Source: an uncultured Nitrospiraceae bacterium (GTDB taxonomy: Bacteria; Nitrospirota; Thermodesulfovibrionia; Thermodesulfovibrionales; Dissulfurispiraceae). From it: a stretch of 64,000 nucleotides of DNA. Numbering within the stretch: the stretch's first letter is position 1; each line of letters starts with the position of its first letter. The position numbers and the translations under genes are program-made. The notes beneath the pieces were generated by a model, which saw only the letters and a program-made list of their open reading frames with translations, had not been told where the DNA came from and did no database searches. The stretch lies in NCBI GenBank assembly GCA_963727805.1, contig CAVSHF010000005.1:416001-480000 (forward strand), read 5' to 3'. Positions 1 through 64,000 of this stretch are shown here, in pieces.

Positions 1-114
1 ATTCTAAAAGGATTTCCATCAATTGCACCTCCGCTTTTATCAATTATTCTTTTTGTGTTCTAATGGTCCCTGCGCCTCAACTTCTTCTCTTTGAAGAAAG
101 TGAGAGGCGATTGT

Positions 115-459
115 CTACGTATTGTTCTTTTCCTTTCTGACCAGGAGTTTAGAAATTGTATAAATCACTGCTGCAGCGATGGTGACGCCTATAAGGCCCG
201 AAATCACATAGGAATACAGCTGAGTGCTCAGAGCAGCACCCTCTCCACCAAAATTGTAATCAGCTATTGGAGCTTTCCATAGATCGGCCATCTTTTTCAT
301 TCCCTCGGGAACATAACCCAGCATCTTTTCTATGGCCTCTGTTCCCCACTCACCCCATGCTTCTTCAGTATTAAATAGTTTGGGAAGGTACACACCGAGC
401 GGCGAAAGGAATGCCATTACCAGAAGTCCAATCCATAGCTTTTTTTGAGATTTTGTCAT
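115..459 (-). CDS. ECF Ni/Co transporter accessory membrane protein (NikN-like, PDGLE-type)
   Basis: 114 aa with two hydrophobic segments and AWGEWG...APIADY motif; directly downstream of the CbiM/NikM gene. Confidence 0.75.
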   Translation of the reverse strand: MTKSQKKLWIGLLVMAFLSPLGVYLPKLFNTEEAWGEWGTEAIEKMLGYVPEGMKKMADLWKAPIADYNFGGEGAALSTQLYSYVISGLIGVTIAAAVIYTISKLLVRKEKNNT

Positions 460-460
460 A

Positions 461-1141
461 TCAGACCTCCTTGACTGTAGAGACTAACTCAGATTCATTC
501 TTCATGAAATACTTGAGTAGCATCGCAGTGACCAGACCTTCCATAATACCGAATATGGCGATATGCTCTATCGCCATGGCAGGAACCGCAATTGATAAGG
601 GGTAAGGAGCGTACAGGGGAACACCATCCGGTCCTGCAGCTATAAGTGGCTGAATACCGAATTCAAATCCGGCAAGGATGGCGGCAACCGAGAGTCCTAT
701 ATGGCCTGCAAAGAACGCGGCCAGATAGAATCTCACCCCAGCTTTTGCTTTGCCTTTGATCAGTTTGAATATCCAGTAAGAGACAAAAGGCATCACCACT
801 GCCATGTTGAAACAGTTAGCACCGATGGCGGTAATACCCCCATCCCCAAAGATGATCGCCTGGATGATCAGCACCACCGATACAGCAAGCACGGCGGCCC
901 ATGGTCCGAGCACGATGGCGATGATCCCAGCTCCGACCGCATGACCAGTAGTGCCTCCCGGAACTGGGATGTTAAACATCATGATCAGAAAAGAGAAGGC
1001 GGCAGCCATGGCCAGATAAGGAATGTGCTTATGCGAAAGCTCTTTCTTGATTTTCTTGAGGGCAACTGTCCAGAAAGCAATCGACACCCCATACAACGGG
1101 ATATAGGTTTGAGGGCTTAAATATCCATCGGGTATATGCAT
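461..1141 (-). CDS. cbiM: ECF transporter substrate-binding component, CbiM/NikM family
   Basis: N-terminal metal-binding MHIPDGYL (NikM-type rather than MHIMEG), GTTGH and GDGGITA motifs, multiple TM helices. Confidence 0.9.
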   Translation of the reverse strand: MHIPDGYLSPQTYIPLYGVSIAFWTVALKKIKKELSHKHIPYLAMAAAFSFLIMMFNIPVPGGTTGHAVGAGIIAIVLGPWAAVLAVSVVLIIQAIIFGDGGITAIGANCFNMAVVMPFVSYWIFKLIKGKAKAGVRFYLAAFFAGHIGLSVAAILAGFEFGIQPLIAAGPDGVPLYAPYPLSIAVPAMAIEHIAIFGIMEGLVTAMLLKYFMKNESELVSTVKEV

Positions 1142-1152
1142 TTTATCCTCCT

Positions 1153-1365
1153 CTAAAATCTGAATATAAGGCCTGCAAGGCCTGTATTGTTCACTTCGGG
1201 TTTTGTCAGTCCACGTTCATATCCGGCATCTACGTCGATATTTTCAGTGATTGAATAAATAAGCATGACCAGCCACCTCTCAACCGCGATAGCGGTTGAG
1301 GCAAAGCTCAGACAGATCAGTAACCCGACAACACCGTAATCAACCAGTATTTTCAACCATTCCAT
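1153..1365 (-). pseudogene. Chimeric remnant: ExbB/MotA-like N-terminus joined to the C-terminus of an outer-membrane beta-barrel
   Basis: MEWLKILVDYGVVGLLICLSFASTAIAVERW resembles the first TM of ExbB; ...DVDAGYERGL...LAGLIFRF ends like a barrel (terminal F); only 70 aa. Confidence 0.55.
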
Positions 1366-1367
1366 AT

Positions 1368-2072
1368 TTATGCCTTTCCGTAATTCCACCAGTACATACT
1401 TACAAGGGCATTGTCTTTCATCCACAGATGATCTTCCTCATATATAAGCCGATCACTCAAGCCGAGCTCCTCTTGGCACAACAGTGGACGTCCTTTTTTG
1501 TAATTATTGTATTCTACTGCTTCACCAAACGAATGGTATGCAAAGGAGCTTTCGATTTCGTATGATTTAGCAAATATAAGATCGTAGCTGTCATGCGGCC
1601 ACTTCACTTCGATTTCGGGACATTGCTCGGTTATCACAAATACATTTTTGGGTTTCGCTTTAAAGACCTGCTCCAATGAATGATTGAAGCCTTGTCCTGT
1701 CAGGTGAAGACTGTTGCAAGCCATTATCAAATCATAATTCGCAAGATGGTGCAGCGGTGCGTCTTCCAATTTCATTTCGCTGACGCTAATCCAGTCAATC
1801 CCTCTGTTGAAAGCTTCTTCGTAGAGAAGGCTTCTCATTCCAATGGAAGGTTCCATAGCGGTAACATCGCACCCAATGGCACATAGAGGAAGAGACAAAA
1901 TACCGCTGCCAGCTCCTATATCCAACACTCTCCATCCGGGCGATACCATTGTGGTCAGGGCATGGATAATCCTGTCGTGATAGTCGTTGTGTTCCATCCA
2001 GAGCTTGTACCAGGGAGCATAACCGTCCCAGAAAGAAACGCATGCAGCTTTTTTGCAGATTGTCTTTGCCAT
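1368..2072 (-). CDS. Class I SAM-dependent methyltransferase
   Basis: VLDIGAGSG motif I; VTAMEPS; YDLIMA. Confidence 0.85.
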   Translation of the reverse strand: MAKTICKKAACVSFWDGYAPWYKLWMEHNDYHDRIIHALTTMVSPGWRVLDIGAGSGILSLPLCAIGCDVTAMEPSIGMRSLLYEEAFNRGIDWISVSEMKLEDAPLHHLANYDLIMACNSLHLTGQGFNHSLEQVFKAKPKNVFVITEQCPEIEVKWPHDSYDLIFAKSYEIESSFAYHSFGEAVEYNNYKKGRPLLCQEELGLSDRLIYEEDHLWMKDNALVSMYWWNYGKA

Positions 2073-2150
2073 GCATCCTCCTGTCGGAATATATCTCCTT
2101 CTTGGAGGATCAAGCCTTCAAGGCTCGATGGTTCGATAAGGAAGGTCAAT

Positions 2151-2198
2151 AAAAAAGCCATGAATGACGCACCTTCGTGGCGCATGCCTTCACGGCTT
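2151..2198 (-). terminator. Intrinsic terminator/attenuator-like hairpin in the leader of the methyltransferase-nikMN operon
   Basis: Minus strand AAGCCGTGAA..TGCGCC-ACGAA-GGTGCG..TTCATGGCTT followed by a T run. Confidence 0.55.
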
Positions 2199-2249
2199 AA
2201 TTCACAATGCAATAAATAAAACTAACCACGGACTTCTTATCCGTGATTC

Positions 2250-2279
2250 ATACTATCTCAAAGCATAATATCTTGTCAA
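2250..2279 (-). promoter_or_regulatory. Putative sigma70 promoter
   Basis: TTGACA-18 nt-TAGTAT on the minus strand. Confidence 0.45.
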
Positions 2280-2660
2280 CGGTCAGCGGATAATATTGCT
2301 TTTTTGCCTACAGACTTAGCTACCAGAAAATCTCGAGCACTCGGCGAAAAAAAACAGCCAGAAAGAATCGCCCACAGCATTCGTTACTTAGCGGGTGTGA
2401 GTGCCGCCCCCTGTACATTTCAAGTTGAAACCGCGATAGTTCAAGGCAAGTTGTCTAGTGTTGACTCCTGTGAGTAGGACTAAACCGCTGCGCGGTGGAT
2501 TCGATTAGCAAGGGCCTATCAGTAGTAGTACCATCTTTTTCGAATAGCCACTTTTGCCTGATCACATTTCTTTGTTGAACCATCGAAGTCTTTTTACAAT
2601 CTCTCTTTGCTGTGCTGCCGGCATGAGCTGGCAGAAAACAGTTTCAAAGGAGATTGTATT

Positions 2661-3506
2661 ATGAGCGCGTTGAAAGAACGGTTGCTGCAGGATCTTCAGT
2701 TGAAGGGCATTACGCTTGGTGTCCAAAGGAAATATCTCCGGGAAGTCGGTAACCTTGAGAATTATTTCGGCAAGTCTCCTGAAGAACTGAGTACAGAGGA
2801 AGTGAAGCAGTATCTGGTTCATCTTATGGAAGAAAGGGGTTTAACGAGGGGGACATACAGAACCTATGTGGCCGGGATCAAGTTCCTTTATAATACGACC
2901 CTGAATCGTGCGGATGTAGTCAATAATATTCAATATCCGAAAGCCCAGAAGAAGCTGCCTCTCGTTTTGGATTTGTCCGAAGTCCAGGCGATTTTCTCAG
3001 TCACTGAAAACATCAAGCACAAGGCGCTTCTGATGATCACCTATTCTGCCGGGTTGAGAATAAGTGAAGCTGCGCGACTGAAGGTGACAGATATCGACAG
3101 CAAGAGTATGCTGGTTTATGTCCGTCTTGGAAAAGGGGCAAAGGACCGTTACTCCATCTTATCGCAGACTGCCCTTGAGTGCTTAAGACAGTATTGGAGG
3201 GAATATCGCCCGGAGGAGTGGTTATTTGAAGGCGAGAAGGACAACACCCATATCACTATAAGCTCCATCTACCAGATATTCCAAAAATCCAAGAAACGCG
3301 CCGGCATCGCAAAGAATGCTTGCGTGCATACTCTGAGGCATAGTTTTGCGACACACCTTATCGAGGCGGGGACTAGTCTTCATCATGTCCAACTGCTTCT
3401 TGGGCACAGGTCACCGACGACCACGACCGTTTATCTTCATGTCAGCAAGATGAATCTGGCAAAAGTTGTCAGTCCGCTGGACATAGCAACTAAAAAATAT
3501 CTGTAG
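2661..3506 (+). CDS. Tyrosine recombinase/integrase
   Basis: GLRISE, HTLRHSFATHL, LLGH and TTTVY catalytic motifs; start placed at the ATG after AAGGAG. Confidence 0.92.
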   Translation: MSALKERLLQDLQLKGITLGVQRKYLREVGNLENYFGKSPEELSTEEVKQYLVHLMEERGLTRGTYRTYVAGIKFLYNTTLNRADVVNNIQYPKAQKKLPLVLDLSEVQAIFSVTENIKHKALLMITYSAGLRISEAARLKVTDIDSKSMLVYVRLGKGAKDRYSILSQTALECLRQYWREYRPEEWLFEGEKDNTHITISSIYQIFQKSKKRAGIAKNACVHTLRHSFATHLIEAGTSLHHVQLLLGHRSPTTTTVYLHVSKMNLAKVVSPLDIATKKYL

Positions 3507-3527
3507 CACTCTGAGCCGTAAATCCAG

Positions 3528-4724
3528 ATGCGCCAGTCTCGTGGTGTGGAGGTGGCGGATATCTTACGCCGCTACGGCTCCGATTATCGGCAGTCTCATT
3601 CCTTGCCTCTTCGTCATCTGCGGGCCATGCACGCCGTGGAGATATGCAGGACGGCAGCACTCGGAGGCCATAGGGACAAGTGCGAGGATTGCGGCCACGT
3701 CGAGATATCCTACAACTCCTGCCGGAACAGGCACTGTCCCAAATGCCAGACCCTGAAAAAAGAACAGTGGATTGAGGCCAGACAACAGGACCTTTTGCCC
3801 ATCCAGTACTTCCATGTAGTTTTCACTATCCCGTCGGAACTCAATCCGGTTGTCATAATGAATCAGAAGGTCATGTATGATCTGCTGTTCCGTTGTGTCT
3901 CCGAAACTCTCACCGAACTCTCAAATGACCAGAAGCATCTCGGTGCCCGCATCGGCTTCATCAGCATCCTTCATACCTGGGGGCAGAATCTGATGGACCA
4001 TCCCCATATCCACTGTGTCGTCACCGGAGGCGGCCTGTCTTGCGACGGAGACAGTTGGGTATCCTGCCGCAAAGGCTTCTTCATTCCGGTCAGGGTAATG
4101 TCGGCGTTGTTCCGGGGAAAGTTCCTCGATCATCTGAAAAGGATCTTTGAAGCGGGTGATCTTATCTTTCCCGGAGGAATAAGTCATCTCGGCGATTCCC
4201 ATACCTTCGAGATGCTCAGAAGAAAGCTTTATCACAAGAAGTGGGTTGTCTACTGCAAACCGCCCTTCGACGGAGTTGGCGGCGTCCTGCAATATCTCGG
4301 CCGATATACGCACAGGATCGCCATCAGCAACAATCGTATAATCGAGGCCGAAAACGGCAAGGTCTCGTTCAAATGGCGTGATTACGCAGATGACGATAAG
4401 CACAAGGTGATGACTCTGCAGGCCGATGAGTTCATCAGAAGATTCCTTCTGCATGTACTGCCGAATCGATACGTTCGGATAAGGCACTTCGGCCTGCTGG
4501 CAAACAGGAAACGTAGAGATAACATTGCTGCATGCCGCGAGCTTCTTGACAGTCACAACACCGTAATGAAAGAGCAGGACAAGCCTGAGACCTGGCAGGA
4601 ACAGCTGCTAAGGATCTGCGGCATTGACGTCACCACCTGCCCCGTTTGCAAAAAAGGCAAGATGCGCCGAATTGAGATTCTGCCTCCCCGCCGCTGCAAC
4701 GATCCTCCGGAGCAATGCCGATGA
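3528..4724 (+). CDS. IS91-family rolling-circle (Y2 HUH) transposase
   Basis: Zn-binding N-terminus (CEDC, SCRNRHCPKC), HPHIH HUH motif, YLGRY two-tyrosine motif. Confidence 0.93.
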   Translation: MRQSRGVEVADILRRYGSDYRQSHSLPLRHLRAMHAVEICRTAALGGHRDKCEDCGHVEISYNSCRNRHCPKCQTLKKEQWIEARQQDLLPIQYFHVVFTIPSELNPVVIMNQKVMYDLLFRCVSETLTELSNDQKHLGARIGFISILHTWGQNLMDHPHIHCVVTGGGLSCDGDSWVSCRKGFFIPVRVMSALFRGKFLDHLKRIFEAGDLIFPGGISHLGDSHTFEMLRRKLYHKKWVVYCKPPFDGVGGVLQYLGRYTHRIAISNNRIIEAENGKVSFKWRDYADDDKHKVMTLQADEFIRRFLLHVLPNRYVRIRHFGLLANRKRRDNIAACRELLDSHNTVMKEQDKPETWQEQLLRICGIDVTTCPVCKKGKMRRIEILPPRRCNDPPEQCR

Positions 4725-4991
4725 AAACCGTGGTCGTTTCAAAAATCGCCTCAATATCGCCCCGCGAAAAAAACATCTCTTTTCGCAACACGGTCTTGTT
4801 GTCCGAAAACGCCACTTTCGGCCCTTGCACATCATCGCAAAGGTCAAACAGGGGCATTAAAGACGCTGCCTATCAGCCTTGTTCAGCAAGACTTGCTCCT
4901 ATATATCCTAAAAGATGCCACTGCCGATAGTATAAGGAAGGATAATCTTCGATTGAATTGACATATCCGCACAGCGGCTTAGTCCTTCACA

Positions 4992-5022
4992 CGTCAATCC
5001 GCAACTTCGCAGCGGATTGACG
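4992..5022 (+). other. Subterminal 11-bp hairpin at the right (probable ori) end of the IS91-like element
   Basis: CGTCAATCCGC-9 nt-GCGGATTGACG; also present at 20354-20384. Confidence 0.7.
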
Positions 5023-5364
5023 CTTATTCGCACCTAATGTTAACAAGCCCACTGGTTCCTTTAGAAACTTGTACTGGGAATCATCAACCGGAAGAAGTCG
5101 CCCGGACTAAATATTTCTTGGTGTTATTGAGAATTGATCACTGATCAATTCCGTTTGAAACAAAGCATCTTCACCGTGTCAGCGGGTGTCTGTCAGCGGC
5201 CGCTATGATTTCATTGCAACATATTTTACTACCGAAAGCCTTTGCAGAGTGCCCCGCGGCTTGCCGCGTGGGATGAATGCATGCCTTGCCTAGAGGGTTA
5301 TAAGGGAGACAGGGAGTCTCCCTTATCCGCTAAGGCCCTTGCGTAGTGTGGTATAACATATGGT

Positions 5365-5793
5365 ATGGCACTCAAAAGGGCGAGTCATGTGGTCTACGAC
5401 ACGACATACCACCTGGTATGGTGTCCGAAACGACGCAAGACAATATTTCAGGATGCTGAACTTAGGCAACGAGCGGAACAGCTCTTTCGTGAAATCAGCG
5501 ACGAGTATGAATTTGAGATACAGGAGATGGAAGTCGGAGTAGACCACGTTCATATACTGATGTCGTTTCATCCGAAGTATTCAATTGGGCAAGTTGTTAG
5601 GGCACTGAAAAGTATAAGCGCAAGGGAGCTGTTTCGTGAGTTCCCTCGAATCAAGCAACGATTGTGGAGCGGGCAGTTGTGGGAGGATAGATATTTCGCC
5701 CGAACTGTCGGAGACCGTATGACTCGGCAAATTGTCGAAAAGTATATAAGGCATCATCGTCAAGATGAGCAAGGGCCTGCGCAGCTCTTTTGA
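5365..5793 (+). CDS. tnpA: IS200/IS605 Y1 transposase
   Basis: YHLVWCPKRR, DHVH HUH motif, LWSGQLW, KYIRHH. Confidence 0.93.
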   Translation: MALKRASHVVYDTTYHLVWCPKRRKTIFQDAELRQRAEQLFREISDEYEFEIQEMEVGVDHVHILMSFHPKYSIGQVVRALKSISARELFREFPRIKQRLWSGQLWEDRYFARTVGDRMTRQIVEKYIRHHRQDEQGPAQLF

Positions 5794-5820
5794 GCTGCGC
5801 TCAAGATGCCCCGCGGCTTG

Positions 5821-7503
5821 CAGGCTGTCCGACAATTATCGAAATTAGAGACAAATGACGGATGCCTCGCCATCCTGAAAACATAACGGGGCTATCTGCT
5901 TTATACATAGTATCTCCAGCAAAAGCTTCCTTGGCGTATGGCAGTAGTTGCCCTCTTTCGGAGGCTTTCCTCTTCCCTTCAGGCATTCCCATATCTTTTT
6001 CAGATTTACTGCCGTACAGGCAAGGTTAAATTCCGACCTTACCGAATTAATTCCTCTCGTCAGAAATGTTCGCAATCCTTTGTTCTCCTTGATATCGCCG
6101 ATCACAGGTTCAACAATCTGTTGTCTAAGCTTATATATATATCTTGCTGCAGGCGTTTTCATTTTTTCAGTCATCGCATTGCAGTGAACTTCGTGAGGGA
6201 ACACCTTCAGAGAGCGTATGCCGTCCTTCTGTTTGGTACACAGTCGCTGATGCTCACATCCCAAGCATCTCTGACCACGATAGACTCTCACCATCTTGTC
6301 CCTCTGTCTGTCAAAATGTTCGCCCAAGAATGTTAGCGGGTGATCAGCAGGACAAATATACTCATCCCTTTGTTTATTGTATGTAAAGTTCTTCTTGTCG
6401 TATGGGTTGTTTGCCCGCGTCCCACTATTGTCAGGCATGTATGCATCTATCTTCCTGTCCGATAGAAATGCAATGTTCTCACCGCTAAAATATCCAGAAT
6501 CAAAACTCCAAATAATACTATCAGCAATTCCGCCAAGATTCTCTGTGGTTTGTATAACCTGAGGTTGCAACTGGCTGACATCTGCAGCATTCTGCCCCAC
6601 GTCACTAGCCAAAATGAACCCACCCTTATCCACTGTCACCTGAGGATTATAAGAAAGCTCTATCCTGCCTTTCTTATTTTTCATAAAACGACTATCAGGA
6701 TCTGTCGTGCTTACCTGCTTTAGCCCTTCCTCATTAACTTTGTCTTGAGCTCCTTGAAGACCTTCTCTGAGTCGACCTATAAAAACATGCCCTTCTTCTT
6801 TAGCCCTCTTAACATAGTACTGTGCAGCTTTCTGAACAAGTTTTTTGCCCTGCCGGGACAGTTGGTCGCTACCCCGTAGTTCACCGAACTGCCGATCCTC
6901 ACTCTCATCAATCTCTGCCCACTCCTGAAGCTCACCATCGACAAAGCTTCTCAGAACCGCCAACTCCTCTTTTGTTAATACTCGCCTGTTTGATGCATTT
7001 GCCTTCACTTTGGTTCCATCTGTCGACAGATGCGACAAATCCAACAATCCTTCCTCTTTGGCAAAACTAACTGTGTGCTTGAAGACTTCCTTTAGTAGAT
7101 CAGGGTTGTTCTTTCTGAAATCGCTGATAGTCCTGAAGTCAGGAGTCAGCTTCTCCGCCAAATATATATACACCACGTTCTCTCTGGCATTGCGTGCCAG
7201 TCGACGAGATGAGCGCACCCTGTCCAGAACTCCCATGATCAGCAACTTCACCAGCATTTTTGGATGATATGCCGGATGTCCGGCACCTGAATAGCGGATA
7301 TCGAAGCAACCATAATCCAGGGAGTCAACCAATCCTTCAATGAGAAAACAAATATGATCTTCGGGTATCATATCTTCTAAACTCGGCGGCAGTAGCCAGG
7401 ATTGCCCTCCATACGACTCAATGTATGCCATCGGGTGTACTCCTTGATATCGTTCTTAAATATATTCTACCACCGGATAACTTGATAATTGTCGGACAGC
7501 CTG
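5821..7503 (-). mobile_element. IS1182-family element
   Basis: Perfect 20-bp terminal IRs CAGGCTGTCCGACAATTATC; 4-bp target duplication CTTG at 5817-5820 and 7504-7507. Confidence 0.92.
5845..7431 (-). CDS. IS1182-family DDE transposase
   Basis: LLPPSLEDMIPEDH, PAYHP, PDFRTISDFR, DGTKVKANAS, TTDPDSRFM, DSGY, VEPVIGDIK. Confidence 0.92.
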   Translation of the reverse strand: MAYIESYGGQSWLLPPSLEDMIPEDHICFLIEGLVDSLDYGCFDIRYSGAGHPAYHPKMLVKLLIMGVLDRVRSSRRLARNARENVVYIYLAEKLTPDFRTISDFRKNNPDLLKEVFKHTVSFAKEEGLLDLSHLSTDGTKVKANASNRRVLTKEELAVLRSFVDGELQEWAEIDESEDRQFGELRGSDQLSRQGKKLVQKAAQYYVKRAKEEGHVFIGRLREGLQGAQDKVNEEGLKQVSTTDPDSRFMKNKKGRIELSYNPQVTVDKGGFILASDVGQNAADVSQLQPQVIQTTENLGGIADSIIWSFDSGYFSGENIAFLSDRKIDAYMPDNSGTRANNPYDKKNFTYNKQRDEYICPADHPLTFLGEHFDRQRDKMVRVYRGQRCLGCEHQRLCTKQKDGIRSLKVFPHEVHCNAMTEKMKTPAARYIYKLRQQIVEPVIGDIKENKGLRTFLTRGINSVRSEFNLACTAVNLKKIWECLKGRGKPPKEGNYCHTPRKLLLEILCIKQIAPLCFQDGEASVICL

Positions 7504-7887
7504 CTTGCCGCGTGGGAGTGTCACTACGGTATAAGAAACATTAGAAGATTCTGGGGCCAAGCAACCCTTACAACTTATTTTTCCTTTTGACACCGTTTTG
7601 TGGGTTCTGACCATTGTGCTTATTATTTTACTGAAATCAAAACCACCTGCGAGACATTCCGAACATAAGCAGCTTACATTGAATACAGCATAACTGCTAG
7701 GGAAAAAGTTAATGGTTCTCGATAAAGGCTCTAGAACCCCTGTTTGACTGTAGACCATACTGATGGAGATTTCCTTAACCTTGGGGAAAAGTTCAGACAA
7801 AAGGCCGGCATCAATTCTCTGCTGTTTCTTTTCCGCCTTTGCCGCCGCGCTTTTCACCCTGCGATTCAATATGTCTCCAACTAAGAA

Positions 7888-7911
7888 GGCTCCCTCGACT
7901 AGGAGGGAGCC
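7888..7911 (-). terminator. Hairpin downstream of the cold-shock gene
   Basis: GGCTCCCT-8 nt-AGGGAGCC. Confidence 0.55.
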
Positions 7912-7923
7912 CTTCACGGTTAA

Positions 7924-8124
7924 TTACACCTTAACAACATTGATCGCTTTCGGTCCTTTAGGCCCCTTTTCAGTATCGAATGTTACTTTGTTCCCTTCTG
8001 TAAGGCTCTTAAAACCCTCTCCTTGGATAGACGTATGATGGACAAAATAATCGATCCCGTCTTCACCAGTTATAAAACCAAATCCCTTGCTATCATTGAA
8101 CCACTTCACAGTACCATTGTTCAT
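7924..8124 (-). CDS. Cold-shock protein
   Basis: GTVKWFN, KGFGFI (RNP1), FVHH (RNP2); 66 aa. Confidence 0.95.
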
Positions 8125-8142
8125 CGGTTTCCTCTTAAAGTA

Positions 8143-8412
8143 TTACAGGGACGCTTTGAGATTTTTGCCGGCAGTAAATTTGACGGTCTTGCTAGCCTTA
8201 ATCTTAATCTCCTGTCCGGTCTTTGGGTTTCTGCCTTTTCTGGCTTTCCTTTTTGCCAAGGAGAAAGTCCCGAAGCCCACAAGTGTAAGCTTGTTATCCT
8301 TCTTTGCGGTTTTGGCGACTGCCTCGCCAAAAGACTTAATGGCTGCCTCTGCCTGAGCCTTAGAAATCCCGGCGTCCTTTGATAACTTCTCTACAAGTTC
8401 TGCTTTGTTCAT
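8143..8412 (-). CDS. hup: HU-family DNA-binding protein
   Basis: MNKAELV, GFGTF, GRNPKTG. Confidence 0.95.
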   Translation of the reverse strand: MNKAELVEKLSKDAGISKAQAEAAIKSFGEAVAKTAKKDNKLTLVGFGTFSLAKRKARKGRNPKTGQEIKIKASKTVKFTAGKNLKASL

Positions 8413-8891
8413 GTTGTTCTCCTATAAAGGTAGATGGTTGATGACAAAGAGTATACCATGAAAGATTTGTTCAGTGGTAGCAGGATTGGGTTCTACTCAT
8501 TATCATTCCTGTCAAATATCTGCCGTGAATGAAGGATTCTATCGGAAACAATTGGCAATAAAAAATAGCCCCGGCAATGCCTTCGTGCAGTAACTATCGA
8601 TTTGGGCGATTATTTACCATCGTTGATTTCTTACCTCTAACCTTGCATCGGGAAATTCTTCGACTCTTAATGCCTGTTCACAGAAAGCAATACTTGAGCT
8701 CATCATGAAAATTCCGATGAGTACTACCTGAAATATAGTCCGCTGGGTATTAATTACATCCCATACAAAACACAGTAGAAAATCTAAAAGGAGCGTTTAC
8801 TGCTCCCTATAGGCAAGGAATGCCGCATTGGAATATTGCTCCGGGGGGGAAGGATCACGAAGACCGGTTTGGCGCCGGGCGAATAAGTACA

Positions 8892-9431
8892 TCATCGATC
8901 CATTACAGACAGTAACAACCTATCAAGTCCGCTTCTATTAACCTCACCCATTATTCTGTAACGAACTACTCCTTTTCTGTCTATAATAAACGTCATCGGA
9001 ATGCCAGTCACACCGTAAAGCCGAGCCGTCGATGACACTGGATCTAGGAGTATAGGATATGTAATCTTACCTTTTGCAATATATGCCTCAGCCGTCTCCT
9101 TAGTTTGTCCCACATTAATGGAAAAAGGTGCAATTCCTTTCGCCCTGTATTCATTGTTTAGTGATTCAATCGCCTGCATCTCCTTCAGGCAGTATGGGCA
9201 TGTGCTTGCCCAAAAGTGGATGACGATAATCTTACCTTTGAAATCAGTTGGGAGTGTAATACTACCGCCTTTTATATTTTGAAGTGTGACCGCAGGTGGA
9301 GTATCTCCTGATTTGATCGTAGCAGTCGATGCATACGTATAGTTGCCTGCTGATATGACTAACAGGTGAACAACAGCAAGCATAATGAAAAACGGGACAG
9401 ATAGAAAAGCAGTTTTAAATTTGTTTCTCAT
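8892..9431 (-). CDS. TlpA/ResA-family thiol-disulfide oxidoreductase
   Basis: HFWASTCPYC, GIP, N-terminal anchor; start could be 9455. Confidence 0.88.
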   Translation of the reverse strand: MRNKFKTAFLSVPFFIMLAVVHLLVISAGNYTYASTATIKSGDTPPAVTLQNIKGGSITLPTDFKGKIIVIHFWASTCPYCLKEMQAIESLNNEYRAKGIAPFSINVGQTKETAEAYIAKGKITYPILLDPVSSTARLYGVTGIPMTFIIDRKGVVRYRIMGEVNRSGLDRLLLSVMDR

Positions 9432-9435
9432 TACC

Positions 9436-9930
9436 TTAATCTCTGGAGCGGCCACTAATCATACTGCGATTTTCCAAAATCAACTTCTCCGTCTTATCCT
9501 TGATCCCCATCAACTCTTTCCTAAGAACAGCCCTTTCCCGATTAGTAAGAGTATCAGCCATTTTTTCCTGAACGCGGATTATATCCGACAAAAGTTGCAG
9601 CATATCATTCATCGACATGTAGGTCAGTATATCTTTCAAAGTTAATTCCTGGCCGTGATCCATCGTATGGCCCATAGAACCCATGGAACACATAGAGCAC
9701 ATGGTTCCCATTGACATCATGGGGCACAGCATTGGCGAAGTTTGCTGACCCTGTGGAACCACTTGAGCAACGGACTTAGCATCTCCTGGTTGTTCCTGCT
9801 CCGGACCGGGAACAACACTTTTAGCCGAGGTTTGTTGTATGGAATCAGCAGCAACGGCGAGTCCGCTTAAGGCTAATAGCAAACAAATTGACAATATAAA
9901 TATCAGCATCCCGAATAAATTCTTTTTCAT
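9436..9930 (-). CDS. Exported Met/Cys/His-rich hypothetical protein
   Basis: Signal peptide MKKNLFGML..., segment PMLCPMMSMGTMCSMCSMGSMGHTMDH, GGAG RBS. Confidence 0.7.
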   Translation of the reverse strand: MKKNLFGMLIFILSICLLLALSGLAVAADSIQQTSAKSVVPGPEQEQPGDAKSVAQVVPQGQQTSPMLCPMMSMGTMCSMCSMGSMGHTMDHGQELTLKDILTYMSMNDMLQLLSDIIRVQEKMADTLTNRERAVLRKELMGIKDKTEKLILENRSMISGRSRD

Positions 9931-10028
9931 AACGTTCTCCTTAGGATTGAAGGATTGCCATTTCTTACTGGATAAACTATATCCCAAGCATGATATGGTG
10001 TCAACGTGAAATTTGTTTTTGTCATTTT

Positions 10029-11030
10029 TTAATAACCCTCAAGTTTGAAATGCGAAAATATAATCTGATACGTCGAGATGCCTGCAAAAACGGCATAAGA
10101 GATTAAAGATACCAGAGCAAGCCTGCGAACAATAGACGGGATGATTACTGCCAGGCTAAGCCTATTCTTGAAAGGCAAGAGAGCGCCCACACCAAGGCCA
10201 GATAGCGACCCACTTAACAGTAAGGCATAGAGAAGATAGCCTATATATCCATATTCCTTCTGCAGGATGCAGAAGGGACAATGATGAGTTGGTAGTTCAT
10301 AAAAATAGAGGGAGATGAAAGATATGAGCGCTTCTAGAGCGATGAAAAAAAAGAGAATGCTCAAAAGAGAAAACAGGTACCCGCCTTTTAAGGTTCTGTA
10401 AAAGTAGATACCACACATGAGAACCAGCGCCATAGCAGAATAAAAGACAATCTTCATCGGAATGCTTGGGATTGCAGCAAGGCTTGAGGCCATACCTGGT
10501 GCTTCGGTGCTGAATAGACTTCCGCAGCATGAGGTAATAACGTTTGGATGCAACCCCTGAAAATACAGTAATTGCAGTATCGTTTCGGCGACAATGAATG
10601 GGGTAATTAACATAAGCAGAGAGTATTTTGTCTTTATCAGGGGATAATCGTATGCCTTGTTGTCGGTATAGTTCATTATGAGCCAACTGCCGGCTAAGAG
10701 AAAATTGACAACCTTCAGAATCAGAGTCGGATACCCGTAGGGATTCACATTAAGAGTACCAACGGCGCACATCGCCCCGACAAAAAATACGCATAAGTCA
10801 TTGGCAGTATAAATAAACAGGAAAAAGGAAAGCAGCTGGAAGCCGAAGGCATAGGCGACGATTGTCGATATCAGGTAAGTCTTCCTCTCCAGTGCCAGCT
10901 GGAGTTCGCTGCCGCTTTTTACGTCCCAGTTTCTGATAATATTGATTGCATAAGAAGCTGAATAAAGCAGCATCAGGCTGATCAGGGAAGAGCCTAGAAG
11001 GAGCGCTAATACAGGTGGATAAAGTATCAC
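10029..11030 (-). CDS. Polytopic membrane protein with Cys/His motifs
   Basis: Many TM segments; GAMCAVG, TSCCG and HHCPFC; overlaps the stop of the ABC ATPase gene. Confidence 0.8.
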   Translation of the reverse strand: MILYPPVLALLLGSSLISLMLLYSASYAINIIRNWDVKSGSELQLALERKTYLISTIVAYAFGFQLLSFFLFIYTANDLCVFFVGAMCAVGTLNVNPYGYPTLILKVVNFLLAGSWLIMNYTDNKAYDYPLIKTKYSLLMLITPFIVAETILQLLYFQGLHPNVITSCCGSLFSTEAPGMASSLAAIPSIPMKIVFYSAMALVLMCGIYFYRTLKGGYLFSLLSILFFFIALEALISFISLYFYELPTHHCPFCILQKEYGYIGYLLYALLLSGSLSGLGVGALLPFKNRLSLAVIIPSIVRRLALVSLISYAVFAGISTYQIIFSHFKLEGY

Positions 11031-11719
11031 AAAATCTCCCCAACGTCCACAACCGCCCCATCTCTCATCTCTACAATAGTGTCAATATATTCAGATGCAT
11101 AAACAATGGGGTCATGGCTGGCTATAATGACAGTTCGGCCTTCTGTTTTGAGTCTTTGAATGATATCCATAAACTCATTGGAAAGCTTCGTGTCGAGGTG
11201 AGCGGTTGGCTCGTCGGCAATGACTACAGAAGGATTGTTGATCAAAGCCCGAGCGATGGCCACACGTTGGGCCTCCCCACCCGAAAGCCATTCTATTTTG
11301 GACTGTGCCTTATGACCCATATTGAAAATTTCAAGAATTGCCATTGCCCTTTGCACCATCCTAGAGTGTTTCTCCCCTTCCGGAAAGGCCGGCAGCATGA
11401 CATTTTCAAGTGCCGTTATGCCCCTGATTAGATTGAATTGCTGAAAGATAAACCCGAAGGATTTCCGTCTTATTTCTGTCAGGAACCTCTCTGGAAGGCT
11501 CGTAATCTCCCTGTCGTGTAGCATAATCCTGCCCGATGTAGGCCTGGCCATGCAGCCGATCATGCTTAAAAGAGTCGTCTTGCCTGAACCGCTAGGGCCT
11601 CTGAGCACTGTGCTGCTGTTGATGGAGATGTTCAGGCTCACACCGTGCAGGGCTGTAAATTCATTGGGCCGGTTCATATTGAACACCTTCCTGACATCGA
11701 AAAGTTCAATCATGATCAA
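11027..11719 (-). CDS. ABC transporter ATP-binding protein (LolD/MacB-like)
   Basis: GPSGSGKT, LSGGE, IADEPT, SHD. Confidence 0.93.
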   Translation of the reverse strand: MIMIELFDVRKVFNMNRPNEFTALHGVSLNISINSSTVLRGPSGSGKTTLLSMIGCMARPTSGRIMLHDREITSLPERFLTEIRRKSFGFIFQQFNLIRGITALENVMLPAFPEGEKHSRMVQRAMAILEIFNMGHKAQSKIEWLSGGEAQRVAIARALINNPSVVIADEPTAHLDTKLSNEFMDIIQRLKTEGRTVIIASHDPIVYASEYIDTIVEMRDGAVVDVGEIL

Positions 11720-12849
11720 GTCCTCATAACGGCATCGGGATCAATCGTAGCGGCCCTCCATGACGGAATGATTGTCGCCACGGTATACGGCACAACAGTA
11801 ATAAAAAAGACTGTGAAAATTTGATATGCATCTATGTAAGGGGTCAGCCTAAAATCAGGATACAGTACCGACCATCCCATCAGAAACGGCTCAAAGATAA
11901 ATGAAGAGACCAGGAAAACATGCGCATACGCCAATAGAATCCCAAGCAAAAATGAAGAGAGGGATATCACTGTGCCCTCCCAGAACTTCAGCAGAATGAC
12001 GTCGGATGTTTCCCATCCTATTGCTTTTAGGATGCCAATCTCCTTCTTTTCCTCCGCGCTCAATCCCGAAGCCTTGTCCCATGCGAAATTGATAAAAGAA
12101 AGGACAACGGTAAAAAGAATTATTATCATCGTCCCTCCACGCCAATTGAAGACCGCATTATATGTCCTCAGTATCTCGTCCCGGAGGATCGGCCTTGTGT
12201 CAGGCAGCAGCTGGCTTATCTTAAGGGCTATGGTGTTGAGTTCGCGGGGGTTCCGCACTCTGAGTGTAAGATCGGTTACAAGGGGCTTCTGTATGCCGAA
12301 GAGTTCACGGAAATCGTTCTCTGACATAAGAATCAGATCAGCTGAAACTAAAGCGGATTCCGAGGAAAGGGTTCTTTGCACCTGCAACAACAATGTGTCA
12401 CCTGTGTATGACTTGAATGCAAAAAAGTCACCATTGTAGATCTTGCGGTTCTTTGAAATGCCATCTCCTATTATTATCGATCCGTCAGAAGGCTGATCAT
12501 CCTGGGGGACCATCAATGTGTAATTAGCACCAACAACCGGATCGTAATAGTAGCCCCATAGACGTCCGCCTACCGACCCGATGCCCCTAATATCTCTTAT
12601 CTTTTGCAGATAATCGGCTGGTATAAGATCCTGCCTGCCTGCCGTAAGTTTCTGCACAACCATTTCGGGTGTGCCTTTCAGAACAAGCGCCGCCTCCTTG
12701 CGGATCGAATGTGTAAAAAACATCACCGATGCAAAAAGAAAGACCACGAGTGTGTAAACGATTACCAGGGCCGTATTCTTCCATTTTCTCCTGAAAAGTG
12801 AAGATAGTGTGAAATCGAGGATGTTTCTTTGCGCCTCAATTTGTCTCAT
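11716..12849 (-). CDS. ABC transporter permease (FtsX/LolE-like)
   Basis: KKEIGILKAIGW motif, TM pattern, C-terminal PSWRAATIDP. Confidence 0.88.
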   Translation of the reverse strand: MRQIEAQRNILDFTLSSLFRRKWKNTALVIVYTLVVFLFASVMFFTHSIRKEAALVLKGTPEMVVQKLTAGRQDLIPADYLQKIRDIRGIGSVGGRLWGYYYDPVVGANYTLMVPQDDQPSDGSIIIGDGISKNRKIYNGDFFAFKSYTGDTLLLQVQRTLSSESALVSADLILMSENDFRELFGIQKPLVTDLTLRVRNPRELNTIALKISQLLPDTRPILRDEILRTYNAVFNWRGGTMIIILFTVVLSFINFAWDKASGLSAEEKKEIGILKAIGWETSDVILLKFWEGTVISLSSFLLGILLAYAHVFLVSSFIFEPFLMGWSVLYPDFRLTPYIDAYQIFTVFFITVVPYTVATIIPSWRAATIDPDAVMRT

Positions 12850-13144
12850 GTTTCTTTAAGTGGGGCGGAGGGGGCATTATTGAACCCGATGGGAAATGAT
12901 CAAATGCCATCGGGGCATCCTGAAAAGCACTATGCATATCAGCCATCGCAGGATTCCTGGTATACCGCGCATCAGTGAATAGACAGAGATCCGTCAGTTC
13001 AAGCTTTCTCACTAGCTCCCCACTTTCCAATAGATGTTTTTTTGCTCGCTCGCGCGCATAAGAAGCATGATTAAGCATGAGGAAGACCAGGATTAAGCAG
13101 GATGCAACAAAAATAAGGTAGACGTTAGACTTTCGCATGAACAC
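12836..13144 (-). CDS. Hypothetical membrane-anchored protein
   Basis: Translationally coupled within the operon; LTDLCLFTDARYTR..DHFPSGS. Confidence 0.7.
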   Translation of the reverse strand: MFMRKSNVYLIFVASCLILVFLMLNHASYARERAKKHLLESGELVRKLELTDLCLFTDARYTRNPAMADMHSAFQDAPMAFDHFPSGSIMPPPPHLKKHETN

Positions 13145-13620
13145 TAATCCATCTCCTTAAGCATGACTGATATGACTTCGTTGAATCTCACTAATGCCTT
13201 GCCGTTATGGTCCTTCATAAACTCCTTTGCATCGACCTCTTTTGCAAAAGGTATGAGTTCCCTGCCCATCGGGCCTGTGACGTCGCTACCGATCACGAAG
13301 TATGCCTTAAGCCCATCCACCGGTGAAAGGGTGTAATAATCGTTTACGTATACTGAGCTTATATCAGCCGTTGTTTTTGAGGGATTATATACCTTCAAGT
13401 TTAGATAATATTTGAACATGTCTTTCGGACCGTCGAACATCGCGTATGAGCCATCCTTGAAGATGATCTGTGCGAGGAAGTCGGTATATTTCGATACGAA
13501 CATACCACAGACCGGACACTTGTCCTTCCCGGTAGGCTTGATAGGCTTTTCTGATGCAGCAATCGGTGATACGGTAATAACAATGAGGCATACCACTGAA
13601 ATCATGTATCTAAAAAACAC
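13144..13620 (-). CDS. nosL: NosL-family metal (copper) chaperone
   Basis: CPVCGM, FDGPKDM, GPMG, AKEFMKDHNG. Confidence 0.88.
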   Translation of the reverse strand: MFFRYMISVVCLIVITVSPIAASEKPIKPTGKDKCPVCGMFVSKYTDFLAQIIFKDGSYAMFDGPKDMFKYYLNLKVYNPSKTTADISSVYVNDYYTLSPVDGLKAYFVIGSDVTGPMGRELIPFAKEVDAKEFMKDHNGKALVRFNEVISVMLKEMD

Positions 13621-13631
13621 AGTTGTCTCCT

Positions 13632-14198
13632 TTACTTCTTGTTTCCCGGCTCTTTTTCTTTCAGCTGTTCAAGAACAATTTTTTCAAACGTCGACTTGTC
13701 TATTTCACCTAGAATCTTTCGCCTTATGATACCGTTCCTATCGAGAAAAAATGTTGCAGGAATTCCGGCTATCCCGTATCGCTTTGTCACCTCATTGCCG
13801 GCGTCAATAAGCACTGGATATGAGATATTGTATCCCTTTGCAAACTTTTCTACAGCGCTCTTGCCCTGCCCGATGTTAACGGCAAGAATTAGAAAATCGC
13901 TACCTGCATACTTCTTGTAGACTTGATCGATTTCTGGCATTTCGGCCACACAGGACTGGCACCAATCTGCCCAAAATCGTATTGCGACAATCTTGCCCTT
14001 CACGTCTTCAGGTGCTCTTATCGTCTTTCCTGTTATGTCGGTGAGTTCAAAAACCGGCGCGGGTTGACCTTCCCGTGTAATGACCTCCTTGTCAGAACAT
14101 CCGCAAAGCAGAAAAACCGTAGAGACAATAATCAAGACAAGTGATAGAACAAAAGTGCATTTTTTTAAACAGCCTTTTACATTGAACTTTGTGTTCAT
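13632..14198 (-). CDS. TlpA/ResA-family lipoprotein
   Basis: RFWADWCQSC, GIP, lipobox-like LCGC; start uncertain. Confidence 0.87.
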   Translation of the reverse strand: MNTKFNVKGCLKKCTFVLSLVLIIVSTVFLLCGCSDKEVITREGQPAPVFELTDITGKTIRAPEDVKGKIVAIRFWADWCQSCVAEMPEIDQVYKKYAGSDFLILAVNIGQGKSAVEKFAKGYNISYPVLIDAGNEVTKRYGIAGIPATFFLDRNGIIRRKILGEIDKSTFEKIVLEQLKEKEPGNKK

Positions 14199-14205
14199 AA
14201 TTATT

Positions 14206-14567
14206 TTAACCAATGACTGATAATGCATTCGGAACAGTAGCTATCCCAACTTTTTTCCAATGGCGACACTCTTCCGATACTAACTGGGGAATGCGCCTTG
14301 CCTTATCCTTTAACTCATTCCATATCTGTTTTATGTTTCTCGCTGTGCCGACAGGGGGAAACTCAGTTCTGACCGATTTTACCCCACTGGTTAGAAATGC
14401 TGTGAGCCCTTTATTGGTTTTTATGACTCCTGAAACTGGCTCAACTGTCTGCCATCGAAATTTATAGAGTTTTTGAGCTTCCATAGTTTTCATTGCTTTC
14501 GTCGTTGGATTCCGTTTGTTTTCACAAGGAAACATATTTAGGTGCTTCCCCCTCTTCTGCTTTTGGT
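14206..14567 (-). pseudogene. C-terminal remnant of an IS1182-family transposase
   Basis: LYKFRWQTVEPVSGVIKTNKGL..GVKSVRTEF aligns by eye with IYKLRQQIVEPVIGDIKENKGL..GINSVRSEF of 5845-7431. Confidence 0.8.
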
Positions 14568-14599
14568 GCAGCCATTCATCACACGGGATGAATGGCTGC
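14568..14599 (-). terminator. 13-bp perfect hairpin after the NosL-barrel gene
   Basis: GCAGCCATTCATC-6 nt-GATGAATGGCTGC. Confidence 0.6.
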
Positions 14600-14614
14600 G
14601 TCTTAAAAACATCT

Positions 14615-16093
14615 CTAAAACATTACCTGAAAGCAGGCATTAAGAACCCATTTAGTTTTCAACTGAATGCCGTTAAGGTCCTGATAAAGCGGGATACCGC
14701 CTTCAACTCCGAAACTGAAGGGACCCTTTTGATAACTCACCCCGAGTAGTCCATCGAGTCGCTGACCACCATAGTTGCTTGGGTCAGCATCTGGCATCGG
14801 CGCCCCTGTCATAGGATTGAGTATCTCCTGGATCGCGGAATCCTGTCCTTTGATCCGTCCAGTATCGTTATAGGCCAGACGCAACGAGGGGGTGATGGGG
14901 CCTAAAGCACGCTGGATCCAACTGGTCACTTTGAAGTTGTCCCCATAGCTCCAACCGTCACCGTTTTTTGCAGTATGCCAGGTGTACTGTGCTTGCGCGC
15001 CCCAGTTCCATTTAGCGTCTTCGCTGAGCCCGTTGTAAGTAAGCGCAGGCTTAAGGTCGTATGTGCCCGAACCGAGTTGCATGTCATAGGGGGCGCGAAA
15101 TTCCATGCCCATCATGTCTACTGTCTGCTTGATGCTGCCGGTCGGCAGGCTGAGACCGAGGCTGCCCACAAGATAATTGTTAATCTTGTACATTCCTCTC
15201 AGCTCGGTGTCACCAAAACCGCTCGTGGACATAGGGGGGCTGGAAAATGTGCCCATCATCGGGCCCATGTCCATTGTCATCTTCATCTTGTTGGACAGAT
15301 AACTCGTCATTGCCATCACAGTCACCCGGTCGGTGATCCCATACATTGCCATCACCATCTGCATATCCATCGTCATGCTCGTGGGGATCATCATATAGTT
15401 ATAGGGCTGGCCCCTCATCCAACCGACACTGTTATTACCTGCGTTATTTGTCCCGGCGCGCAACCCCATCATGTCCATATGCATGAATGAGTAGTTAACC
15501 ATCCACATGCCAGCCGGGTGGACATGGTATATGTGATCACTGAAAGCCGGATTGAATAACATTTGGGATCCCGGCTCCATGACCATATGGCTCATGTCAT
15601 GACCCCCGTGCCCCCCAGCCCTCGCGATCTCTTCCTCAGCTGCCTGCAGCGCCTCGTCGAAGGTGCTCACTCTGCCGCCGTTTTCTTTCATGAACGCCTG
15701 GGCTTCCTGCTGGTCAGCAAAGGCCCATTCCGGTAAATTGGTCATAACACCCGTTTTGATGCCACCAATGACCCAAATTGCGGTCTTTGCATCTATCAGC
15801 TTTTTAGTTTCATAATCAGCAACCATTATAGACTTGACCTGCTTATCTTTGTTTTCTTTCATCTCCTCGGCTGCACAGTGGAGACTGCAGAGCCCCACGG
15901 TGGTCCCATCGGCATAGACAATAAGCATCCGGCTCCGGTCATAAACGTTCCGGTCCATCCCACATACCTTGCAGGTCTTGGGACTCTCTATGGCATCCGC
16001 TTCGTTGCCGGCAAATGAGGTACGCACCGAGAATAACAGAATAAGAATAGATAGAATCGCAAAAGAGGTTGTGAACTTGCCTGGTGATTTCAT
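14615..16093 (-). CDS. NosL domain fused to a Met-rich outer-membrane beta-barrel transporter
   Basis: Signal peptide; CKVCGM and CSLHC; GGHGGHDMSHM linker; GFGD, LSLPTG, MQLGSG; terminal F. Confidence 0.8.
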   Translation of the reverse strand: MKSPGKFTTSFAILSILILLFSVRTSFAGNEADAIESPKTCKVCGMDRNVYDRSRMLIVYADGTTVGLCSLHCAAEEMKENKDKQVKSIMVADYETKKLIDAKTAIWVIGGIKTGVMTNLPEWAFADQQEAQAFMKENGGRVSTFDEALQAAEEEIARAGGHGGHDMSHMVMEPGSQMLFNPAFSDHIYHVHPAGMWMVNYSFMHMDMMGLRAGTNNAGNNSVGWMRGQPYNYMMIPTSMTMDMQMVMAMYGITDRVTVMAMTSYLSNKMKMTMDMGPMMGTFSSPPMSTSGFGDTELRGMYKINNYLVGSLGLSLPTGSIKQTVDMMGMEFRAPYDMQLGSGTYDLKPALTYNGLSEDAKWNWGAQAQYTWHTAKNGDGWSYGDNFKVTSWIQRALGPITPSLRLAYNDTGRIKGQDSAIQEILNPMTGAPMPDADPSNYGGQRLDGLLGVSYQKGPFSFGVEGGIPLYQDLNGIQLKTKWVLNACFQVMF

Positions 16094-16263
16094 CGTTCAA
16101 ATTTCTCCCTTTTAAATCAGGCTTAAAGCCTTTATTATTTCGGTTCTTATTATTAACTTAGGTAGATTTTGCTGCAATTATCACCCGCCATGGAACCATC
16201 TGATTGCACACGACATACTTCAACCACACGCGTCTTAGGCAGTTTCTACGAACAATTGCGAAG

Positions 16264-16590
16264 TTAACTTGCAGGTTCTGGGGGAGGGTACTCTTGAAAT
16301 ACTATCAATAAAGGGCTGGGGATTAAACTCAATATTGTATTAAATCCTACAGAATGTAATGGACCAAACGGATCAGCACCTTCGATGACAAAGTCTGTGT
16401 CGATTACCTTCTGAATTCCTGCCGTTGGACCGTGGCAGACATCAAGCGTAACAATGAATGGTCCTGAAAAACTTGTTGGGGTGGATAGATTGACGTCTGA
16501 CACTATTGAAAGGATGAGCCCGATTACGCTTATAACCGAGAAAAGTTTCTCGACGTTTGCAATGCTCAAGAAGCCTCGCAATATCTTCAT
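16264..16590 (-). CDS. Small membrane-anchored protein upstream of the NosL-barrel gene
   Basis: One TM segment, TLDVCH, Pro-rich C-terminus EYPPPEPAS. Confidence 0.6.
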   Translation of the reverse strand: MKILRGFLSIANVEKLFSVISVIGLILSIVSDVNLSTPTSFSGPFIVTLDVCHGPTAGIQKVIDTDFVIEGADPFGPLHSVGFNTILSLIPSPLLIVFQEYPPPEPAS

Positions 16591-16763
16591 TTGAATGATA
16601 TCATAGCACCACGTTAACAAAGAAAGTCAAGAATGGAATTGATTTTGTCTCTTAGCGTGATAGGAAAAATGATTGGAATCAGACAAATATGTATTTTCCC
16701 CGAAGACTACCCAATATACTGTCAATTTATAAGGTTGTCTGCCCACGTTGCTTCCTAAGTATC

Positions 16764-17222
16764 TCAGACCGGCTCTTGTAACTTCAAGATGGGAATATAA
16801 TATTTGCCATCTCTGAGCGTTCCAGGGATTCTAATCGGAGAACATGTTCCGATTCCATTCTTTACTTCCGAAACGCTATATTCGGTACCGCATTCCTTGC
16901 AAGTAAAATGACCGTGGCTAAAGGTATACCCAAGATTGGATTTGCAGCTTACACATTCATCGAGAAAAGAAAGGACTTCGTTATCGATTTTTATGACAAA
17001 AAAGTTGATGTTCTTGTTTCCGGAATTATATGTAAAAAATCGGGGGGCATCAGGTTTGAGGCTTAGAACATCTATGGTCACTTCATCACCTGACACTGTT
17101 GCTTTAGGATAAGTCGTATGCTTAGAGCAAGCCGTCAGGAGTATAATGCACAGCAACGCGAGATAGAACCCCCTTTTATCAAATCCCCACTTTGGAGAAT
17201 TCTTTCCGTCGTATGCTTGCAT
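16764..17222 (-). CDS. Putative Fe-S/metal-binding lipoprotein (DUF2318-like)
   Basis: Lipobox LTAC; DECVSC, CKECG, GTCSPI. Confidence 0.75.
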   Translation of the reverse strand: MQAYDGKNSPKWGFDKRGFYLALLCIILLTACSKHTTYPKATVSGDEVTIDVLSLKPDAPRFFTYNSGNKNINFFVIKIDNEVLSFLDECVSCKSNLGYTFSHGHFTCKECGTEYSVSEVKNGIGTCSPIRIPGTLRDGKYYIPILKLQEPV

Positions 17223-17731
17223 GCTGTATCACCTCAACTCATCCGGTTCTAGAACTGTGAGCATATCTACTCAATTAACCGCGTATTATTATATCTTCTT
17301 TGTCTCCGATTGCACTAGAAATAGTTCTTTGACTTGCATGTTTCATCGGAATCAGTTCACCAAATTATATATGGATTCATTGGCAGATTCTAGTTCGAAT
17401 AAATTTATATATGATACAATTGGAATCAAGCTCTCACGGTATACCAAATTGTCTATCTTTTTCGTTATCGCATCGCCTGGTGTGTCCTAATCTGAGCCAC
17501 TAACTCTCATCACCGAAAAGTCACTTTGTGGCGGCGTTTCTTAGGTCAAACGACCCATGATGAGTACGGGATAAAACACACAAACCATCTTTAATACATT
17601 TTTTCGGAAACAAACACTTTCGCCGAAATGGCCGCACTGGAGGTTATCAGGAGCACCAATTGTTTTTGGAAAAGAGCGCCGGTATTGACTTCGGGACGAA
17701 AGCTTGTGTAACGAGCCGTATCTCTGTGGTA

Positions 17732-17836
17732 ATGACTTCGACATGTATCCGAGCTCGCCAATTTATTGACTATGGTGTCAGATTTTTTTGGAAATAAATG
17801 GTGGCTCTCGTAGCAGATGATGAAGGGTACGTGCAG
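17732..17836 (+). repeat. 105-bp direct repeat, copy 1
   Basis: Matches 21930-22034 with 2 mismatches seen. Confidence 0.9.
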
Positions 17837-18022
17837 TAGGACTAAACCGCTGCGCGGTGGATTCGATTAGCAAGGGCCTATCAGTAGTAGTACCATCTTT
17901 TTCGAATAGCCACTTTTGCCTGATCACATTTCTTTGTTGAACCATCGAAGTCTTTTTACAATCTCTCTTTGCTGTGCTGCCGGCATGAGCTGGCAGAAAA
18001 CAGTTTCAAAGGAGATTGTATT

Positions 18023-18868
18023 ATGAGCGCGTTGAAAGAACGGTTGCTGCAGGATCTTCAGTTGAAGGGCATTACGCTTGGTGTCCAAAGGAAATATCTC
18101 CGGGAAGTCGGTAACCTTGAGAATTATTTCGGCAAGTCTCCTGAAGAACTGAGTACAGAGGAAGTGAAGCAGTATCTGGTTCATCTTATGGAAGAAAGGG
18201 GTTTAACGAGGGGGACATACAGAACCTATGTGGCCGGGATCAAGTTCCTTTATAATACGACCCTGAATCGTGCGGATGTAGTCAATAATATTCAATATCC
18301 GAAAGCCCAGAAGAAGCTGCCTCTCGTTTTGGATTTGTCCGAAGTCCAGGCGATTTTCTCAGTCACTGAAAACATCAAGCACAAGGCGCTTCTGATGATC
18401 ACCTATTCTGCCGGGTTGAGAATAAGTGAAGCTGCGCGACTGAAGGTGACAGATATCGACAGCAAGAGTATGCTGGTTTATGTCCGTCTTGGAAAAGGGG
18501 CAAAGGACCGTTACTCCATCTTATCGCAGACTGCCCTTGAGTGCTTAAGACAGTATTGGAGGGAATATCGCCCGGAGGAGTGGTTATTTGAAGGCGAGAA
18601 GGACAACACCCATATCACTATAAGCTCCATCTACCAGATATTCCAAAAATCCAAGAAACGCGCCGGCATCGCAAAGAATGCTTGCGTGCATACTCTGAGG
18701 CATAGTTTTGCGACACACCTTATCGAGGCGGGGACTAGTCTTCATCATGTCCAACTGCTTCTTGGGCACAGGTCACCGACGACCACGACCGTTTATCTTC
18801 ATGTCAGCAAGATGAATCTGGCAAAAGTTGTCAGTCCGCTGGACATAGCAACTAAAAAATATCTGTAG
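18023..18868 (+). CDS. Tyrosine recombinase/integrase
   Basis: Same translation as 2661-3506. Confidence 0.92.
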   Translation: MSALKERLLQDLQLKGITLGVQRKYLREVGNLENYFGKSPEELSTEEVKQYLVHLMEERGLTRGTYRTYVAGIKFLYNTTLNRADVVNNIQYPKAQKKLPLVLDLSEVQAIFSVTENIKHKALLMITYSAGLRISEAARLKVTDIDSKSMLVYVRLGKGAKDRYSILSQTALECLRQYWREYRPEEWLFEGEKDNTHITISSIYQIFQKSKKRAGIAKNACVHTLRHSFATHLIEAGTSLHHVQLLLGHRSPTTTTVYLHVSKMNLAKVVSPLDIATKKYL

Positions 18869-18889
18869 CACTCTGAGCCGTAAATCCAG

Positions 18890-20086
18890 ATGCGCCAGTC
18901 TCGTGGTGTGGAGGTGGCGGATATCTTACGCCGCTACGGCTCCGATTATCGGCAGTCTCATTCCTTGCCTCTTCGTCATCTGCGGGCCATGCACGCCGTG
19001 GAGATATGCAGGACGGCAGCACTCGGAGGCCATAGGGACAAGTGCGAGGATTGCGGCCACGTCGAGATATCCTACAACTCCTGCCGGAACAGGCACTGTC
19101 CCAAATGCCAGACCCTGAAAAAAGAACAGTGGATTGAGGCCAGACAACAGGACCTTTTGCCCATCCAGTACTTCCATGTAGTTTTCACTATCCCGTCGGA
19201 ACTCAATCCGGTTGTCATAATGAATCAGAAGGTCATGTATGATCTGCTGTTCCGTTGTGTCTCCGAAACTCTCACCGAACTCTCAAATGACCAGAAGCAT
19301 CTCGGTGCCCGCATCGGCTTCATCAGCATCCTTCATACCTGGGGGCAGAATCTGATGGACCATCCCCATATCCACTGTGTCGTCACCGGAGGCGGCCTGT
19401 CTTGCGACGGAGACAGTTGGGTATCCTGCCGCAAAGGCTTCTTCATTCCGGTCAGGGTAATGTCGGCGTTGTTCCGGGGAAAGTTCCTCGATCATCTGAA
19501 AAGGATCTTTGAAGCGGGTGATCTTATCTTTCCCGGAGGAATAAGTCATCTCGGCGATTCCCATACCTTCGAGATGCTCAGAAGAAAGCTTTATCACAAG
19601 AAGTGGGTTGTCTACTGCAAACCGCCCTTCGACGGAGTTGGCGGCGTCCTGCAATATCTCGGCCGATATACGCACAGGATCGCCATCAGCAACAATCGTA
19701 TAATCGAGGCCGAAAACGGCAAGGTCTCGTTCAAATGGCGTGATTACGCAGATGACGATAAGCACAAGGTGATGACTCTGCAGGCCGATGAGTTCATCAG
19801 AAGATTCCTTCTGCATGTACTGCCGAATCGATACGTTCGGATAAGGCACTTCGGCCTGCTGGCAAACAGGAAACGTAGAGATAACATTGCTGCATGCCGC
19901 GAGCTTCTTGACAGTCACAACACCGTAATGAAAGAGCAGGACAAGCCTGAGACCTGGCAGGAACAGCTGCTAAGGATCTGCGGCATTGACGTCACCACCT
20001 GCCCCGTTTGCAAAAAAGGCAAGATGCGCCGAATTGAGATTCTGCCTCCCCGCCGCTGCAACGATCCTCCGGAGCAATGCCGATGA
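18890..20086 (+). CDS. IS91-family transposase
   Basis: Same translation as 3528-4724. Confidence 0.93.
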   Translation: MRQSRGVEVADILRRYGSDYRQSHSLPLRHLRAMHAVEICRTAALGGHRDKCEDCGHVEISYNSCRNRHCPKCQTLKKEQWIEARQQDLLPIQYFHVVFTIPSELNPVVIMNQKVMYDLLFRCVSETLTELSNDQKHLGARIGFISILHTWGQNLMDHPHIHCVVTGGGLSCDGDSWVSCRKGFFIPVRVMSALFRGKFLDHLKRIFEAGDLIFPGGISHLGDSHTFEMLRRKLYHKKWVVYCKPPFDGVGGVLQYLGRYTHRIAISNNRIIEAENGKVSFKWRDYADDDKHKVMTLQADEFIRRFLLHVLPNRYVRIRHFGLLANRKRRDNIAACRELLDSHNTVMKEQDKPETWQEQLLRICGIDVTTCPVCKKGKMRRIEILPPRRCNDPPEQCR

Positions 20087-20473
20087 AAACCGTGGTCGTT
20101 TCAAAAATCGCCTCAATATCGCCCCGCGAAAAAAACATCTCTTTTCGCAACACGGTCTTGTTGTCCGAAAACGCCACTTTCGGCCCTTGCACATCATCGC
20201 AAAGGTCAAACAGGGGCATTAAAGACGCTGCCTATCAGCCTTGTTCAGCAAGACTTGCTCCTATATATCCTAAAAGATGCCACTGCCGATAGTATAAGGA
20301 AGGATAATCTTCGATTGAATTGACATATCCGCACAGCGGCTTAGTCCTTCACACGTCAATCCGCAACTTCGCAGCGGATTGACGCTTATTCGTACCCAAG
20401 AATTTGATTTCAACAGTTATTTTCCGAAATCATCATTTTTGGTGAGATAGCCGTGGTGTTGACTTTCAGTCAA

Positions 20474-21670
20474 CTATACAGCAGCCACCTCCTTTTTAAA
20501 CGGGATTCTGTTTGTAAGCATAGAGAAGATAACCCTGATCAGCTTGTGAGTGGTGGCCATTAATGCCTTCATCTTAGGCAATCCTTCAGCGATTCGTCTA
20601 AGGTAATATTCTCTGAATATATTGTCAGATCTTATTGTACAGAGTGTAATAAGATGGCTGATGCGCCTCATATGACGATTCCCTCGTTTTGATATTTTAC
20701 TTGGCCCCACATGCTTCCCTGACTGATGAGTCGATGGATCGAGCCCCATGTAAGCTATCAAACTCTTATATGATTTGAAGTTGGACAGCTCTCCCATCTC
20801 AGCCAGAAAGCTGCTGCCAAGAATGTCTTTCACCCCATCGAGAGTCTTCATTATCTCAAGATCTTCGATCCGTGTTGCCTCACACGCATCCACCAATGCC
20901 TCGGTAATCTTCTCACACTTCTCCTGAAGATACAGGATCGTGGTTGCCTTCTCAGAGACAATGAGCTCCTTCGCTTTACCAGCTGAGCCCACCGAGCGCT
21001 TTGCAGCAGCAATAAGATCGTCGGCACTAATCTGGACCCTCTTGCGCTTCTCCCCAGGGCAGATGAGCGCTTTGTCGATATCTTTCCTCTTGGCCTCCCG
21101 AATTAATCTGGCTGAAGGATACTGCCTAATAAAGTTCAGCATCGTATCAGTGTAAATATTCTTGCGGAGTGTCTCAAACTCAGGGAAAGTGCTCTGCAGC
21201 AGCCGTTTGAGGTCATTCTTAAGTGTTGCGATCAGCCATGACTGAGACTCTCTTTCCCTGGCCAGATCCCTGAGATCCTGTGCATCCTGGGACTCGGTCA
21301 CGGAGTAAAGCTTCTTTTCATTGTTCAGAAGAAACTGCGCTATGGTCATCGCATCCTTCTTATCTGTCTTGGTCTTTCTCAATGACCCCTGAACAAACTT
21401 GGATATTAGAAGCGGATTGACTACCGCACAACGAAGTCCCTCCGCACATAGGAAGGAAAAGAGGTTGATATGATAACAGCCGGTGGACTCCATCGTAACA
21501 GCAATATCATCCAGGTTCACAGCGCATCTTTTAATCGCAGTCCGAAGCTCTGCGAACCCCGCTGAGTCCATTGAGAACCTTAAATAAAAAAGCTTCTTTT
21601 CGTCACTGTCGATGCTTTGGGCAGTCGAGTGCTCTTTTGACACATCGATGCCAATGAATGCTTTGCTCAT
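20474..21670 (-). CDS. IS110-family DEDD recombinase A
   Basis: IGIDVSK, MESTG, KTDKKDA, HQSGK, ISKRGN; start moved to MSKAF. Confidence 0.93.
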   Translation of the reverse strand: MSKAFIGIDVSKEHSTAQSIDSDEKKLFYLRFSMDSAGFAELRTAIKRCAVNLDDIAVTMESTGCYHINLFSFLCAEGLRCAVVNPLLISKFVQGSLRKTKTDKKDAMTIAQFLLNNEKKLYSVTESQDAQDLRDLARERESQSWLIATLKNDLKRLLQSTFPEFETLRKNIYTDTMLNFIRQYPSARLIREAKRKDIDKALICPGEKRKRVQISADDLIAAAKRSVGSAGKAKELIVSEKATTILYLQEKCEKITEALVDACEATRIEDLEIMKTLDGVKDILGSSFLAEMGELSNFKSYKSLIAYMGLDPSTHQSGKHVGPSKISKRGNRHMRRISHLITLCTIRSDNIFREYYLRRIAEGLPKMKALMATTHKLIRVIFSMLTNRIPFKKEVAAV

Positions 21671-21689
21671 TTCCAAGCGCCTCCCACAT

Positions 21690-21860
21690 AGGATCTTAGG
21701 CAGGATGCCTCCCAACCATATCTCCATGTTTACAAGAGCTCTTAGCCCGATCAACTTATCATGGTTTTTGGGAGGCAGGGAACTGACTGAAAAAAGGATT
21801 CAATGACCCTGTAGCAAACCACGTTCTCCTGCCTCTTTATGAACGGTTAACAACCGTCCA
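21690..21860 (-). ncRNA. Candidate bridge RNA of IS110 element A
   Basis: 5' hairpin GGACGGTT..AACCGTTC, stem GAGGCAGG..CCTGCCTC, short matches to the flank and the circle junction. Confidence 0.55.
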
Positions 21861-21929
21861 TATTATCGTTATACCATATTTGATGTGTAGGAGTAGCACC
21901 AATTCAGCGGCCTCGATATTGCTGCCGCG

Positions 21930-22034
21930 ATGACTTCGACATGTATCCGAGCTCGCCAATTTATTGGCTATGGTGTCAGATTTTTTTGGAAATAAATGGT
22001 GGCTCTCGTAGCAGATGATGAAGAGTACGTGCAG
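21930..22034 (+). repeat. 105-bp direct repeat, copy 2
   Basis: Matches 17732-17836. Confidence 0.9.
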
Positions 22035-22179
22035 AAAGCAATAGTTTGCTTGATCTATTTTTCTGTCTGTCCGGAGAGCATATTCTCACAGACCCTGGTT
22101 TATTATTGTCAAGTACTTTCCCTTCCCCTTCTATGGGAACTCATTGGATATCGCATTATATGTTCCTTATGCTTAATTG

Positions 22180-22345
22180 GTGTAGCACCTTGCCCAACAC
22201 TGGTGATTTGAGGGTCTCTACAGAGCCCTAACCTTGCTTCATTGAGACTAAGATGCAAGCGGGGAGTTATGCATGCTACGAATGAGGGTCGGCTCAGCCG
22301 CCTTTGGGTCTGTGATGATAATCTCCCCGCCCTATGCGCCCAAAG
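22180..22345 (-). ncRNA. Bridge/seek RNA of IS110 element B
   Basis: Two stem-loops carrying TCACAGACCC and TTCGTAG (target) and AGCAAG and ACCAG (donor); RNA ends approximate. Confidence 0.75.
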
Positions 22346-22351
22346 TATGAC

Positions 22352-23608
22352 TTATGCAGCCTCCTGTAACAATGTTATTGAGAAGTCTTTTCTGTACACG
22401 CTTTGATCACGCACGATGGCGAATATGATACCAAGAAGTTTCCTTGCAACGGCGATCAAAGCTTTGATCTTGGGCATTCCACGCTGGAGGTACTGTTGAT
22501 ATGGATGATGCATTATTCCTCCTCGGCGCACTGCATTGAGTGCGGCAAAGAACAAGAGTTTACGCAGAAGTGGCCGGCCTCGCTTGGATATGTGCCGTTT
22601 CCCCTGATGTTTACCCGAACTGATCTCATACAGGTCCAGGCCAGCGAGCTTCAGAATCTCTGAGAGGGTTCCAAACTTACGAAAATCACCAACCTCACCA
22701 ATAAGACCGGCAGCTGTGACCTCCTTGATACCCTTGATCGACAGGATCGAATCACTGTATGGGATCTGTTTCAGGTAATAGGCCATCTCTTTTTCCAGAC
22801 TCTCGGTAAAGGACTCAGCTGCATCCATGATAACAAGAAGCTCTCGCATCTCACGGATAATGCTTGCCATGCCTTCGGTCACGCCGACAGATGTTTGAGC
22901 GGCCTCAAAGAGGGCCTTGGCACGGTCTTCCTTAAGTTTTCCACGGCTTATCTTTCTGAGTGTTTTAGTCAAATTATCAAGACCATACTCGACAATATCC
23001 TTTGGTGCCGGACACAGCCTAAGTAGATATCGGGAGCTTAAGATTTTCATATCCTTCATGACATGCAAGAATTCCGGGAATACGATCGCAATCAGACTCT
23101 GGAGTTGATTCACTGAAGCTACAAAACGCTCATTGCTCCTTTCCCTGGCCTGCGTGAGCCTCCGAAGCTCTGCAGCCGGACCTTCCGGTATCACAACTGT
23201 CAGAGCGTGGCCAAGAGCCATGATATCGGCAATGACCTTTGGATCTTTTTGATCGGTCTTGTGAGGCGAATTGCCCTGCAAATCCTTCCCCCTCTTGGTG
23301 TGCATAGGGTTAACCTGTACCATATGCACTCCTCTTGCGCGCATGAAATGCACCAAAGGCTCTGCGAACGAACCAGTAGATTCGTATCCAAACACAATGT
23401 TATCAAGATTATAGAGATTCTTGGCATGCAACACTTGGTTCCAGAACTCTTGAAAACCACCGCCGTTGTTCCAGAAAGCAAAAGGCTTCACATCGGTTCC
23501 GTCCGGACAGCGCCAGTACCCAAAATGTTTGTCTTTGCTCATATCAACACTCACGATCAGGGTTTGTCCGTTGACTACTTTAATCTTTTTTGTTTTAATC
23601 TTATTCAT
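22352..23608 (-). CDS. IS110-family DEDD recombinase B
   Basis: VSVDMSK, YESTG, KTDQKDP, ISSGK, ISKRGR. Confidence 0.93.
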   Translation of the reverse strand: MNKIKTKKIKVVNGQTLIVSVDMSKDKHFGYWRCPDGTDVKPFAFWNNGGGFQEFWNQVLHAKNLYNLDNIVFGYESTGSFAEPLVHFMRARGVHMVQVNPMHTKRGKDLQGNSPHKTDQKDPKVIADIMALGHALTVVIPEGPAAELRRLTQARERSNERFVASVNQLQSLIAIVFPEFLHVMKDMKILSSRYLLRLCPAPKDIVEYGLDNLTKTLRKISRGKLKEDRAKALFEAAQTSVGVTEGMASIIREMRELLVIMDAAESFTESLEKEMAYYLKQIPYSDSILSIKGIKEVTAAGLIGEVGDFRKFGTLSEILKLAGLDLYEISSGKHQGKRHISKRGRPLLRKLLFFAALNAVRRGGIMHHPYQQYLQRGMPKIKALIAVARKLLGIIFAIVRDQSVYRKDFSITLLQEAA

Positions 23609-23868
23609 GGCTATACTCCTTTCTTTGGTTCGGATTTAACCAACTCGCCAATTGGCTCCAAATCAAGAAAGAGTATAGCCTTTTTAAATGGCCATCACTA
23701 CCCTTCTTAAATATAGCAAGCTACGAACCCACGTCTTCAAATACATGACCAAGGTAATGCAGCGTCTTCATTAATGAAGGCTGTCTGCTCATAGCGCCCA
23801 CAACCCGGCGTATCCGGGACTGCGGTTTAAAGAAACATGCAGCTAGCTGCGATTTTGTGGCAATCTAC

Positions 23869-25419
23869 AGTACTGCGCCGGCAAAGACCGATAGCTTCAA
23901 TGGTGCGGATCTGCCCGTCTCATAGCGTGGTCCTGGGTCACGTCTGCGACATTGGTGAGTCCGGCTATGCCAGACATCCCGTTTGAGAGATTGATCAGAG
24001 TGACGTACCCGTACCGGCGTAGCATTCTGGTGAGATAACGGAGGGAACTGTGGGAAGAAGACATCGTGCTTTGACATTGAAGCATCCAAATGCTGCTGGT
24101 ATCGATGTAGGTGCAGAAAGCCATTTTGTGGCAGTACCGCCAGATCGGGACGATGAACCGGTACGGGAGTTCAGGAGTTTTACTGAAGATTTACACCGCA
24201 TAGCGCAGTGGTTGTCTAACTGTGGAGTGGACATAGTGGCGATGGAGTCCACGGGGGTCTACTGGATATCGTTGTATGAGTTCTTAGAGTCAAAAGGATT
24301 CACGGTATATCTGGTGAATGCGCGACATGTCAAAAATGTTTCTGGTCGCAAATCGGATGTATTGGATTGTCAATGGATACAGCAGTTGATGAGTTATGGG
24401 CTTTTGTCGGGTGCCTTTAGGCCTGCAGATGAGATATGCGCATTGAGAGCAGTGTCACGGCAAAGGGAGATGCTTCTTAAGTATCAATCTCAGCATGTAC
24501 AGCACATGCAGAAGGCTCTTGCGCAGATGAATATTCAGATAGTCAATGTTATTGCAGATATCGTAGGGGAGACTGGACAAAAGATAGTGAGAGCAATAAT
24601 CGCTGGAGAGCGTGACCCCTATAAGCTTGCAAGCCTGAGGAACTACCGAGTAAAAGCGAGCGAGGAAGAGATAGCAAAATCATTGCAAGGCAACTGGCGT
24701 CAAGAGCATTTGTTTGCACTTAAACAGGCCGTTGCATTATTTGATGCATACTCGGAGCAGCTTCGTCAGTGTGATTGCCAGCTCCAGAAGATGCTTCAGG
24801 AACTGAAGCGGTATGATGGAGAGCCTACATCTATATATAGTAAAGCGAGATCTCGCAAAAAGAACGAGCCTCAGTTTGATTTGAGGTCATATCTGGTAGG
24901 GATGTGCGGAGTGGATTTGACCCGCATTGATGGAATAGAGGTAACGACTGCGTTGAAAATAATGTCGGAGGTGGGTCCGGATCTGTCGCGGTTTCCATCC
25001 GTAAAGCACTTCACTTCATGGCTGGGTATATGTCCTGGCACTAAGATATCTGGTGGAAAGAAATTATCCGGGAAATCCAGAGCTGGCGCTAACCGTGCAG
25101 CTCAGGCGTTAAGATTAGCCGCTCATGCATTACGTGCGAGCAAGTCGGCATTGGGAGCCTACTATCGTCGTCTATGCTCCAGATTAGACAAAGCCAAAGC
25201 AATTACAGCTGCTGCACATAAATTGGCCCGACTAGTTTATACAATGCTTACAAGGGGAACAGAATATGTGGACAAGGGGCAGGAATACTACGAAGAACGT
25301 TATCGACAGCGTGTTGTCCATAACTTGAACAAAAAGGCTGCGGCTATGGGTTTCGTTCTTATGCCGGCTCCGGAGAAGGCCTGTGGAATGCCATGAGATT
25401 TAAAGCTGTTTCTTGAGAG
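23869..25419 (+). mobile_element. IS110-family element C (non-coding region upstream of the gene)
   Basis: About 180-nt structured leader; right end GTTTCTTGAGAG; candidate AG core. Confidence 0.65.
24050..25396 (+). CDS. IS110-family DEDD recombinase C
   Basis: AGIDVG, MESTGVYW, RKSDVLDC, KISGGK. Confidence 0.93.
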   Translation: MGRRHRALTLKHPNAAGIDVGAESHFVAVPPDRDDEPVREFRSFTEDLHRIAQWLSNCGVDIVAMESTGVYWISLYEFLESKGFTVYLVNARHVKNVSGRKSDVLDCQWIQQLMSYGLLSGAFRPADEICALRAVSRQREMLLKYQSQHVQHMQKALAQMNIQIVNVIADIVGETGQKIVRAIIAGERDPYKLASLRNYRVKASEEEIAKSLQGNWRQEHLFALKQAVALFDAYSEQLRQCDCQLQKMLQELKRYDGEPTSIYSKARSRKKNEPQFDLRSYLVGMCGVDLTRIDGIEVTTALKIMSEVGPDLSRFPSVKHFTSWLGICPGTKISGGKKLSGKSRAGANRAAQALRLAAHALRASKSALGAYYRRLCSRLDKAKAITAAAHKLARLVYTMLTRGTEYVDKGQEYYEERYRQRVVHNLNKKAAAMGFVLMPAPEKACGMP

Positions 25420-25754
25420 AGAAGATCGGGTTTGAGGATGGCACCTGTTATAGATACATTGCAGCATACTACGCGGGGGTAGACACGGGATTAGAAAAGT
25501 CTTGCTTTTTTAACATAGAAGTAATTGAGATTAGACACTACACGGCAATTACGCTTCATTATAAACAGCAATCATCAGGGGCGTATCAAGACTGCACGGA
25601 CTACTGCCCACCATTACTGCCCACCATATGGTTCTTGGCGGTCGCAAGATTTCCGATGCAAACGTGCGTGCCCCCCGCCTAAGCTCGCTTGTGAGGTTCC
25701 TCCAGAACCTTATCATATCAGAACAAAATTTTCTGACTGATCATCAAAAATGGG

Positions 25755-25784
25755 TTGACAAAAAAAGAAAATGGGCAGTAGTAT
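25755..25784 (+). promoter_or_regulatory. Putative sigma70 promoter of the tetR-RND operon
   Basis: TTGACA-18 nt-TAGTAT. Confidence 0.55.
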
Positions 25785-25825
25785 AAACTCTGTTATGTTA
25801 ACATATCATCGTTAAGGAAGCTTTA

Positions 25826-26437
25826 ATGGGAATCCAACAAAAAAGGTCCAAGTACAGGGAGGAGTTTCGCAGAGAGATTCTGGCTGAAGCCCGTAAACTT
25901 TTTATAACTGAGGGCTACGAAAAGTTCACTATGCGTAAGCTCGCCGGGAAAATAGACTATTCTCCGCCCACCATTTATCTTTATTTCAAAAACAAGGATG
26001 ATTTACTATTAGCTATATGTGAAGAAGTTGCGGAACAATATTTTGCAAACCTTAAACTTATAAGGGCGCGTTACACCGATCCTCTCCAGACCCTTCGTCA
26101 AGCTTTACTGTACTTTATAGAGTTCGGATTCAGTAACCCTCAACAATATAAAGTATTTTTCTCCATGAACCCGGATCTTTATGGCAAGAAAGAGGAGTTT
26201 ATGGAAAAGGAGTCCATGGCGAAAAATTCTTATCTTATATTCAGGGAAATTGTGCAGGATTGCATTGATGCAGGCAGGCTTCAGGCGATGGATACAGATG
26301 TGATGACGCAGTCTTTTGCTGTAGCGGTTCAGGGTCTTGTCCTGATGACAATCTACAGAAAAAGTTTTCCATGGGCGGACCGGAATTTGTTAGCTTCTGC
26401 CTTGGTAGATTGTTTGCTTAGAGGGTACCTAAAGTAA
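25826..26437 (+). CDS. TetR/AcrR-family regulator
   Basis: N-terminal HTH TMRKLAGKIDYSPPTIYLYFKNK. Confidence 0.93.
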   Translation: MGIQQKRSKYREEFRREILAEARKLFITEGYEKFTMRKLAGKIDYSPPTIYLYFKNKDDLLLAICEEVAEQYFANLKLIRARYTDPLQTLRQALLYFIEFGFSNPQQYKVFFSMNPDLYGKKEEFMEKESMAKNSYLIFREIVQDCIDAGRLQAMDTDVMTQSFAVAVQGLVLMTIYRKSFPWADRNLLASALVDCLLRGYLK

Positions 26438-26481
26438 CTTATAACGTTGTTATGTATTTTTCACTCATGGAGGAAGTTGAC

Positions 26482-27705
26482 ATGACGCTTTTGGAGATGC
26501 TCATACTGAACAAGAAGAAATCCAGCATAATTGCTGTCACTGGAATACTTGCCGCATCTCTTTTTATTGCAGGATGCAAAGACCGGAGTGCTGCAGTCGG
26601 CAATGCGCAAAGCGCACCGCCCGAGGTAAACGTTGTCGCTGTGAAGCCTCATCGCGTGGCGCTTTCAACAGAGCTTCCGGGCCGAACGTCCGCATATTTT
26701 ATTGCTGAGGTGAGACCGCAGGTGAGCGGCATCGTTAAGCAGCGGTTGTTTATCGAAGGTGCTGATGTGAAGGCAGGCGAGGTGCTCTATCAGATAGATC
26801 CTGCCACCTATCAGGCGTCTTTCAACAGTGCAAAGGCCGCACTTGATAAATCCGAAGCCAATCTTGTACCTGCCCGGCTTAAGGCTGAGCGGTACAAAGA
26901 TCTTGTCAAGATCAACGCGGTCAGTCAGCAGGACTACGACGATGCAAGTTCAGCGCTCAAGCAGGCTGAGGCCGATGTAGAGGCAAGTAAGGCAGCGGTC
27001 GAATCTGCGCGCATAAATTTGGCCTATACGAAGGTAACTGCACCCATCTCCGGACGGATCGGCCGGTCATCGGTAACCAGTGGCGCCCTTGTGACGGCCA
27101 ATCAGCCTGCCGCGCTGGCCACCGTACAGCAGCTCAGTCCCATTTATGTTGATGTCACCCAGTCCAGCGCAGACATGCTCCGCCTAAAACGGGATATAGC
27201 CAGCGGCCGTATGAAAAGCAGTGGCGTAGCGCAGACCCCGGTGAAGCTCCTGCTGGAGGACGGCAGTAGCTATCCGTTGGACGGAACCCTCAAGTTTTCT
27301 GAGGTCACAGTCGACCAGACAACAGGCTCCATCACCATACGAGCGGTATTCCCCAACCCAAAGAAGACCCTGCTCCCGGGGATGTTCGTCCGTGCGGTCC
27401 TGGAGGAGGGAGTCGATGAAAGCGCGATTCTTGTACCTCAAATAGGGGTCAGCCGGAACCCGGCAGGAGAAGCAACTGTCATGGTGGTGGGGAACGAAGA
27501 AAAGGCCGAGGCGCGCGTGATAAAAGTAGTCCGTACAGTCGGAGACTCCTGGCTGGTCAGCGACGGGCTCAAGACAGGCGACCGTGTCATCCTTGAAGGG
27601 ATTCAGAAAGTGCGACCCGGAATGCCCGTCAAAGCGGTCGCATCGGCGGACAGGGCAGACAACGCTCCAGCAGGTTCAGCGAATACTGCGGCAGCAAAGA
27701 AGTAG
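26482..27705 (+). CDS. acrA: RND efflux periplasmic adaptor (AcrA/MexA family)
   Basis: Lipobox [28 protein letters not shown]; start after GGAGG. Confidence 0.92.
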
Positions 27706-27719
27706 GGCGGAGCGAATTC

Positions 27720-30700
27720 ATGGCAAAATTCTTTATAAATCGTCCTATTTTTGCATGGGTAATCGCAATCATGGTCATGCTGGCCGGCCTCCTTGCGATC
27801 CAGAAACTTCCGATTTCGCAGTACCCGCCTATCGCGCCGCCCCAAATTGCCATCAACGCGGTCTATCCCGGCGCCTCGGCGCAGACGGCGCAGGATACGG
27901 TCACACAAGTAATCGAACAGAAGCTCAATGGCATTGACAACCTGATATACATGGCTTCCACCAGCGACTCGGCTGGGGCTGTCAGCATTACCTTGACATT
28001 CAAGGCGGGGACCGACCCCAATATCGCCCAGGTGCAGGTTCAAAACAAGCTGCAGCTGGCCATGCCGCTGCTCCCCCAGATCGTGCAGCAGCAGGGGATT
28101 CAGGTGGTCAAGTCAGGCCGGAACTACCTGCTGGTTGTGGGACTGGTTTCAGAAGACGGCTCCATGGACCGCAATTCCCTGACCGACTACATGGTTTCCA
28201 ATATCCAGGATACCGTAAGCCGACTGAACGGAGTGGGTGAATTGATGGTGTTCGGGACCCAAAACGCCATGAGGATATGGCTTAACCCGGCGAAGCTGGA
28301 CAATTACCACCTGACAACCAATGACGTTATGAGCGCTCTGCAGACACAGAACGTCCAGGTATCGGCTGGCCAGTTTGGGGGGACTCCTGCTGTCAAAGGG
28401 CAGCAGCTTAATGCCACTATTATGGCTCGCACACTGCTGCAGACGCCGGACCAGTTTGGCAACGTCATCCTCCGGACCAACACTGACGGCTCGACAGTAA
28501 AACTCAGGGATGTAGCCGATTGTAAGATAGGCACCGAGAACTACGACATCCAGTCGTTCTACAATGGCAAGCCGTTAGGCGGAATGGCCATACGGATGGA
28601 CCCTGCGGCTAACGCACTGGAGACTGCAACCCGAGTCAAGGCAAAGATGGCGGAGCTCTCACAATACTTTCCACGGGGAATGAAGGTGGTCTATCCCTAC
28701 GATTCCACCCCCTTTGTGAAGATTTCGATCGAAGAGGTGGTACATACCCTTGTTATAGCTGTTTGCCTCGTTTTTATCATTATGTTCCTATTTCTTCAGA
28801 ATATTCGGGCGACTCTCATCCCCACCATAGCCGTGCCGGTAGTTCTCCTTGGGACCATGGGAGTGCTTGCTGCCAGCGGATTTTCAATCAACACCCTTAC
28901 CATGTTTGCACTGGTCATAGTCATCGGCCTTCTGGTGGATGACGCCATAGTGGTTGTGGAAAACGTAGAGAGAATCATGACCGAAGAGGGCCTCTCCCCC
29001 CATGACGCCACCATCAAGTCCATGGGACAGATAACCAGCGCCCTGTGGGGGATTGCCACCGTCCTGACTGCGGTCTTCCTCCCAATGGCTTTTTTCGGCG
29101 GTTCTACGGGCGTCATTTATCGCCAGTTTTCCATAACAATAATATCGGCCATGATCCTGTCAGTGCTGGTGGCCCAAATCCTGACCCCTGCCCTCTGCGC
29201 CACCATCCTGAAGCCTATTGCAAAGGGGCATCATGCCGGCGAGACCGGGTGGTTTGCCTGGTTTTTCCGCTATTTCAATCGGGTATTCGATTTCTGTCGG
29301 GGCAAATATGAAGGGATTGTAGGCCGTTCTTTCAAGAAGATTGTACGCTACCTGATCATTTACGGCGCTATAGTGGCAGCCATGGTCTACTTCGCCCTCC
29401 GTCTCCCGACTTCATTTCTGCCGGATGAGGACCAGGGATTCCTGCTCTGCCAGCTCCAGCTGCCTGCCGGCGCCACCATGGAACGGACCCTGCAGTCCTT
29501 AAAACTCATTGAGCGGCACTTCCTGGAGGATGAGAAGAAAACAGTTGAGGGGATCATAACCGTGGCCGGCTTCAGTTTTGCCGGGCGCGGGCAAAACATG
29601 GCGCTCGCATGGGTGAAGCTCAAAGACTGGAATGTGCGAAAAACCTCGGACCTGAAGGCCCCAGCCATTGCGGCGCGAGCGATGAAGGCTTTTTCGCAGA
29701 TTCGGGACGGTCTCGCATTTGCCTTCGCGCCGCCGGCGGTACTGGAGCTGGGGGTGGCCAACGGCTTTGATCTGCAGCTGCAGGACCGCGGAGGTGCAGG
29801 TCATGAGAAACTGATGGAGGCGCGCAACCAACTGCTTGGCATGGCGATGAAGGACCCGAAACTGACTGCGTTGCGGCCCAATGGCCAGGACGATTCTCCC
29901 CAGTTCAAACTCGATATTGATGACGTCAGGGCCGGGTCGCTTGGGATTCCACTGACCAATATCAACGATGTCCTTTCCACGGCATGGGGAAGCACATACG
30001 TCAACAACTTCATCCAGAACGGCCGGGTAAAGAAGGTTTATCTCCAATCGGATCCGCGATATAGAATGCTGCCAGAGGACTTCAACAGCTGGTATGTCAG
30101 CAACAAGGATGGCCAGATGGTGCCATTTTCGGCCTTTTCCAGTGCTCACTGGCAATACGGCTCGCCGCGACTCGAGCGGTACAACGGCCTCGCATCAGTA
30201 GAAATTCTGGGGCAGGCGATCCCAGGCGTGAGCACCGGCGAGGCAATGGCAGAGATGGAAAAGATGGCGGCCCAACTCCCGCCAGGGATAGGCTACGAGT
30301 GGACGGGACTATCGTATGAGGAAAGGAATGCAGGGGCACAGGCGCCGGCACTTTATGCAATCTCACTTCTGGTAGTCTTTCTCGCAGTAGCTGCATTGTA
30401 TGAAAGCTGGACGATCCCATTTGTCAATCTGCTGATGCTGCCGCTTGGCCTGGTCGGCGCTGTCACAATGGTTACGCTCCGCGGCCTGCCCAATGACGTT
30501 TATCTGCAGATCGGCCTTCTCACGACAGTCGGGCTTTCGACCAAAAATGCCATCCTGATCATCCAGTTCATCAAGGAACAGATGCGGCAGGGGCACGAAG
30601 TTACGGAGGCGACGCTGAACGCTGTAAAAATCAGGCTCCGGCCGGTTATTATGACATCCCTTGCCTTCTTTTTCGGCACACTGCCTCTTGCGCTTACCAA

Positions 30701-30884
30701 GGGGGCTGGCGCCGGGGCTCAAAATGCAATAGGCACCGCTGTGACAGGCGGATTGCTCTCTGCCACCTTCATCGACTTGGTCTTCATTCCATTTTTCTTC
30801 GTGCTGGTATCGCGCTTGTTTAGCCGTAAAATAAATAAAGCACACGCATCGACACCAGCTGCCGACAGTGCCGTGGAGGATTGA
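27720..30884 (+). CDS. acrB: RND efflux transporter (AcrB/MexB family)
   Basis: [42 protein letters not shown]; 1054 aa. Confidence 0.96.
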
Positions 30885-32371
30885 TTGATATGAAAGGACC
30901 TGCCATCTCAAATAAGATTCCAAACAAACAAGCCGGCGGGCATGGACTGCCGGAAGGCTTTGGATTTCTCACTGTAACTATTTGCCTTGTTTTGTTCGCT
31001 CTGTCAGGCTGCACCATGATTCCCCAATATGCACGACCGGGGACTCCCGTGCCAGCTGACTGGCCGAGCGGCCCTGCTTATATGCAAGACAAAGACCTGC
31101 CAACCGGCACATCTGCTGCCGGCATTAAATGGCAGGAGTTTTTTGTCGGGGGTCAGCTTCAGAAACTGATAGCACTTGCACTGGACAACAACCGGGACCT
31201 GCGGGTAGCAGCACTCAATATAGAAAAATCCCAGGCGCTTTATCAAATCCAGCGCGCCGATCTCTTCCCTACGGTGACAGCGGATGGCAGTGGACTTATC
31301 CAGCGAATACCTGCCAGCCTCTCTACAACAGGCCAGGCTGAAACATCCCATCAGTACAGTGTTGGTCTCGGATTTGCCGCCTACGAGATAGATCTATTTG
31401 GCAGGGTGCGAAGCCTTAAAGAGGAGGCTCTGGAGCAGTTCTTCGCTACCGCAGAGGCGCGCCGCAGTGCACAGATCAGCCTTGTGGCTCAGGTGGCAAG
31501 CGCCTATCTGACCCTTGCTGCCGATGAGGAGCATCTGAAAATAGCCCAACAGACCTTCGAAAGCCAACAGGCATCGTACAACCTCATCAAGAGCCGCTTC
31601 AAGGCTGGCGCTTCGTCAGAGCTGGACCTGCGCCAGGCAGAGACGAGTGTTGATTCGGCAAGGGTGGACATTGCCGCCTTCACAAGCCAGGTAGCCCAGG
31701 ACGAAAATGCGCTGGCCTTAGTGATAGGGTCGCCGGTCCCGCCTGATCTTTTGCCGTCAAAGCTTGATGCGGATACTGCGCTTAAAGATCTCAGCCCGGG
31801 CCTGCCCTCAGAGGTGCTGCAGCGCCGTCCCGATATAATGCAGGCTGAACATATTCTCAAGGCCGCCAACGCCGACATCGGTGCGGCGCGTGCGGCGTTC
31901 TTTCCGCGCATAACTCTCACAAGCAGCATTGGCCTCTCAAGCGCTGATTTGAGCGGACTCTTCAAGGGAGGATCCGGGGTATGGAGCTTTGCGCCGCAGA
32001 TCACTTTGCCAATCTTCGATGCTGGACGTAACCGGGCCAATCTGGAAGTGTCAAAAGTCGACCGCGAAATATTCATTGCCCAGTATGAAAAGTCGATCCA
32101 GAGCGCCTTCAGGGAGGTGTCTGACGCCCTTGCCCAACATGGCACACTTGGATCCCAGCTGGATGCACAGCAAGCTCTAACTGATGCCACTGACGCAGCA
32201 TACCGCTTGTCGCAGGCGCGCTACAGCAAGGGTATATCGAGCTATCTTGATGTCCTTGTTTCCCAGCGCTCCCTTTACATCGCGCAGCAAGGACTGATTA
32301 CCGTGCGTCTATCCCGTCTCACCAATCAGGTGACGCTCTATAAAGTGCTTGGCGGAGGGGCGGGCGAGTGA
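30881..32371 (+). CDS. Outer-membrane efflux lipoprotein (OprM/NodT family)
   Basis: LSGC lipobox, [19 protein letters not shown]. Confidence 0.93.
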
Positions 32372-32785
32372 GAGCCGAAGCCTCTTGGTTGCATTCCGAT
32401 CTGCGAGTCTGCCTGCCCCTATATTCGATTGCCCATTTAGGCATTTAGCGCAGGGTCTTCAAGGAAAGGAATTTTAGTGATAGTTTCAGGTGGGATTAGT
32501 GATTTCAAGGTATTGCTCATTATTCATTGCGATTGGTCAGCAGAAGATGCTATCTCAACCAGCAAACCATCGATGTAGTAGAGGTTTTAGATCTCTGGAG
32601 AAGCGTTCAAAGTCCAGGTCTTTATGCAAGTACCCATTTGCGCATGCAGCGTATGAGACATCTTCATCCGATTGGAGCGAGGAGGAAATAACTACTATCC
32701 AGGTACCATATGAAACTTGCCAGCATCTCGGATTTTTTGCAATGTCTCGATCCCTACCGATCCAGGCATTTTCAAGTCAAGTAAT

Positions 32786-34118
32786 GACAGTGTAATCTTT
32801 ATTGTGTGAATTCAGAATAGGGCAAAAAAAAGGCGCACCTCCTATAAAATGTAGTTACCCCTAACAACATTAAGGAGGCGCACCCGATGGAACTAAAATT
32901 TAGCGTACCAGAGTTGGTAAATTTGATCAAGGAGATTCAGGAGAAGCCCTCGCGGATATTCGAGATGGTGAGCATGAATGTACAAAAGGAAGTGGGACAG
33001 TATCTGAGTGGTCTTATGGACGCGGAATTAACGCATCATTTAGGGCGTCAGAAGTATGAGCGATTAGCCGGAAGGCGCAATCACCGCAATGGGGGTTATC
33101 AGAGGAGATTTTGCATCAAGGGAATCGGCGAAGTTGGCGTCAAAGTGCCGAGGGATCGTAACGGAGCCTTTCAGACACAGGTATTGCCGAGGAGCAAGCA
33201 ATACGAAGAGCGGATAGCTGAAGATCTGTCAGTAATGTATTTGACTGGGATAAGCACGAGGACGCTTTCGCTTTTAAGCAAGAGACTGATAGGGCGGAGC
33301 GTCTCTCACGAGGAAGTAAGCAAGGCGAGCCGTGAATTGAAGGAGTCGGTAGAGAGATGGCGGAACCGTGACCTGTCGAAAGAACAGATAAAGTATCTTT
33401 ACGTTGACGGGGTCAACTTCACCATGCGGACAGGAAAGAGCGTCGAGGCTGTGCCTGTGCTAGCTGCGATTGGTGTGACAGATGACGGGACGAAGCTGGT
33501 AGCGGGGCTGCAGAGCGGGGATAAGGAATCGGCGACTAACTGGAGAGAGTTCTTCAGGGATCTAAAGAGCAGAGGGCTCGATGGGTCACTGGTGAAGCTT
33601 GGAATCATGGACGGTCTGTCTGGATTGGAGAAAGTATTCAAAGAGGAGTTTCCAAACGCGAAAGTGCAGCGATGCCAGGTTCATGTGGCCAGGAATGTAT
33701 TGGCAAAAGTGCCTCACAAACTGAAACAGTTGATAGCAGATGATCTGAGATCGATCTTTTATGCATCCTCGAAAGACAAGGCCGAAACCTTTTATAAAGG
33801 CTTTGTCGAGAGGTGGGACAAGGAGGTCCCCTCAGCAGTCAAGTCTCTGAGTCAGTCCATCGACTCCTGCCTGGCATTCTTCTCATTTCCCGAGGAAGAA
33901 TGGATATCCTTACGGACAACGAATGTCATTGAGCGGCTAAACAAAGAGTTCAAACGCAGAACGAAATCAATGGAGATCGTAGCCGGCGAAGATGCCTGTT
34001 ATCGGCTGCTGGCATTCATATCGCTGAAGATGGAACTTGGCTGGCGAATAATGAAGGTTGGAAAGGTGCGTCCCAATTTGCCCCTTTACCAAATTTACAC
34101 AAAATAGTTGACACTATT
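32786..34118 (+). mobile_element. IS256-family element
   Basis: Imperfect 27-bp IRs (20/27 by my count); 8-bp target duplication CAAGTAAT at 32778-32785 and 34119-34126. Confidence 0.9.
32887..34107 (+). CDS. IS256-family transposase
   Basis: VPRDRNG, YVDG, MDGLSGL, QRCQVH, RTTNVIERLNKEFKRR. Confidence 0.95.
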   Translation: MELKFSVPELVNLIKEIQEKPSRIFEMVSMNVQKEVGQYLSGLMDAELTHHLGRQKYERLAGRRNHRNGGYQRRFCIKGIGEVGVKVPRDRNGAFQTQVLPRSKQYEERIAEDLSVMYLTGISTRTLSLLSKRLIGRSVSHEEVSKASRELKESVERWRNRDLSKEQIKYLYVDGVNFTMRTGKSVEAVPVLAAIGVTDDGTKLVAGLQSGDKESATNWREFFRDLKSRGLDGSLVKLGIMDGLSGLEKVFKEEFPNAKVQRCQVHVARNVLAKVPHKLKQLIADDLRSIFYASSKDKAETFYKGFVERWDKEVPSAVKSLSQSIDSCLAFFSFPEEEWISLRTTNVIERLNKEFKRRTKSMEIVAGEDACYRLLAFISLKMELGWRIMKVGKVRPNLPLYQIYTK

Positions 34119-34259
34119 CAAGTAATATTAGCGCGGGAGTATGTTTATTTTCTTGCAACCACTTAATAGATGCTTCCCCACTCGGACATGTTTCGATGTT
34201 TAGTCTATATCCCACTTTCTCTATAGCTATCTTAGTAAGCTCTATGGCTTTTTTCGACT

Positions 34260-34420
34260 CCTTTCTTACCTTTACACTCTTAAGCGCTAGTGCAAGGAAA
34301 GGAGGCATTTCCATCACGGCTTTTTCCCATCGGTAAACGGTGATTCTAGTAACGTCTAAAACGTCTGCCAGCCCTTCTTGGGCATAGCCATTTGCCCAGC
34401 TCCCTGCGGTTATTTTCCAT
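34260..34420 (-). pseudogene. Degenerate XRE/Cro-type HTH gene
   Basis: Minus strand reads YAQEGLADVLDVTRITVYRWEKAVMEMPPFLALAL; the 5' part is out of frame. Confidence 0.55.
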
Positions 34421-34870
34421 AAAGTTTTTTAATATATTTTGATAGACAATTAATCTGTTTTATGGTACGTTATACTTCTTTGCATACATGTCTGCAACAA
34501 ATATTTTATTTTCACTCTTTTGAGCGAGACCGCCTTGCTGATAAAGGTTATTTTCAGAAATTCACATTGCGACGGTCTATCGCAATGTGCGGACTTTCAT
34601 TAGCACCAATTCAGCGACTTAGATATGGCTCCGTCAAAGATTACGACATGCTATACGTATTGTCAACTTTCCGGCAACGGTAGAGGGTACAATTGGCAAT
34701 CATCACAACGCAAAAAATATGGGAATCAAGCTTTCTTGAGCAAATTATCGCGCTCCACTGAATCTCTGAATTCAAGGTAGAATCTTATGTGACTGCGTAG
34801 TGCGATTAAGTGCATACGAGATAAATACGAGATGCATCTTTTATAGTTATCTCAACTGATTGAAAAATAA

Positions 34871-34913
34871 AGCCGGGAATCAGATTTGAACCGACGCCCT
34901 GCTGATTACGAAT
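34871..34913 (-). other. 3' half of a tRNA-Thr(CGT), probable att-site remnant
   Basis: Minus strand ATTCGTAATCAGCAGGGCGTCGGTTCAAATCTGATTCCCGGCT gives anticodon loop, T arm and acceptor 3' strand; no D arm or 5' strand upstream. Confidence 0.75.
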
Positions 34914-35138
34914 TACCTTAGCTAACTGGTGACCATTGATATTAAACATTCTAAAGCCTTCATTCGCAACCACGTGGTTGCATCTCTCCCCAACCCTACA
35001 AAAATGCAGTTATATATAAGATCTGTCATTGGATAACATATGTATTCAAACTCATACTGAAACAAGTTGAAAATGAGATATAACTGGCTTAGTCCATAGC
35101 ATTAGCCTATACTGTAAATATAGGGGGAGGTGAATCCT

Positions 35139-35414
35139 ATGTTTGAAGGACTGTTCCAACCGATGCACCTGATCATAATCCTTGTGATAGCCATTTTAAT
35201 CTTTGGTCCAAGGAAACTGCCAGAACTGGGTAAAGGACTTGGCAAAAGCATCAGGGAATTCAAGAAAGCTATGGAGGGTATAAATAAAGATGTTGATGTT
35301 ACCCCTGAGGTTAAGGAAACACCAAAAGAAATAGCGCCCCCCACCTCGATGGAGATGAAGCAAGAAACCGCTGCAAAGGAAACGGTGGAAGCCAAGAAAG
35401 AAACTGCTGTATAA
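35139..35414 (+). CDS. tatA: Twin-arginine translocase TatA/E subunit
   Basis: IFGPRKLPELGKGLGKSIREFK. Confidence 0.92.
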   Translation: MFEGLFQPMHLIIILVIAILIFGPRKLPELGKGLGKSIREFKKAMEGINKDVDVTPEVKETPKEIAPPTSMEMKQETAAKETVEAKKETAV

Positions 35415-35431
35415 GGTATGAGGTTAGCCTT

Positions 35432-35815
35432 ATGGACATATCCTTAGTGTTAGCAAGATTTTGGGGTCTCATTCTGGTGTTGCTGTGTTGTTCTGTGTTG
35501 GTCAACATCAAGTTTTACGTCAGCCTGGTCAAAGGATTCCAAGATGAATCAGTAAAATTCCTATATTTTTTTGTTGTGCTGGTAATCGGGGCTGTGAACG
35601 TTTCAGTTATGAACCAATGGACTTGGGATCAAAAAGGGTTGATAACATTGTTGGGGTGGGGTTCTTTGTTTAAAGGATTGTTTGGGATATTGCTGCCTGA
35701 TTTATCAAACAAGCTTATCCAAAAGATCAACCTGAGTCCTATGGTGATTTATCCATCAGCATTGGTAATGCTGGTTGTCGGTTGTTATTTGTTGTTTTGT
35801 GGTGTTGTTGGTTGA
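35432..35815 (+). CDS. Small four-TM membrane protein
   Basis: Hydrophobic 127-aa ORF with RBS, ITLLGW. Confidence 0.75.
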   Translation: MDISLVLARFWGLILVLLCCSVLVNIKFYVSLVKGFQDESVKFLYFFVVLVIGAVNVSVMNQWTWDQKGLITLLGWGSLFKGLFGILLPDLSNKLIQKINLSPMVIYPSALVMLVVGCYLLFCGVVG

Positions 35816-36004
35816 ACTCAGAAAAAGTACCCAGAGTTTCTATTTTCTATTTTTTGAATTAATCACTTTGATTCTCTTTTATTCACAAACAATTGTTGTT
35901 ATTGAAACTATAGCTTGTTTTTGGATTATTGATCTGGGTTGGCAACATTAAGAAGGCGAAAATGTAGACAAATAGTTTTGCTGAGAGTCGCATCCCCGCC
36001 GCCA
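35592..36004 (+). repeat. Degenerate direct repeat, long copy
   Basis: 35592-35652 and 35851-36004 recur, joined, at 40248-40465. Confidence 0.85.
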
Positions 36005-36239
36005 GCGCTGGTGGATTTAAAAACACCACCTCCTGTCCCCGCATAGACGACCTGGCTGTTGGACGGGTCGATGGCTAAGGCATATATTTCACCACCTTCA
36101 GGCCCTTACCAGTCCACTGGATGGCCCCTTCAGAAGCCTGTCCCACAGCCAAAAGCAGGCTGAATGTTACAATAAACGCTCTCAGCAGGTTGGTAAGCAT
36201 TTTGGATATTTCTTTTCCGATAGAACTATTCAAGATCAT
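36005..36239 (-). pseudogene. Truncated, frameshifted secreted BNR/Asp-box beta-propeller gene
   Basis: Signal peptide, then after a frameshift in a G run PEGGEIYALAIDPSNSQVVYAGTGGGVFKST; ends at the repeat boundary. Confidence 0.65.
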
Positions 36240-36294
36240 GTTAATTCCTTCTCAATAATTTTTTTCATTGTCCATATCGTATCACCGTCTTTCT

Positions 36295-39273
36295 TTACCG
36301 CAAAACTACGGGTAAGTCGCCACTCATTCCAAAGGACGCACACACGTCCTCGACTCCATTTGCAGGGGCTCCACAGCCAACCCATGTGCCCGTCCCAGGA
36401 TAGTCAAGATACCACGTCCCATTTCTAAAGACTCCTATCTTCGACTTCCCGTCGGCACTGCCGTTCCAGTTGCCCACTACCGCGATATCGCTGCCCACTC
36501 CATAAGTTATGCACGCAGCTTTCGTCGGATCTGCAGGCGCTCCGCAACCAACCCATGTGCCCGTAACAGCGTACGTCCCGGAGTAGTCAAGATACCACGT
36601 CCCGTTTCTAAAGACTCCTATCTTCGACTTCCCGTCGGCACTGCCGTTCCAGTTGCCCACTACCGGGATATCGCTGCCCACTCCGTAAGTTATGCACGCA
36701 GCTTTCGTCGGATCCGCAGGCGCTCCGCAACCAACCCATGTGCCCGTAGCAGCGTACGTCCCGGAGTAGTCAAGATACCACGTCCCGTTTCTAAAGACTC
36801 CTATTTTCGACTTCCCGTCGGCACTGCCGTTCCAGTTGCCCACTACCGCGATATCACCTGGCGCTCCAAAAAGTATCGAGGCGTCTGAAGCATCCCATGT
36901 GTCGTTTCCATTCATATCGAGGTACCACCACCCGTTTCTGAAAACACCTATACGCATGATTCCCTTTCCATCCCAGTCTCCCGTTACCGCCTGGTCTCCC
37001 GCCATGCCATATGTATAACAGCCGTCAGGACCACATCCGCTCCATACGAAATTTTCGTCACGGTCCACATACCAGGCCCCTGCGCGAAATACCCCTATCT
37101 GCGCCTTTGTTGAGGTTGTCCCTTGTATAACTGTGAATGTCTGACCCGCTATCGTTATCGTGCCGGTCCGCACTCCACCCGTATTTGAGGCAACCGAATA
37201 CTGTACTGTGCCGTTGCCAGTGCCGCTTCTTCCTGAGGTGATGGTTATCCACGGCACATTGCTAACGGCAGTCCAGGCACATCCTGCCTTAGCAACGGAG
37301 AGATTCACGCTTGTACTGCCCCCTGCTGGCGCAACAGTGGAATAAGATGTGCCGAGGATAAAGTTACATCCCCAGTTGGTAACGAGTGCGTTTGCATCTA
37401 CCGAACCGAGGCCTGTGCAGAGGTCATAGCCCACGGTGCCAAAGTAGCCTGTCAGACCCGGGACACTGTTGTTCCCCGAAATGGTGTCGTGGAATACGAC
37501 CGTTCCACCGGCACCGTACTGGGCGTTGCCGAACTGATAGAAGCGGACGTTAGCGTTTCCCTGACGCTGCCCTGTCTCCTGCACGATGAGCGCCATAAGG
37601 CCAGCAAAGGAAACAGTGGATACCGACGTGCCGCTCACGACATAAAGCACCCCCTGAGACTGGATCAGGTAGGCATCATGGCCAGCCGCACTGAGGGATA
37701 CATCAGGCATGTCGCGTTTACCATCTGCAGGAACACCCGGCGATACCTGCCAAGCAGGCTTGTTGTATAACGACGAGACGCCACCACCGGTAGACCACAG
37801 ATTTGAGCCGCCGGAAACAGTGCCGCTCTCATTCCAGACTATCTCAGGTATGTAGCCGACAGCAGAGGTGTACCCCGATCCGTTAGTGGTATTCCAGTAA
37901 GTGCCGGACCCTTCATTAAACTCTGTTCCTCCTACCGCGACGTTGTAGGGTGTAGAAGCCAGCCCGTTAACCCCGAGACCCGAACCGATAGTGTCACTAG
38001 GATTATTGCAGCCTGCAGCTCCGGCGTCGCCCGATGCTACGAAAGAGGTTATGCCCTGGGCAGCTGCCTGCTGCCAGAGATTATTGTAAAAATTATTCTC
38101 AGCTGATGTCATAGCGGATTCGCATGAGCCGAAACTTGTACTCATCACCGGTGCCAGGTTATTGTCGACTATGTACTGAGCAGACAAGTCCACACCGTCC
38201 GTTGAATAGGTCGATTTCGAAACTACAAATTCAATGACTGCATTCGGTGCCACTGCTCCCGACCATTCGACGTCCAGATCAGCCTCACCATCCTCGTCAG
38301 CGCCGAGGTCTCCTGGGTCGGGGCCATTCACTATCACCTGCGGAGGATTGCTCGGCAGCCCCATCAGGCTGCGGAACGTTGCCCAGTTTGAACTGGACGG
38401 GTGGGTGCGTCCCACGATGGCTATGCTTGCGCCACTACCGTTGATTCCCGCGTTATAAAGTGAATTGACATTGTAGATAGTTGAAAAATCGCCGGGTGAC
38501 AAGTAATGGGTGGCACCGTCAGACGATGTATAATCTGGCAACGCTTCTTTTTGAACAACAGGCTGTATCCTGTTGATCATCGACTTGCGTGGAAAGTCGT
38601 TAAGGGACGCAATCCCCGCCATCAAATTTATTAATCCCTGCGGCACTGATGGGTCCTGCACATTAGCATGGTGGAGCCGACCGTCGACATAATACTCATG
38701 GATTGCAGTCAGGAAAGTACGTTCAACATCAGCCGCTGTCCCGGAGAAAATAATCCTTGTACGCCCTTTGGCGACCTCCTCGACCACGAAACCGTTGGCA
38801 GTAAGCCATCGAGTGATCGCGTCAAGATCAACGGAGGCCAGCCCGAACCGCTCACCGAATTCCTCCGGAGTGAGCCATCTGTGGAAGTTGGGAGAAGCTG
38901 GATCCTGCTGTTCGGCAAGAATTTTTTCCAACTCGGCCTGCTTGTCGGGATTCAGTCGCAAAGCGAGGATCATTCGCTCCATCGGTAGTGAAGGATCTGT
39001 GGCGCCCACGTCGTACTCAGGCCGGGCAAGCGGGTGCACATTACCCTGCAACACTACCCTATCCACCATGGAGTTATCAGTCGGTTTCTCACTAGCAACA
39101 GTGGTCGCATAAGCTATTAGATGTGAACTCAAACCAAACACAAGCACCGCCACCACTGTAACAAGAAACTTTGATAGCGCTCTTTTGAAAGCCTGTTTCA
39201 CAGACTTATATTCCCTCCGTAATCCGGCACCTTCTGTTGAAGGGCCAGCCAACCATATTGTCTCGTCCTTCAT
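36295..39273 (-). CDS. S53 (sedolisin/kumamolisin) peptidase with prodomain, BACON-like domain and C-terminal repeats
   Basis: [12 protein letters not shown] prodomain, [38 protein letters not shown]; GxW..IGVFRNGxWYLD repeats. Confidence 0.9.
36361..36856 (-). repeat. 183-bp (61-aa) intragenic tandem repeat, about 2.7 copies
   Basis: TAGTCAAGATACCACGTCCC at 36401, 36584 and 36767. Confidence 0.92.
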
Positions 39274-39281
39274 GGGTCATT

Positions 39282-39644
39282 TCAGTGTATTAATCCCCAG
39301 ATTTCTTTAGCCTCTCGATCAACTTCAATATTGAGAACTTTGCTATTGCCGGCATCTACCTTGACATCGGCTATCTGGCGGTCATCCCGGACAATCCCGA
39401 CCCGGTAGACAAGATAACCGTCTGCGTTCTCGAGTTCCACCTTAAATGCCTTTCCCGGTACCGACAAGAGGGCCGTCTTGACGGCAGATTCCATTGAGAT
39501 GGGTGCCATACCGACAAAGTCGGATTCAGTGTCATTATTCACGTGGATGCTGCCGACAGGTCTTGCCTGGCGGGTAAATCCCCATCCTATAGCCGCATAA
39601 ATAATAAGTACCATGCAGCTAATTAGCATCATCGCATGTTTCAT
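39282..39644 (-). CDS. PepSY-domain protein
   Basis: ISMESAVKTAL..VPGK..VELE..LVYRV..VKVDAGN. Confidence 0.85.
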   Translation of the reverse strand: MKHAMMLISCMVLIIYAAIGWGFTRQARPVGSIHVNNDTESDFVGMAPISMESAVKTALLSVPGKAFKVELENADGYLVYRVGIVRDDRQIADVKVDAGNSKVLNIEVDREAKEIWGLIH

Positions 39645-40247
39645 TACCTTTACCTCCTGTTATGGAGCGGAATAGCAGATCCGTTCCCTGTCAAAAGCTT
39701 GTTGTAAGCAAGAGGCCGACACAACTTCAGAATCGTTACAATATCGACATCACACACCTGGTAGGCCGTCAGGTCCATGGTTTTCATGCCGTTCATTTTT
39801 CACATGAGCATGTCACTTAAAATGACACATTGTTTGAATCTTTGCCAAAGTTTTAATCCCCTCCTTAAACGATAAGGCAATATATGTCCGGTAGCAGGCA
39901 TTGTTAACGAAGCTGCTACAGCAAATACCGAAAAATGACTAACCCTCTCATTATGCTTTCTTTATTGACAGCAGCTCTCCTATAAATGATAGACAAGAAA
40001 TATAAGCAGGAGGTTACAAGCGTGAAGATACTGCAGGAGAAAAAGTTAAAGTGCCTTGCGAGACTACATTGAATTTACTGCTTAATGAATGAAAAGATAT
40101 CCACCTCCCAACATTCTTGGTTTGCGTCGGGGTAACCACAAGATGGGATTCTATCTCCACAAGAGACATTTTTCGCATGAAATGATATTTTCTGCCCCAT
40201 ACGCTCAGCACTACGTTGACTGTTGTACAATGATTTAAGGCAGGTCA

Positions 40248-40465
40248 CTGTGAACGTTTCAGTCATGAACCAAATGGACTTGGGATCAAAAAGGGTTGAT
40301 AACATTGTTTTTGAATTAATCACTTTGTTTCTCTTTTATTCACAAACAAAAGTTGTTGTTCTTGAAACTATAGCTTGTTTTTGGATTATCGATCTGGGTT
40401 GGCAACATCAAGTAAGCGAAAATGTAGACAAAATAGTTTTGTTGAGAGTCGCATCCCCGCCGCCA
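40248..40465 (+). repeat. Degenerate direct repeat, internally deleted copy
   Basis: Second copy of 35592-36004 lacking about 200 bp. Confidence 0.85.
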
Positions 40466-40772
40466 TTTTTCTTGCAGAGGAATAAAAAGCAAAACGCTCT
40501 TGCAAGCACCCTAAACTGGATATTCCTGATCATCACAGATACCCGTTACAGACGTTCGTTCGACAATACTATCCCATGACAGTTGTGTCTAAATCATCAA
40601 GACAGTATATTTCCGGGATGAAATCCACGCTAGATGATTTGTTAATATATTGACCCGTCCCCCGCCCCTATAAAAGTGCTTTGTGTTAATATTAATCATT
40701 AATTAGATGAGGTTTCCTTCGATAGAAAAAAGCAGTTGAAAGTGATAGGCTTAGGGGGTCTGATATTTAACT

Positions 40773-42058
40773 GTGAAACCTCGAGGTAAATTAGACACTG
40801 CCTCATTGTTACGCAAAAAAGCAGAAAAGAAGCTGCAAGATGAGAACAATCGCTTGCAAGACCTCTCCGCTGTTGACAGCAAGCGTCTTGTTCACGAACT
40901 CGCAACTCATCAGATTGAGCTAGAAATGCAGAACGTAGAGTTGCGAGAGGCCCAGCAAGAGCTGGAGGCGTCTCACATAAAGTATTCTGAACTGTTCGAC
41001 TTTGCTCCAATCGGCTATTTCACCCTTGATAAAAATACACACGTGCTCGAGGTCAACCTCACCGGCGCAACCCTGCTAGGAATCGAGAGGCGTCTTTTGA
41101 TAAACTCTCCGTTTGGTGCTTTCGTTGCCAATGCCGCTGACCAATACACTTTTCATGATCACTGTAGAGAGGTCCTAGAAAAACAGGAACTAAGGACCTG
41201 TGAACTCAGGCTTAAGAGGAAAGACGGCACCGTCTTTTATGCGCAGTTACAAAGTGCTCCCACGGAAGGCTTGAAGGCTGGCATCACGGGATTCAAAACG
41301 ATGGTGAGCGATATCAGTGAGCGCAGGCACGCCGTGGACAAGCTAACATATGCAATGGCTGAATTGGCCCGTTCCAATGCAGAACTGGAACAATTCGCCT
41401 ATATAACGTCGCACGACTTGCAGGAGCCGCTCCGAATGGTATCAAGTTTCGTTCAACTTTTGGAGAGACGCTATAAAGGCAGACTTGATCAGGACGCCGA
41501 CGATTTCATCATGTATGCGGTGGACGGTGTCAATCGCATGCAAAGCTTAATTACCGATCTTCTTGCGTATTCACAGGTAGGCTCCCGGGGCAGACAATTC
41601 GAACCAGTGTCCAGTGAGGTCGCACTTAATTGTGCTCTGTCGAATTTACTGGTGGTTATTGACCAGAGCGGTGCGATTGTTACGCGGGACGCGCTGCCAG
41701 TAGTGATGGGGGATGACATCCAGCTTGTGCAACTTTTCCAGAATCTTATAGGCAACTCTATCAAGTTTTGTGGCGACCAGGCGCCCCGCATCCATATTTC
41801 GGCTGATAAACAAGGAGACGAATGGGTCTTTTCCATCCGTGATAACGGCATCGGCTTAGCACCCGAATATTTTGAGCGAATATTTTCGCTCTTTCAGCGA
41901 CTGCACAACAGAAAAGAATTTCCGGGAACCGGAATAGGCTGGCTATCTGCAAGAAGGTGGTAGAGCACCATGGCGGAAGGATTTGGTTGAAATCGGAACC
42001 GGGCAGAGGTTCGACATTTTATTTCACGATACCAGTGTGTTTGAGTCAAGTATCATGA
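40773..42058 (+). pseudogene. PAS sensor histidine kinase, frameshifted near 41940
   Basis: SHDLQEPLR H-box, N and G1 boxes; after GTGIG the sequence [23 protein letters not shown] continues in another frame to TGA at 42058. Confidence 0.85.
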
Positions 42059-43887
42059 CAAATATGAATCGGCCTATCAAGATTCTACTCATCGAGGACA
42101 ATCCCGGAGATGTTCGTATTATTCAGGAGATGCTGGCTGACGAAAAAGGTGATTTCTTTACCGTGGAATGCCATGATCGGTTGTCTGGGGCACTACATAG
42201 GCTGACTGAGAATAGAGTGGATGTGGTCCTGTTGGATTTAGGGCTACCTGACAGCCAGGGGCTCGATACCTATGCAAATGTGCATGCTCAATTTCCCCGG
42301 CTGCCGATTATAGTCTTATCCGGTCTTCACGATGAGAACATAGCGGTCAGAGCGGTCAGAAAAGGGGCCCAGGATTATTTGGTGAAGGGACAGATCGACG
42401 GTAAACTGCTGGTCCGCTCTATGCGGTATGCTATCGAACGCAAGAGGGCAGAAGAGGCACTTCTCAGGGCCCGTGATGAATTGGAAATAAGAGTTAAGGC
42501 GCGAACTGCTGAACTGTTTAGAGCCAATGAGGCGTTGGAAGCTGAAATTCGGGAGCGCAAACGAATGGAAGAGATAATAAGACAGCAGGCTACTCATGAT
42601 TCTCTTACCGGCTTGCCCAACAGAATACTTTTTCTGGACCATCTTACCCTCGGACTTACTCAGGCACGACGTAATCGCAATATGCTTGCCGTGCTATTTT
42701 TAGACCTCGATCGATTCAAGTTCGTCAATGATACTTTGGGACATGCTGCAGGCGATCAGTTGCTGATTAATGTTGCCGGGCGGCTGAAGACCTGTGTTCG
42801 CGAATCAGACACCGTTGCCCGTATTGGCGGTGATGAGTTCACCCTCCTGCTACCGGATATCACCCAGGTAGAAGATGCGGCCTTTATTGGAAGGAAAATT
42901 ATATCGGTCCTGAAAGAGCCTTATGGACTTTGCGGCCATCAAATACATATAACGGTGAGTCTCGGAATCAGCATCTATCCGGACGATGGTGACAATCCTG
43001 AAAAACTGCTTATGAACGCCGATATAGCCATGTACCACGCGAAAGAACAGATGATGAACGATTGCTCATTCTTCAATTCGGTCATGAACAACAACAGCCT
43101 TGAGCGGATGAAACTGGGGAATGACCTCCGGCGGTCTCTGGAACGGGAAGAACTGATTGTTTACTACCAGCCTCTAATGGATAGCAATACCGGAAAGATG
43201 GTCTGTGCCGAGGCACTCGTGCGTTGGAAACATCCGGAACTGGGGCTGCTCGAGGCCTTACAATTTATTCCCCTTGCGGGGGGGATCGGGTTTCTCATGT
43301 CGATTGACCGATGGGTAATGACTACCGCCTGCGCGCAGAATAAGCAATGGCAGAATGCAGGATACCCTCCTTTCTGTGTTACGGTAAATCTCTCGGCCCA
43401 TTGGTTTCATCAGGCAAACCTTGTAGAAGTCGTCTCCCAGGTGTTGCGGGAAACCGGCCTCAGCCCTGAGTTCCTGGGGCTTGAAATTACCGAGAGTACT
43501 GCCATGCAGGACGTGGAGCAGACTATTCTGACCCTAAACCACTTGATGGATATGGGTGTGAGGGTGTTGATGGACGATTTCGGCACCGGATACTCCTCAT
43601 TGAACTGGCTGAAGAAATTCCCCATCCAAAAACTCAAGATCGACAAATCCTTCATCAATGAACTCCAAAAGAATCCGGATGACAAGGCGATTGTCAATGC
43701 GATAGTGACAATGGCCCATAATCTGAAAATGATGGTTGTTGCAGAGGGCGTGGAGACCGAAAACCAATTGTCGTTCTTGCGCTCAAGCGGCTGTGATGAG
43801 ATACAGGGATTTCTTTTGGGCATGCCGCTGCCTCCTGATGATTTCAAAAAGATTCTGGTAAAACCTGAAAACAACTGCAAGAGTTAA
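42055..43887 (+). CDS. Response regulator with GGDEF and EAL domains
   Basis: [14 protein letters not shown] receiver, [17 protein letters not shown]; start placed at the ATGA overlap. Confidence 0.93.
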
Positions 43888-43902
43888 GAATGTAATTGTA
43901 TA

Positions 43903-46018
43903 ATGCCGACAGAATCATAACCCCGTAAAATTCCTTGGAACCTCCTGATAATATTCTTCATTTTGGTAACTGCCATTACTGTCCTCGGATACATTTTTTT
44001 TGGAAGCCAGAAGGAGCACATGAGGAAGGAAAAGCAACATGATCTCTCAGCCATTGTGAATTTGAAGGTCACCCAGATCGTGAACTGGCGAAAGGAACGT
44101 CTGGGAGATCTGTCCTTTATTCTTAACAACCCATTGATCTTTTCCCAAATTCATGAATGGCTGCACAACCCGAGCAGCACCCGCCAAAGAGATAATATAT
44201 CGACATGGATGAAATCCTTACGTGAACGCTACCAGTTTAACCGCATCATCATTGTAAACGCTGATTGTAGTGTTCTGCTTTTAGTCCCTGAAGGGCCTGA
44301 TATTCTCGGACCTAATGACAAAAGGCTGATTGGCGAGGCAATGGAGACCAAAAGGCTGATCTTCTCAGATATATATGGCAGTAAGATTGCGAAGGCTACA
44401 CGTCTCAGTATTGTAGCCCCGATCATACATCCAGAGCGGAATAAAGGTTTGTCGGATGGGGCCTTCCTGTTGCGTATTGACCCGTACGAGTTTCTCTATC
44501 CGCTTATCCAATCATGGCCCACGCTGAGTCCGACGGCTGAGACACTGATGGTTCGCCGCGAGGGCAATGATGTACTCTTTCTTAACGAGCTACGCCACCG
44601 CAAAAACACAGCTCTTACCCTTCGCTACCCAATAGAGGAAAAAACCCTTATTGCAGCAAGGGCTGCAAGAGGCGAGGTAGGCGTCGTCGAGGGCGTCGAT
44701 TATCGTGGAGTTATGGTCCTTGCGGCAATTAAACCTGTGCCCGACTCGACATGGATAGTCATTTCTAAAGTGGACGAAGAGGAGGTCTATGCACCTGTTC
44801 GTAAGCTCTTCTGGATTATAGTAGCGTCAGGAGGAGTTCTCATAATAGCAGCGGGAGCAGGCATTGGTTTCATCTGGCGTCATCAACTAGCGCAGTTTTA
44901 CCTTAAACAATACGAGTCTGAACTCGAAAATTTGGCGCTTATCCGGCATTTTAAACCTTACCAAGTATGCCAATGATATCATTCTCATGTCGGACAAAAA
45001 TGGAAATATAATCGAGGCAAATGAAAAGGCGGCTGCTTCCTATGGGCATACGCGTGAAGAGCTGTTTCAATTGAAATTAACAGACATGCAGTCTCACGAG
45101 GTAGTCGATGAATATGTAGAACAAATGAAGCGACTTGAAGTCAGCAGCGAGAAGGGTGTGGCATTCGAAACAGTGCACCGGAGGAAAGACAATACGACCT
45201 TCCCGGTGGAAGTAAGTGCACGGCAAATGGAGATCGAAGGGACCGACTTTTATCAGTTTATCATTAGGGATATCAGTGAGCGGAAGCAGGCTGAGGAAAA
45301 GCTTTCACAGACAATGGAAGAATTGGTCCGTTCCAATGAAGAACTTGAAAAATTCGCCTATGTGGCGTCGCACGACTTACAGGAGCCGCTGCGCATGGTA
45401 GCAAGCTTTGTACAGCTTTTGTCAAAACGATATAAAGGAAAACTTGATTCCGATGCCGACGATTTTATAAACTACGCGGTGGATGGCGCCAACCGGATGC
45501 AGATCTTAATCAATGACCTTTTGGCTTATTCTAGGGTGGGGAGGCGAGGCAAAGAATTCAAAGAGATATCGTGCGAGAGGGCTTTAGATCGTGCTCTGTC
45601 GAATTTGAGGGTAGCCGTTGAACAGAGCGGTGCGGTGTGTTACTCGGGACCCGTTGCCTATCGTGACAGGCGATTACTCTCAGCTTGTGCAGCTATTCCA
45701 GAACCTCATCGGCAACGCTATCAAGTTTTGCAGGGACCGAACGCCCTGCATCCATATTTTGGCTGATCAGAAAGGAAACGAATGGTTTTTTCCGTCCGTG
45801 ATAATGGTATCGGCATAGAACCTGATTATTTTGAGCGCATGTTTTTCATGTTTCAGCGTCTGCAGGACAGAAAAGAATATCCCGGGACCGGCATAGATCT
45901 GGCTATCTGCAGGAAGGTCGTGGAACGTCATGGAGGAAGGATATGGGTGGAGTCAGAACTGGGCAAGGGCTCGACTTTTTATTTCACATTACCTGCGCAA
46001 AGGGAGCTTAAATCATGA
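43903..46018 (+). pseudogene. Membrane sensor + PAS histidine kinase, broken
   Basis: In-frame TAA at 43918 and frameshifts near 44955, 45636 and 45790; the pieces carry the sensor, PAS, SHDLQEPLR and HATPase boxes in order. Confidence 0.85.
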
Positions 46019-46464
46019 GGAGTGCTGATCAGCCTGTCGAGATTTTACTGGTAGAGGACAATCCCGGAGATGTGCGACTGACCTTAGAAGTGTTGAAGGA
46101 TGCAAGAGTCCGCAACAACATAAGCATGGTCAACGATGGCGTTGCAGCACTGGCGTTTCTCCGGCAGGAAGGGGATTATGTTAACGCACCACGTCCAGAC
46201 CTCATACTGCTTGACCTAAACCTGCCGAAAAAAAATGGTCTGGAAGTGCTGGCCGATATCAAAGCGGACCACGACCTGCGTGGCATCCCCGTGGTTATCC
46301 TTACAGTCTCTGGGGACGAAGAGGATTACCTGAAGTCATACGATCTATATGCAAACTGTTGTATTACAAAGCCGCTCGATCTGGACCAGTTCGTCAATGT
46401 AATTAGATCCATTGAGGACTTTTGGCTGACCATTGTCAAATTACCGCCACACAGCAAGAGATGA
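46015..46464 (+). CDS. Single-domain response regulator (Rcp1-like)
   Basis: [28 protein letters not shown]. Confidence 0.92.
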
Positions 46465-47531
46465 ACAATAATCCGATAAAAATATTATTGATCGAAGACA
46501 ACCCCGGAGACGCGCGCCTCATTAGAGAATTGCTGACAGAGGCAAATAGCGCCCCTTTTATACTGGAATGGCGCGACCACCTAAATGCAGGCCTGCAGTG
46601 GCTGACTGAATATGGTGCTGATGTAGTCCTACTGGATTTGGGATTACCCGACAGCCAAGGGCTTGACACCTATGCAAAAGTGCATGATCAATTTCCCCGG
46701 CTGCCGATTGTAGTCTTGTCCGGTCTTCACGACGAGTCCATGGCAGTTAAGGCAGTCAGAGATGGAGCGCAGGACTATCTGGTCAAGGGGCAGATTGACG
46801 GTAAACTACTATTCCGTTCTATGCGGTATGCTATCGAACGCAAGCAGACATCCGAAGCATTGCAACAATCTCATGAACAATTGCGTAGCCTTACAATGCA
46901 CTTGCAATCGGTCAGAGAAGCAGAGCGGGCGAGCCTGGCTCGGGCGATACATGACGAATTGGGACAGTTATTGACGGGTATGAAAGTGCATTTGCTGTGG
47001 TTCACGAAGAAGTGCGCGGATCAGAAAGATATAGTCGATAAGGCGCAATTATTATTAAATCTTGTTGAATCAGCCGCAAAGTCGACCAAGAGGATGTGCA
47101 CAGATTTGAGGCCGTCGATACTAGACCATTTTGGCATTGGAGCGGCAATTGAGTGGCAAGCGGAAGAATTTGAAACTAGGATGGGTATTGAATGCAAGGT
47201 CACGATAGTTCCTAAGGATATAGTCTTAGATGAAGAACGCTCAATAGCTCTATTCAGGATTTTCCAGGAAGCACTCACAAATATCCTCAAACATGCAAAC
47301 GCAACAAAAGTAGTAGTAAGCCTGAAGGAAGAAGCAGATAAGATAACATTAGAAGTCAGTGATAACGGCAGAGGAATTGCTAAAGATGAGATTTCAAAGC
47401 CTCATTCTTTTGGGCTTCTGGGGATGCGCGAGCGTGTTTATCCCTGGAAAGGAAAAGTGAGTGTTAGCGCCCCACGCAGAGGCACCAGAATTGAAGTAAT
47501 CATTCCGATGGAAAAAGTAAGCACATGTTAG
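46461..47531 (+). CDS. Receiver + HisKA_3 histidine kinase
   Basis: Receiver domain, [22 protein letters not shown]. Confidence 0.9.
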
Positions 47532-47591
47532 TGGTAAGCCTTGACCTTGAATTTAATCTGGCAAAGACAGTTACCACGATCCAATCCAAAG

Positions 47592-48806
47592 ATGAACAAT
47601 AATCCGATAAAAATATTATTGATCGAAGACAACCCTGGAGACGCACGCCTCATTAAGGAAATGTTGATCGAGGCAAAGAGTGCCCCCTTTATACTGGAAT
47701 GGCGCGACCGGCTGCATGCGGGACTACAGCGGCTGACCGAGTATTGTGCTGATGTAGTCCTGCTGGATTTGGGATTACCCGACAGCCAAGGGCTTGACAC
47801 TTATGCAAAAGTGCATGATCAATTTCCCCGGCTGCCGATTGTTGTCTTATCCGGTCTTCACGACGAGTCCGTGGCAGTTAAGGCAGTCAGGAACGGCGCG
47901 CAGGACTATTTGGTCAAGGGGCAGATTGATGGGCGATTGATGGCTCGCTCTATGCGATATGCTATCGAACGCAAGAACGCGGAGGAAGCGCTTCAAGAAG
48001 CGCACGACAATTTGGAACGGCGTGTGAAAGAACGCACTGTTGAATTATCAAATTTAAATGATCAATTGAAAGAAGAAATAGAGATTCGGAAACGAGCTGA
48101 AGAGGGATTAAAAGAACTGACGAATGCGTTGAAAGTTACTAACACTGACCTTATGAATTTTACTCATGTGATCTCACATGATTTGAAATCCCCATTGCAC
48201 ACAATTGGGGGGTTCGCAAACCTGCTGGCAAGGCGTTATAAGGGCAAAATCGATGCCGGAGCTGATGAAATTCTTGATGACATCGTTAACGGGGTTAATA
48301 GGATGCAGGAGCTTATTAAGGGCCTTTTGGAGTATTCTCAAGCCAGAACGAAAAAGAAACAATTCAAGCCGATTGCGTGCACCTCTGTTGTCAAAAAGGC
48401 TGTTAGTAATCTGGAGGCAGTAATCGACGCAAATAATGCCTCAATAACCTATGATGACCTTCCGACGATACGGGCTGATTCTCTTCAGTTGATCAGTTTA
48501 TTCCAGAACTTGATTGACAATGCCATTAAGTATCGAAAAGAGGAAGACCCGAGAATTCATGTTTCTGCTAAACAAAAAGGCAATGAATGGATCTTTTCTA
48601 TTCGGGATAATGGCATTGGAATAGACTCAAGAGGCTCAGAGCGGATATTTGGAATGTTCCAGCGCCTAAGCAATGACCAATCCGGAACTGGTATCGGTCT
48701 GGCAACCTGCAAGGAGATTGCTAAACGACATGGTGGCCGTATCTGGGTAGAGTCTAATCCGGGAAAAGGCTCAACATTTTACTTCACAATCGCTGTTGAA
48801 AATTAG
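47592..48806 (+). CDS. Receiver + HisKA histidine kinase
   Basis: Receiver domain, SHDLKSPL, NLIDNAIKY, DNGIG, GTGIGL. Confidence 0.92.
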   Translation: MNNNPIKILLIEDNPGDARLIKEMLIEAKSAPFILEWRDRLHAGLQRLTEYCADVVLLDLGLPDSQGLDTYAKVHDQFPRLPIVVLSGLHDESVAVKAVRNGAQDYLVKGQIDGRLMARSMRYAIERKNAEEALQEAHDNLERRVKERTVELSNLNDQLKEEIEIRKRAEEGLKELTNALKVTNTDLMNFTHVISHDLKSPLHTIGGFANLLARRYKGKIDAGADEILDDIVNGVNRMQELIKGLLEYSQARTKKKQFKPIACTSVVKKAVSNLEAVIDANNASITYDDLPTIRADSLQLISLFQNLIDNAIKYRKEEDPRIHVSAKQKGNEWIFSIRDNGIGIDSRGSERIFGMFQRLSNDQSGTGIGLATCKEIAKRHGGRIWVESNPGKGSTFYFTIAVEN

Positions 48807-49078
48807 CTTAGAGTTACCTCAACCCAGGGGCGAGCAATGAATATTTTCTCATCCATCCATCACTTTTGAGGTTGAGGCCCATTTACGCATATATTGCCTA
48901 GCGCTTGCTCTCTTCAGATTGAATTATATGTGATATTTTAATACCTTAATACGTCTACTCAGACTATAATAAGACGGACTAGTTAGGGCATTTTTGCACT
49001 TCACTTTGCTTGTCTCTTCTTTGATAATACAACTTGAGTGCTAGTTACCAAACTCCAAAAGTTTGATCAGTTGTTCTT

Positions 49079-49309
49079 TCACGATCTCCAGTAGCCGGTC
49101 TCTCTTAGGGAAAACACCTGTTTCAACCTCAGAAAGCCTTCCATATCCCCAAAGCTTTCCGCTTGATCACGGGTAAAGTGTTGAGGATGTTTCAATGCGT
49201 CATCAGGGGTCTGCAAGTAAAGATAAGAACCCGTATGAGGGCACGTCGCTTTATATATGCAATCGCCAAGATTAGTGTTGAAACATGACAATTTACTGAT
49301 CGTATCCAT
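49079..49309 (-). CDS. Small hypothetical protein
   Basis: 76-aa ORF preceded by a G-rich RBS; no recognised motif. Confidence 0.45.
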   Translation of the reverse strand: MDTISKLSCFNTNLGDCIYKATCPHTGSYLYLQTPDDALKHPQHFTRDQAESFGDMEGFLRLKQVFSLRETGYWRS

Positions 49310-49816
49310 TCCCCCCCCTGCGTTCTGAAAACTCTGTTAAAATAGTTCTGTCGCCACCTATTAACTCAGTCAAATTTGGTGAATTGACCATCCTACCGGG
49401 GAAATTCCCACATATATCCCACCAAAACCCCCATTAGATAGCCAACTCAGAGATTTCGCTTTTCTTAAGCATGTTCCATCTGATTATGCTTTTTCCCTTT
49501 ATAAACAATAGGCTTCACACAATAGCGAGAGCTTTCGATCGAGTAAGCATCGCCCTAAGATCTTATCTGCAAACTTATATAGGCGATCTTATCGGCCGAT
49601 GCATTATTAATTAGTCAATTTATATGCCAAGTTTGAGAATGCGGGATTTATTTTTTCCCTTATGAACAGATAAATGGAGCAAATGTATGTTATTTTTAAT
49701 TATAATGACAGGCATAGGCTAAAGGGAGTTTCAGACCCGTCTTGTATATGTCTGGGGAAGACCTATTTGTTGAGATCTTGCCTTCATTTTTCCATGAGAA
49801 CTGCTATCATTAAATT

Positions 49817-50092
49817 ATGAAAACACGGGCACATCTCCTTATTAAGGGGAGAGTACAAGGGGTTGGGTTTCGCTGGTTTGTAAGTGATATCGCCACCTCT
49901 TTCGGACTGACCGGCTGGACAAAAAACCTTCCAGACGGTCGAGTCGAGGCGATTTTTGAAGGAGAGCGTAGTGCGGTCGAAGCGGCTATCGCGAGATGCG
50001 CGGAAGGGCCGCGCTCTGCAATAGTGTCCGGTATCGAAGTCAATTGGAATGAGCATCCCGAGGACCTTAGTGGTTTCGGAATCAGGTATTAG
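49817..50092 (+). CDS. acyP: Acylphosphatase
   Basis: GRVQGVGFR, GWTKNLPDGRVE. Confidence 0.95.
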   Translation: MKTRAHLLIKGRVQGVGFRWFVSDIATSFGLTGWTKNLPDGRVEAIFEGERSAVEAAIARCAEGPRSAIVSGIEVNWNEHPEDLSGFGIRY

Positions 50093-50235
50093 CCTGCAGC
50101 CATGACAAATCAGCCTTGCATCACCCATTCATCATTAATCATTATTTCTTCGTTGACTGTCGGCTGAAACGCGGATTAGAATGTTAGTAAGCACTTGCAT
50201 CCTGCAAAGATTCCGATAAGGATAAAAAAGGGGTT

Positions 50236-50300
50236 CCTGACAGTCGGCGGGATAGGCACAATGAATATCATGCTGGTATCCATTACTAAAAGGACGCGGG
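50236..50300 (+). pseudogene. Short fragment of a MacB-type ABC permease
   Basis: VGGIGTMNIMLVSITKRTR matches the [20 protein letters not shown] motif. Confidence 0.55.
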
Positions 50301-50398
50301 GAAAAATTGCAGCCTATTTGAAGAATTCTAATACATGCTCCCGATGGCTAAGAAAGAGGAGAGTAAGTCTCCCCTTTCTTAGCTCTATTGGGACTTTC

Positions 50399-51865
50399 TT
50401 ATCGAGTTGACAAAGTCAAGTAAATTGTTGAACCGTTTCTGAATATGAGTAGGAGGATATCCTCGCCGGACTTGATCTGCGATGTTACCATCTCATAGTC
50501 CTTCAGCGATGAGATCTTCTTCTTGTTGATCTCGATGAGTATATCACCTTGGGCCAATATGCCCTCGGCTGTGCTTCCCTCCTCTATTCCGCTGACAATA
50601 ACGCCCGTCGCGTGCTTAGGAATGTTCAACTTGTTCTTTATCTCGGGAGTAACATCCTGAACTTGAACTCCCTTGAGGAGGTTGTCGAATTCTTTCGCCG
50701 TCTTAAGCAGGTTGGTCGGTAGTTCGGCGATCACTATATTCATCGTTATCGGGTTTCCAGCGCGCAGGACCTTAATCATAACTTGCTTGTCAGGAGGAGT
50801 CCCTGCAACCATGTTCCTGAGTCCAACGGGATCAGTAACCTCTTTGCCATCATACTCAACAATGACATCTCCCCTCTGAATCCCGGACTTCTCAGCGGGT
50901 CCATCTTCAATGACATCTCCGACAAGAGCACCCTTTTCTTCCTTCAAGCCAAACTGCTTTGCAAGGTCAGGAGTCACCGGCTGGATCGATACCCCAAGCC
51001 ATCCCCTGACTACCTTGCCGCTTTTAATGAGACTGTCCATCACTACTTTTGCCATATTGCTCGGTATTGCAAAGCCGATACCTTGATAACCGCCTGAAGT
51101 ACTGAATATGGCAGTATTGATCCCAATAAGCTCCCCGCGAACGTTAACGAGCGCCCCGCCGGAGTTGCCAGGGTTGATCGCTGCATCGGTCTGGATAAAG
51201 TCCTCATAATCCGCGATGCCCACATTGGCCCTTCCCATAGCGCTTACAATCCCTGAGGTAACGGTTTGGTTAAGGCCGAAAGGATTGCCGATCGCAATCA
51301 CTGTTTCACCTACCCTCATTTTGTCGGAGTCTCCCATTTTGATCACCGGCAGATTATGGGCTTCGATCTTGATGATGGCAAGGTCTGTTTTAGGGTCCGT
51401 TCCGAGGACTTTACCCTTGAACTCACGCTTATCCGAGAGCCTGATCTTGATGTCGTCAGCATCCTTTACGACGTGATTGTTGGTAAGGATATATCCATCC
51501 TTATCTGCAATAACGCCCGACCCTAAACTAGCCTGCTTGAATTCCTTCGGTTTTTCAAGACCGCCATACTCATCACCAAAGAACCGCTTTAACATGGGGT
51601 CGTTAAGAAATGGGTGCGGTATGCCCTGCGATTTGATGGTGCGCGTAGAGGATATATTGACGATCGCAGGTTTTACTGCAGCGACAACTTCCGCCATCGC
51701 TGCTCCAGTTTTTGACAGTGTCTCGATAGCTCCCTTAGATATCGCTGGCTCCTCCGAATAGGCCGTGGAGTGTAAATTGAGCCCCGTGGAGATTCCGAGT
51801 CCGATAATGATGCCCACAAGGGCAAATATTGCTGCGATGAGCAGCGTCTTCTTTGTTGTTACCAT
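50399..51865 (-). CDS. DegP/DegQ (HtrA) serine protease with two PDZ domains
   Basis: TNNHV, DLAI, GNSGG, GNPFGL. Confidence 0.95.
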   Translation of the reverse strand: MVTTKKTLLIAAIFALVGIIIGLGISTGLNLHSTAYSEEPAISKGAIETLSKTGAAMAEVVAAVKPAIVNISSTRTIKSQGIPHPFLNDPMLKRFFGDEYGGLEKPKEFKQASLGSGVIADKDGYILTNNHVVKDADDIKIRLSDKREFKGKVLGTDPKTDLAIIKIEAHNLPVIKMGDSDKMRVGETVIAIGNPFGLNQTVTSGIVSAMGRANVGIADYEDFIQTDAAINPGNSGGALVNVRGELIGINTAIFSTSGGYQGIGFAIPSNMAKVVMDSLIKSGKVVRGWLGVSIQPVTPDLAKQFGLKEEKGALVGDVIEDGPAEKSGIQRGDVIVEYDGKEVTDPVGLRNMVAGTPPDKQVMIKVLRAGNPITMNIVIAELPTNLLKTAKEFDNLLKGVQVQDVTPEIKNKLNIPKHATGVIVSGIEEGSTAEGILAQGDILIEINKKKISSLKDYEMVTSQIKSGEDILLLIFRNGSTIYLTLSTR

Positions 51866-51947
51866 CTTTCTCCTCCTTGCACTATAATGTTGAATTTTGT
51901 AATTTCCGAATTATATCTTTAATTTTACACATTTTTCGGTCGCTTCC

Positions 51948-53060
51948 TCAAGAAAGTCTTTTTCTAAATCGTAACGCGCTTAGCAATATGATGATCACGC
52001 CGAGAGCAAGCAATGCGGCCATCTGTGGCCACAGAATGTCGAATCCACTGCCTTTGAGGAAGATCCCCCTGATGATAATGAGAAAATACCTAAGAGGGTT
52101 TAAATAAGTAAGATACTGAAATATCTGCGGCATGTTCTCTATGGGGAACATAAATCCAGAAAGGAGCATGGCGGGCATATTAAAGAACATAGTTGCCATT
52201 AAGGACTGCTGCTGCGTTTTAAGGATTGTCGAAAGAAACAGGCCGATACCCAGAACCGACAGCAGATAAACCGATGTGCCTAAAAAGAGAAATATAAGTG
52301 CTCCCTTGATCGTAATGTTGAACCAGAAGACACCAACTGAAGTGACCAGAATCATGTCCAGGAAACTGATAAGTGCAAAGGGGATCGTCTTGCCGAGCAT
52401 CAGCTCAATCGGACTAATAGGTGATACCATGAGTTGCTCCATGGTGCCCATCTCCCTTTCCCTAACAATCGCCATCGACGTCAGCATTAGGCAGATTAGC
52501 ATGATAATGGAGGCTATCACTCCGGGTACGTTGTAATTCCTGCTCTTGAGATCGGGATTGTACCAGAACCTCGTCCGGAAATCGATTGGCACAAGTTCGG
52601 CCTTGATCGACGGGACATTAATGTCCACCCCGTATTGGGTTATGATCTTAGCTGCATAGTTCATTGCTATCATCGCCGTATTGGAATCCGTGCCGTCGAC
52701 GAGCACTTGTATCTCCGCCGGTCTGTGCGTTGCTATATTTTTGGCAAACCGTTCATTGATTTGCAGAGCGCACAACACCTTCCCGCGGTCAAGAAGTTCG
52801 CGAATCTCGTCGGGTGATTGAGGCAAATAGCTGATGTCGAAGTAGCCGGATGCCTGCAACCGCCTCGCCAGTTCCCTGCTTTCCGGAGTCTTGTCGCGAT
52901 CGTATAGGGCGGTAGAAATATTATTGACATCTGTGGTGACAATATAGCCGAACATAAAGAGCTGTATAAGAGGTGTTCCAAAGAGCAGCACCCAGTTCCT
53001 TCTATCGCGAAAGGTCTGGATGAACTCCTTAATCACAATATACTTTATACGCCCGAACAT
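51948..53060 (-). CDS. ABC-2 exporter permease (YbhR-like)
   Basis: REREMGTMEQL, LSGFMFPIENMP; start at MFGRIK. Confidence 0.9.
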   Translation of the reverse strand: MFGRIKYIVIKEFIQTFRDRRNWVLLFGTPLIQLFMFGYIVTTDVNNISTALYDRDKTPESRELARRLQASGYFDISYLPQSPDEIRELLDRGKVLCALQINERFAKNIATHRPAEIQVLVDGTDSNTAMIAMNYAAKIITQYGVDINVPSIKAELVPIDFRTRFWYNPDLKSRNYNVPGVIASIIMLICLMLTSMAIVREREMGTMEQLMVSPISPIELMLGKTIPFALISFLDMILVTSVGVFWFNITIKGALIFLFLGTSVYLLSVLGIGLFLSTILKTQQQSLMATMFFNMPAMLLSGFMFPIENMPQIFQYLTYLNPLRYFLIIIRGIFLKGSGFDILWPQMAALLALGVIIILLSALRFRKRLS

Positions 53061-53061
53061 T

Positions 53062-54174
53062 TCACTCAATCCTTTTTTTGAATTTTCTATTGGCTGCGAT
53101 AAAAACAGTGGCACCGAAGACAGTAAGCAGGAGGGACTCCAGAGCTAGCATATCGAGCGAGCTTCCCTTAAGGAATATTCCCTTGGAGATAGTCACAAAA
53201 TAGCGTGCCGGTACGATATAGGTGATCAATTGTAGCGGCTTCGGCATATTTGATATGGCATACATGAAGCCCGAAAGCAAAAAAGCGGGAAGGAACGTGG
53301 ACAGGAGCGCCATCTGGCTCGCCACGGCCTGCGAGCCTCTGGCGCTGATCGAGATGAGAATGCCAAAGCAGACGCCCCCGAAAATAAATATACCGGAGAG
53401 GAGAATAAGAAGAAAAGCGCTCCCCTTCAATGGCACTCCAAACCAATAGACACCTGCCATGATTGCCAGGAGAATATCTATAAACCCGATTGCGAAATAA
53501 GGAATAAGCTTGCCAAGAATGAGCTCGACCGGCTTTAGCGGTGTCGAGATCAATTGTTCCATAGTCCCTCGCTCCCACTCCCTCGCAATGGTGAGTGAGG
53601 TAAGAAGGGCAACGATGACGGCCATGATCACAACAATAAGCCCCGGGATGATAAAATTACGGGACTTAAGCTCCGGGTTATACCAGACGCGACTCCGAAC
53701 ATCGATAACCGGAGAAATCTTGACACCCTTGATTCTCTGACTGAAGAGTCCCGCAACGGTATTTATATACCCATCGGCTATCGTTGCGGTATTGGAATCG
53801 CTTCCGTCAATAATCACCCCGACCTCCGCAGGCCTTCCCGTCCTGATATTTTTCGAAAAATGCTCAGGTATGATGAGGGCAACCTTCGCACTGTTCGTTT
53901 CGAGGTACTTATCGATCTCCCGATATCCATCAATATTTGCAGAGATGGTAAAATAGCCCGATTCCCTAAATTCAGATACCAGCTCCCTACTTATGCTGCT
54001 CTTATCCCTGTCATAAACCACGGTGCGTATATTGTTGACATCGAATGTAATGGCGTACCCGTAAATGAAGAGCTGCATAAGCGGCATCAAAAAGGCAATG
54101 GCGAGACTCAGCGGATCACGCCAGATCTGGATCAGCTCTTTTTTCGCTATGGCCTTGATCCTGAGAAGTTTCAT
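53062..54174 (-). CDS. ABC-2 exporter permease (YbhS-like)
   Basis: REWERGTMEQL, WYNPEL. Confidence 0.9.
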   Translation of the reverse strand: MKLLRIKAIAKKELIQIWRDPLSLAIAFLMPLMQLFIYGYAITFDVNNIRTVVYDRDKSSISRELVSEFRESGYFTISANIDGYREIDKYLETNSAKVALIIPEHFSKNIRTGRPAEVGVIIDGSDSNTATIADGYINTVAGLFSQRIKGVKISPVIDVRSRVWYNPELKSRNFIIPGLIVVIMAVIVALLTSLTIAREWERGTMEQLISTPLKPVELILGKLIPYFAIGFIDILLAIMAGVYWFGVPLKGSAFLLILLSGIFIFGGVCFGILISISARGSQAVASQMALLSTFLPAFLLSGFMYAISNMPKPLQLITYIVPARYFVTISKGIFLKGSSLDMLALESLLLTVFGATVFIAANRKFKKRIE

Positions 54175-54187
54175 TCGCTTACCCTGG

Positions 54188-55111
54188 TCACGCTACTTCT
54201 ATGAGCGTTACAAAAACATCCTCTAGCGAGGGTACGATCTTTTCAATCCTTCTCACTGCAATGCCGGATTGATCAAGAATACTGGTGATCATTGGTATTG
54301 CCGCATCGGCGTTCTCAACCGTAGCATGAATAAGGCTGCCAAAAATCGCTGCTTCCACCCCACCTTTGTAAAGCACCTCTAGGGCTTCGACTGACTTTGC
54401 AACGTCGATCTCAACAACATCCCACTTCATATGCTCCTGTTTAAGCTCGTTCGGCGTGCCTTCTGCAACGATCTTCCCGCGGTAAATGAGGGCGAGTCTA
54501 TCGCAGTAATCGGCTTCATCCATATAATGCGTCGTCACGAATACAGTAGTCCCCGCCTTTGACATCCCGTATATCAAGTTCCAAAAATTTCGACGCGAGA
54601 TAGGATCGACGCCCGATGTCGGTTCATCTAGAAAGAGGATCGAAGGCTCATGGAGGACTGCACACCCTAGCGCGAGTCTTTGCTTGAAACCGCCCGGAAG
54701 GTTTTTGGTTACCGTTTTTCTACGGTCTCCGATCCCGGCTATCTCAAAGACCCATTCCTTCCGCTCCCGCTTTTTCTCAGCAGGGATGCTGTAAATACCG
54801 CTAAAAAAATCGATGTTTTCTTCTACCGTCAGATCTTCGTAAAGCGAAAATTTCTGCGACATATAGCCGATATGTTTTTTGATCTCCTCTGATTGACGCA
54901 TGATATCGTAACCGCCCACAAACCCCTTTCCGGCGCTTGGCAAGAGCAGGCCACAAAGCATTTTAATCGTGGTTGATTTGCCCGCTCCGTTTGGCCCGAG
55001 GAAGCCAAAGACCTCACCCCTTTTTATACTCATACTGATAGTGTCGACAGCGACAAAATCGCCGAAACTGCGGGACAGCCCGTCAACCTTCACTGCAATG
55101 TCATTCGTCAC
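54188..55111 (-). CDS. ABC ATP-binding protein (YbhF-like half)
   Basis: GPNGAGKS, LDEPTSGVDP, THY. Confidence 0.92.
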   Translation of the reverse strand: MTNDIAVKVDGLSRSFGDFVAVDTISMSIKRGEVFGFLGPNGAGKSTTIKMLCGLLLPSAGKGFVGGYDIMRQSEEIKKHIGYMSQKFSLYEDLTVEENIDFFSGIYSIPAEKKRERKEWVFEIAGIGDRRKTVTKNLPGGFKQRLALGCAVLHEPSILFLDEPTSGVDPISRRNFWNLIYGMSKAGTTVFVTTHYMDEADYCDRLALIYRGKIVAEGTPNELKQEHMKWDVVEIDVAKSVEALEVLYKGGVEAAIFGSLIHATVENADAAIPMITSILDQSGIAVRRIEKIVPSLEDVFVTLIEVA

Positions 55112-55135
55112 CCTGTCCTCTCACTATCTATCACC

Positions 55136-56056
55136 CTATTTATTTTCGACCATCGCAATGAAGACATCCTCGATCGAAGGAATAATCTCCCTGTAGTCCT
55201 TTACCTCGATCGATGCTTTTTTCAGTTTCTCGATGACAGCGAAAACGGCGTCCTTTTTCTCCATTGCAATATGGAGGCGGTCACCGTAGACGTTTATCCT
55301 CTTTATACCGGAAGCTCCCTTGATAACTTCTGCGGCATGTCGTGAGTCATTGCACCAGATCTCTATCATTGAATACGGGAGAGACTTTTTCACATTTACA
55401 GGTTCATCCTTGATAAGCAGTTTTCCTCTGTACATTAGCCCGATTCTTGTGCATCGTTCGGCCTCATCAAGATAAGATGTCGAGACGAATATCGTCACAT
55501 TCTCATTCAGCAGATCGTAGAGTATCCTCCAGAAGTCCCTCCGCGATACCGGATCGACTCCATTCGTAGGCTCGTCGAGAATAAGCACCTCGGGAGTATG
55601 GATAAGTGCGCATGCAAGTCCGAGCTTCTGCTTCATACCTCCCGAGAGTTTTCCTGCAAGACGGTCTTTGAAAGGAGTTAGATTGCTGAAGCTGAGAAGC
55701 CGTCCAATCCGCGCGGGCCGTTCTCGCGACGAAACGTCATAAAGGTCAGCATAGAAAAGGATGTTTTCCATAACAGTAAGGTCCTCATAAAGCCCGAATC
55801 TCTGTGACATGTAGCCGATCTTTTCCTTGATCCGTTCGCCCTCAGTAAGAACTGAATGACCGGCGACAAAGGCCTCACCAGAGGATGGCTCCATTATCGA
55901 TGCAAGAAGCCTCATAGTAGTCGTCTTTCCGGCGCCATCAGGACCGACGAGACCGAAGAGCTCGCCCCTATAGACATCGAGATTCAGATGATCAACGGCG
56001 ACATTATTCCCGAAAGATTTGGTGAGATCCGAAGTACGTATGGCAATATCGCTCAT
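55136..56056 (-). CDS. ABC ATP-binding protein (YbhF-like half)
   Basis: GPDGAGKT, LSGGM, LDEPT. Confidence 0.92.
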   Translation of the reverse strand: MSDIAIRTSDLTKSFGNNVAVDHLNLDVYRGELFGLVGPDGAGKTTTMRLLASIMEPSSGEAFVAGHSVLTEGERIKEKIGYMSQRFGLYEDLTVMENILFYADLYDVSSRERPARIGRLLSFSNLTPFKDRLAGKLSGGMKQKLGLACALIHTPEVLILDEPTNGVDPVSRRDFWRILYDLLNENVTIFVSTSYLDEAERCTRIGLMYRGKLLIKDEPVNVKKSLPYSMIEIWCNDSRHAAEVIKGASGIKRINVYGDRLHIAMEKKDAVFAVIEKLKKASIEVKDYREIIPSIEDVFIAMVENK

Positions 56057-57039
56057 CTCAGATGGATATTGACGTCGGCAGGCATTCCAGGCTTAAGTTC
56101 CTGATTGACGTTCTTCACTCTTACCTTAACACCGAAGACGAGCTTGACCCTTTCCTCCTGTGTCTGTACAGTTTTCGGAGTAAACTCAGCCTGTGATGAA
56201 ATATATGACACAGTCCCTTCATATACCTTGTCGCGATAGGTATCGACGGTAATCGTCGCCCTCTGGCCGAGTTTCACAAGAGCGAGTTTATCCTCTTTAA
56301 TATAAACCTTTATCCAAGGATCATCGATTTCTCCGATGGTAAAAACCGGAGTTCCCGACTGCACAACTTCGCCGGATTCGACATTCTTCTTAAGTACCAC
56401 TCCAGAAACCGGCGCAAAGAGAGTCGTGTCACCAAGCCGCTCCTCGGTAACGCGCAGCGCAGCACGCGCCGACTGAACATGGTCTTCCGCAGCTTTGATC
56501 ACTTCTTTCCTCGGCCCTTCTTTGAGAAGGCTCAACTGTTCCCCAGCGGCTTTCACCTTTTCGAGCCAGCTGTCATGGACGCTCCTTGCGGCATCTAGCT
56601 GAGACGCCGATATGGCTTCATTTGTATAAAGCCTCTCGGCCCGTTCATAATCTTTTTTAGCTTTAAGAAGCTCTGCCTCAGCCGCCTTCATATTCGCTGC
56701 TGCTTGAGCGATTTCCTGTGGCCTCGATCCTGTCCTAAGCTCCTCAAGTTTTGCCAAAGCTTCGCTCAAAACTGCCCGGCTTTGCGCCATGAGGCTTTCC
56801 AGTTCTGCGCTCTCCAGAACAGCGATTTTACCGCCTTTTTGAACAAGCTTGCCTTCATCTGTAAGCAGATCAATGATCCTTCCCGATATCTTAAATCCCG
56901 TATCCACTTCGGTGACCTCGACATTGCCGGACAGCGAAATGACCCCTTGATCCCTCTGCTTCCAAAAACGCCCCGACAAGAGCACGGCTGCAATTACCAC
57001 GGCAACTAGAATGACGATGACGGTCATCCTCTTCTTCAT
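56053..57039 (-). CDS. HlyD-family membrane fusion protein (YbhG-like)
   Basis: N-terminal anchor, coiled coil, AEFTPKTVQT, LKPGMP. Confidence 0.92.
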   Translation of the reverse strand: MKKRMTVIVILVAVVIAAVLLSGRFWKQRDQGVISLSGNVEVTEVDTGFKISGRIIDLLTDEGKLVQKGGKIAVLESAELESLMAQSRAVLSEALAKLEELRTGSRPQEIAQAAANMKAAEAELLKAKKDYERAERLYTNEAISASQLDAARSVHDSWLEKVKAAGEQLSLLKEGPRKEVIKAAEDHVQSARAALRVTEERLGDTTLFAPVSGVVLKKNVESGEVVQSGTPVFTIGEIDDPWIKVYIKEDKLALVKLGQRATITVDTYRDKVYEGTVSYISSQAEFTPKTVQTQEERVKLVFGVKVRVKNVNQELKPGMPADVNIHLR

Positions 57040-57257
57040 TTGTGGGCCTCCCTATCTATATCCATATTTTATATCATCAGGCGAGCAATGGGTGTACTGA
57101 GCGAATTGAGTGTTACTTCCCGCTTCGTTCCGTGATAACCAACAGCTTAAAGCATTTATTTTGTCAAGTCAATTCCGGAATTCGATCGGACAAATAGAAT
57201 TCGGTTGATCAGAGTGAAAGAAGAGATGAAAAAAGAAGTGAGTCGAATATTGGGACA

Positions 57258-57277
57258 GGTCCCGGTAACCCGGGACC
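57258..57277 (-). terminator. Hairpin downstream of the cold-shock gene
   Basis: GGTCCCGG-4 nt-CCGGGACC. Confidence 0.5.
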
Positions 57278-57288
57278 CATTTTCTTAG

Positions 57289-57489
57289 CTAGATTTTTAC
57301 GACATTCTCCGCCTTAGGTCCCTTCGGGCCTTCAACCACATCAAAGCTCACCGCCTGGCCCTCACCGAGGGTTTTGAAGCCGTCACCCTGAATGGCAGAA
57401 TAGTGTACAAACACATCCCCTCCGTCTTCCTTGGTCAGGAAACCAAAGCCCTTGGACTCATTAAACCACTTCACAGTCCCTTTTGCCAC
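57289..57489 (-). CDS. Cold-shock protein
   Basis: GTG start after AGGAGG; GTVKWFN, KGFGFL, VFVHY. Confidence 0.95.
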
Positions 57490-57830
57490 GTTGCTGCACC
57501 TCCTAATAATTGTTGATCGAAGCTGAGGAAGAATGCCAAAAAAAACCGCAAAGCGGAAAGTCTCTGCGGTGACAACAAAAACTTCCATAACTTCTGAACA
57601 GTAGTATTGCACAGATAAAATAAAAGATCAAGCCCTTTTATGGTCTTCTATGGTCTTGCTAATGCCAATGCGAGATCCGGACTTACTCGCCATATTTCCT
57701 TGCAGTATATCTATAACGGTCATTACAGCCATATCATCTATTTGCAGCTGGAATAGTTAACAGGCAGCCGTACAAATGAGGATAAGCATTCCTGCACGGC
57801 ATTGCACTTCCACGTTATAATAAACAGATC

Positions 57831-58985
57831 ATGAGCCTTTTTCTGCTAGTTTTCTTTTTGCTATACGGGGCGTTGCATGCTCACGCTTTTTTAAAGGCTC
57901 GGGCTGCCTTTGATATCGGCGCGCGCACAAGCATAATTTTGATCTTGTTTTTCGCCCTGATGGTTCTTGCGCCAATCATCGTCCGGCAGGCCGAGAATGA
58001 AGGACTAGAACTGTTTGCTAGAATTACGGCCTATGCAGGTTATTTCTGGATGGGCATTATCTTTCTCTTCTTTTCCGCTTCGCTTCTAACCGATCTTTAT
58101 CGCCTCTTTGTCTATCTTAGCGGTTCAATTCTCCATAAGGACGTCGCATTATTCATCATCTCTGCAAAGGCAGCATTCTTAATTCCTCTTTTCATATCAC
58201 TCTGCGTGTCTGCTTACGGATATAGGGAAGCACTGAACATCGGGACCGAGCACCTCGTGATCCGGACCGAGAAACTGCCTCAGGGAGTCGACAGACTCAG
58301 GATAGTCCAGATTTCCGATGTACATCTGGGGCTGATCGTAAGAAGAGAACGCTTGAGGTTGATCCTTGAAAAGGTGAAAGAGTCAAATCCCGATATCCTT
58401 GTTTCGACAGGAGACCTTGTCGACGGCCAGATCAATCACCTCGAGGGTCTTGCCGAAATGCTGAGAGAGATTAAGCCTCGTTATGGTAAATACGCCGTTC
58501 TGGGTAATCACGAATATTATGCAGGAATCAAACAAGCACTTGCGTTCAAAAACGCAGCCGGGTTCATACTGCTCAGAGACGAAGGGGTAAGCATCGACAA
58601 TGTAATCACACTAGTTGGTGTCGATGATCCGGCAGCAAAATATTCAGGTATCTACAACAAGATTGACGAAAAGACCCTACTTTCTTCTTTCCCCCGTGAG
58701 CGGTTTACTGTTCTCCTCAAACACAGGCCACTCATTGCTTCTGGGTCGGTTGGACTCTTCGATCTCCAGCTGTCAGGTCATGTTCACAAGGGGCAGATAT
58801 TTCCCTTCAGCCTACTAACAAAACTTTACTATCCGAACTATGCGGGATTGCTGAAAGTTGACGGAAGTTTGCTTTATGTAAGCAGGGGAGCAGGCACCTG
58901 GGGGCCGCCCATCAGATTTCTTGCTCCTCCCGAAGTGACCGTGATCGACATCGTTCGGGACAATGAGGACAAAGGTCGCTCCTGA
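57831..58985 (+). CDS. Membrane-anchored metallophosphoesterase
   Basis: SDVHLG, GDLVD, GNHE, SGHVHKGQ. Confidence 0.92.
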   Translation: MSLFLLVFFLLYGALHAHAFLKARAAFDIGARTSIILILFFALMVLAPIIVRQAENEGLELFARITAYAGYFWMGIIFLFFSASLLTDLYRLFVYLSGSILHKDVALFIISAKAAFLIPLFISLCVSAYGYREALNIGTEHLVIRTEKLPQGVDRLRIVQISDVHLGLIVRRERLRLILEKVKESNPDILVSTGDLVDGQINHLEGLAEMLREIKPRYGKYAVLGNHEYYAGIKQALAFKNAAGFILLRDEGVSIDNVITLVGVDDPAAKYSGIYNKIDEKTLLSSFPRERFTVLLKHRPLIASGSVGLFDLQLSGHVHKGQIFPFSLLTKLYYPNYAGLLKVDGSLLYVSRGAGTWGPPIRFLAPPEVTVIDIVRDNEDKGRS

Positions 58986-58986
58986 T

Positions 58987-60216
58987 ATGCCAAATGAATT
59001 TACAGTTATCCCCCCAGAGACGTTTACGAAACATACTATTGAGCTTATATATAAAGGCCATTTCTCCGCTGCCGCTAAGGTCAGGCTTCTTTACAAGGGA
59101 CATCAGACCTTTTCTGCAATATTTAATGCTGTCCGGTCCGCACAGGCAATCATCTGCTTGCAATTCTATATCTTCAGGAATGACGAAACAGGCCTGGAAC
59201 TTTCCGAGATATTAAAAGAGAAGAGCAGAGAAGGAGTGAAGGTTTATATCCTCTATGATCACTTCGGCTCTTGGGGTACGCCACGGAGCTTCTGGCAGGA
59301 GTTGAGGGATGCCGGGATCACGGTGCTCGCCTCCCATCCCTTCAAATGGACTGCTCCTTTTCACTACGTCCACAGGGATCATCGAAAGCTCATTATCGTC
59401 GATTTGAAGAAGGCCTTTACCGGGGGGCTTAACATCGCCAACGAATATCGCGGGTTCCACCGAAAGCTGCGCCCGAGAGTCAGGTGGAAGAGTTGGCGGG
59501 ATACAGGCATTTTACTCGAGGGCCCTATCGTCTCGGCCCTCTTTCACTCCTTCAGGAAGAGCTGGGATGTCTGGCAAGGAGAGCGGATAATGCTCAAATC
59601 AGGCGAGGCGAAGCGGGACGATGGATCTGCCTTTCTGACCGGCGGGAGGCAAACTCCTGTGGAACACGGCATGCCGGTGCTACCAATCTTTACAGCCGGC
59701 GCCAGGGGCAGAAGAAAGATGAGGCGAATGCTCTATTACAGCATCAACCATGCCCAAAAAAGCATTACGCTCACGACACCTTATTTCACCCCAAGCCACA
59801 GGATGATCGAAACCCTTGAGAGTGCTATCGGAAGGGGTGTGAAGGTGCGGCTGCTCATTCCGGGCAAGAGCGACGTCCCGGCTGCATATTACGTTGCCAG
59901 GGCTTTTTTCACCCGCCTCCTGAAGGCTGGGGTAGAAATCTATACCTACACTGGTGAGATTCTGCACGCCAAGACATACATCTTTGACGACTGCTGGAGC
60001 ATCATGGGCTCAACTAACCTCGATTTTCAGTCTCTCCGATACAACGATGAAGGCAGCATCGGGATACTCGACGGTGGATTTAACCTTAAGATGAAGAACG
60101 TATTTGAAGAAGATATAATGAAATCGTTGAAGATAGACCTGAGAACTTGGCACCAGAGGCCTTTCCCGGAAAAGGTCAAAGAGTGGTTTTTCTCTATTTT
60201 CAGGAGAAGGCTATAA
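58987..60216 (+). CDS. cls: Cardiolipin synthase / phospholipase D family
   Basis: Two HKD motifs (HRKLIIVD, HAKTYIFD); start may be 58963. Confidence 0.9.
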   Translation: MPNEFTVIPPETFTKHTIELIYKGHFSAAAKVRLLYKGHQTFSAIFNAVRSAQAIICLQFYIFRNDETGLELSEILKEKSREGVKVYILYDHFGSWGTPRSFWQELRDAGITVLASHPFKWTAPFHYVHRDHRKLIIVDLKKAFTGGLNIANEYRGFHRKLRPRVRWKSWRDTGILLEGPIVSALFHSFRKSWDVWQGERIMLKSGEAKRDDGSAFLTGGRQTPVEHGMPVLPIFTAGARGRRKMRRMLYYSINHAQKSITLTTPYFTPSHRMIETLESAIGRGVKVRLLIPGKSDVPAAYYVARAFFTRLLKAGVEIYTYTGEILHAKTYIFDDCWSIMGSTNLDFQSLRYNDEGSIGILDGGFNLKMKNVFEEDIMKSLKIDLRTWHQRPFPEKVKEWFFSIFRRRL

Positions 60217-60257
60217 GGTTCCAGTGTTCTAGGCTCCAACTATGAGCAGCAGAAATA

Positions 60258-60289
60258 CAACGGGCCGGATCTCGCGGTCCGGCCCGTTG
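60258..60289. terminator. Hairpin between convergent genes
   Basis: CAACGGGCCGGA-8 nt-TCCGGCCCGTTG. Confidence 0.7.
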
Positions 60290-60310
60290 CAATAGATGCT
60301 TTGTTTAGTG

Positions 60311-61606
60311 CTATTTTCCGCCCTTTGCGATGCTTAACGTCTTTGTGACCTTCTGCCATAGCTGGGAATTGCCTTCGTCATCCTTATTGCCGTAAGGCAG
60401 ATACCATAGCTCGACCTCAACGGTGAAGGCGTTGGCGATTATCTCGCGGATTAATTTCCCTTCCTTTTTAGATTCATTATAGCCAGGGATATAGAATTTT
60501 TCAGTCACCGTCCTGAGAGGTGGGAGGCTAGTGTCGCGAAGAATTCCGCTTTTCTCATACGGACCTCTTCCCATCTTGTCACCGATACCGAACTGCTGCG
60601 GAATCGGCATGTAAATGCGCTGATCCTGGAAAAATACTTTACCTTCTTTTGTTTTCGCGGTCACATACAGGACCACCCGGTTTGGAGTAGGTCAGCCATC
60701 GGGGATCGCATGTCCTGCGTTGTTAGTAAGATCCACCCGAACCGCTGCGGCTGGTGTTGTGGTTACTACATCGCGCCACTGGTAGGCCATAGCATCAACC
60801 TTCATGTCAACAGCGCTCTGCCCCATGGCACGATAGCTCTGCATATTATGACCAAGTTTCGATTTCTTCATGTGACAATCCTGGCAGTTCTCTGTGCCAC
60901 CCTCTGGCCGATAGGCAAAATTGTAACTGCCGTACAGGGTCGCGCACTGCGTAGGATTTTCGAGTTCAAAATTCGGACCTTGACCATGACATTGGCCGCA
61001 AAGAATGGACTCCTTCATGTAAGGGCTCTTCTTCATCTTTGCAAAATCAGGAGCTGCATGCTCTCCGTCTTTGCTTCCGTATACGGCGCCCTTTTCAGGC
61101 GCACCAAACTTCCACTTATGAATGATCGCATTTCTCTGATGACAGATAAGGCAGCCGATATTTAGCTTTTGCAGATTCTGTGCAGCCTCATCCCCCGGCT
61201 CCTTAAAGGCATAGAGATTTTTCACGATCTCCTGTGCGACGCTGTCCTCGGCCTCCATCAGCTGCGGCAGATGACACTTCGCGCAAACCATCAGATGTCT
61301 GACGCCGACATCCTCCGGTTTTTTGACCCCAGATGCCGGCCAGTCCTTGAAACCGTTTTCGATAGTCGTCTTGAAAGTAGCTGCTGTCCTCCCAACTTCG
61401 GCGACCCCGAAGATTGAGCGAGCATGCAAGGATTTATCCCACTCTGCGTGAATGTCAGCATGGCAGTCCTTGCATGAACTTGAATCATACATCTTAGCAA
61501 GTTCATCGATCGTCTTGGCCTTCTTCATTTCTTCTCCCTGGGCACTTAAAACTATGCCAGGAAGCAGAATGAGAAGACCAATGATAAGCAGTCTAAAACA
61601 CTTCAT
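60311..61606 (-). CDS. extKL: Pentaheme c-type cytochrome selenoprotein (ExtKL-like), 431 aa with UGA read as Sec
   Basis: Five CxxCH; GHAIPDG-TGA-PTPNRVVL runs in frame into the 60311-60676 ORF; hairpin after the UGA. Confidence 0.85.
60657..60676 (-). promoter_or_regulatory. Candidate bacterial SECIS hairpin
   Basis: GTGGTC-CTGTATGT-GACCGC starting 16 nt after the UGA. Confidence 0.55.
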
Positions 61607-61900
61607 AAGTCCTCCTTTTTCGATATTGGTACAGAATTAAAATGAATCTTATCGTTATTTTGTCGTATAAAAATAAACCATCCTATAGATAAAGGCAAAT
61701 TAATAGTAATTATCAATTTATGATGAATACTAATATATATATAATGCCGATATTAGTGATAGTCATTGTCTCTTCTTTTCGTGACTAAACTTTTTATGAA
61801 AAGGGCGGGAGTCCCTAATATTTTAATGCCGGGATGAAAGCTAGGCCTTATTATGATTAGGGTTGATAAGACTGACCGATCGTTAGAATCGAAAGTGAAA

Positions 61901-63706
61901 TCAGTGCAAGAATGTCCCTTTCTTGTATTTTTTCTCCAGTTTCTCATAAGTTGCATGGTCTTTGATTTCCGGAAAAGCAAAATTTCCGCCCAAAGCCCAT
62001 TTATCCCTGAATGGTTCAAGCCCTTCCGGCAGCGGTGTCGCATCAGTTTCGTTCAATAATTTCACTCTAATCCCTGTTTCATCCGCGATGACTGTATACC
62101 TTCCTTCGCCGACATCTTTATAAGAACCTTCACTGTATGGAGTCATTATCGTCTGTTTCGGAGAATCATGGCAGCTTCCACAGCTCCTCGATTTGCCGGT
62201 CGCATGGGCAACCCTATCAAAGTTGAGCCATACCATAGTGTCATGATCTTTGTTGTCGAGGTCTCTTACAAGGCCAGTGATAGCATATGCGTCGTTCGAA
62301 TAATAGAGTCTGTCTATAGTCACATCGGGGCTGTGCCTGAAGATAAGTCCCCGGGAAAGTACCACCTCAGCCGCTTTAACATTGCCGGAAGTATGCGGAA
62401 CAACATGCATAGGAACCCATATTCCTTTCGGGTTTTTTATGATAAGGGGAGATACCGCACCGACCAGATAATCCTGAATCCTGGTAAGAGGATTCTCGTT
62501 ACCCTTCGGACCTATAGCACTCCAAAAGTTGAAGGCATATCCGCCGATTAGAGTTGTATGACACGCTGCGCAATCCACTCTCTGATGAGGGCCTTTCATG
62601 TGTGCTTTGACCACAGAGGAATGGCACTTTGAGCAGTTAACGTCCCTCTGTAGATCAGCGTGAAGCCCCGATTTCCTGTTAGGCTCATGGCAGTCGACGC
62701 AAAAAATGCCTTTCTGCATATGAATATCAGGCTGATCCTTCAATATCCTGATACCTTCTTCGGTTGCCTGGGTAAATTCGGCCCTGATATATCCGTCACC
62801 TCTCCTGCGCTCCAGCGGTCCCGCGTGGCAACTGAAAGACTTTCCGCCACCGTAGCAAGAGATAGGATCCGGCCTTTTCATAAAGGTATGAGCCCCTTTT
62901 TTCGGATCTTTATCATTGTTCCTCTGTGGTGATAAATGGCAATCAAGACAGCCGACATGACATTGATTGCAACGTCTCTGATTATCATAGGCTGTCTTTT
63001 CGGACAGAGGCATCGTAGAGTGGAGGTTATAATAGTCTGCGTTTTCCTTTGTAAAAGAGGCTTGATCGGGTTCGGCAAGCCTACCGACCCAGAGCCCGCA
63101 ACTCTGTGGCCCCGTGGGACCTGTCCATGATTTGTACTGGCTCTGCGTGTGCGCCTTCTTGCCGCCACCCATAGGGCTACGAAGGAACTTCTTCACGATA
63201 TCACTATGACACACACCGCAGGTCTTTTCCGTCACCACCGGGTTGAAGGCAAGAGTATCAGCATTCCTGTCGTGCCATATGATCAATTTATAATCGGGAT
63301 TGTTTTTGATGTTATCGCCAGATATAATTTTCGGCAGTAGTGCATCAGCCCTGTTGACTCCCCTGGGAACAAGCATCGGCCACAAGTTCAGCTCAACGGT
63401 TTTCATCATGCTTCGGCGAACCACTTCCCAGGTCCTATCCTTTATAGCTAGAACAGTCAGGAGCCCTTCATGGGCACGATCCTTATCCAGCGTCTCGGGA
63501 TTGCCGAGATGGCAGTCCGTGCATGATGCGGGCATGCGTGTCTGAGCCGCAATTTCGTGAGTGGTTACAGTTAACTGCGCGTATCCCAGAGACAGCATTT
63601 TGGGGAGATCACTATGACATTGTATACATCCCTGCGCAGCGGATGCACAATAGGGGAAGGCAAATAAAATGATGCCTACGACATAAATCAGCCTCTTGAT
63701 ATTCAT
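61901..63706 (-). CDS. Multiheme c-type cytochrome (ExtM-like)
   Basis: Signal peptide; nine CxxCH plus one CX8CH. Confidence 0.88.
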   Translation of the reverse strand: MNIKRLIYVVGIILFAFPYCASAAQGCIQCHSDLPKMLSLGYAQLTVTTHEIAAQTRMPASCTDCHLGNPETLDKDRAHEGLLTVLAIKDRTWEVVRRSMMKTVELNLWPMLVPRGVNRADALLPKIISGDNIKNNPDYKLIIWHDRNADTLAFNPVVTEKTCGVCHSDIVKKFLRSPMGGGKKAHTQSQYKSWTGPTGPQSCGLWVGRLAEPDQASFTKENADYYNLHSTMPLSEKTAYDNQRRCNQCHVGCLDCHLSPQRNNDKDPKKGAHTFMKRPDPISCYGGGKSFSCHAGPLERRRGDGYIRAEFTQATEEGIRILKDQPDIHMQKGIFCVDCHEPNRKSGLHADLQRDVNCSKCHSSVVKAHMKGPHQRVDCAACHTTLIGGYAFNFWSAIGPKGNENPLTRIQDYLVGAVSPLIIKNPKGIWVPMHVVPHTSGNVKAAEVVLSRGLIFRHSPDVTIDRLYYSNDAYAITGLVRDLDNKDHDTMVWLNFDRVAHATGKSRSCGSCHDSPKQTIMTPYSEGSYKDVGEGRYTVIADETGIRVKLLNETDATPLPEGLEPFRDKWALGGNFAFPEIKDHATYEKLEKKYKKGTFLH

Positions 63707-63744
63707 GGCCTCTCAACTACTAATTATGAACATTGAAGCTACTT

Positions 63745-64000
63745 TCAGCACCCCGCAGTCTTTCTGAAAGAAAATGGGACATTCTTACCGTCTTTAATTA
63801 TATATTTTACATTAACATCGTCACCGACCTTGATTCGGGTCTCTCTGAACTTATCGATGGTCTGTTTATCCTCGATCGAGAGTTTAATATCCTTCCCCTC
63901 ATAGTCGGTAACCACGACTGTATTTGCAGCGAGATCAATGCTCTTGACCCTTCCATTCAACAGGACCTGACCGGCTGGTGCTGCCAATGCATCCGTAGCC
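63745..64000 (-). CDS. Small exported protein ending in GC (ExtJ-like), 5' end outside the window
   Basis: Frame is open to the window edge (..ATDALAAPAGQ..); beta-rich; ends KTAGC. Confidence 0.6.
   Translation of the reverse strand, partial: ATDALAAPAGQVLLNGRVKSIDLAANTVVVTDYEGKDIKLSIEDKQTIDKFRETRIKVGDDVNVKYIIKDGKNVPFSFRKTAGC

Follow-up and report, generated by a model that had tools for sequence, protein, structure and literature searches.

Among the closest described systems, the IS110-family element IS621 is reported to pair a DEDD and serine recombinase with a two-loop RNA carrying four guides, and to combine a 2-nt core with a promoter logic at the junction of its ends (PMC11208160; PDB 8wt6). 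The IS1111 seekRNA elements ISEc11, ISKpn4, ISPst6 and ISPa11 are described with sub-terminal repeats of 11-13 bp, and the same report notes a minority of 3'-NCR elements without such repeats, as well as ISEc21, which targets IS3-family transposase genes (PMC11187229). Here we describe ISa, an IS110-family element in the window, by which we mean the whole stretch of 64,000 nt that was analyzed (uncultured Nitrospiraceae bacterium, contig CAVSHF010000005.1 of assembly GCA_963727805.1). The assembly (3.9 Mb) is called G000 below, and C3, C4 and C5 are contigs of it. ISa shares the IS621 traits listed above, from the recombinase and the four guides to the core and the promoter logic; it differs from IS621 in that sequence similarity is weak (E 1.3e-5), the core is AG, the RNA follows the gene, the right guide precedes the left one and one guide can read its flanks in registers shifted by 0-2 nt.

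With respect to classification, ISa falls within IS110 in the broad sense, with a 2-nt AG core at both junctions, a single AG in the uninterrupted site, and an NCR whose target and donor loops hold guides matching the flanks and the ends. Its layout is not that of the narrow, IS621-like IS110 group, as the RNA lies downstream and the guide order is reversed. The long NCR downstream of the gene and the right-before-left guides are IS1111 traits, but sub-terminal inverted repeats of 11-13 bp are absent (the best end score is reached by 85% of 2000 shuffles), and ISa is therefore not a canonical IS1111 element. Of the label IS110/IS1111 in the original prediction, which had been made from the letters of the window, the IS110 family and the IS1111-type guide order hold, while membership in IS1111 is not supported, the sub-terminal repeat being absent.

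Table 1. Coordinates of ISa, of the ISd remains around it and of ISb, numbered from the first letter of the window.
Feature	Position	Strand	Remarks
ISa, IS110-family element	22095..23722	-	1628 bp including both AG cores
ISa cores, read as CT	22095-22096; 23721-23722	+	
ISa DEDD recombinase ORF	22352..23608	-	418 aa, intact; ribosome-binding site at 23616-23622
-35 box TTGACA, half of predicted circle-junction promoter	22107..22112	-	near ISa right end
-10 box TATATT with TG-n	23710..23715	-	near ISa left end
Predicted target-binding stem-loop, ISa bridge RNA	22257..22331	-	alignment fold, 19 relatives
ISa right target guide	22306..22315	-	TCACAGACCC
ISa left target guide plus core	22276..22282	-	TTCGTAG
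Predicted donor-binding stem-loop, ISa bridge RNA	22185..22256	-	alignment fold
ISa right donor guide	22233..22238	-	AGCAAG
ISa left donor guide	22200..22204	-	ACCAG
ISd left junction	22085..22094	+	target half CTCACA, core GA, left-end bases CC; by comparison with intact ISd
ISd NCR 3' part	23723..23794	+	target-loop stem (3' arm) and donor loop (5' part); source of ISa's left target
ISd NCR remainder and right end	25420..25525	+	core GA at 25518-25519; right target half AGTAAT at 25520-25525
ISb, third IS110, in ISd's left donor guide	23793..25419	+	ORF 24050-25396, 448 aa
ISb candidate guides	23861-23866; 23919-23925; 23983-23989	+	CAATCT; CTCATAG; TTGAGAG

The recombinase of ISa passed the NCBIfam model NF033542 (192 bits, cut-off 140) and matched both IS110 Pfams (the RuvC-like DEDD domain and Transposase_20 with the catalytic serine), and D22, E76, D119, D122, S330 and S331 are invariant in an alignment of 48 homologues, which bears out the intact recombinase of the original prediction. 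All the motifs and both junctions that it had named were also found at their minus-strand places. The recombinase family comprises at least 3828 database proteins (E ≤ 1e-30); its closest members in named genomes come from Nitrospirota and one Proteobacteria bin (50-70% identical), the best plasmid matches are IS110 proteins at 32-35%, mostly from Firmicutes, and no relatives were found in the viral contigs searched. The ends of the family are strongly conserved, with CTTGCT following the core in 91/91 parsed left ends and ACCAG in 79/80 right ends. Joining the ISa ends reproduces the promoter that had been proposed, TTGACA-17 nt-TATATT with an extended TG (TG-n) ahead of the -10 box, and the 17-nt spacing is kept in 72 of the 75 family loci parsed. 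A circle junction was not seen among the 7 joints listed from four of 22 read runs, searched as contigs; the RNA run, likewise available as contigs, has essentially zero cover over ISa and is uninformative on expression, and an Rfam scan of 21500-26000 gave no match. We regard it as nearly certain that ISa is a real element, predicted to be probably active, whose mechanism is known in outline and which by its sequence appears to work like IS621 and ISEc11.

The guide motifs of ISa are unlikely to have arisen by chance, as all four never came together when the NCR's first 200 nt were shuffled 20,000 times; taken separately, the target motifs occurred in 0.9% (left, 7 nt) and 0.3% (right, 8 nt) of shuffles and the two donor motifs in 6% and 22%. 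A fold of the single sequence is no better than shuffles (z −0.77), and the alignment fold of 19 relatives (L007 left out) resolves into two stem-loops, both having an apical hairpin and an internal loop, with compensatory changes in 17 of the 40 pairs. For covariation we used 99 family loci, three of them G000's own copies and 93 with a parsable target loop, and removed duplicates and loci lacking a flank before counting. Left target guides match their flanks at 3.88 of 5 positions versus 1.73 when shuffled (51 distinct pairs, 31 guides; maximum 2.41 in 10,000 shuffles), and right target guides at 5.96 of 7 versus 3.60 (68 pairs, 41 guides; maximum 4.15 in 5,000 shuffles, with the best of three registers taken in both data and null). 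These values, from relatives that are non-independent samples, do not change when one pair per guide is kept. The donor side is almost invariant across the family, with one natural co-change, at L016, where guide and end both read ACAAG. Since the target guides covary with the flanks and the two-loop fold contains compensatory pairs, the bridge-RNA or seekRNA logic proposed for ISa stands; covariation in relatives shows loop 1 as the predicted reader of the target and loop 2 as that of the element ends.

The long target guide of the original prediction did not survive this comparison. The longest unbroken right pairing has its mode at 8 nt (24/68 pairs), made up of 7 nt and the core G, and in 32 of 35 unshifted pairs the guide has a C at position 8, where it pairs with that G; a pairing of 10 nt occurs in one of the 68 guide/flank pairs, the window-type junction, and at the internal ISd site described below the length is again 8 nt. 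In ISa these positions are TCACAGA (22309-22315) and C (22308), and the extra CC of the guide extends the pairing to 10 nt only at the left junction of ISd. We considered the long guide as an adaptation and rejected it: the same CC is common to the close relatives L020, L021 and L023, which have other targets, and so need not be an adaptation. Four guides of the family, including that of ISa, read flanks in two registers.

ISd is a second IS110, with a 356-aa transposase, and its intact form is found at G000:C4:1625-2895 and C5:1-1441. It has sub-terminal repeats (its end-to-end score is reached by 0% of 2000 shuffles); its core is GA and its target reads CTCACA-GA-AGTAAT. At C3:879457 there is an unoccupied ISd-like site bearing a single mismatch. 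Its guides match its own flanks at 5.3 of 7 positions versus 3.8 shuffled (21 pairs) and at 6.5 of 8 versus 4.3 (17 pairs), neither score being reached in 10,000 shuffles (29 loci). As judged from these matches, ISd is itself a bridge-RNA element with guides that track its flanks. We also observe a GC-rich segment of about 60 nt after the bridge RNA both in ISa relatives (L001, L008, L004, L027 and L085) and in ISd relatives (L103, L106, L107, L110 and L114), possibly a small insert common to the two families. A separate ISd remnant, G000:C3:1005123-1005228, starts exactly at the CT of ISa's site, with unrelated DNA before it.

G000 contains three copies of ISa (window, C3 and C4), and all three adjoin ISd sequence. 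In the C4 copy the right flank is a different one, TCTGTGAG, running into ISd; the copy starts at the contig end, which leaves its left flank unseen. Contig C5 starts with an ISd identical to that of C4 over 1271 nt and devoid of ISa, and in it we find the uninterrupted site TTCGT-AG-TCTGTGA at C5:1263-1276, with one AG at C5:1270; the ISd segment at 23723-23794 of the window is identical over 74 nt to G000:C5:1270-1343. The site lies 108 nt past the ISd stop codon, which rules out an interruption of the ISd coding sequence, and directly after the ISd left target guide (CTCACAGA-CT-ACGAA). In reverse complement it consists of that guide, two further bases and the beginning of the 3' arm of the target-loop stem. 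With its right guide ISa copies the variable guide of ISd, and with its left guide it reads the stem arm that comes next; the register usual in the family, 7 nt followed by a C opposite the core G, fits here. As the site spans both guide and stem arm, an insertion there would split the target loop of ISd. The 14-nt site, TTCGTAGTCTGTGA, occurs exactly once in the 3.9 Mb of G000. The starts of C4 (1-2895) and C5 (1-1441) resemble two alleles, one filled and one empty, of a single ISd locus; their missing flanks are on no other contig end of G000, the break is likely one between mixed alleles, and the sequenced population may therefore be mixed for ISa.

These data change the target that the original prediction had read off the window. 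The empty site deduced from the two flanks, TTCGTAGGGTCTGTGA, was absent from G000 in an exact search, whereas the uninterrupted TTCGT-AG-TCTGTGA is present, and the two flanks stem from sites 1.26 kb apart in ISd, making the target as first given probably a chimera; the nesting of ISa in the guide RNA of another IS110 had been overlooked. We are highly confident that the true target lies in ISd's target loop. Further support comes from a metagenome locus, L025, in which a 77% relative of ISa occupies the same spot of an 82% relative of ISd, and in which host and parasite guides both read ACATAGA, the same two of seven bases having changed in each. L025 is the one case of an ISa-family element inside an ISd among 96 non-self loci, and none of the 29 ISd loci besides C4 and L025 holds an ISa; with so few nestings, the co-change rests on two guide pairs. 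Many other ISa-family loci lie in GC-rich repeats, and in genome G403 an ISa left end is joined to an ISd stem arm, but to the 5' arm, in the other orientation and broken. Taken together, we consider it probable that ISa sits at one exact dinucleotide in the predicted bridge-RNA gene of ISd, likely through bridge-RNA-guided recombination.

In the window and on C3, the right end of ISa abuts the left junction of ISd (CTCACA-GA-CC-CT), and 1.26 kb of ISd between the CT of this junction and the internal CT is gone; in the window, it is the transposase (about 1.26 kb) that is missing past 22085-22094. The crossover in both composites is exactly the 2-nt CT, the core of ISa; it lies two bases off ISd's GA core and the 9-nt direct repeat, at neither of them. 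Because the ISd guide copies the ISd landing site, the left junction of ISd, ATCAT-AG-GGTCTGTGAG, would be a second, near-cognate ISa site, with 3/5 left matches plus one possible wobble and a 10-nt right match. Deletion of the ISd transposase between the two ISa cores accounts for that 10-nt guide match. The composites of the window and C3 differ in 34 codons of ISa and in 5/98 nt of the ISd end; the ISa copies of C3 and C4 are identical and the ISd end of C3 equals that of C5, with the window differing in both. Such different ISa and ISd variants suggest that the deletion probably happened more than once. Searches for these junction patterns gave 1/67 other genomes of the family, the ISa-free shortened ISd being found in G404 only, and 0/64 genomes of a second family, in which ISd relatives abound. 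In G404 the same shortened ISd occurs without ISa, and the crossover can be placed anywhere within a 3-nt CTA overlap. We think it likely that the transposase was lost in an ISa-dependent deletion, by some route; direct junction transfer, two insertions followed by RecA, or a site-to-site deletion before insertion may each fit the sequence. For other IS110s, LD-RT junction transfer to a new right target (10.1101/2025.10.25.684509) and half-match recombination (10.64898/2026.08.31.748434) have been reported.

Of the other readings of the locus, one keeps the hybrid target and has ISa prefer TTCGT-AG-GGTCTGTGA with a right guide of 9-10 nt, insert into an already shortened "mini-ISd" and leave the C4 copy off-register. 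The flanks required are those of two of the three genome copies, all 10 nt pair without a mismatch, G404 has an ISa-free mini-ISd whose joined junction reads GACC-CT-ACGAA, and longer right guides are on record (PMC11208160). Yet the exact site is absent from G000, a 10-nt pairing is unique among the 68 pairs, and the guide of L025 has AT at the positions in question and fits the internal site only. The mini-ISd junction itself lies at the core of ISa, and its origin still needs ISa; moreover, under the hybrid target too, the left half is ISd's bridge-RNA stem. We find this reading distinctly unlikely. A double insertion of ISa, at both ISd sites in direct orientation, with host homologous recombination then removing the transposase, would produce the same junctions; the differences between the ISa copies of the window and C3 cluster at 22877-23327, as after recombination, and an ISd left-end remnant at G000:C5:277244-277516 reads GACC-CT-GGGTTATT, like the right end of ISa, and is a possible footprint of an insertion at the junction site. 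No double-insertion intermediate is present in the assembly, and the ISa-free mini-ISd of G404 would remain unexplained by this route alone, which we hold to be unlikely.

The composite might also have formed once, from shortened ISd, ISa and ISb, and then moved non-autonomously through an ISd recombinase acting in trans. Over 3442 nt the window and C3 are 98.7% identical, with ISd-type target halves at the edges, unrelated DNA beyond and an identical ISb at both loci, and modular circles are reported for ISPpu9 (PMC12288879). Against a single event, the ISa and ISd parts of the C3 composite match the full-length C4/C5 form exactly but differ from those of the window, and the composite lacks ISd's left sub-terminal repeat; it seems to us very unlikely. 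That the nesting is a by-product of an IS hotspot, with no targeting of ISd, could be argued from a region packed with IS110 and IS91-type elements and from the many ISa relatives, indeed most, that lie in other repeats, but it is hardly credible given that the 14-nt site occurs exactly once in 3.9 Mb, that all three ISa copies abut ISd, and that the same nesting, with guides changed in step, recurs in a relative as distant as L025.

A third IS110, ISb, interrupts ISd at CTCAT-AG-AAGATT, and its 5' NCR contains CTCATAG and CAATCT; in its relative L153, the same guide slot matches the element's own flank over 8 nt. These candidate guides are suggestive only of ISb being guided to the donor guide of ISd. 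ISb is identical in the window and C3, and an ISb-free joint (23792-25420) is present in read run X1. Although the NCR of ISb (23795-24049) precedes its gene, the right candidate guide comes before the left, an order reported for downstream (IS1111-type) RNAs. At the right junction of ISb the window has an extra AG (25420-25421) that the C3 copy lacks. One left flank at L153 or L158, ISb relatives on G283:C134, ends in GTTAG, which we take to resemble an integron attC end; the next ISb relative of this pair lies at an ISb-type right end, with a guide slot that matches that end. As to the read runs, in X1, possibly the source sample, the flanks of C3 and C5 occur as loose ends, X2 and X3 contain ISa variants on contigs ending at 22095, and a contig of X3 crosses the left junction of ISa by 27 nt (bar 31 nt).

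The surrounding DNA is rich in further mobile elements. Positions 17835-20395 hold an element with a tyrosine recombinase and an IS91-type transposase (ORFs 17969-18868 and 18890-20086), of which the genome has 7 further near-identical copies, with one more in the window (ORFs 2607-4724). A fourth IS110 (20421-21896, 426 aa) has 7 other copies at 88-94%, including one beside the C3 composite and one beside the empty ISd-like site at C3:879457. Both this fourth IS110 and the IS91-type element lie between the two copies of a 105-nt direct repeat (98%; 17732-17836 and 21930-22034). Immediately beyond the IS cluster, translations of 25826-32371 indicate a TetR-like regulator and RND-type efflux genes.

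The course of events that we propose would begin with ISa as observed, an intact DEDD recombinase with conserved ends and a two-loop NCR after the gene. By analogy with its family, ISa would form a circular intermediate whose junction creates a sigma70 promoter; its target loop would then read the guide of ISd at TTCGT-AG-TCTGTGA, and recombination at the two AG cores would have removed the ISd transposase and left the hybrid junction of the window. An element that lies in ISd's predicted guide-RNA gene, carries a predicted guide spelling that spot and has likely deleted the transposase looks like a parasite, one programmable element living on another. A joint reading goes further and sees a guide-versus-guide arms race, in which ISa tracks the reprogrammed variable guide of ISd and excises its transposase and ISb targets the donor guide; we put this forward tentatively, at somewhat less than an even chance. 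If true, IS110s would disarm each other via RNA guides. ISa and ISd offer a natural example, open to testing, in which one programmable recombinase is directed at the programming device of another, with a two-base co-change in a relative. The locus also indicates that flanks may be recombination hybrids, in which case a target read off two junctions can mislead. The ISa family, whose donor ends are invariant, whose natural target guides number more than 30 and whose right guide reads flanks shifted by 0-2 nt, is a ready set for studies of bridge-editor specificity and off-target deletion.

With respect to known reactions, the junction-to-new-target reaction of CazIS110-1 (direct transfer; 10.1101/2025.10.25.684509) and the partial-match reaction of IS621 (half-match recombination; 10.64898/2026.08.31.748434) could each give an adjacent deletion of the kind seen here; both were described in reporter systems, and the portions of these reports available to us do not describe the deletion of a host IS110 transposase. 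The comparison also covered 10.64898/2026.08.14.744561 and PMC13626964. In the literature covered, main texts with few subscription papers among them, we found no description of an IS110 aimed at the bridge RNA of another, and such an RNA gene as the target also separates ISa from IS621. IS4321 and IS5075 reportedly occur in the inverted repeats of Tn21. Like these two elements and ISEc21, ISa appears to be programmed to insert where another mobile element is conserved; unlike them, it has a host that is itself predicted to be a bridge-RNA element, half of its target is the host's variable guide, so that the parasite's guide must track the host's, and this one guide fits the host's insertion junction as well.
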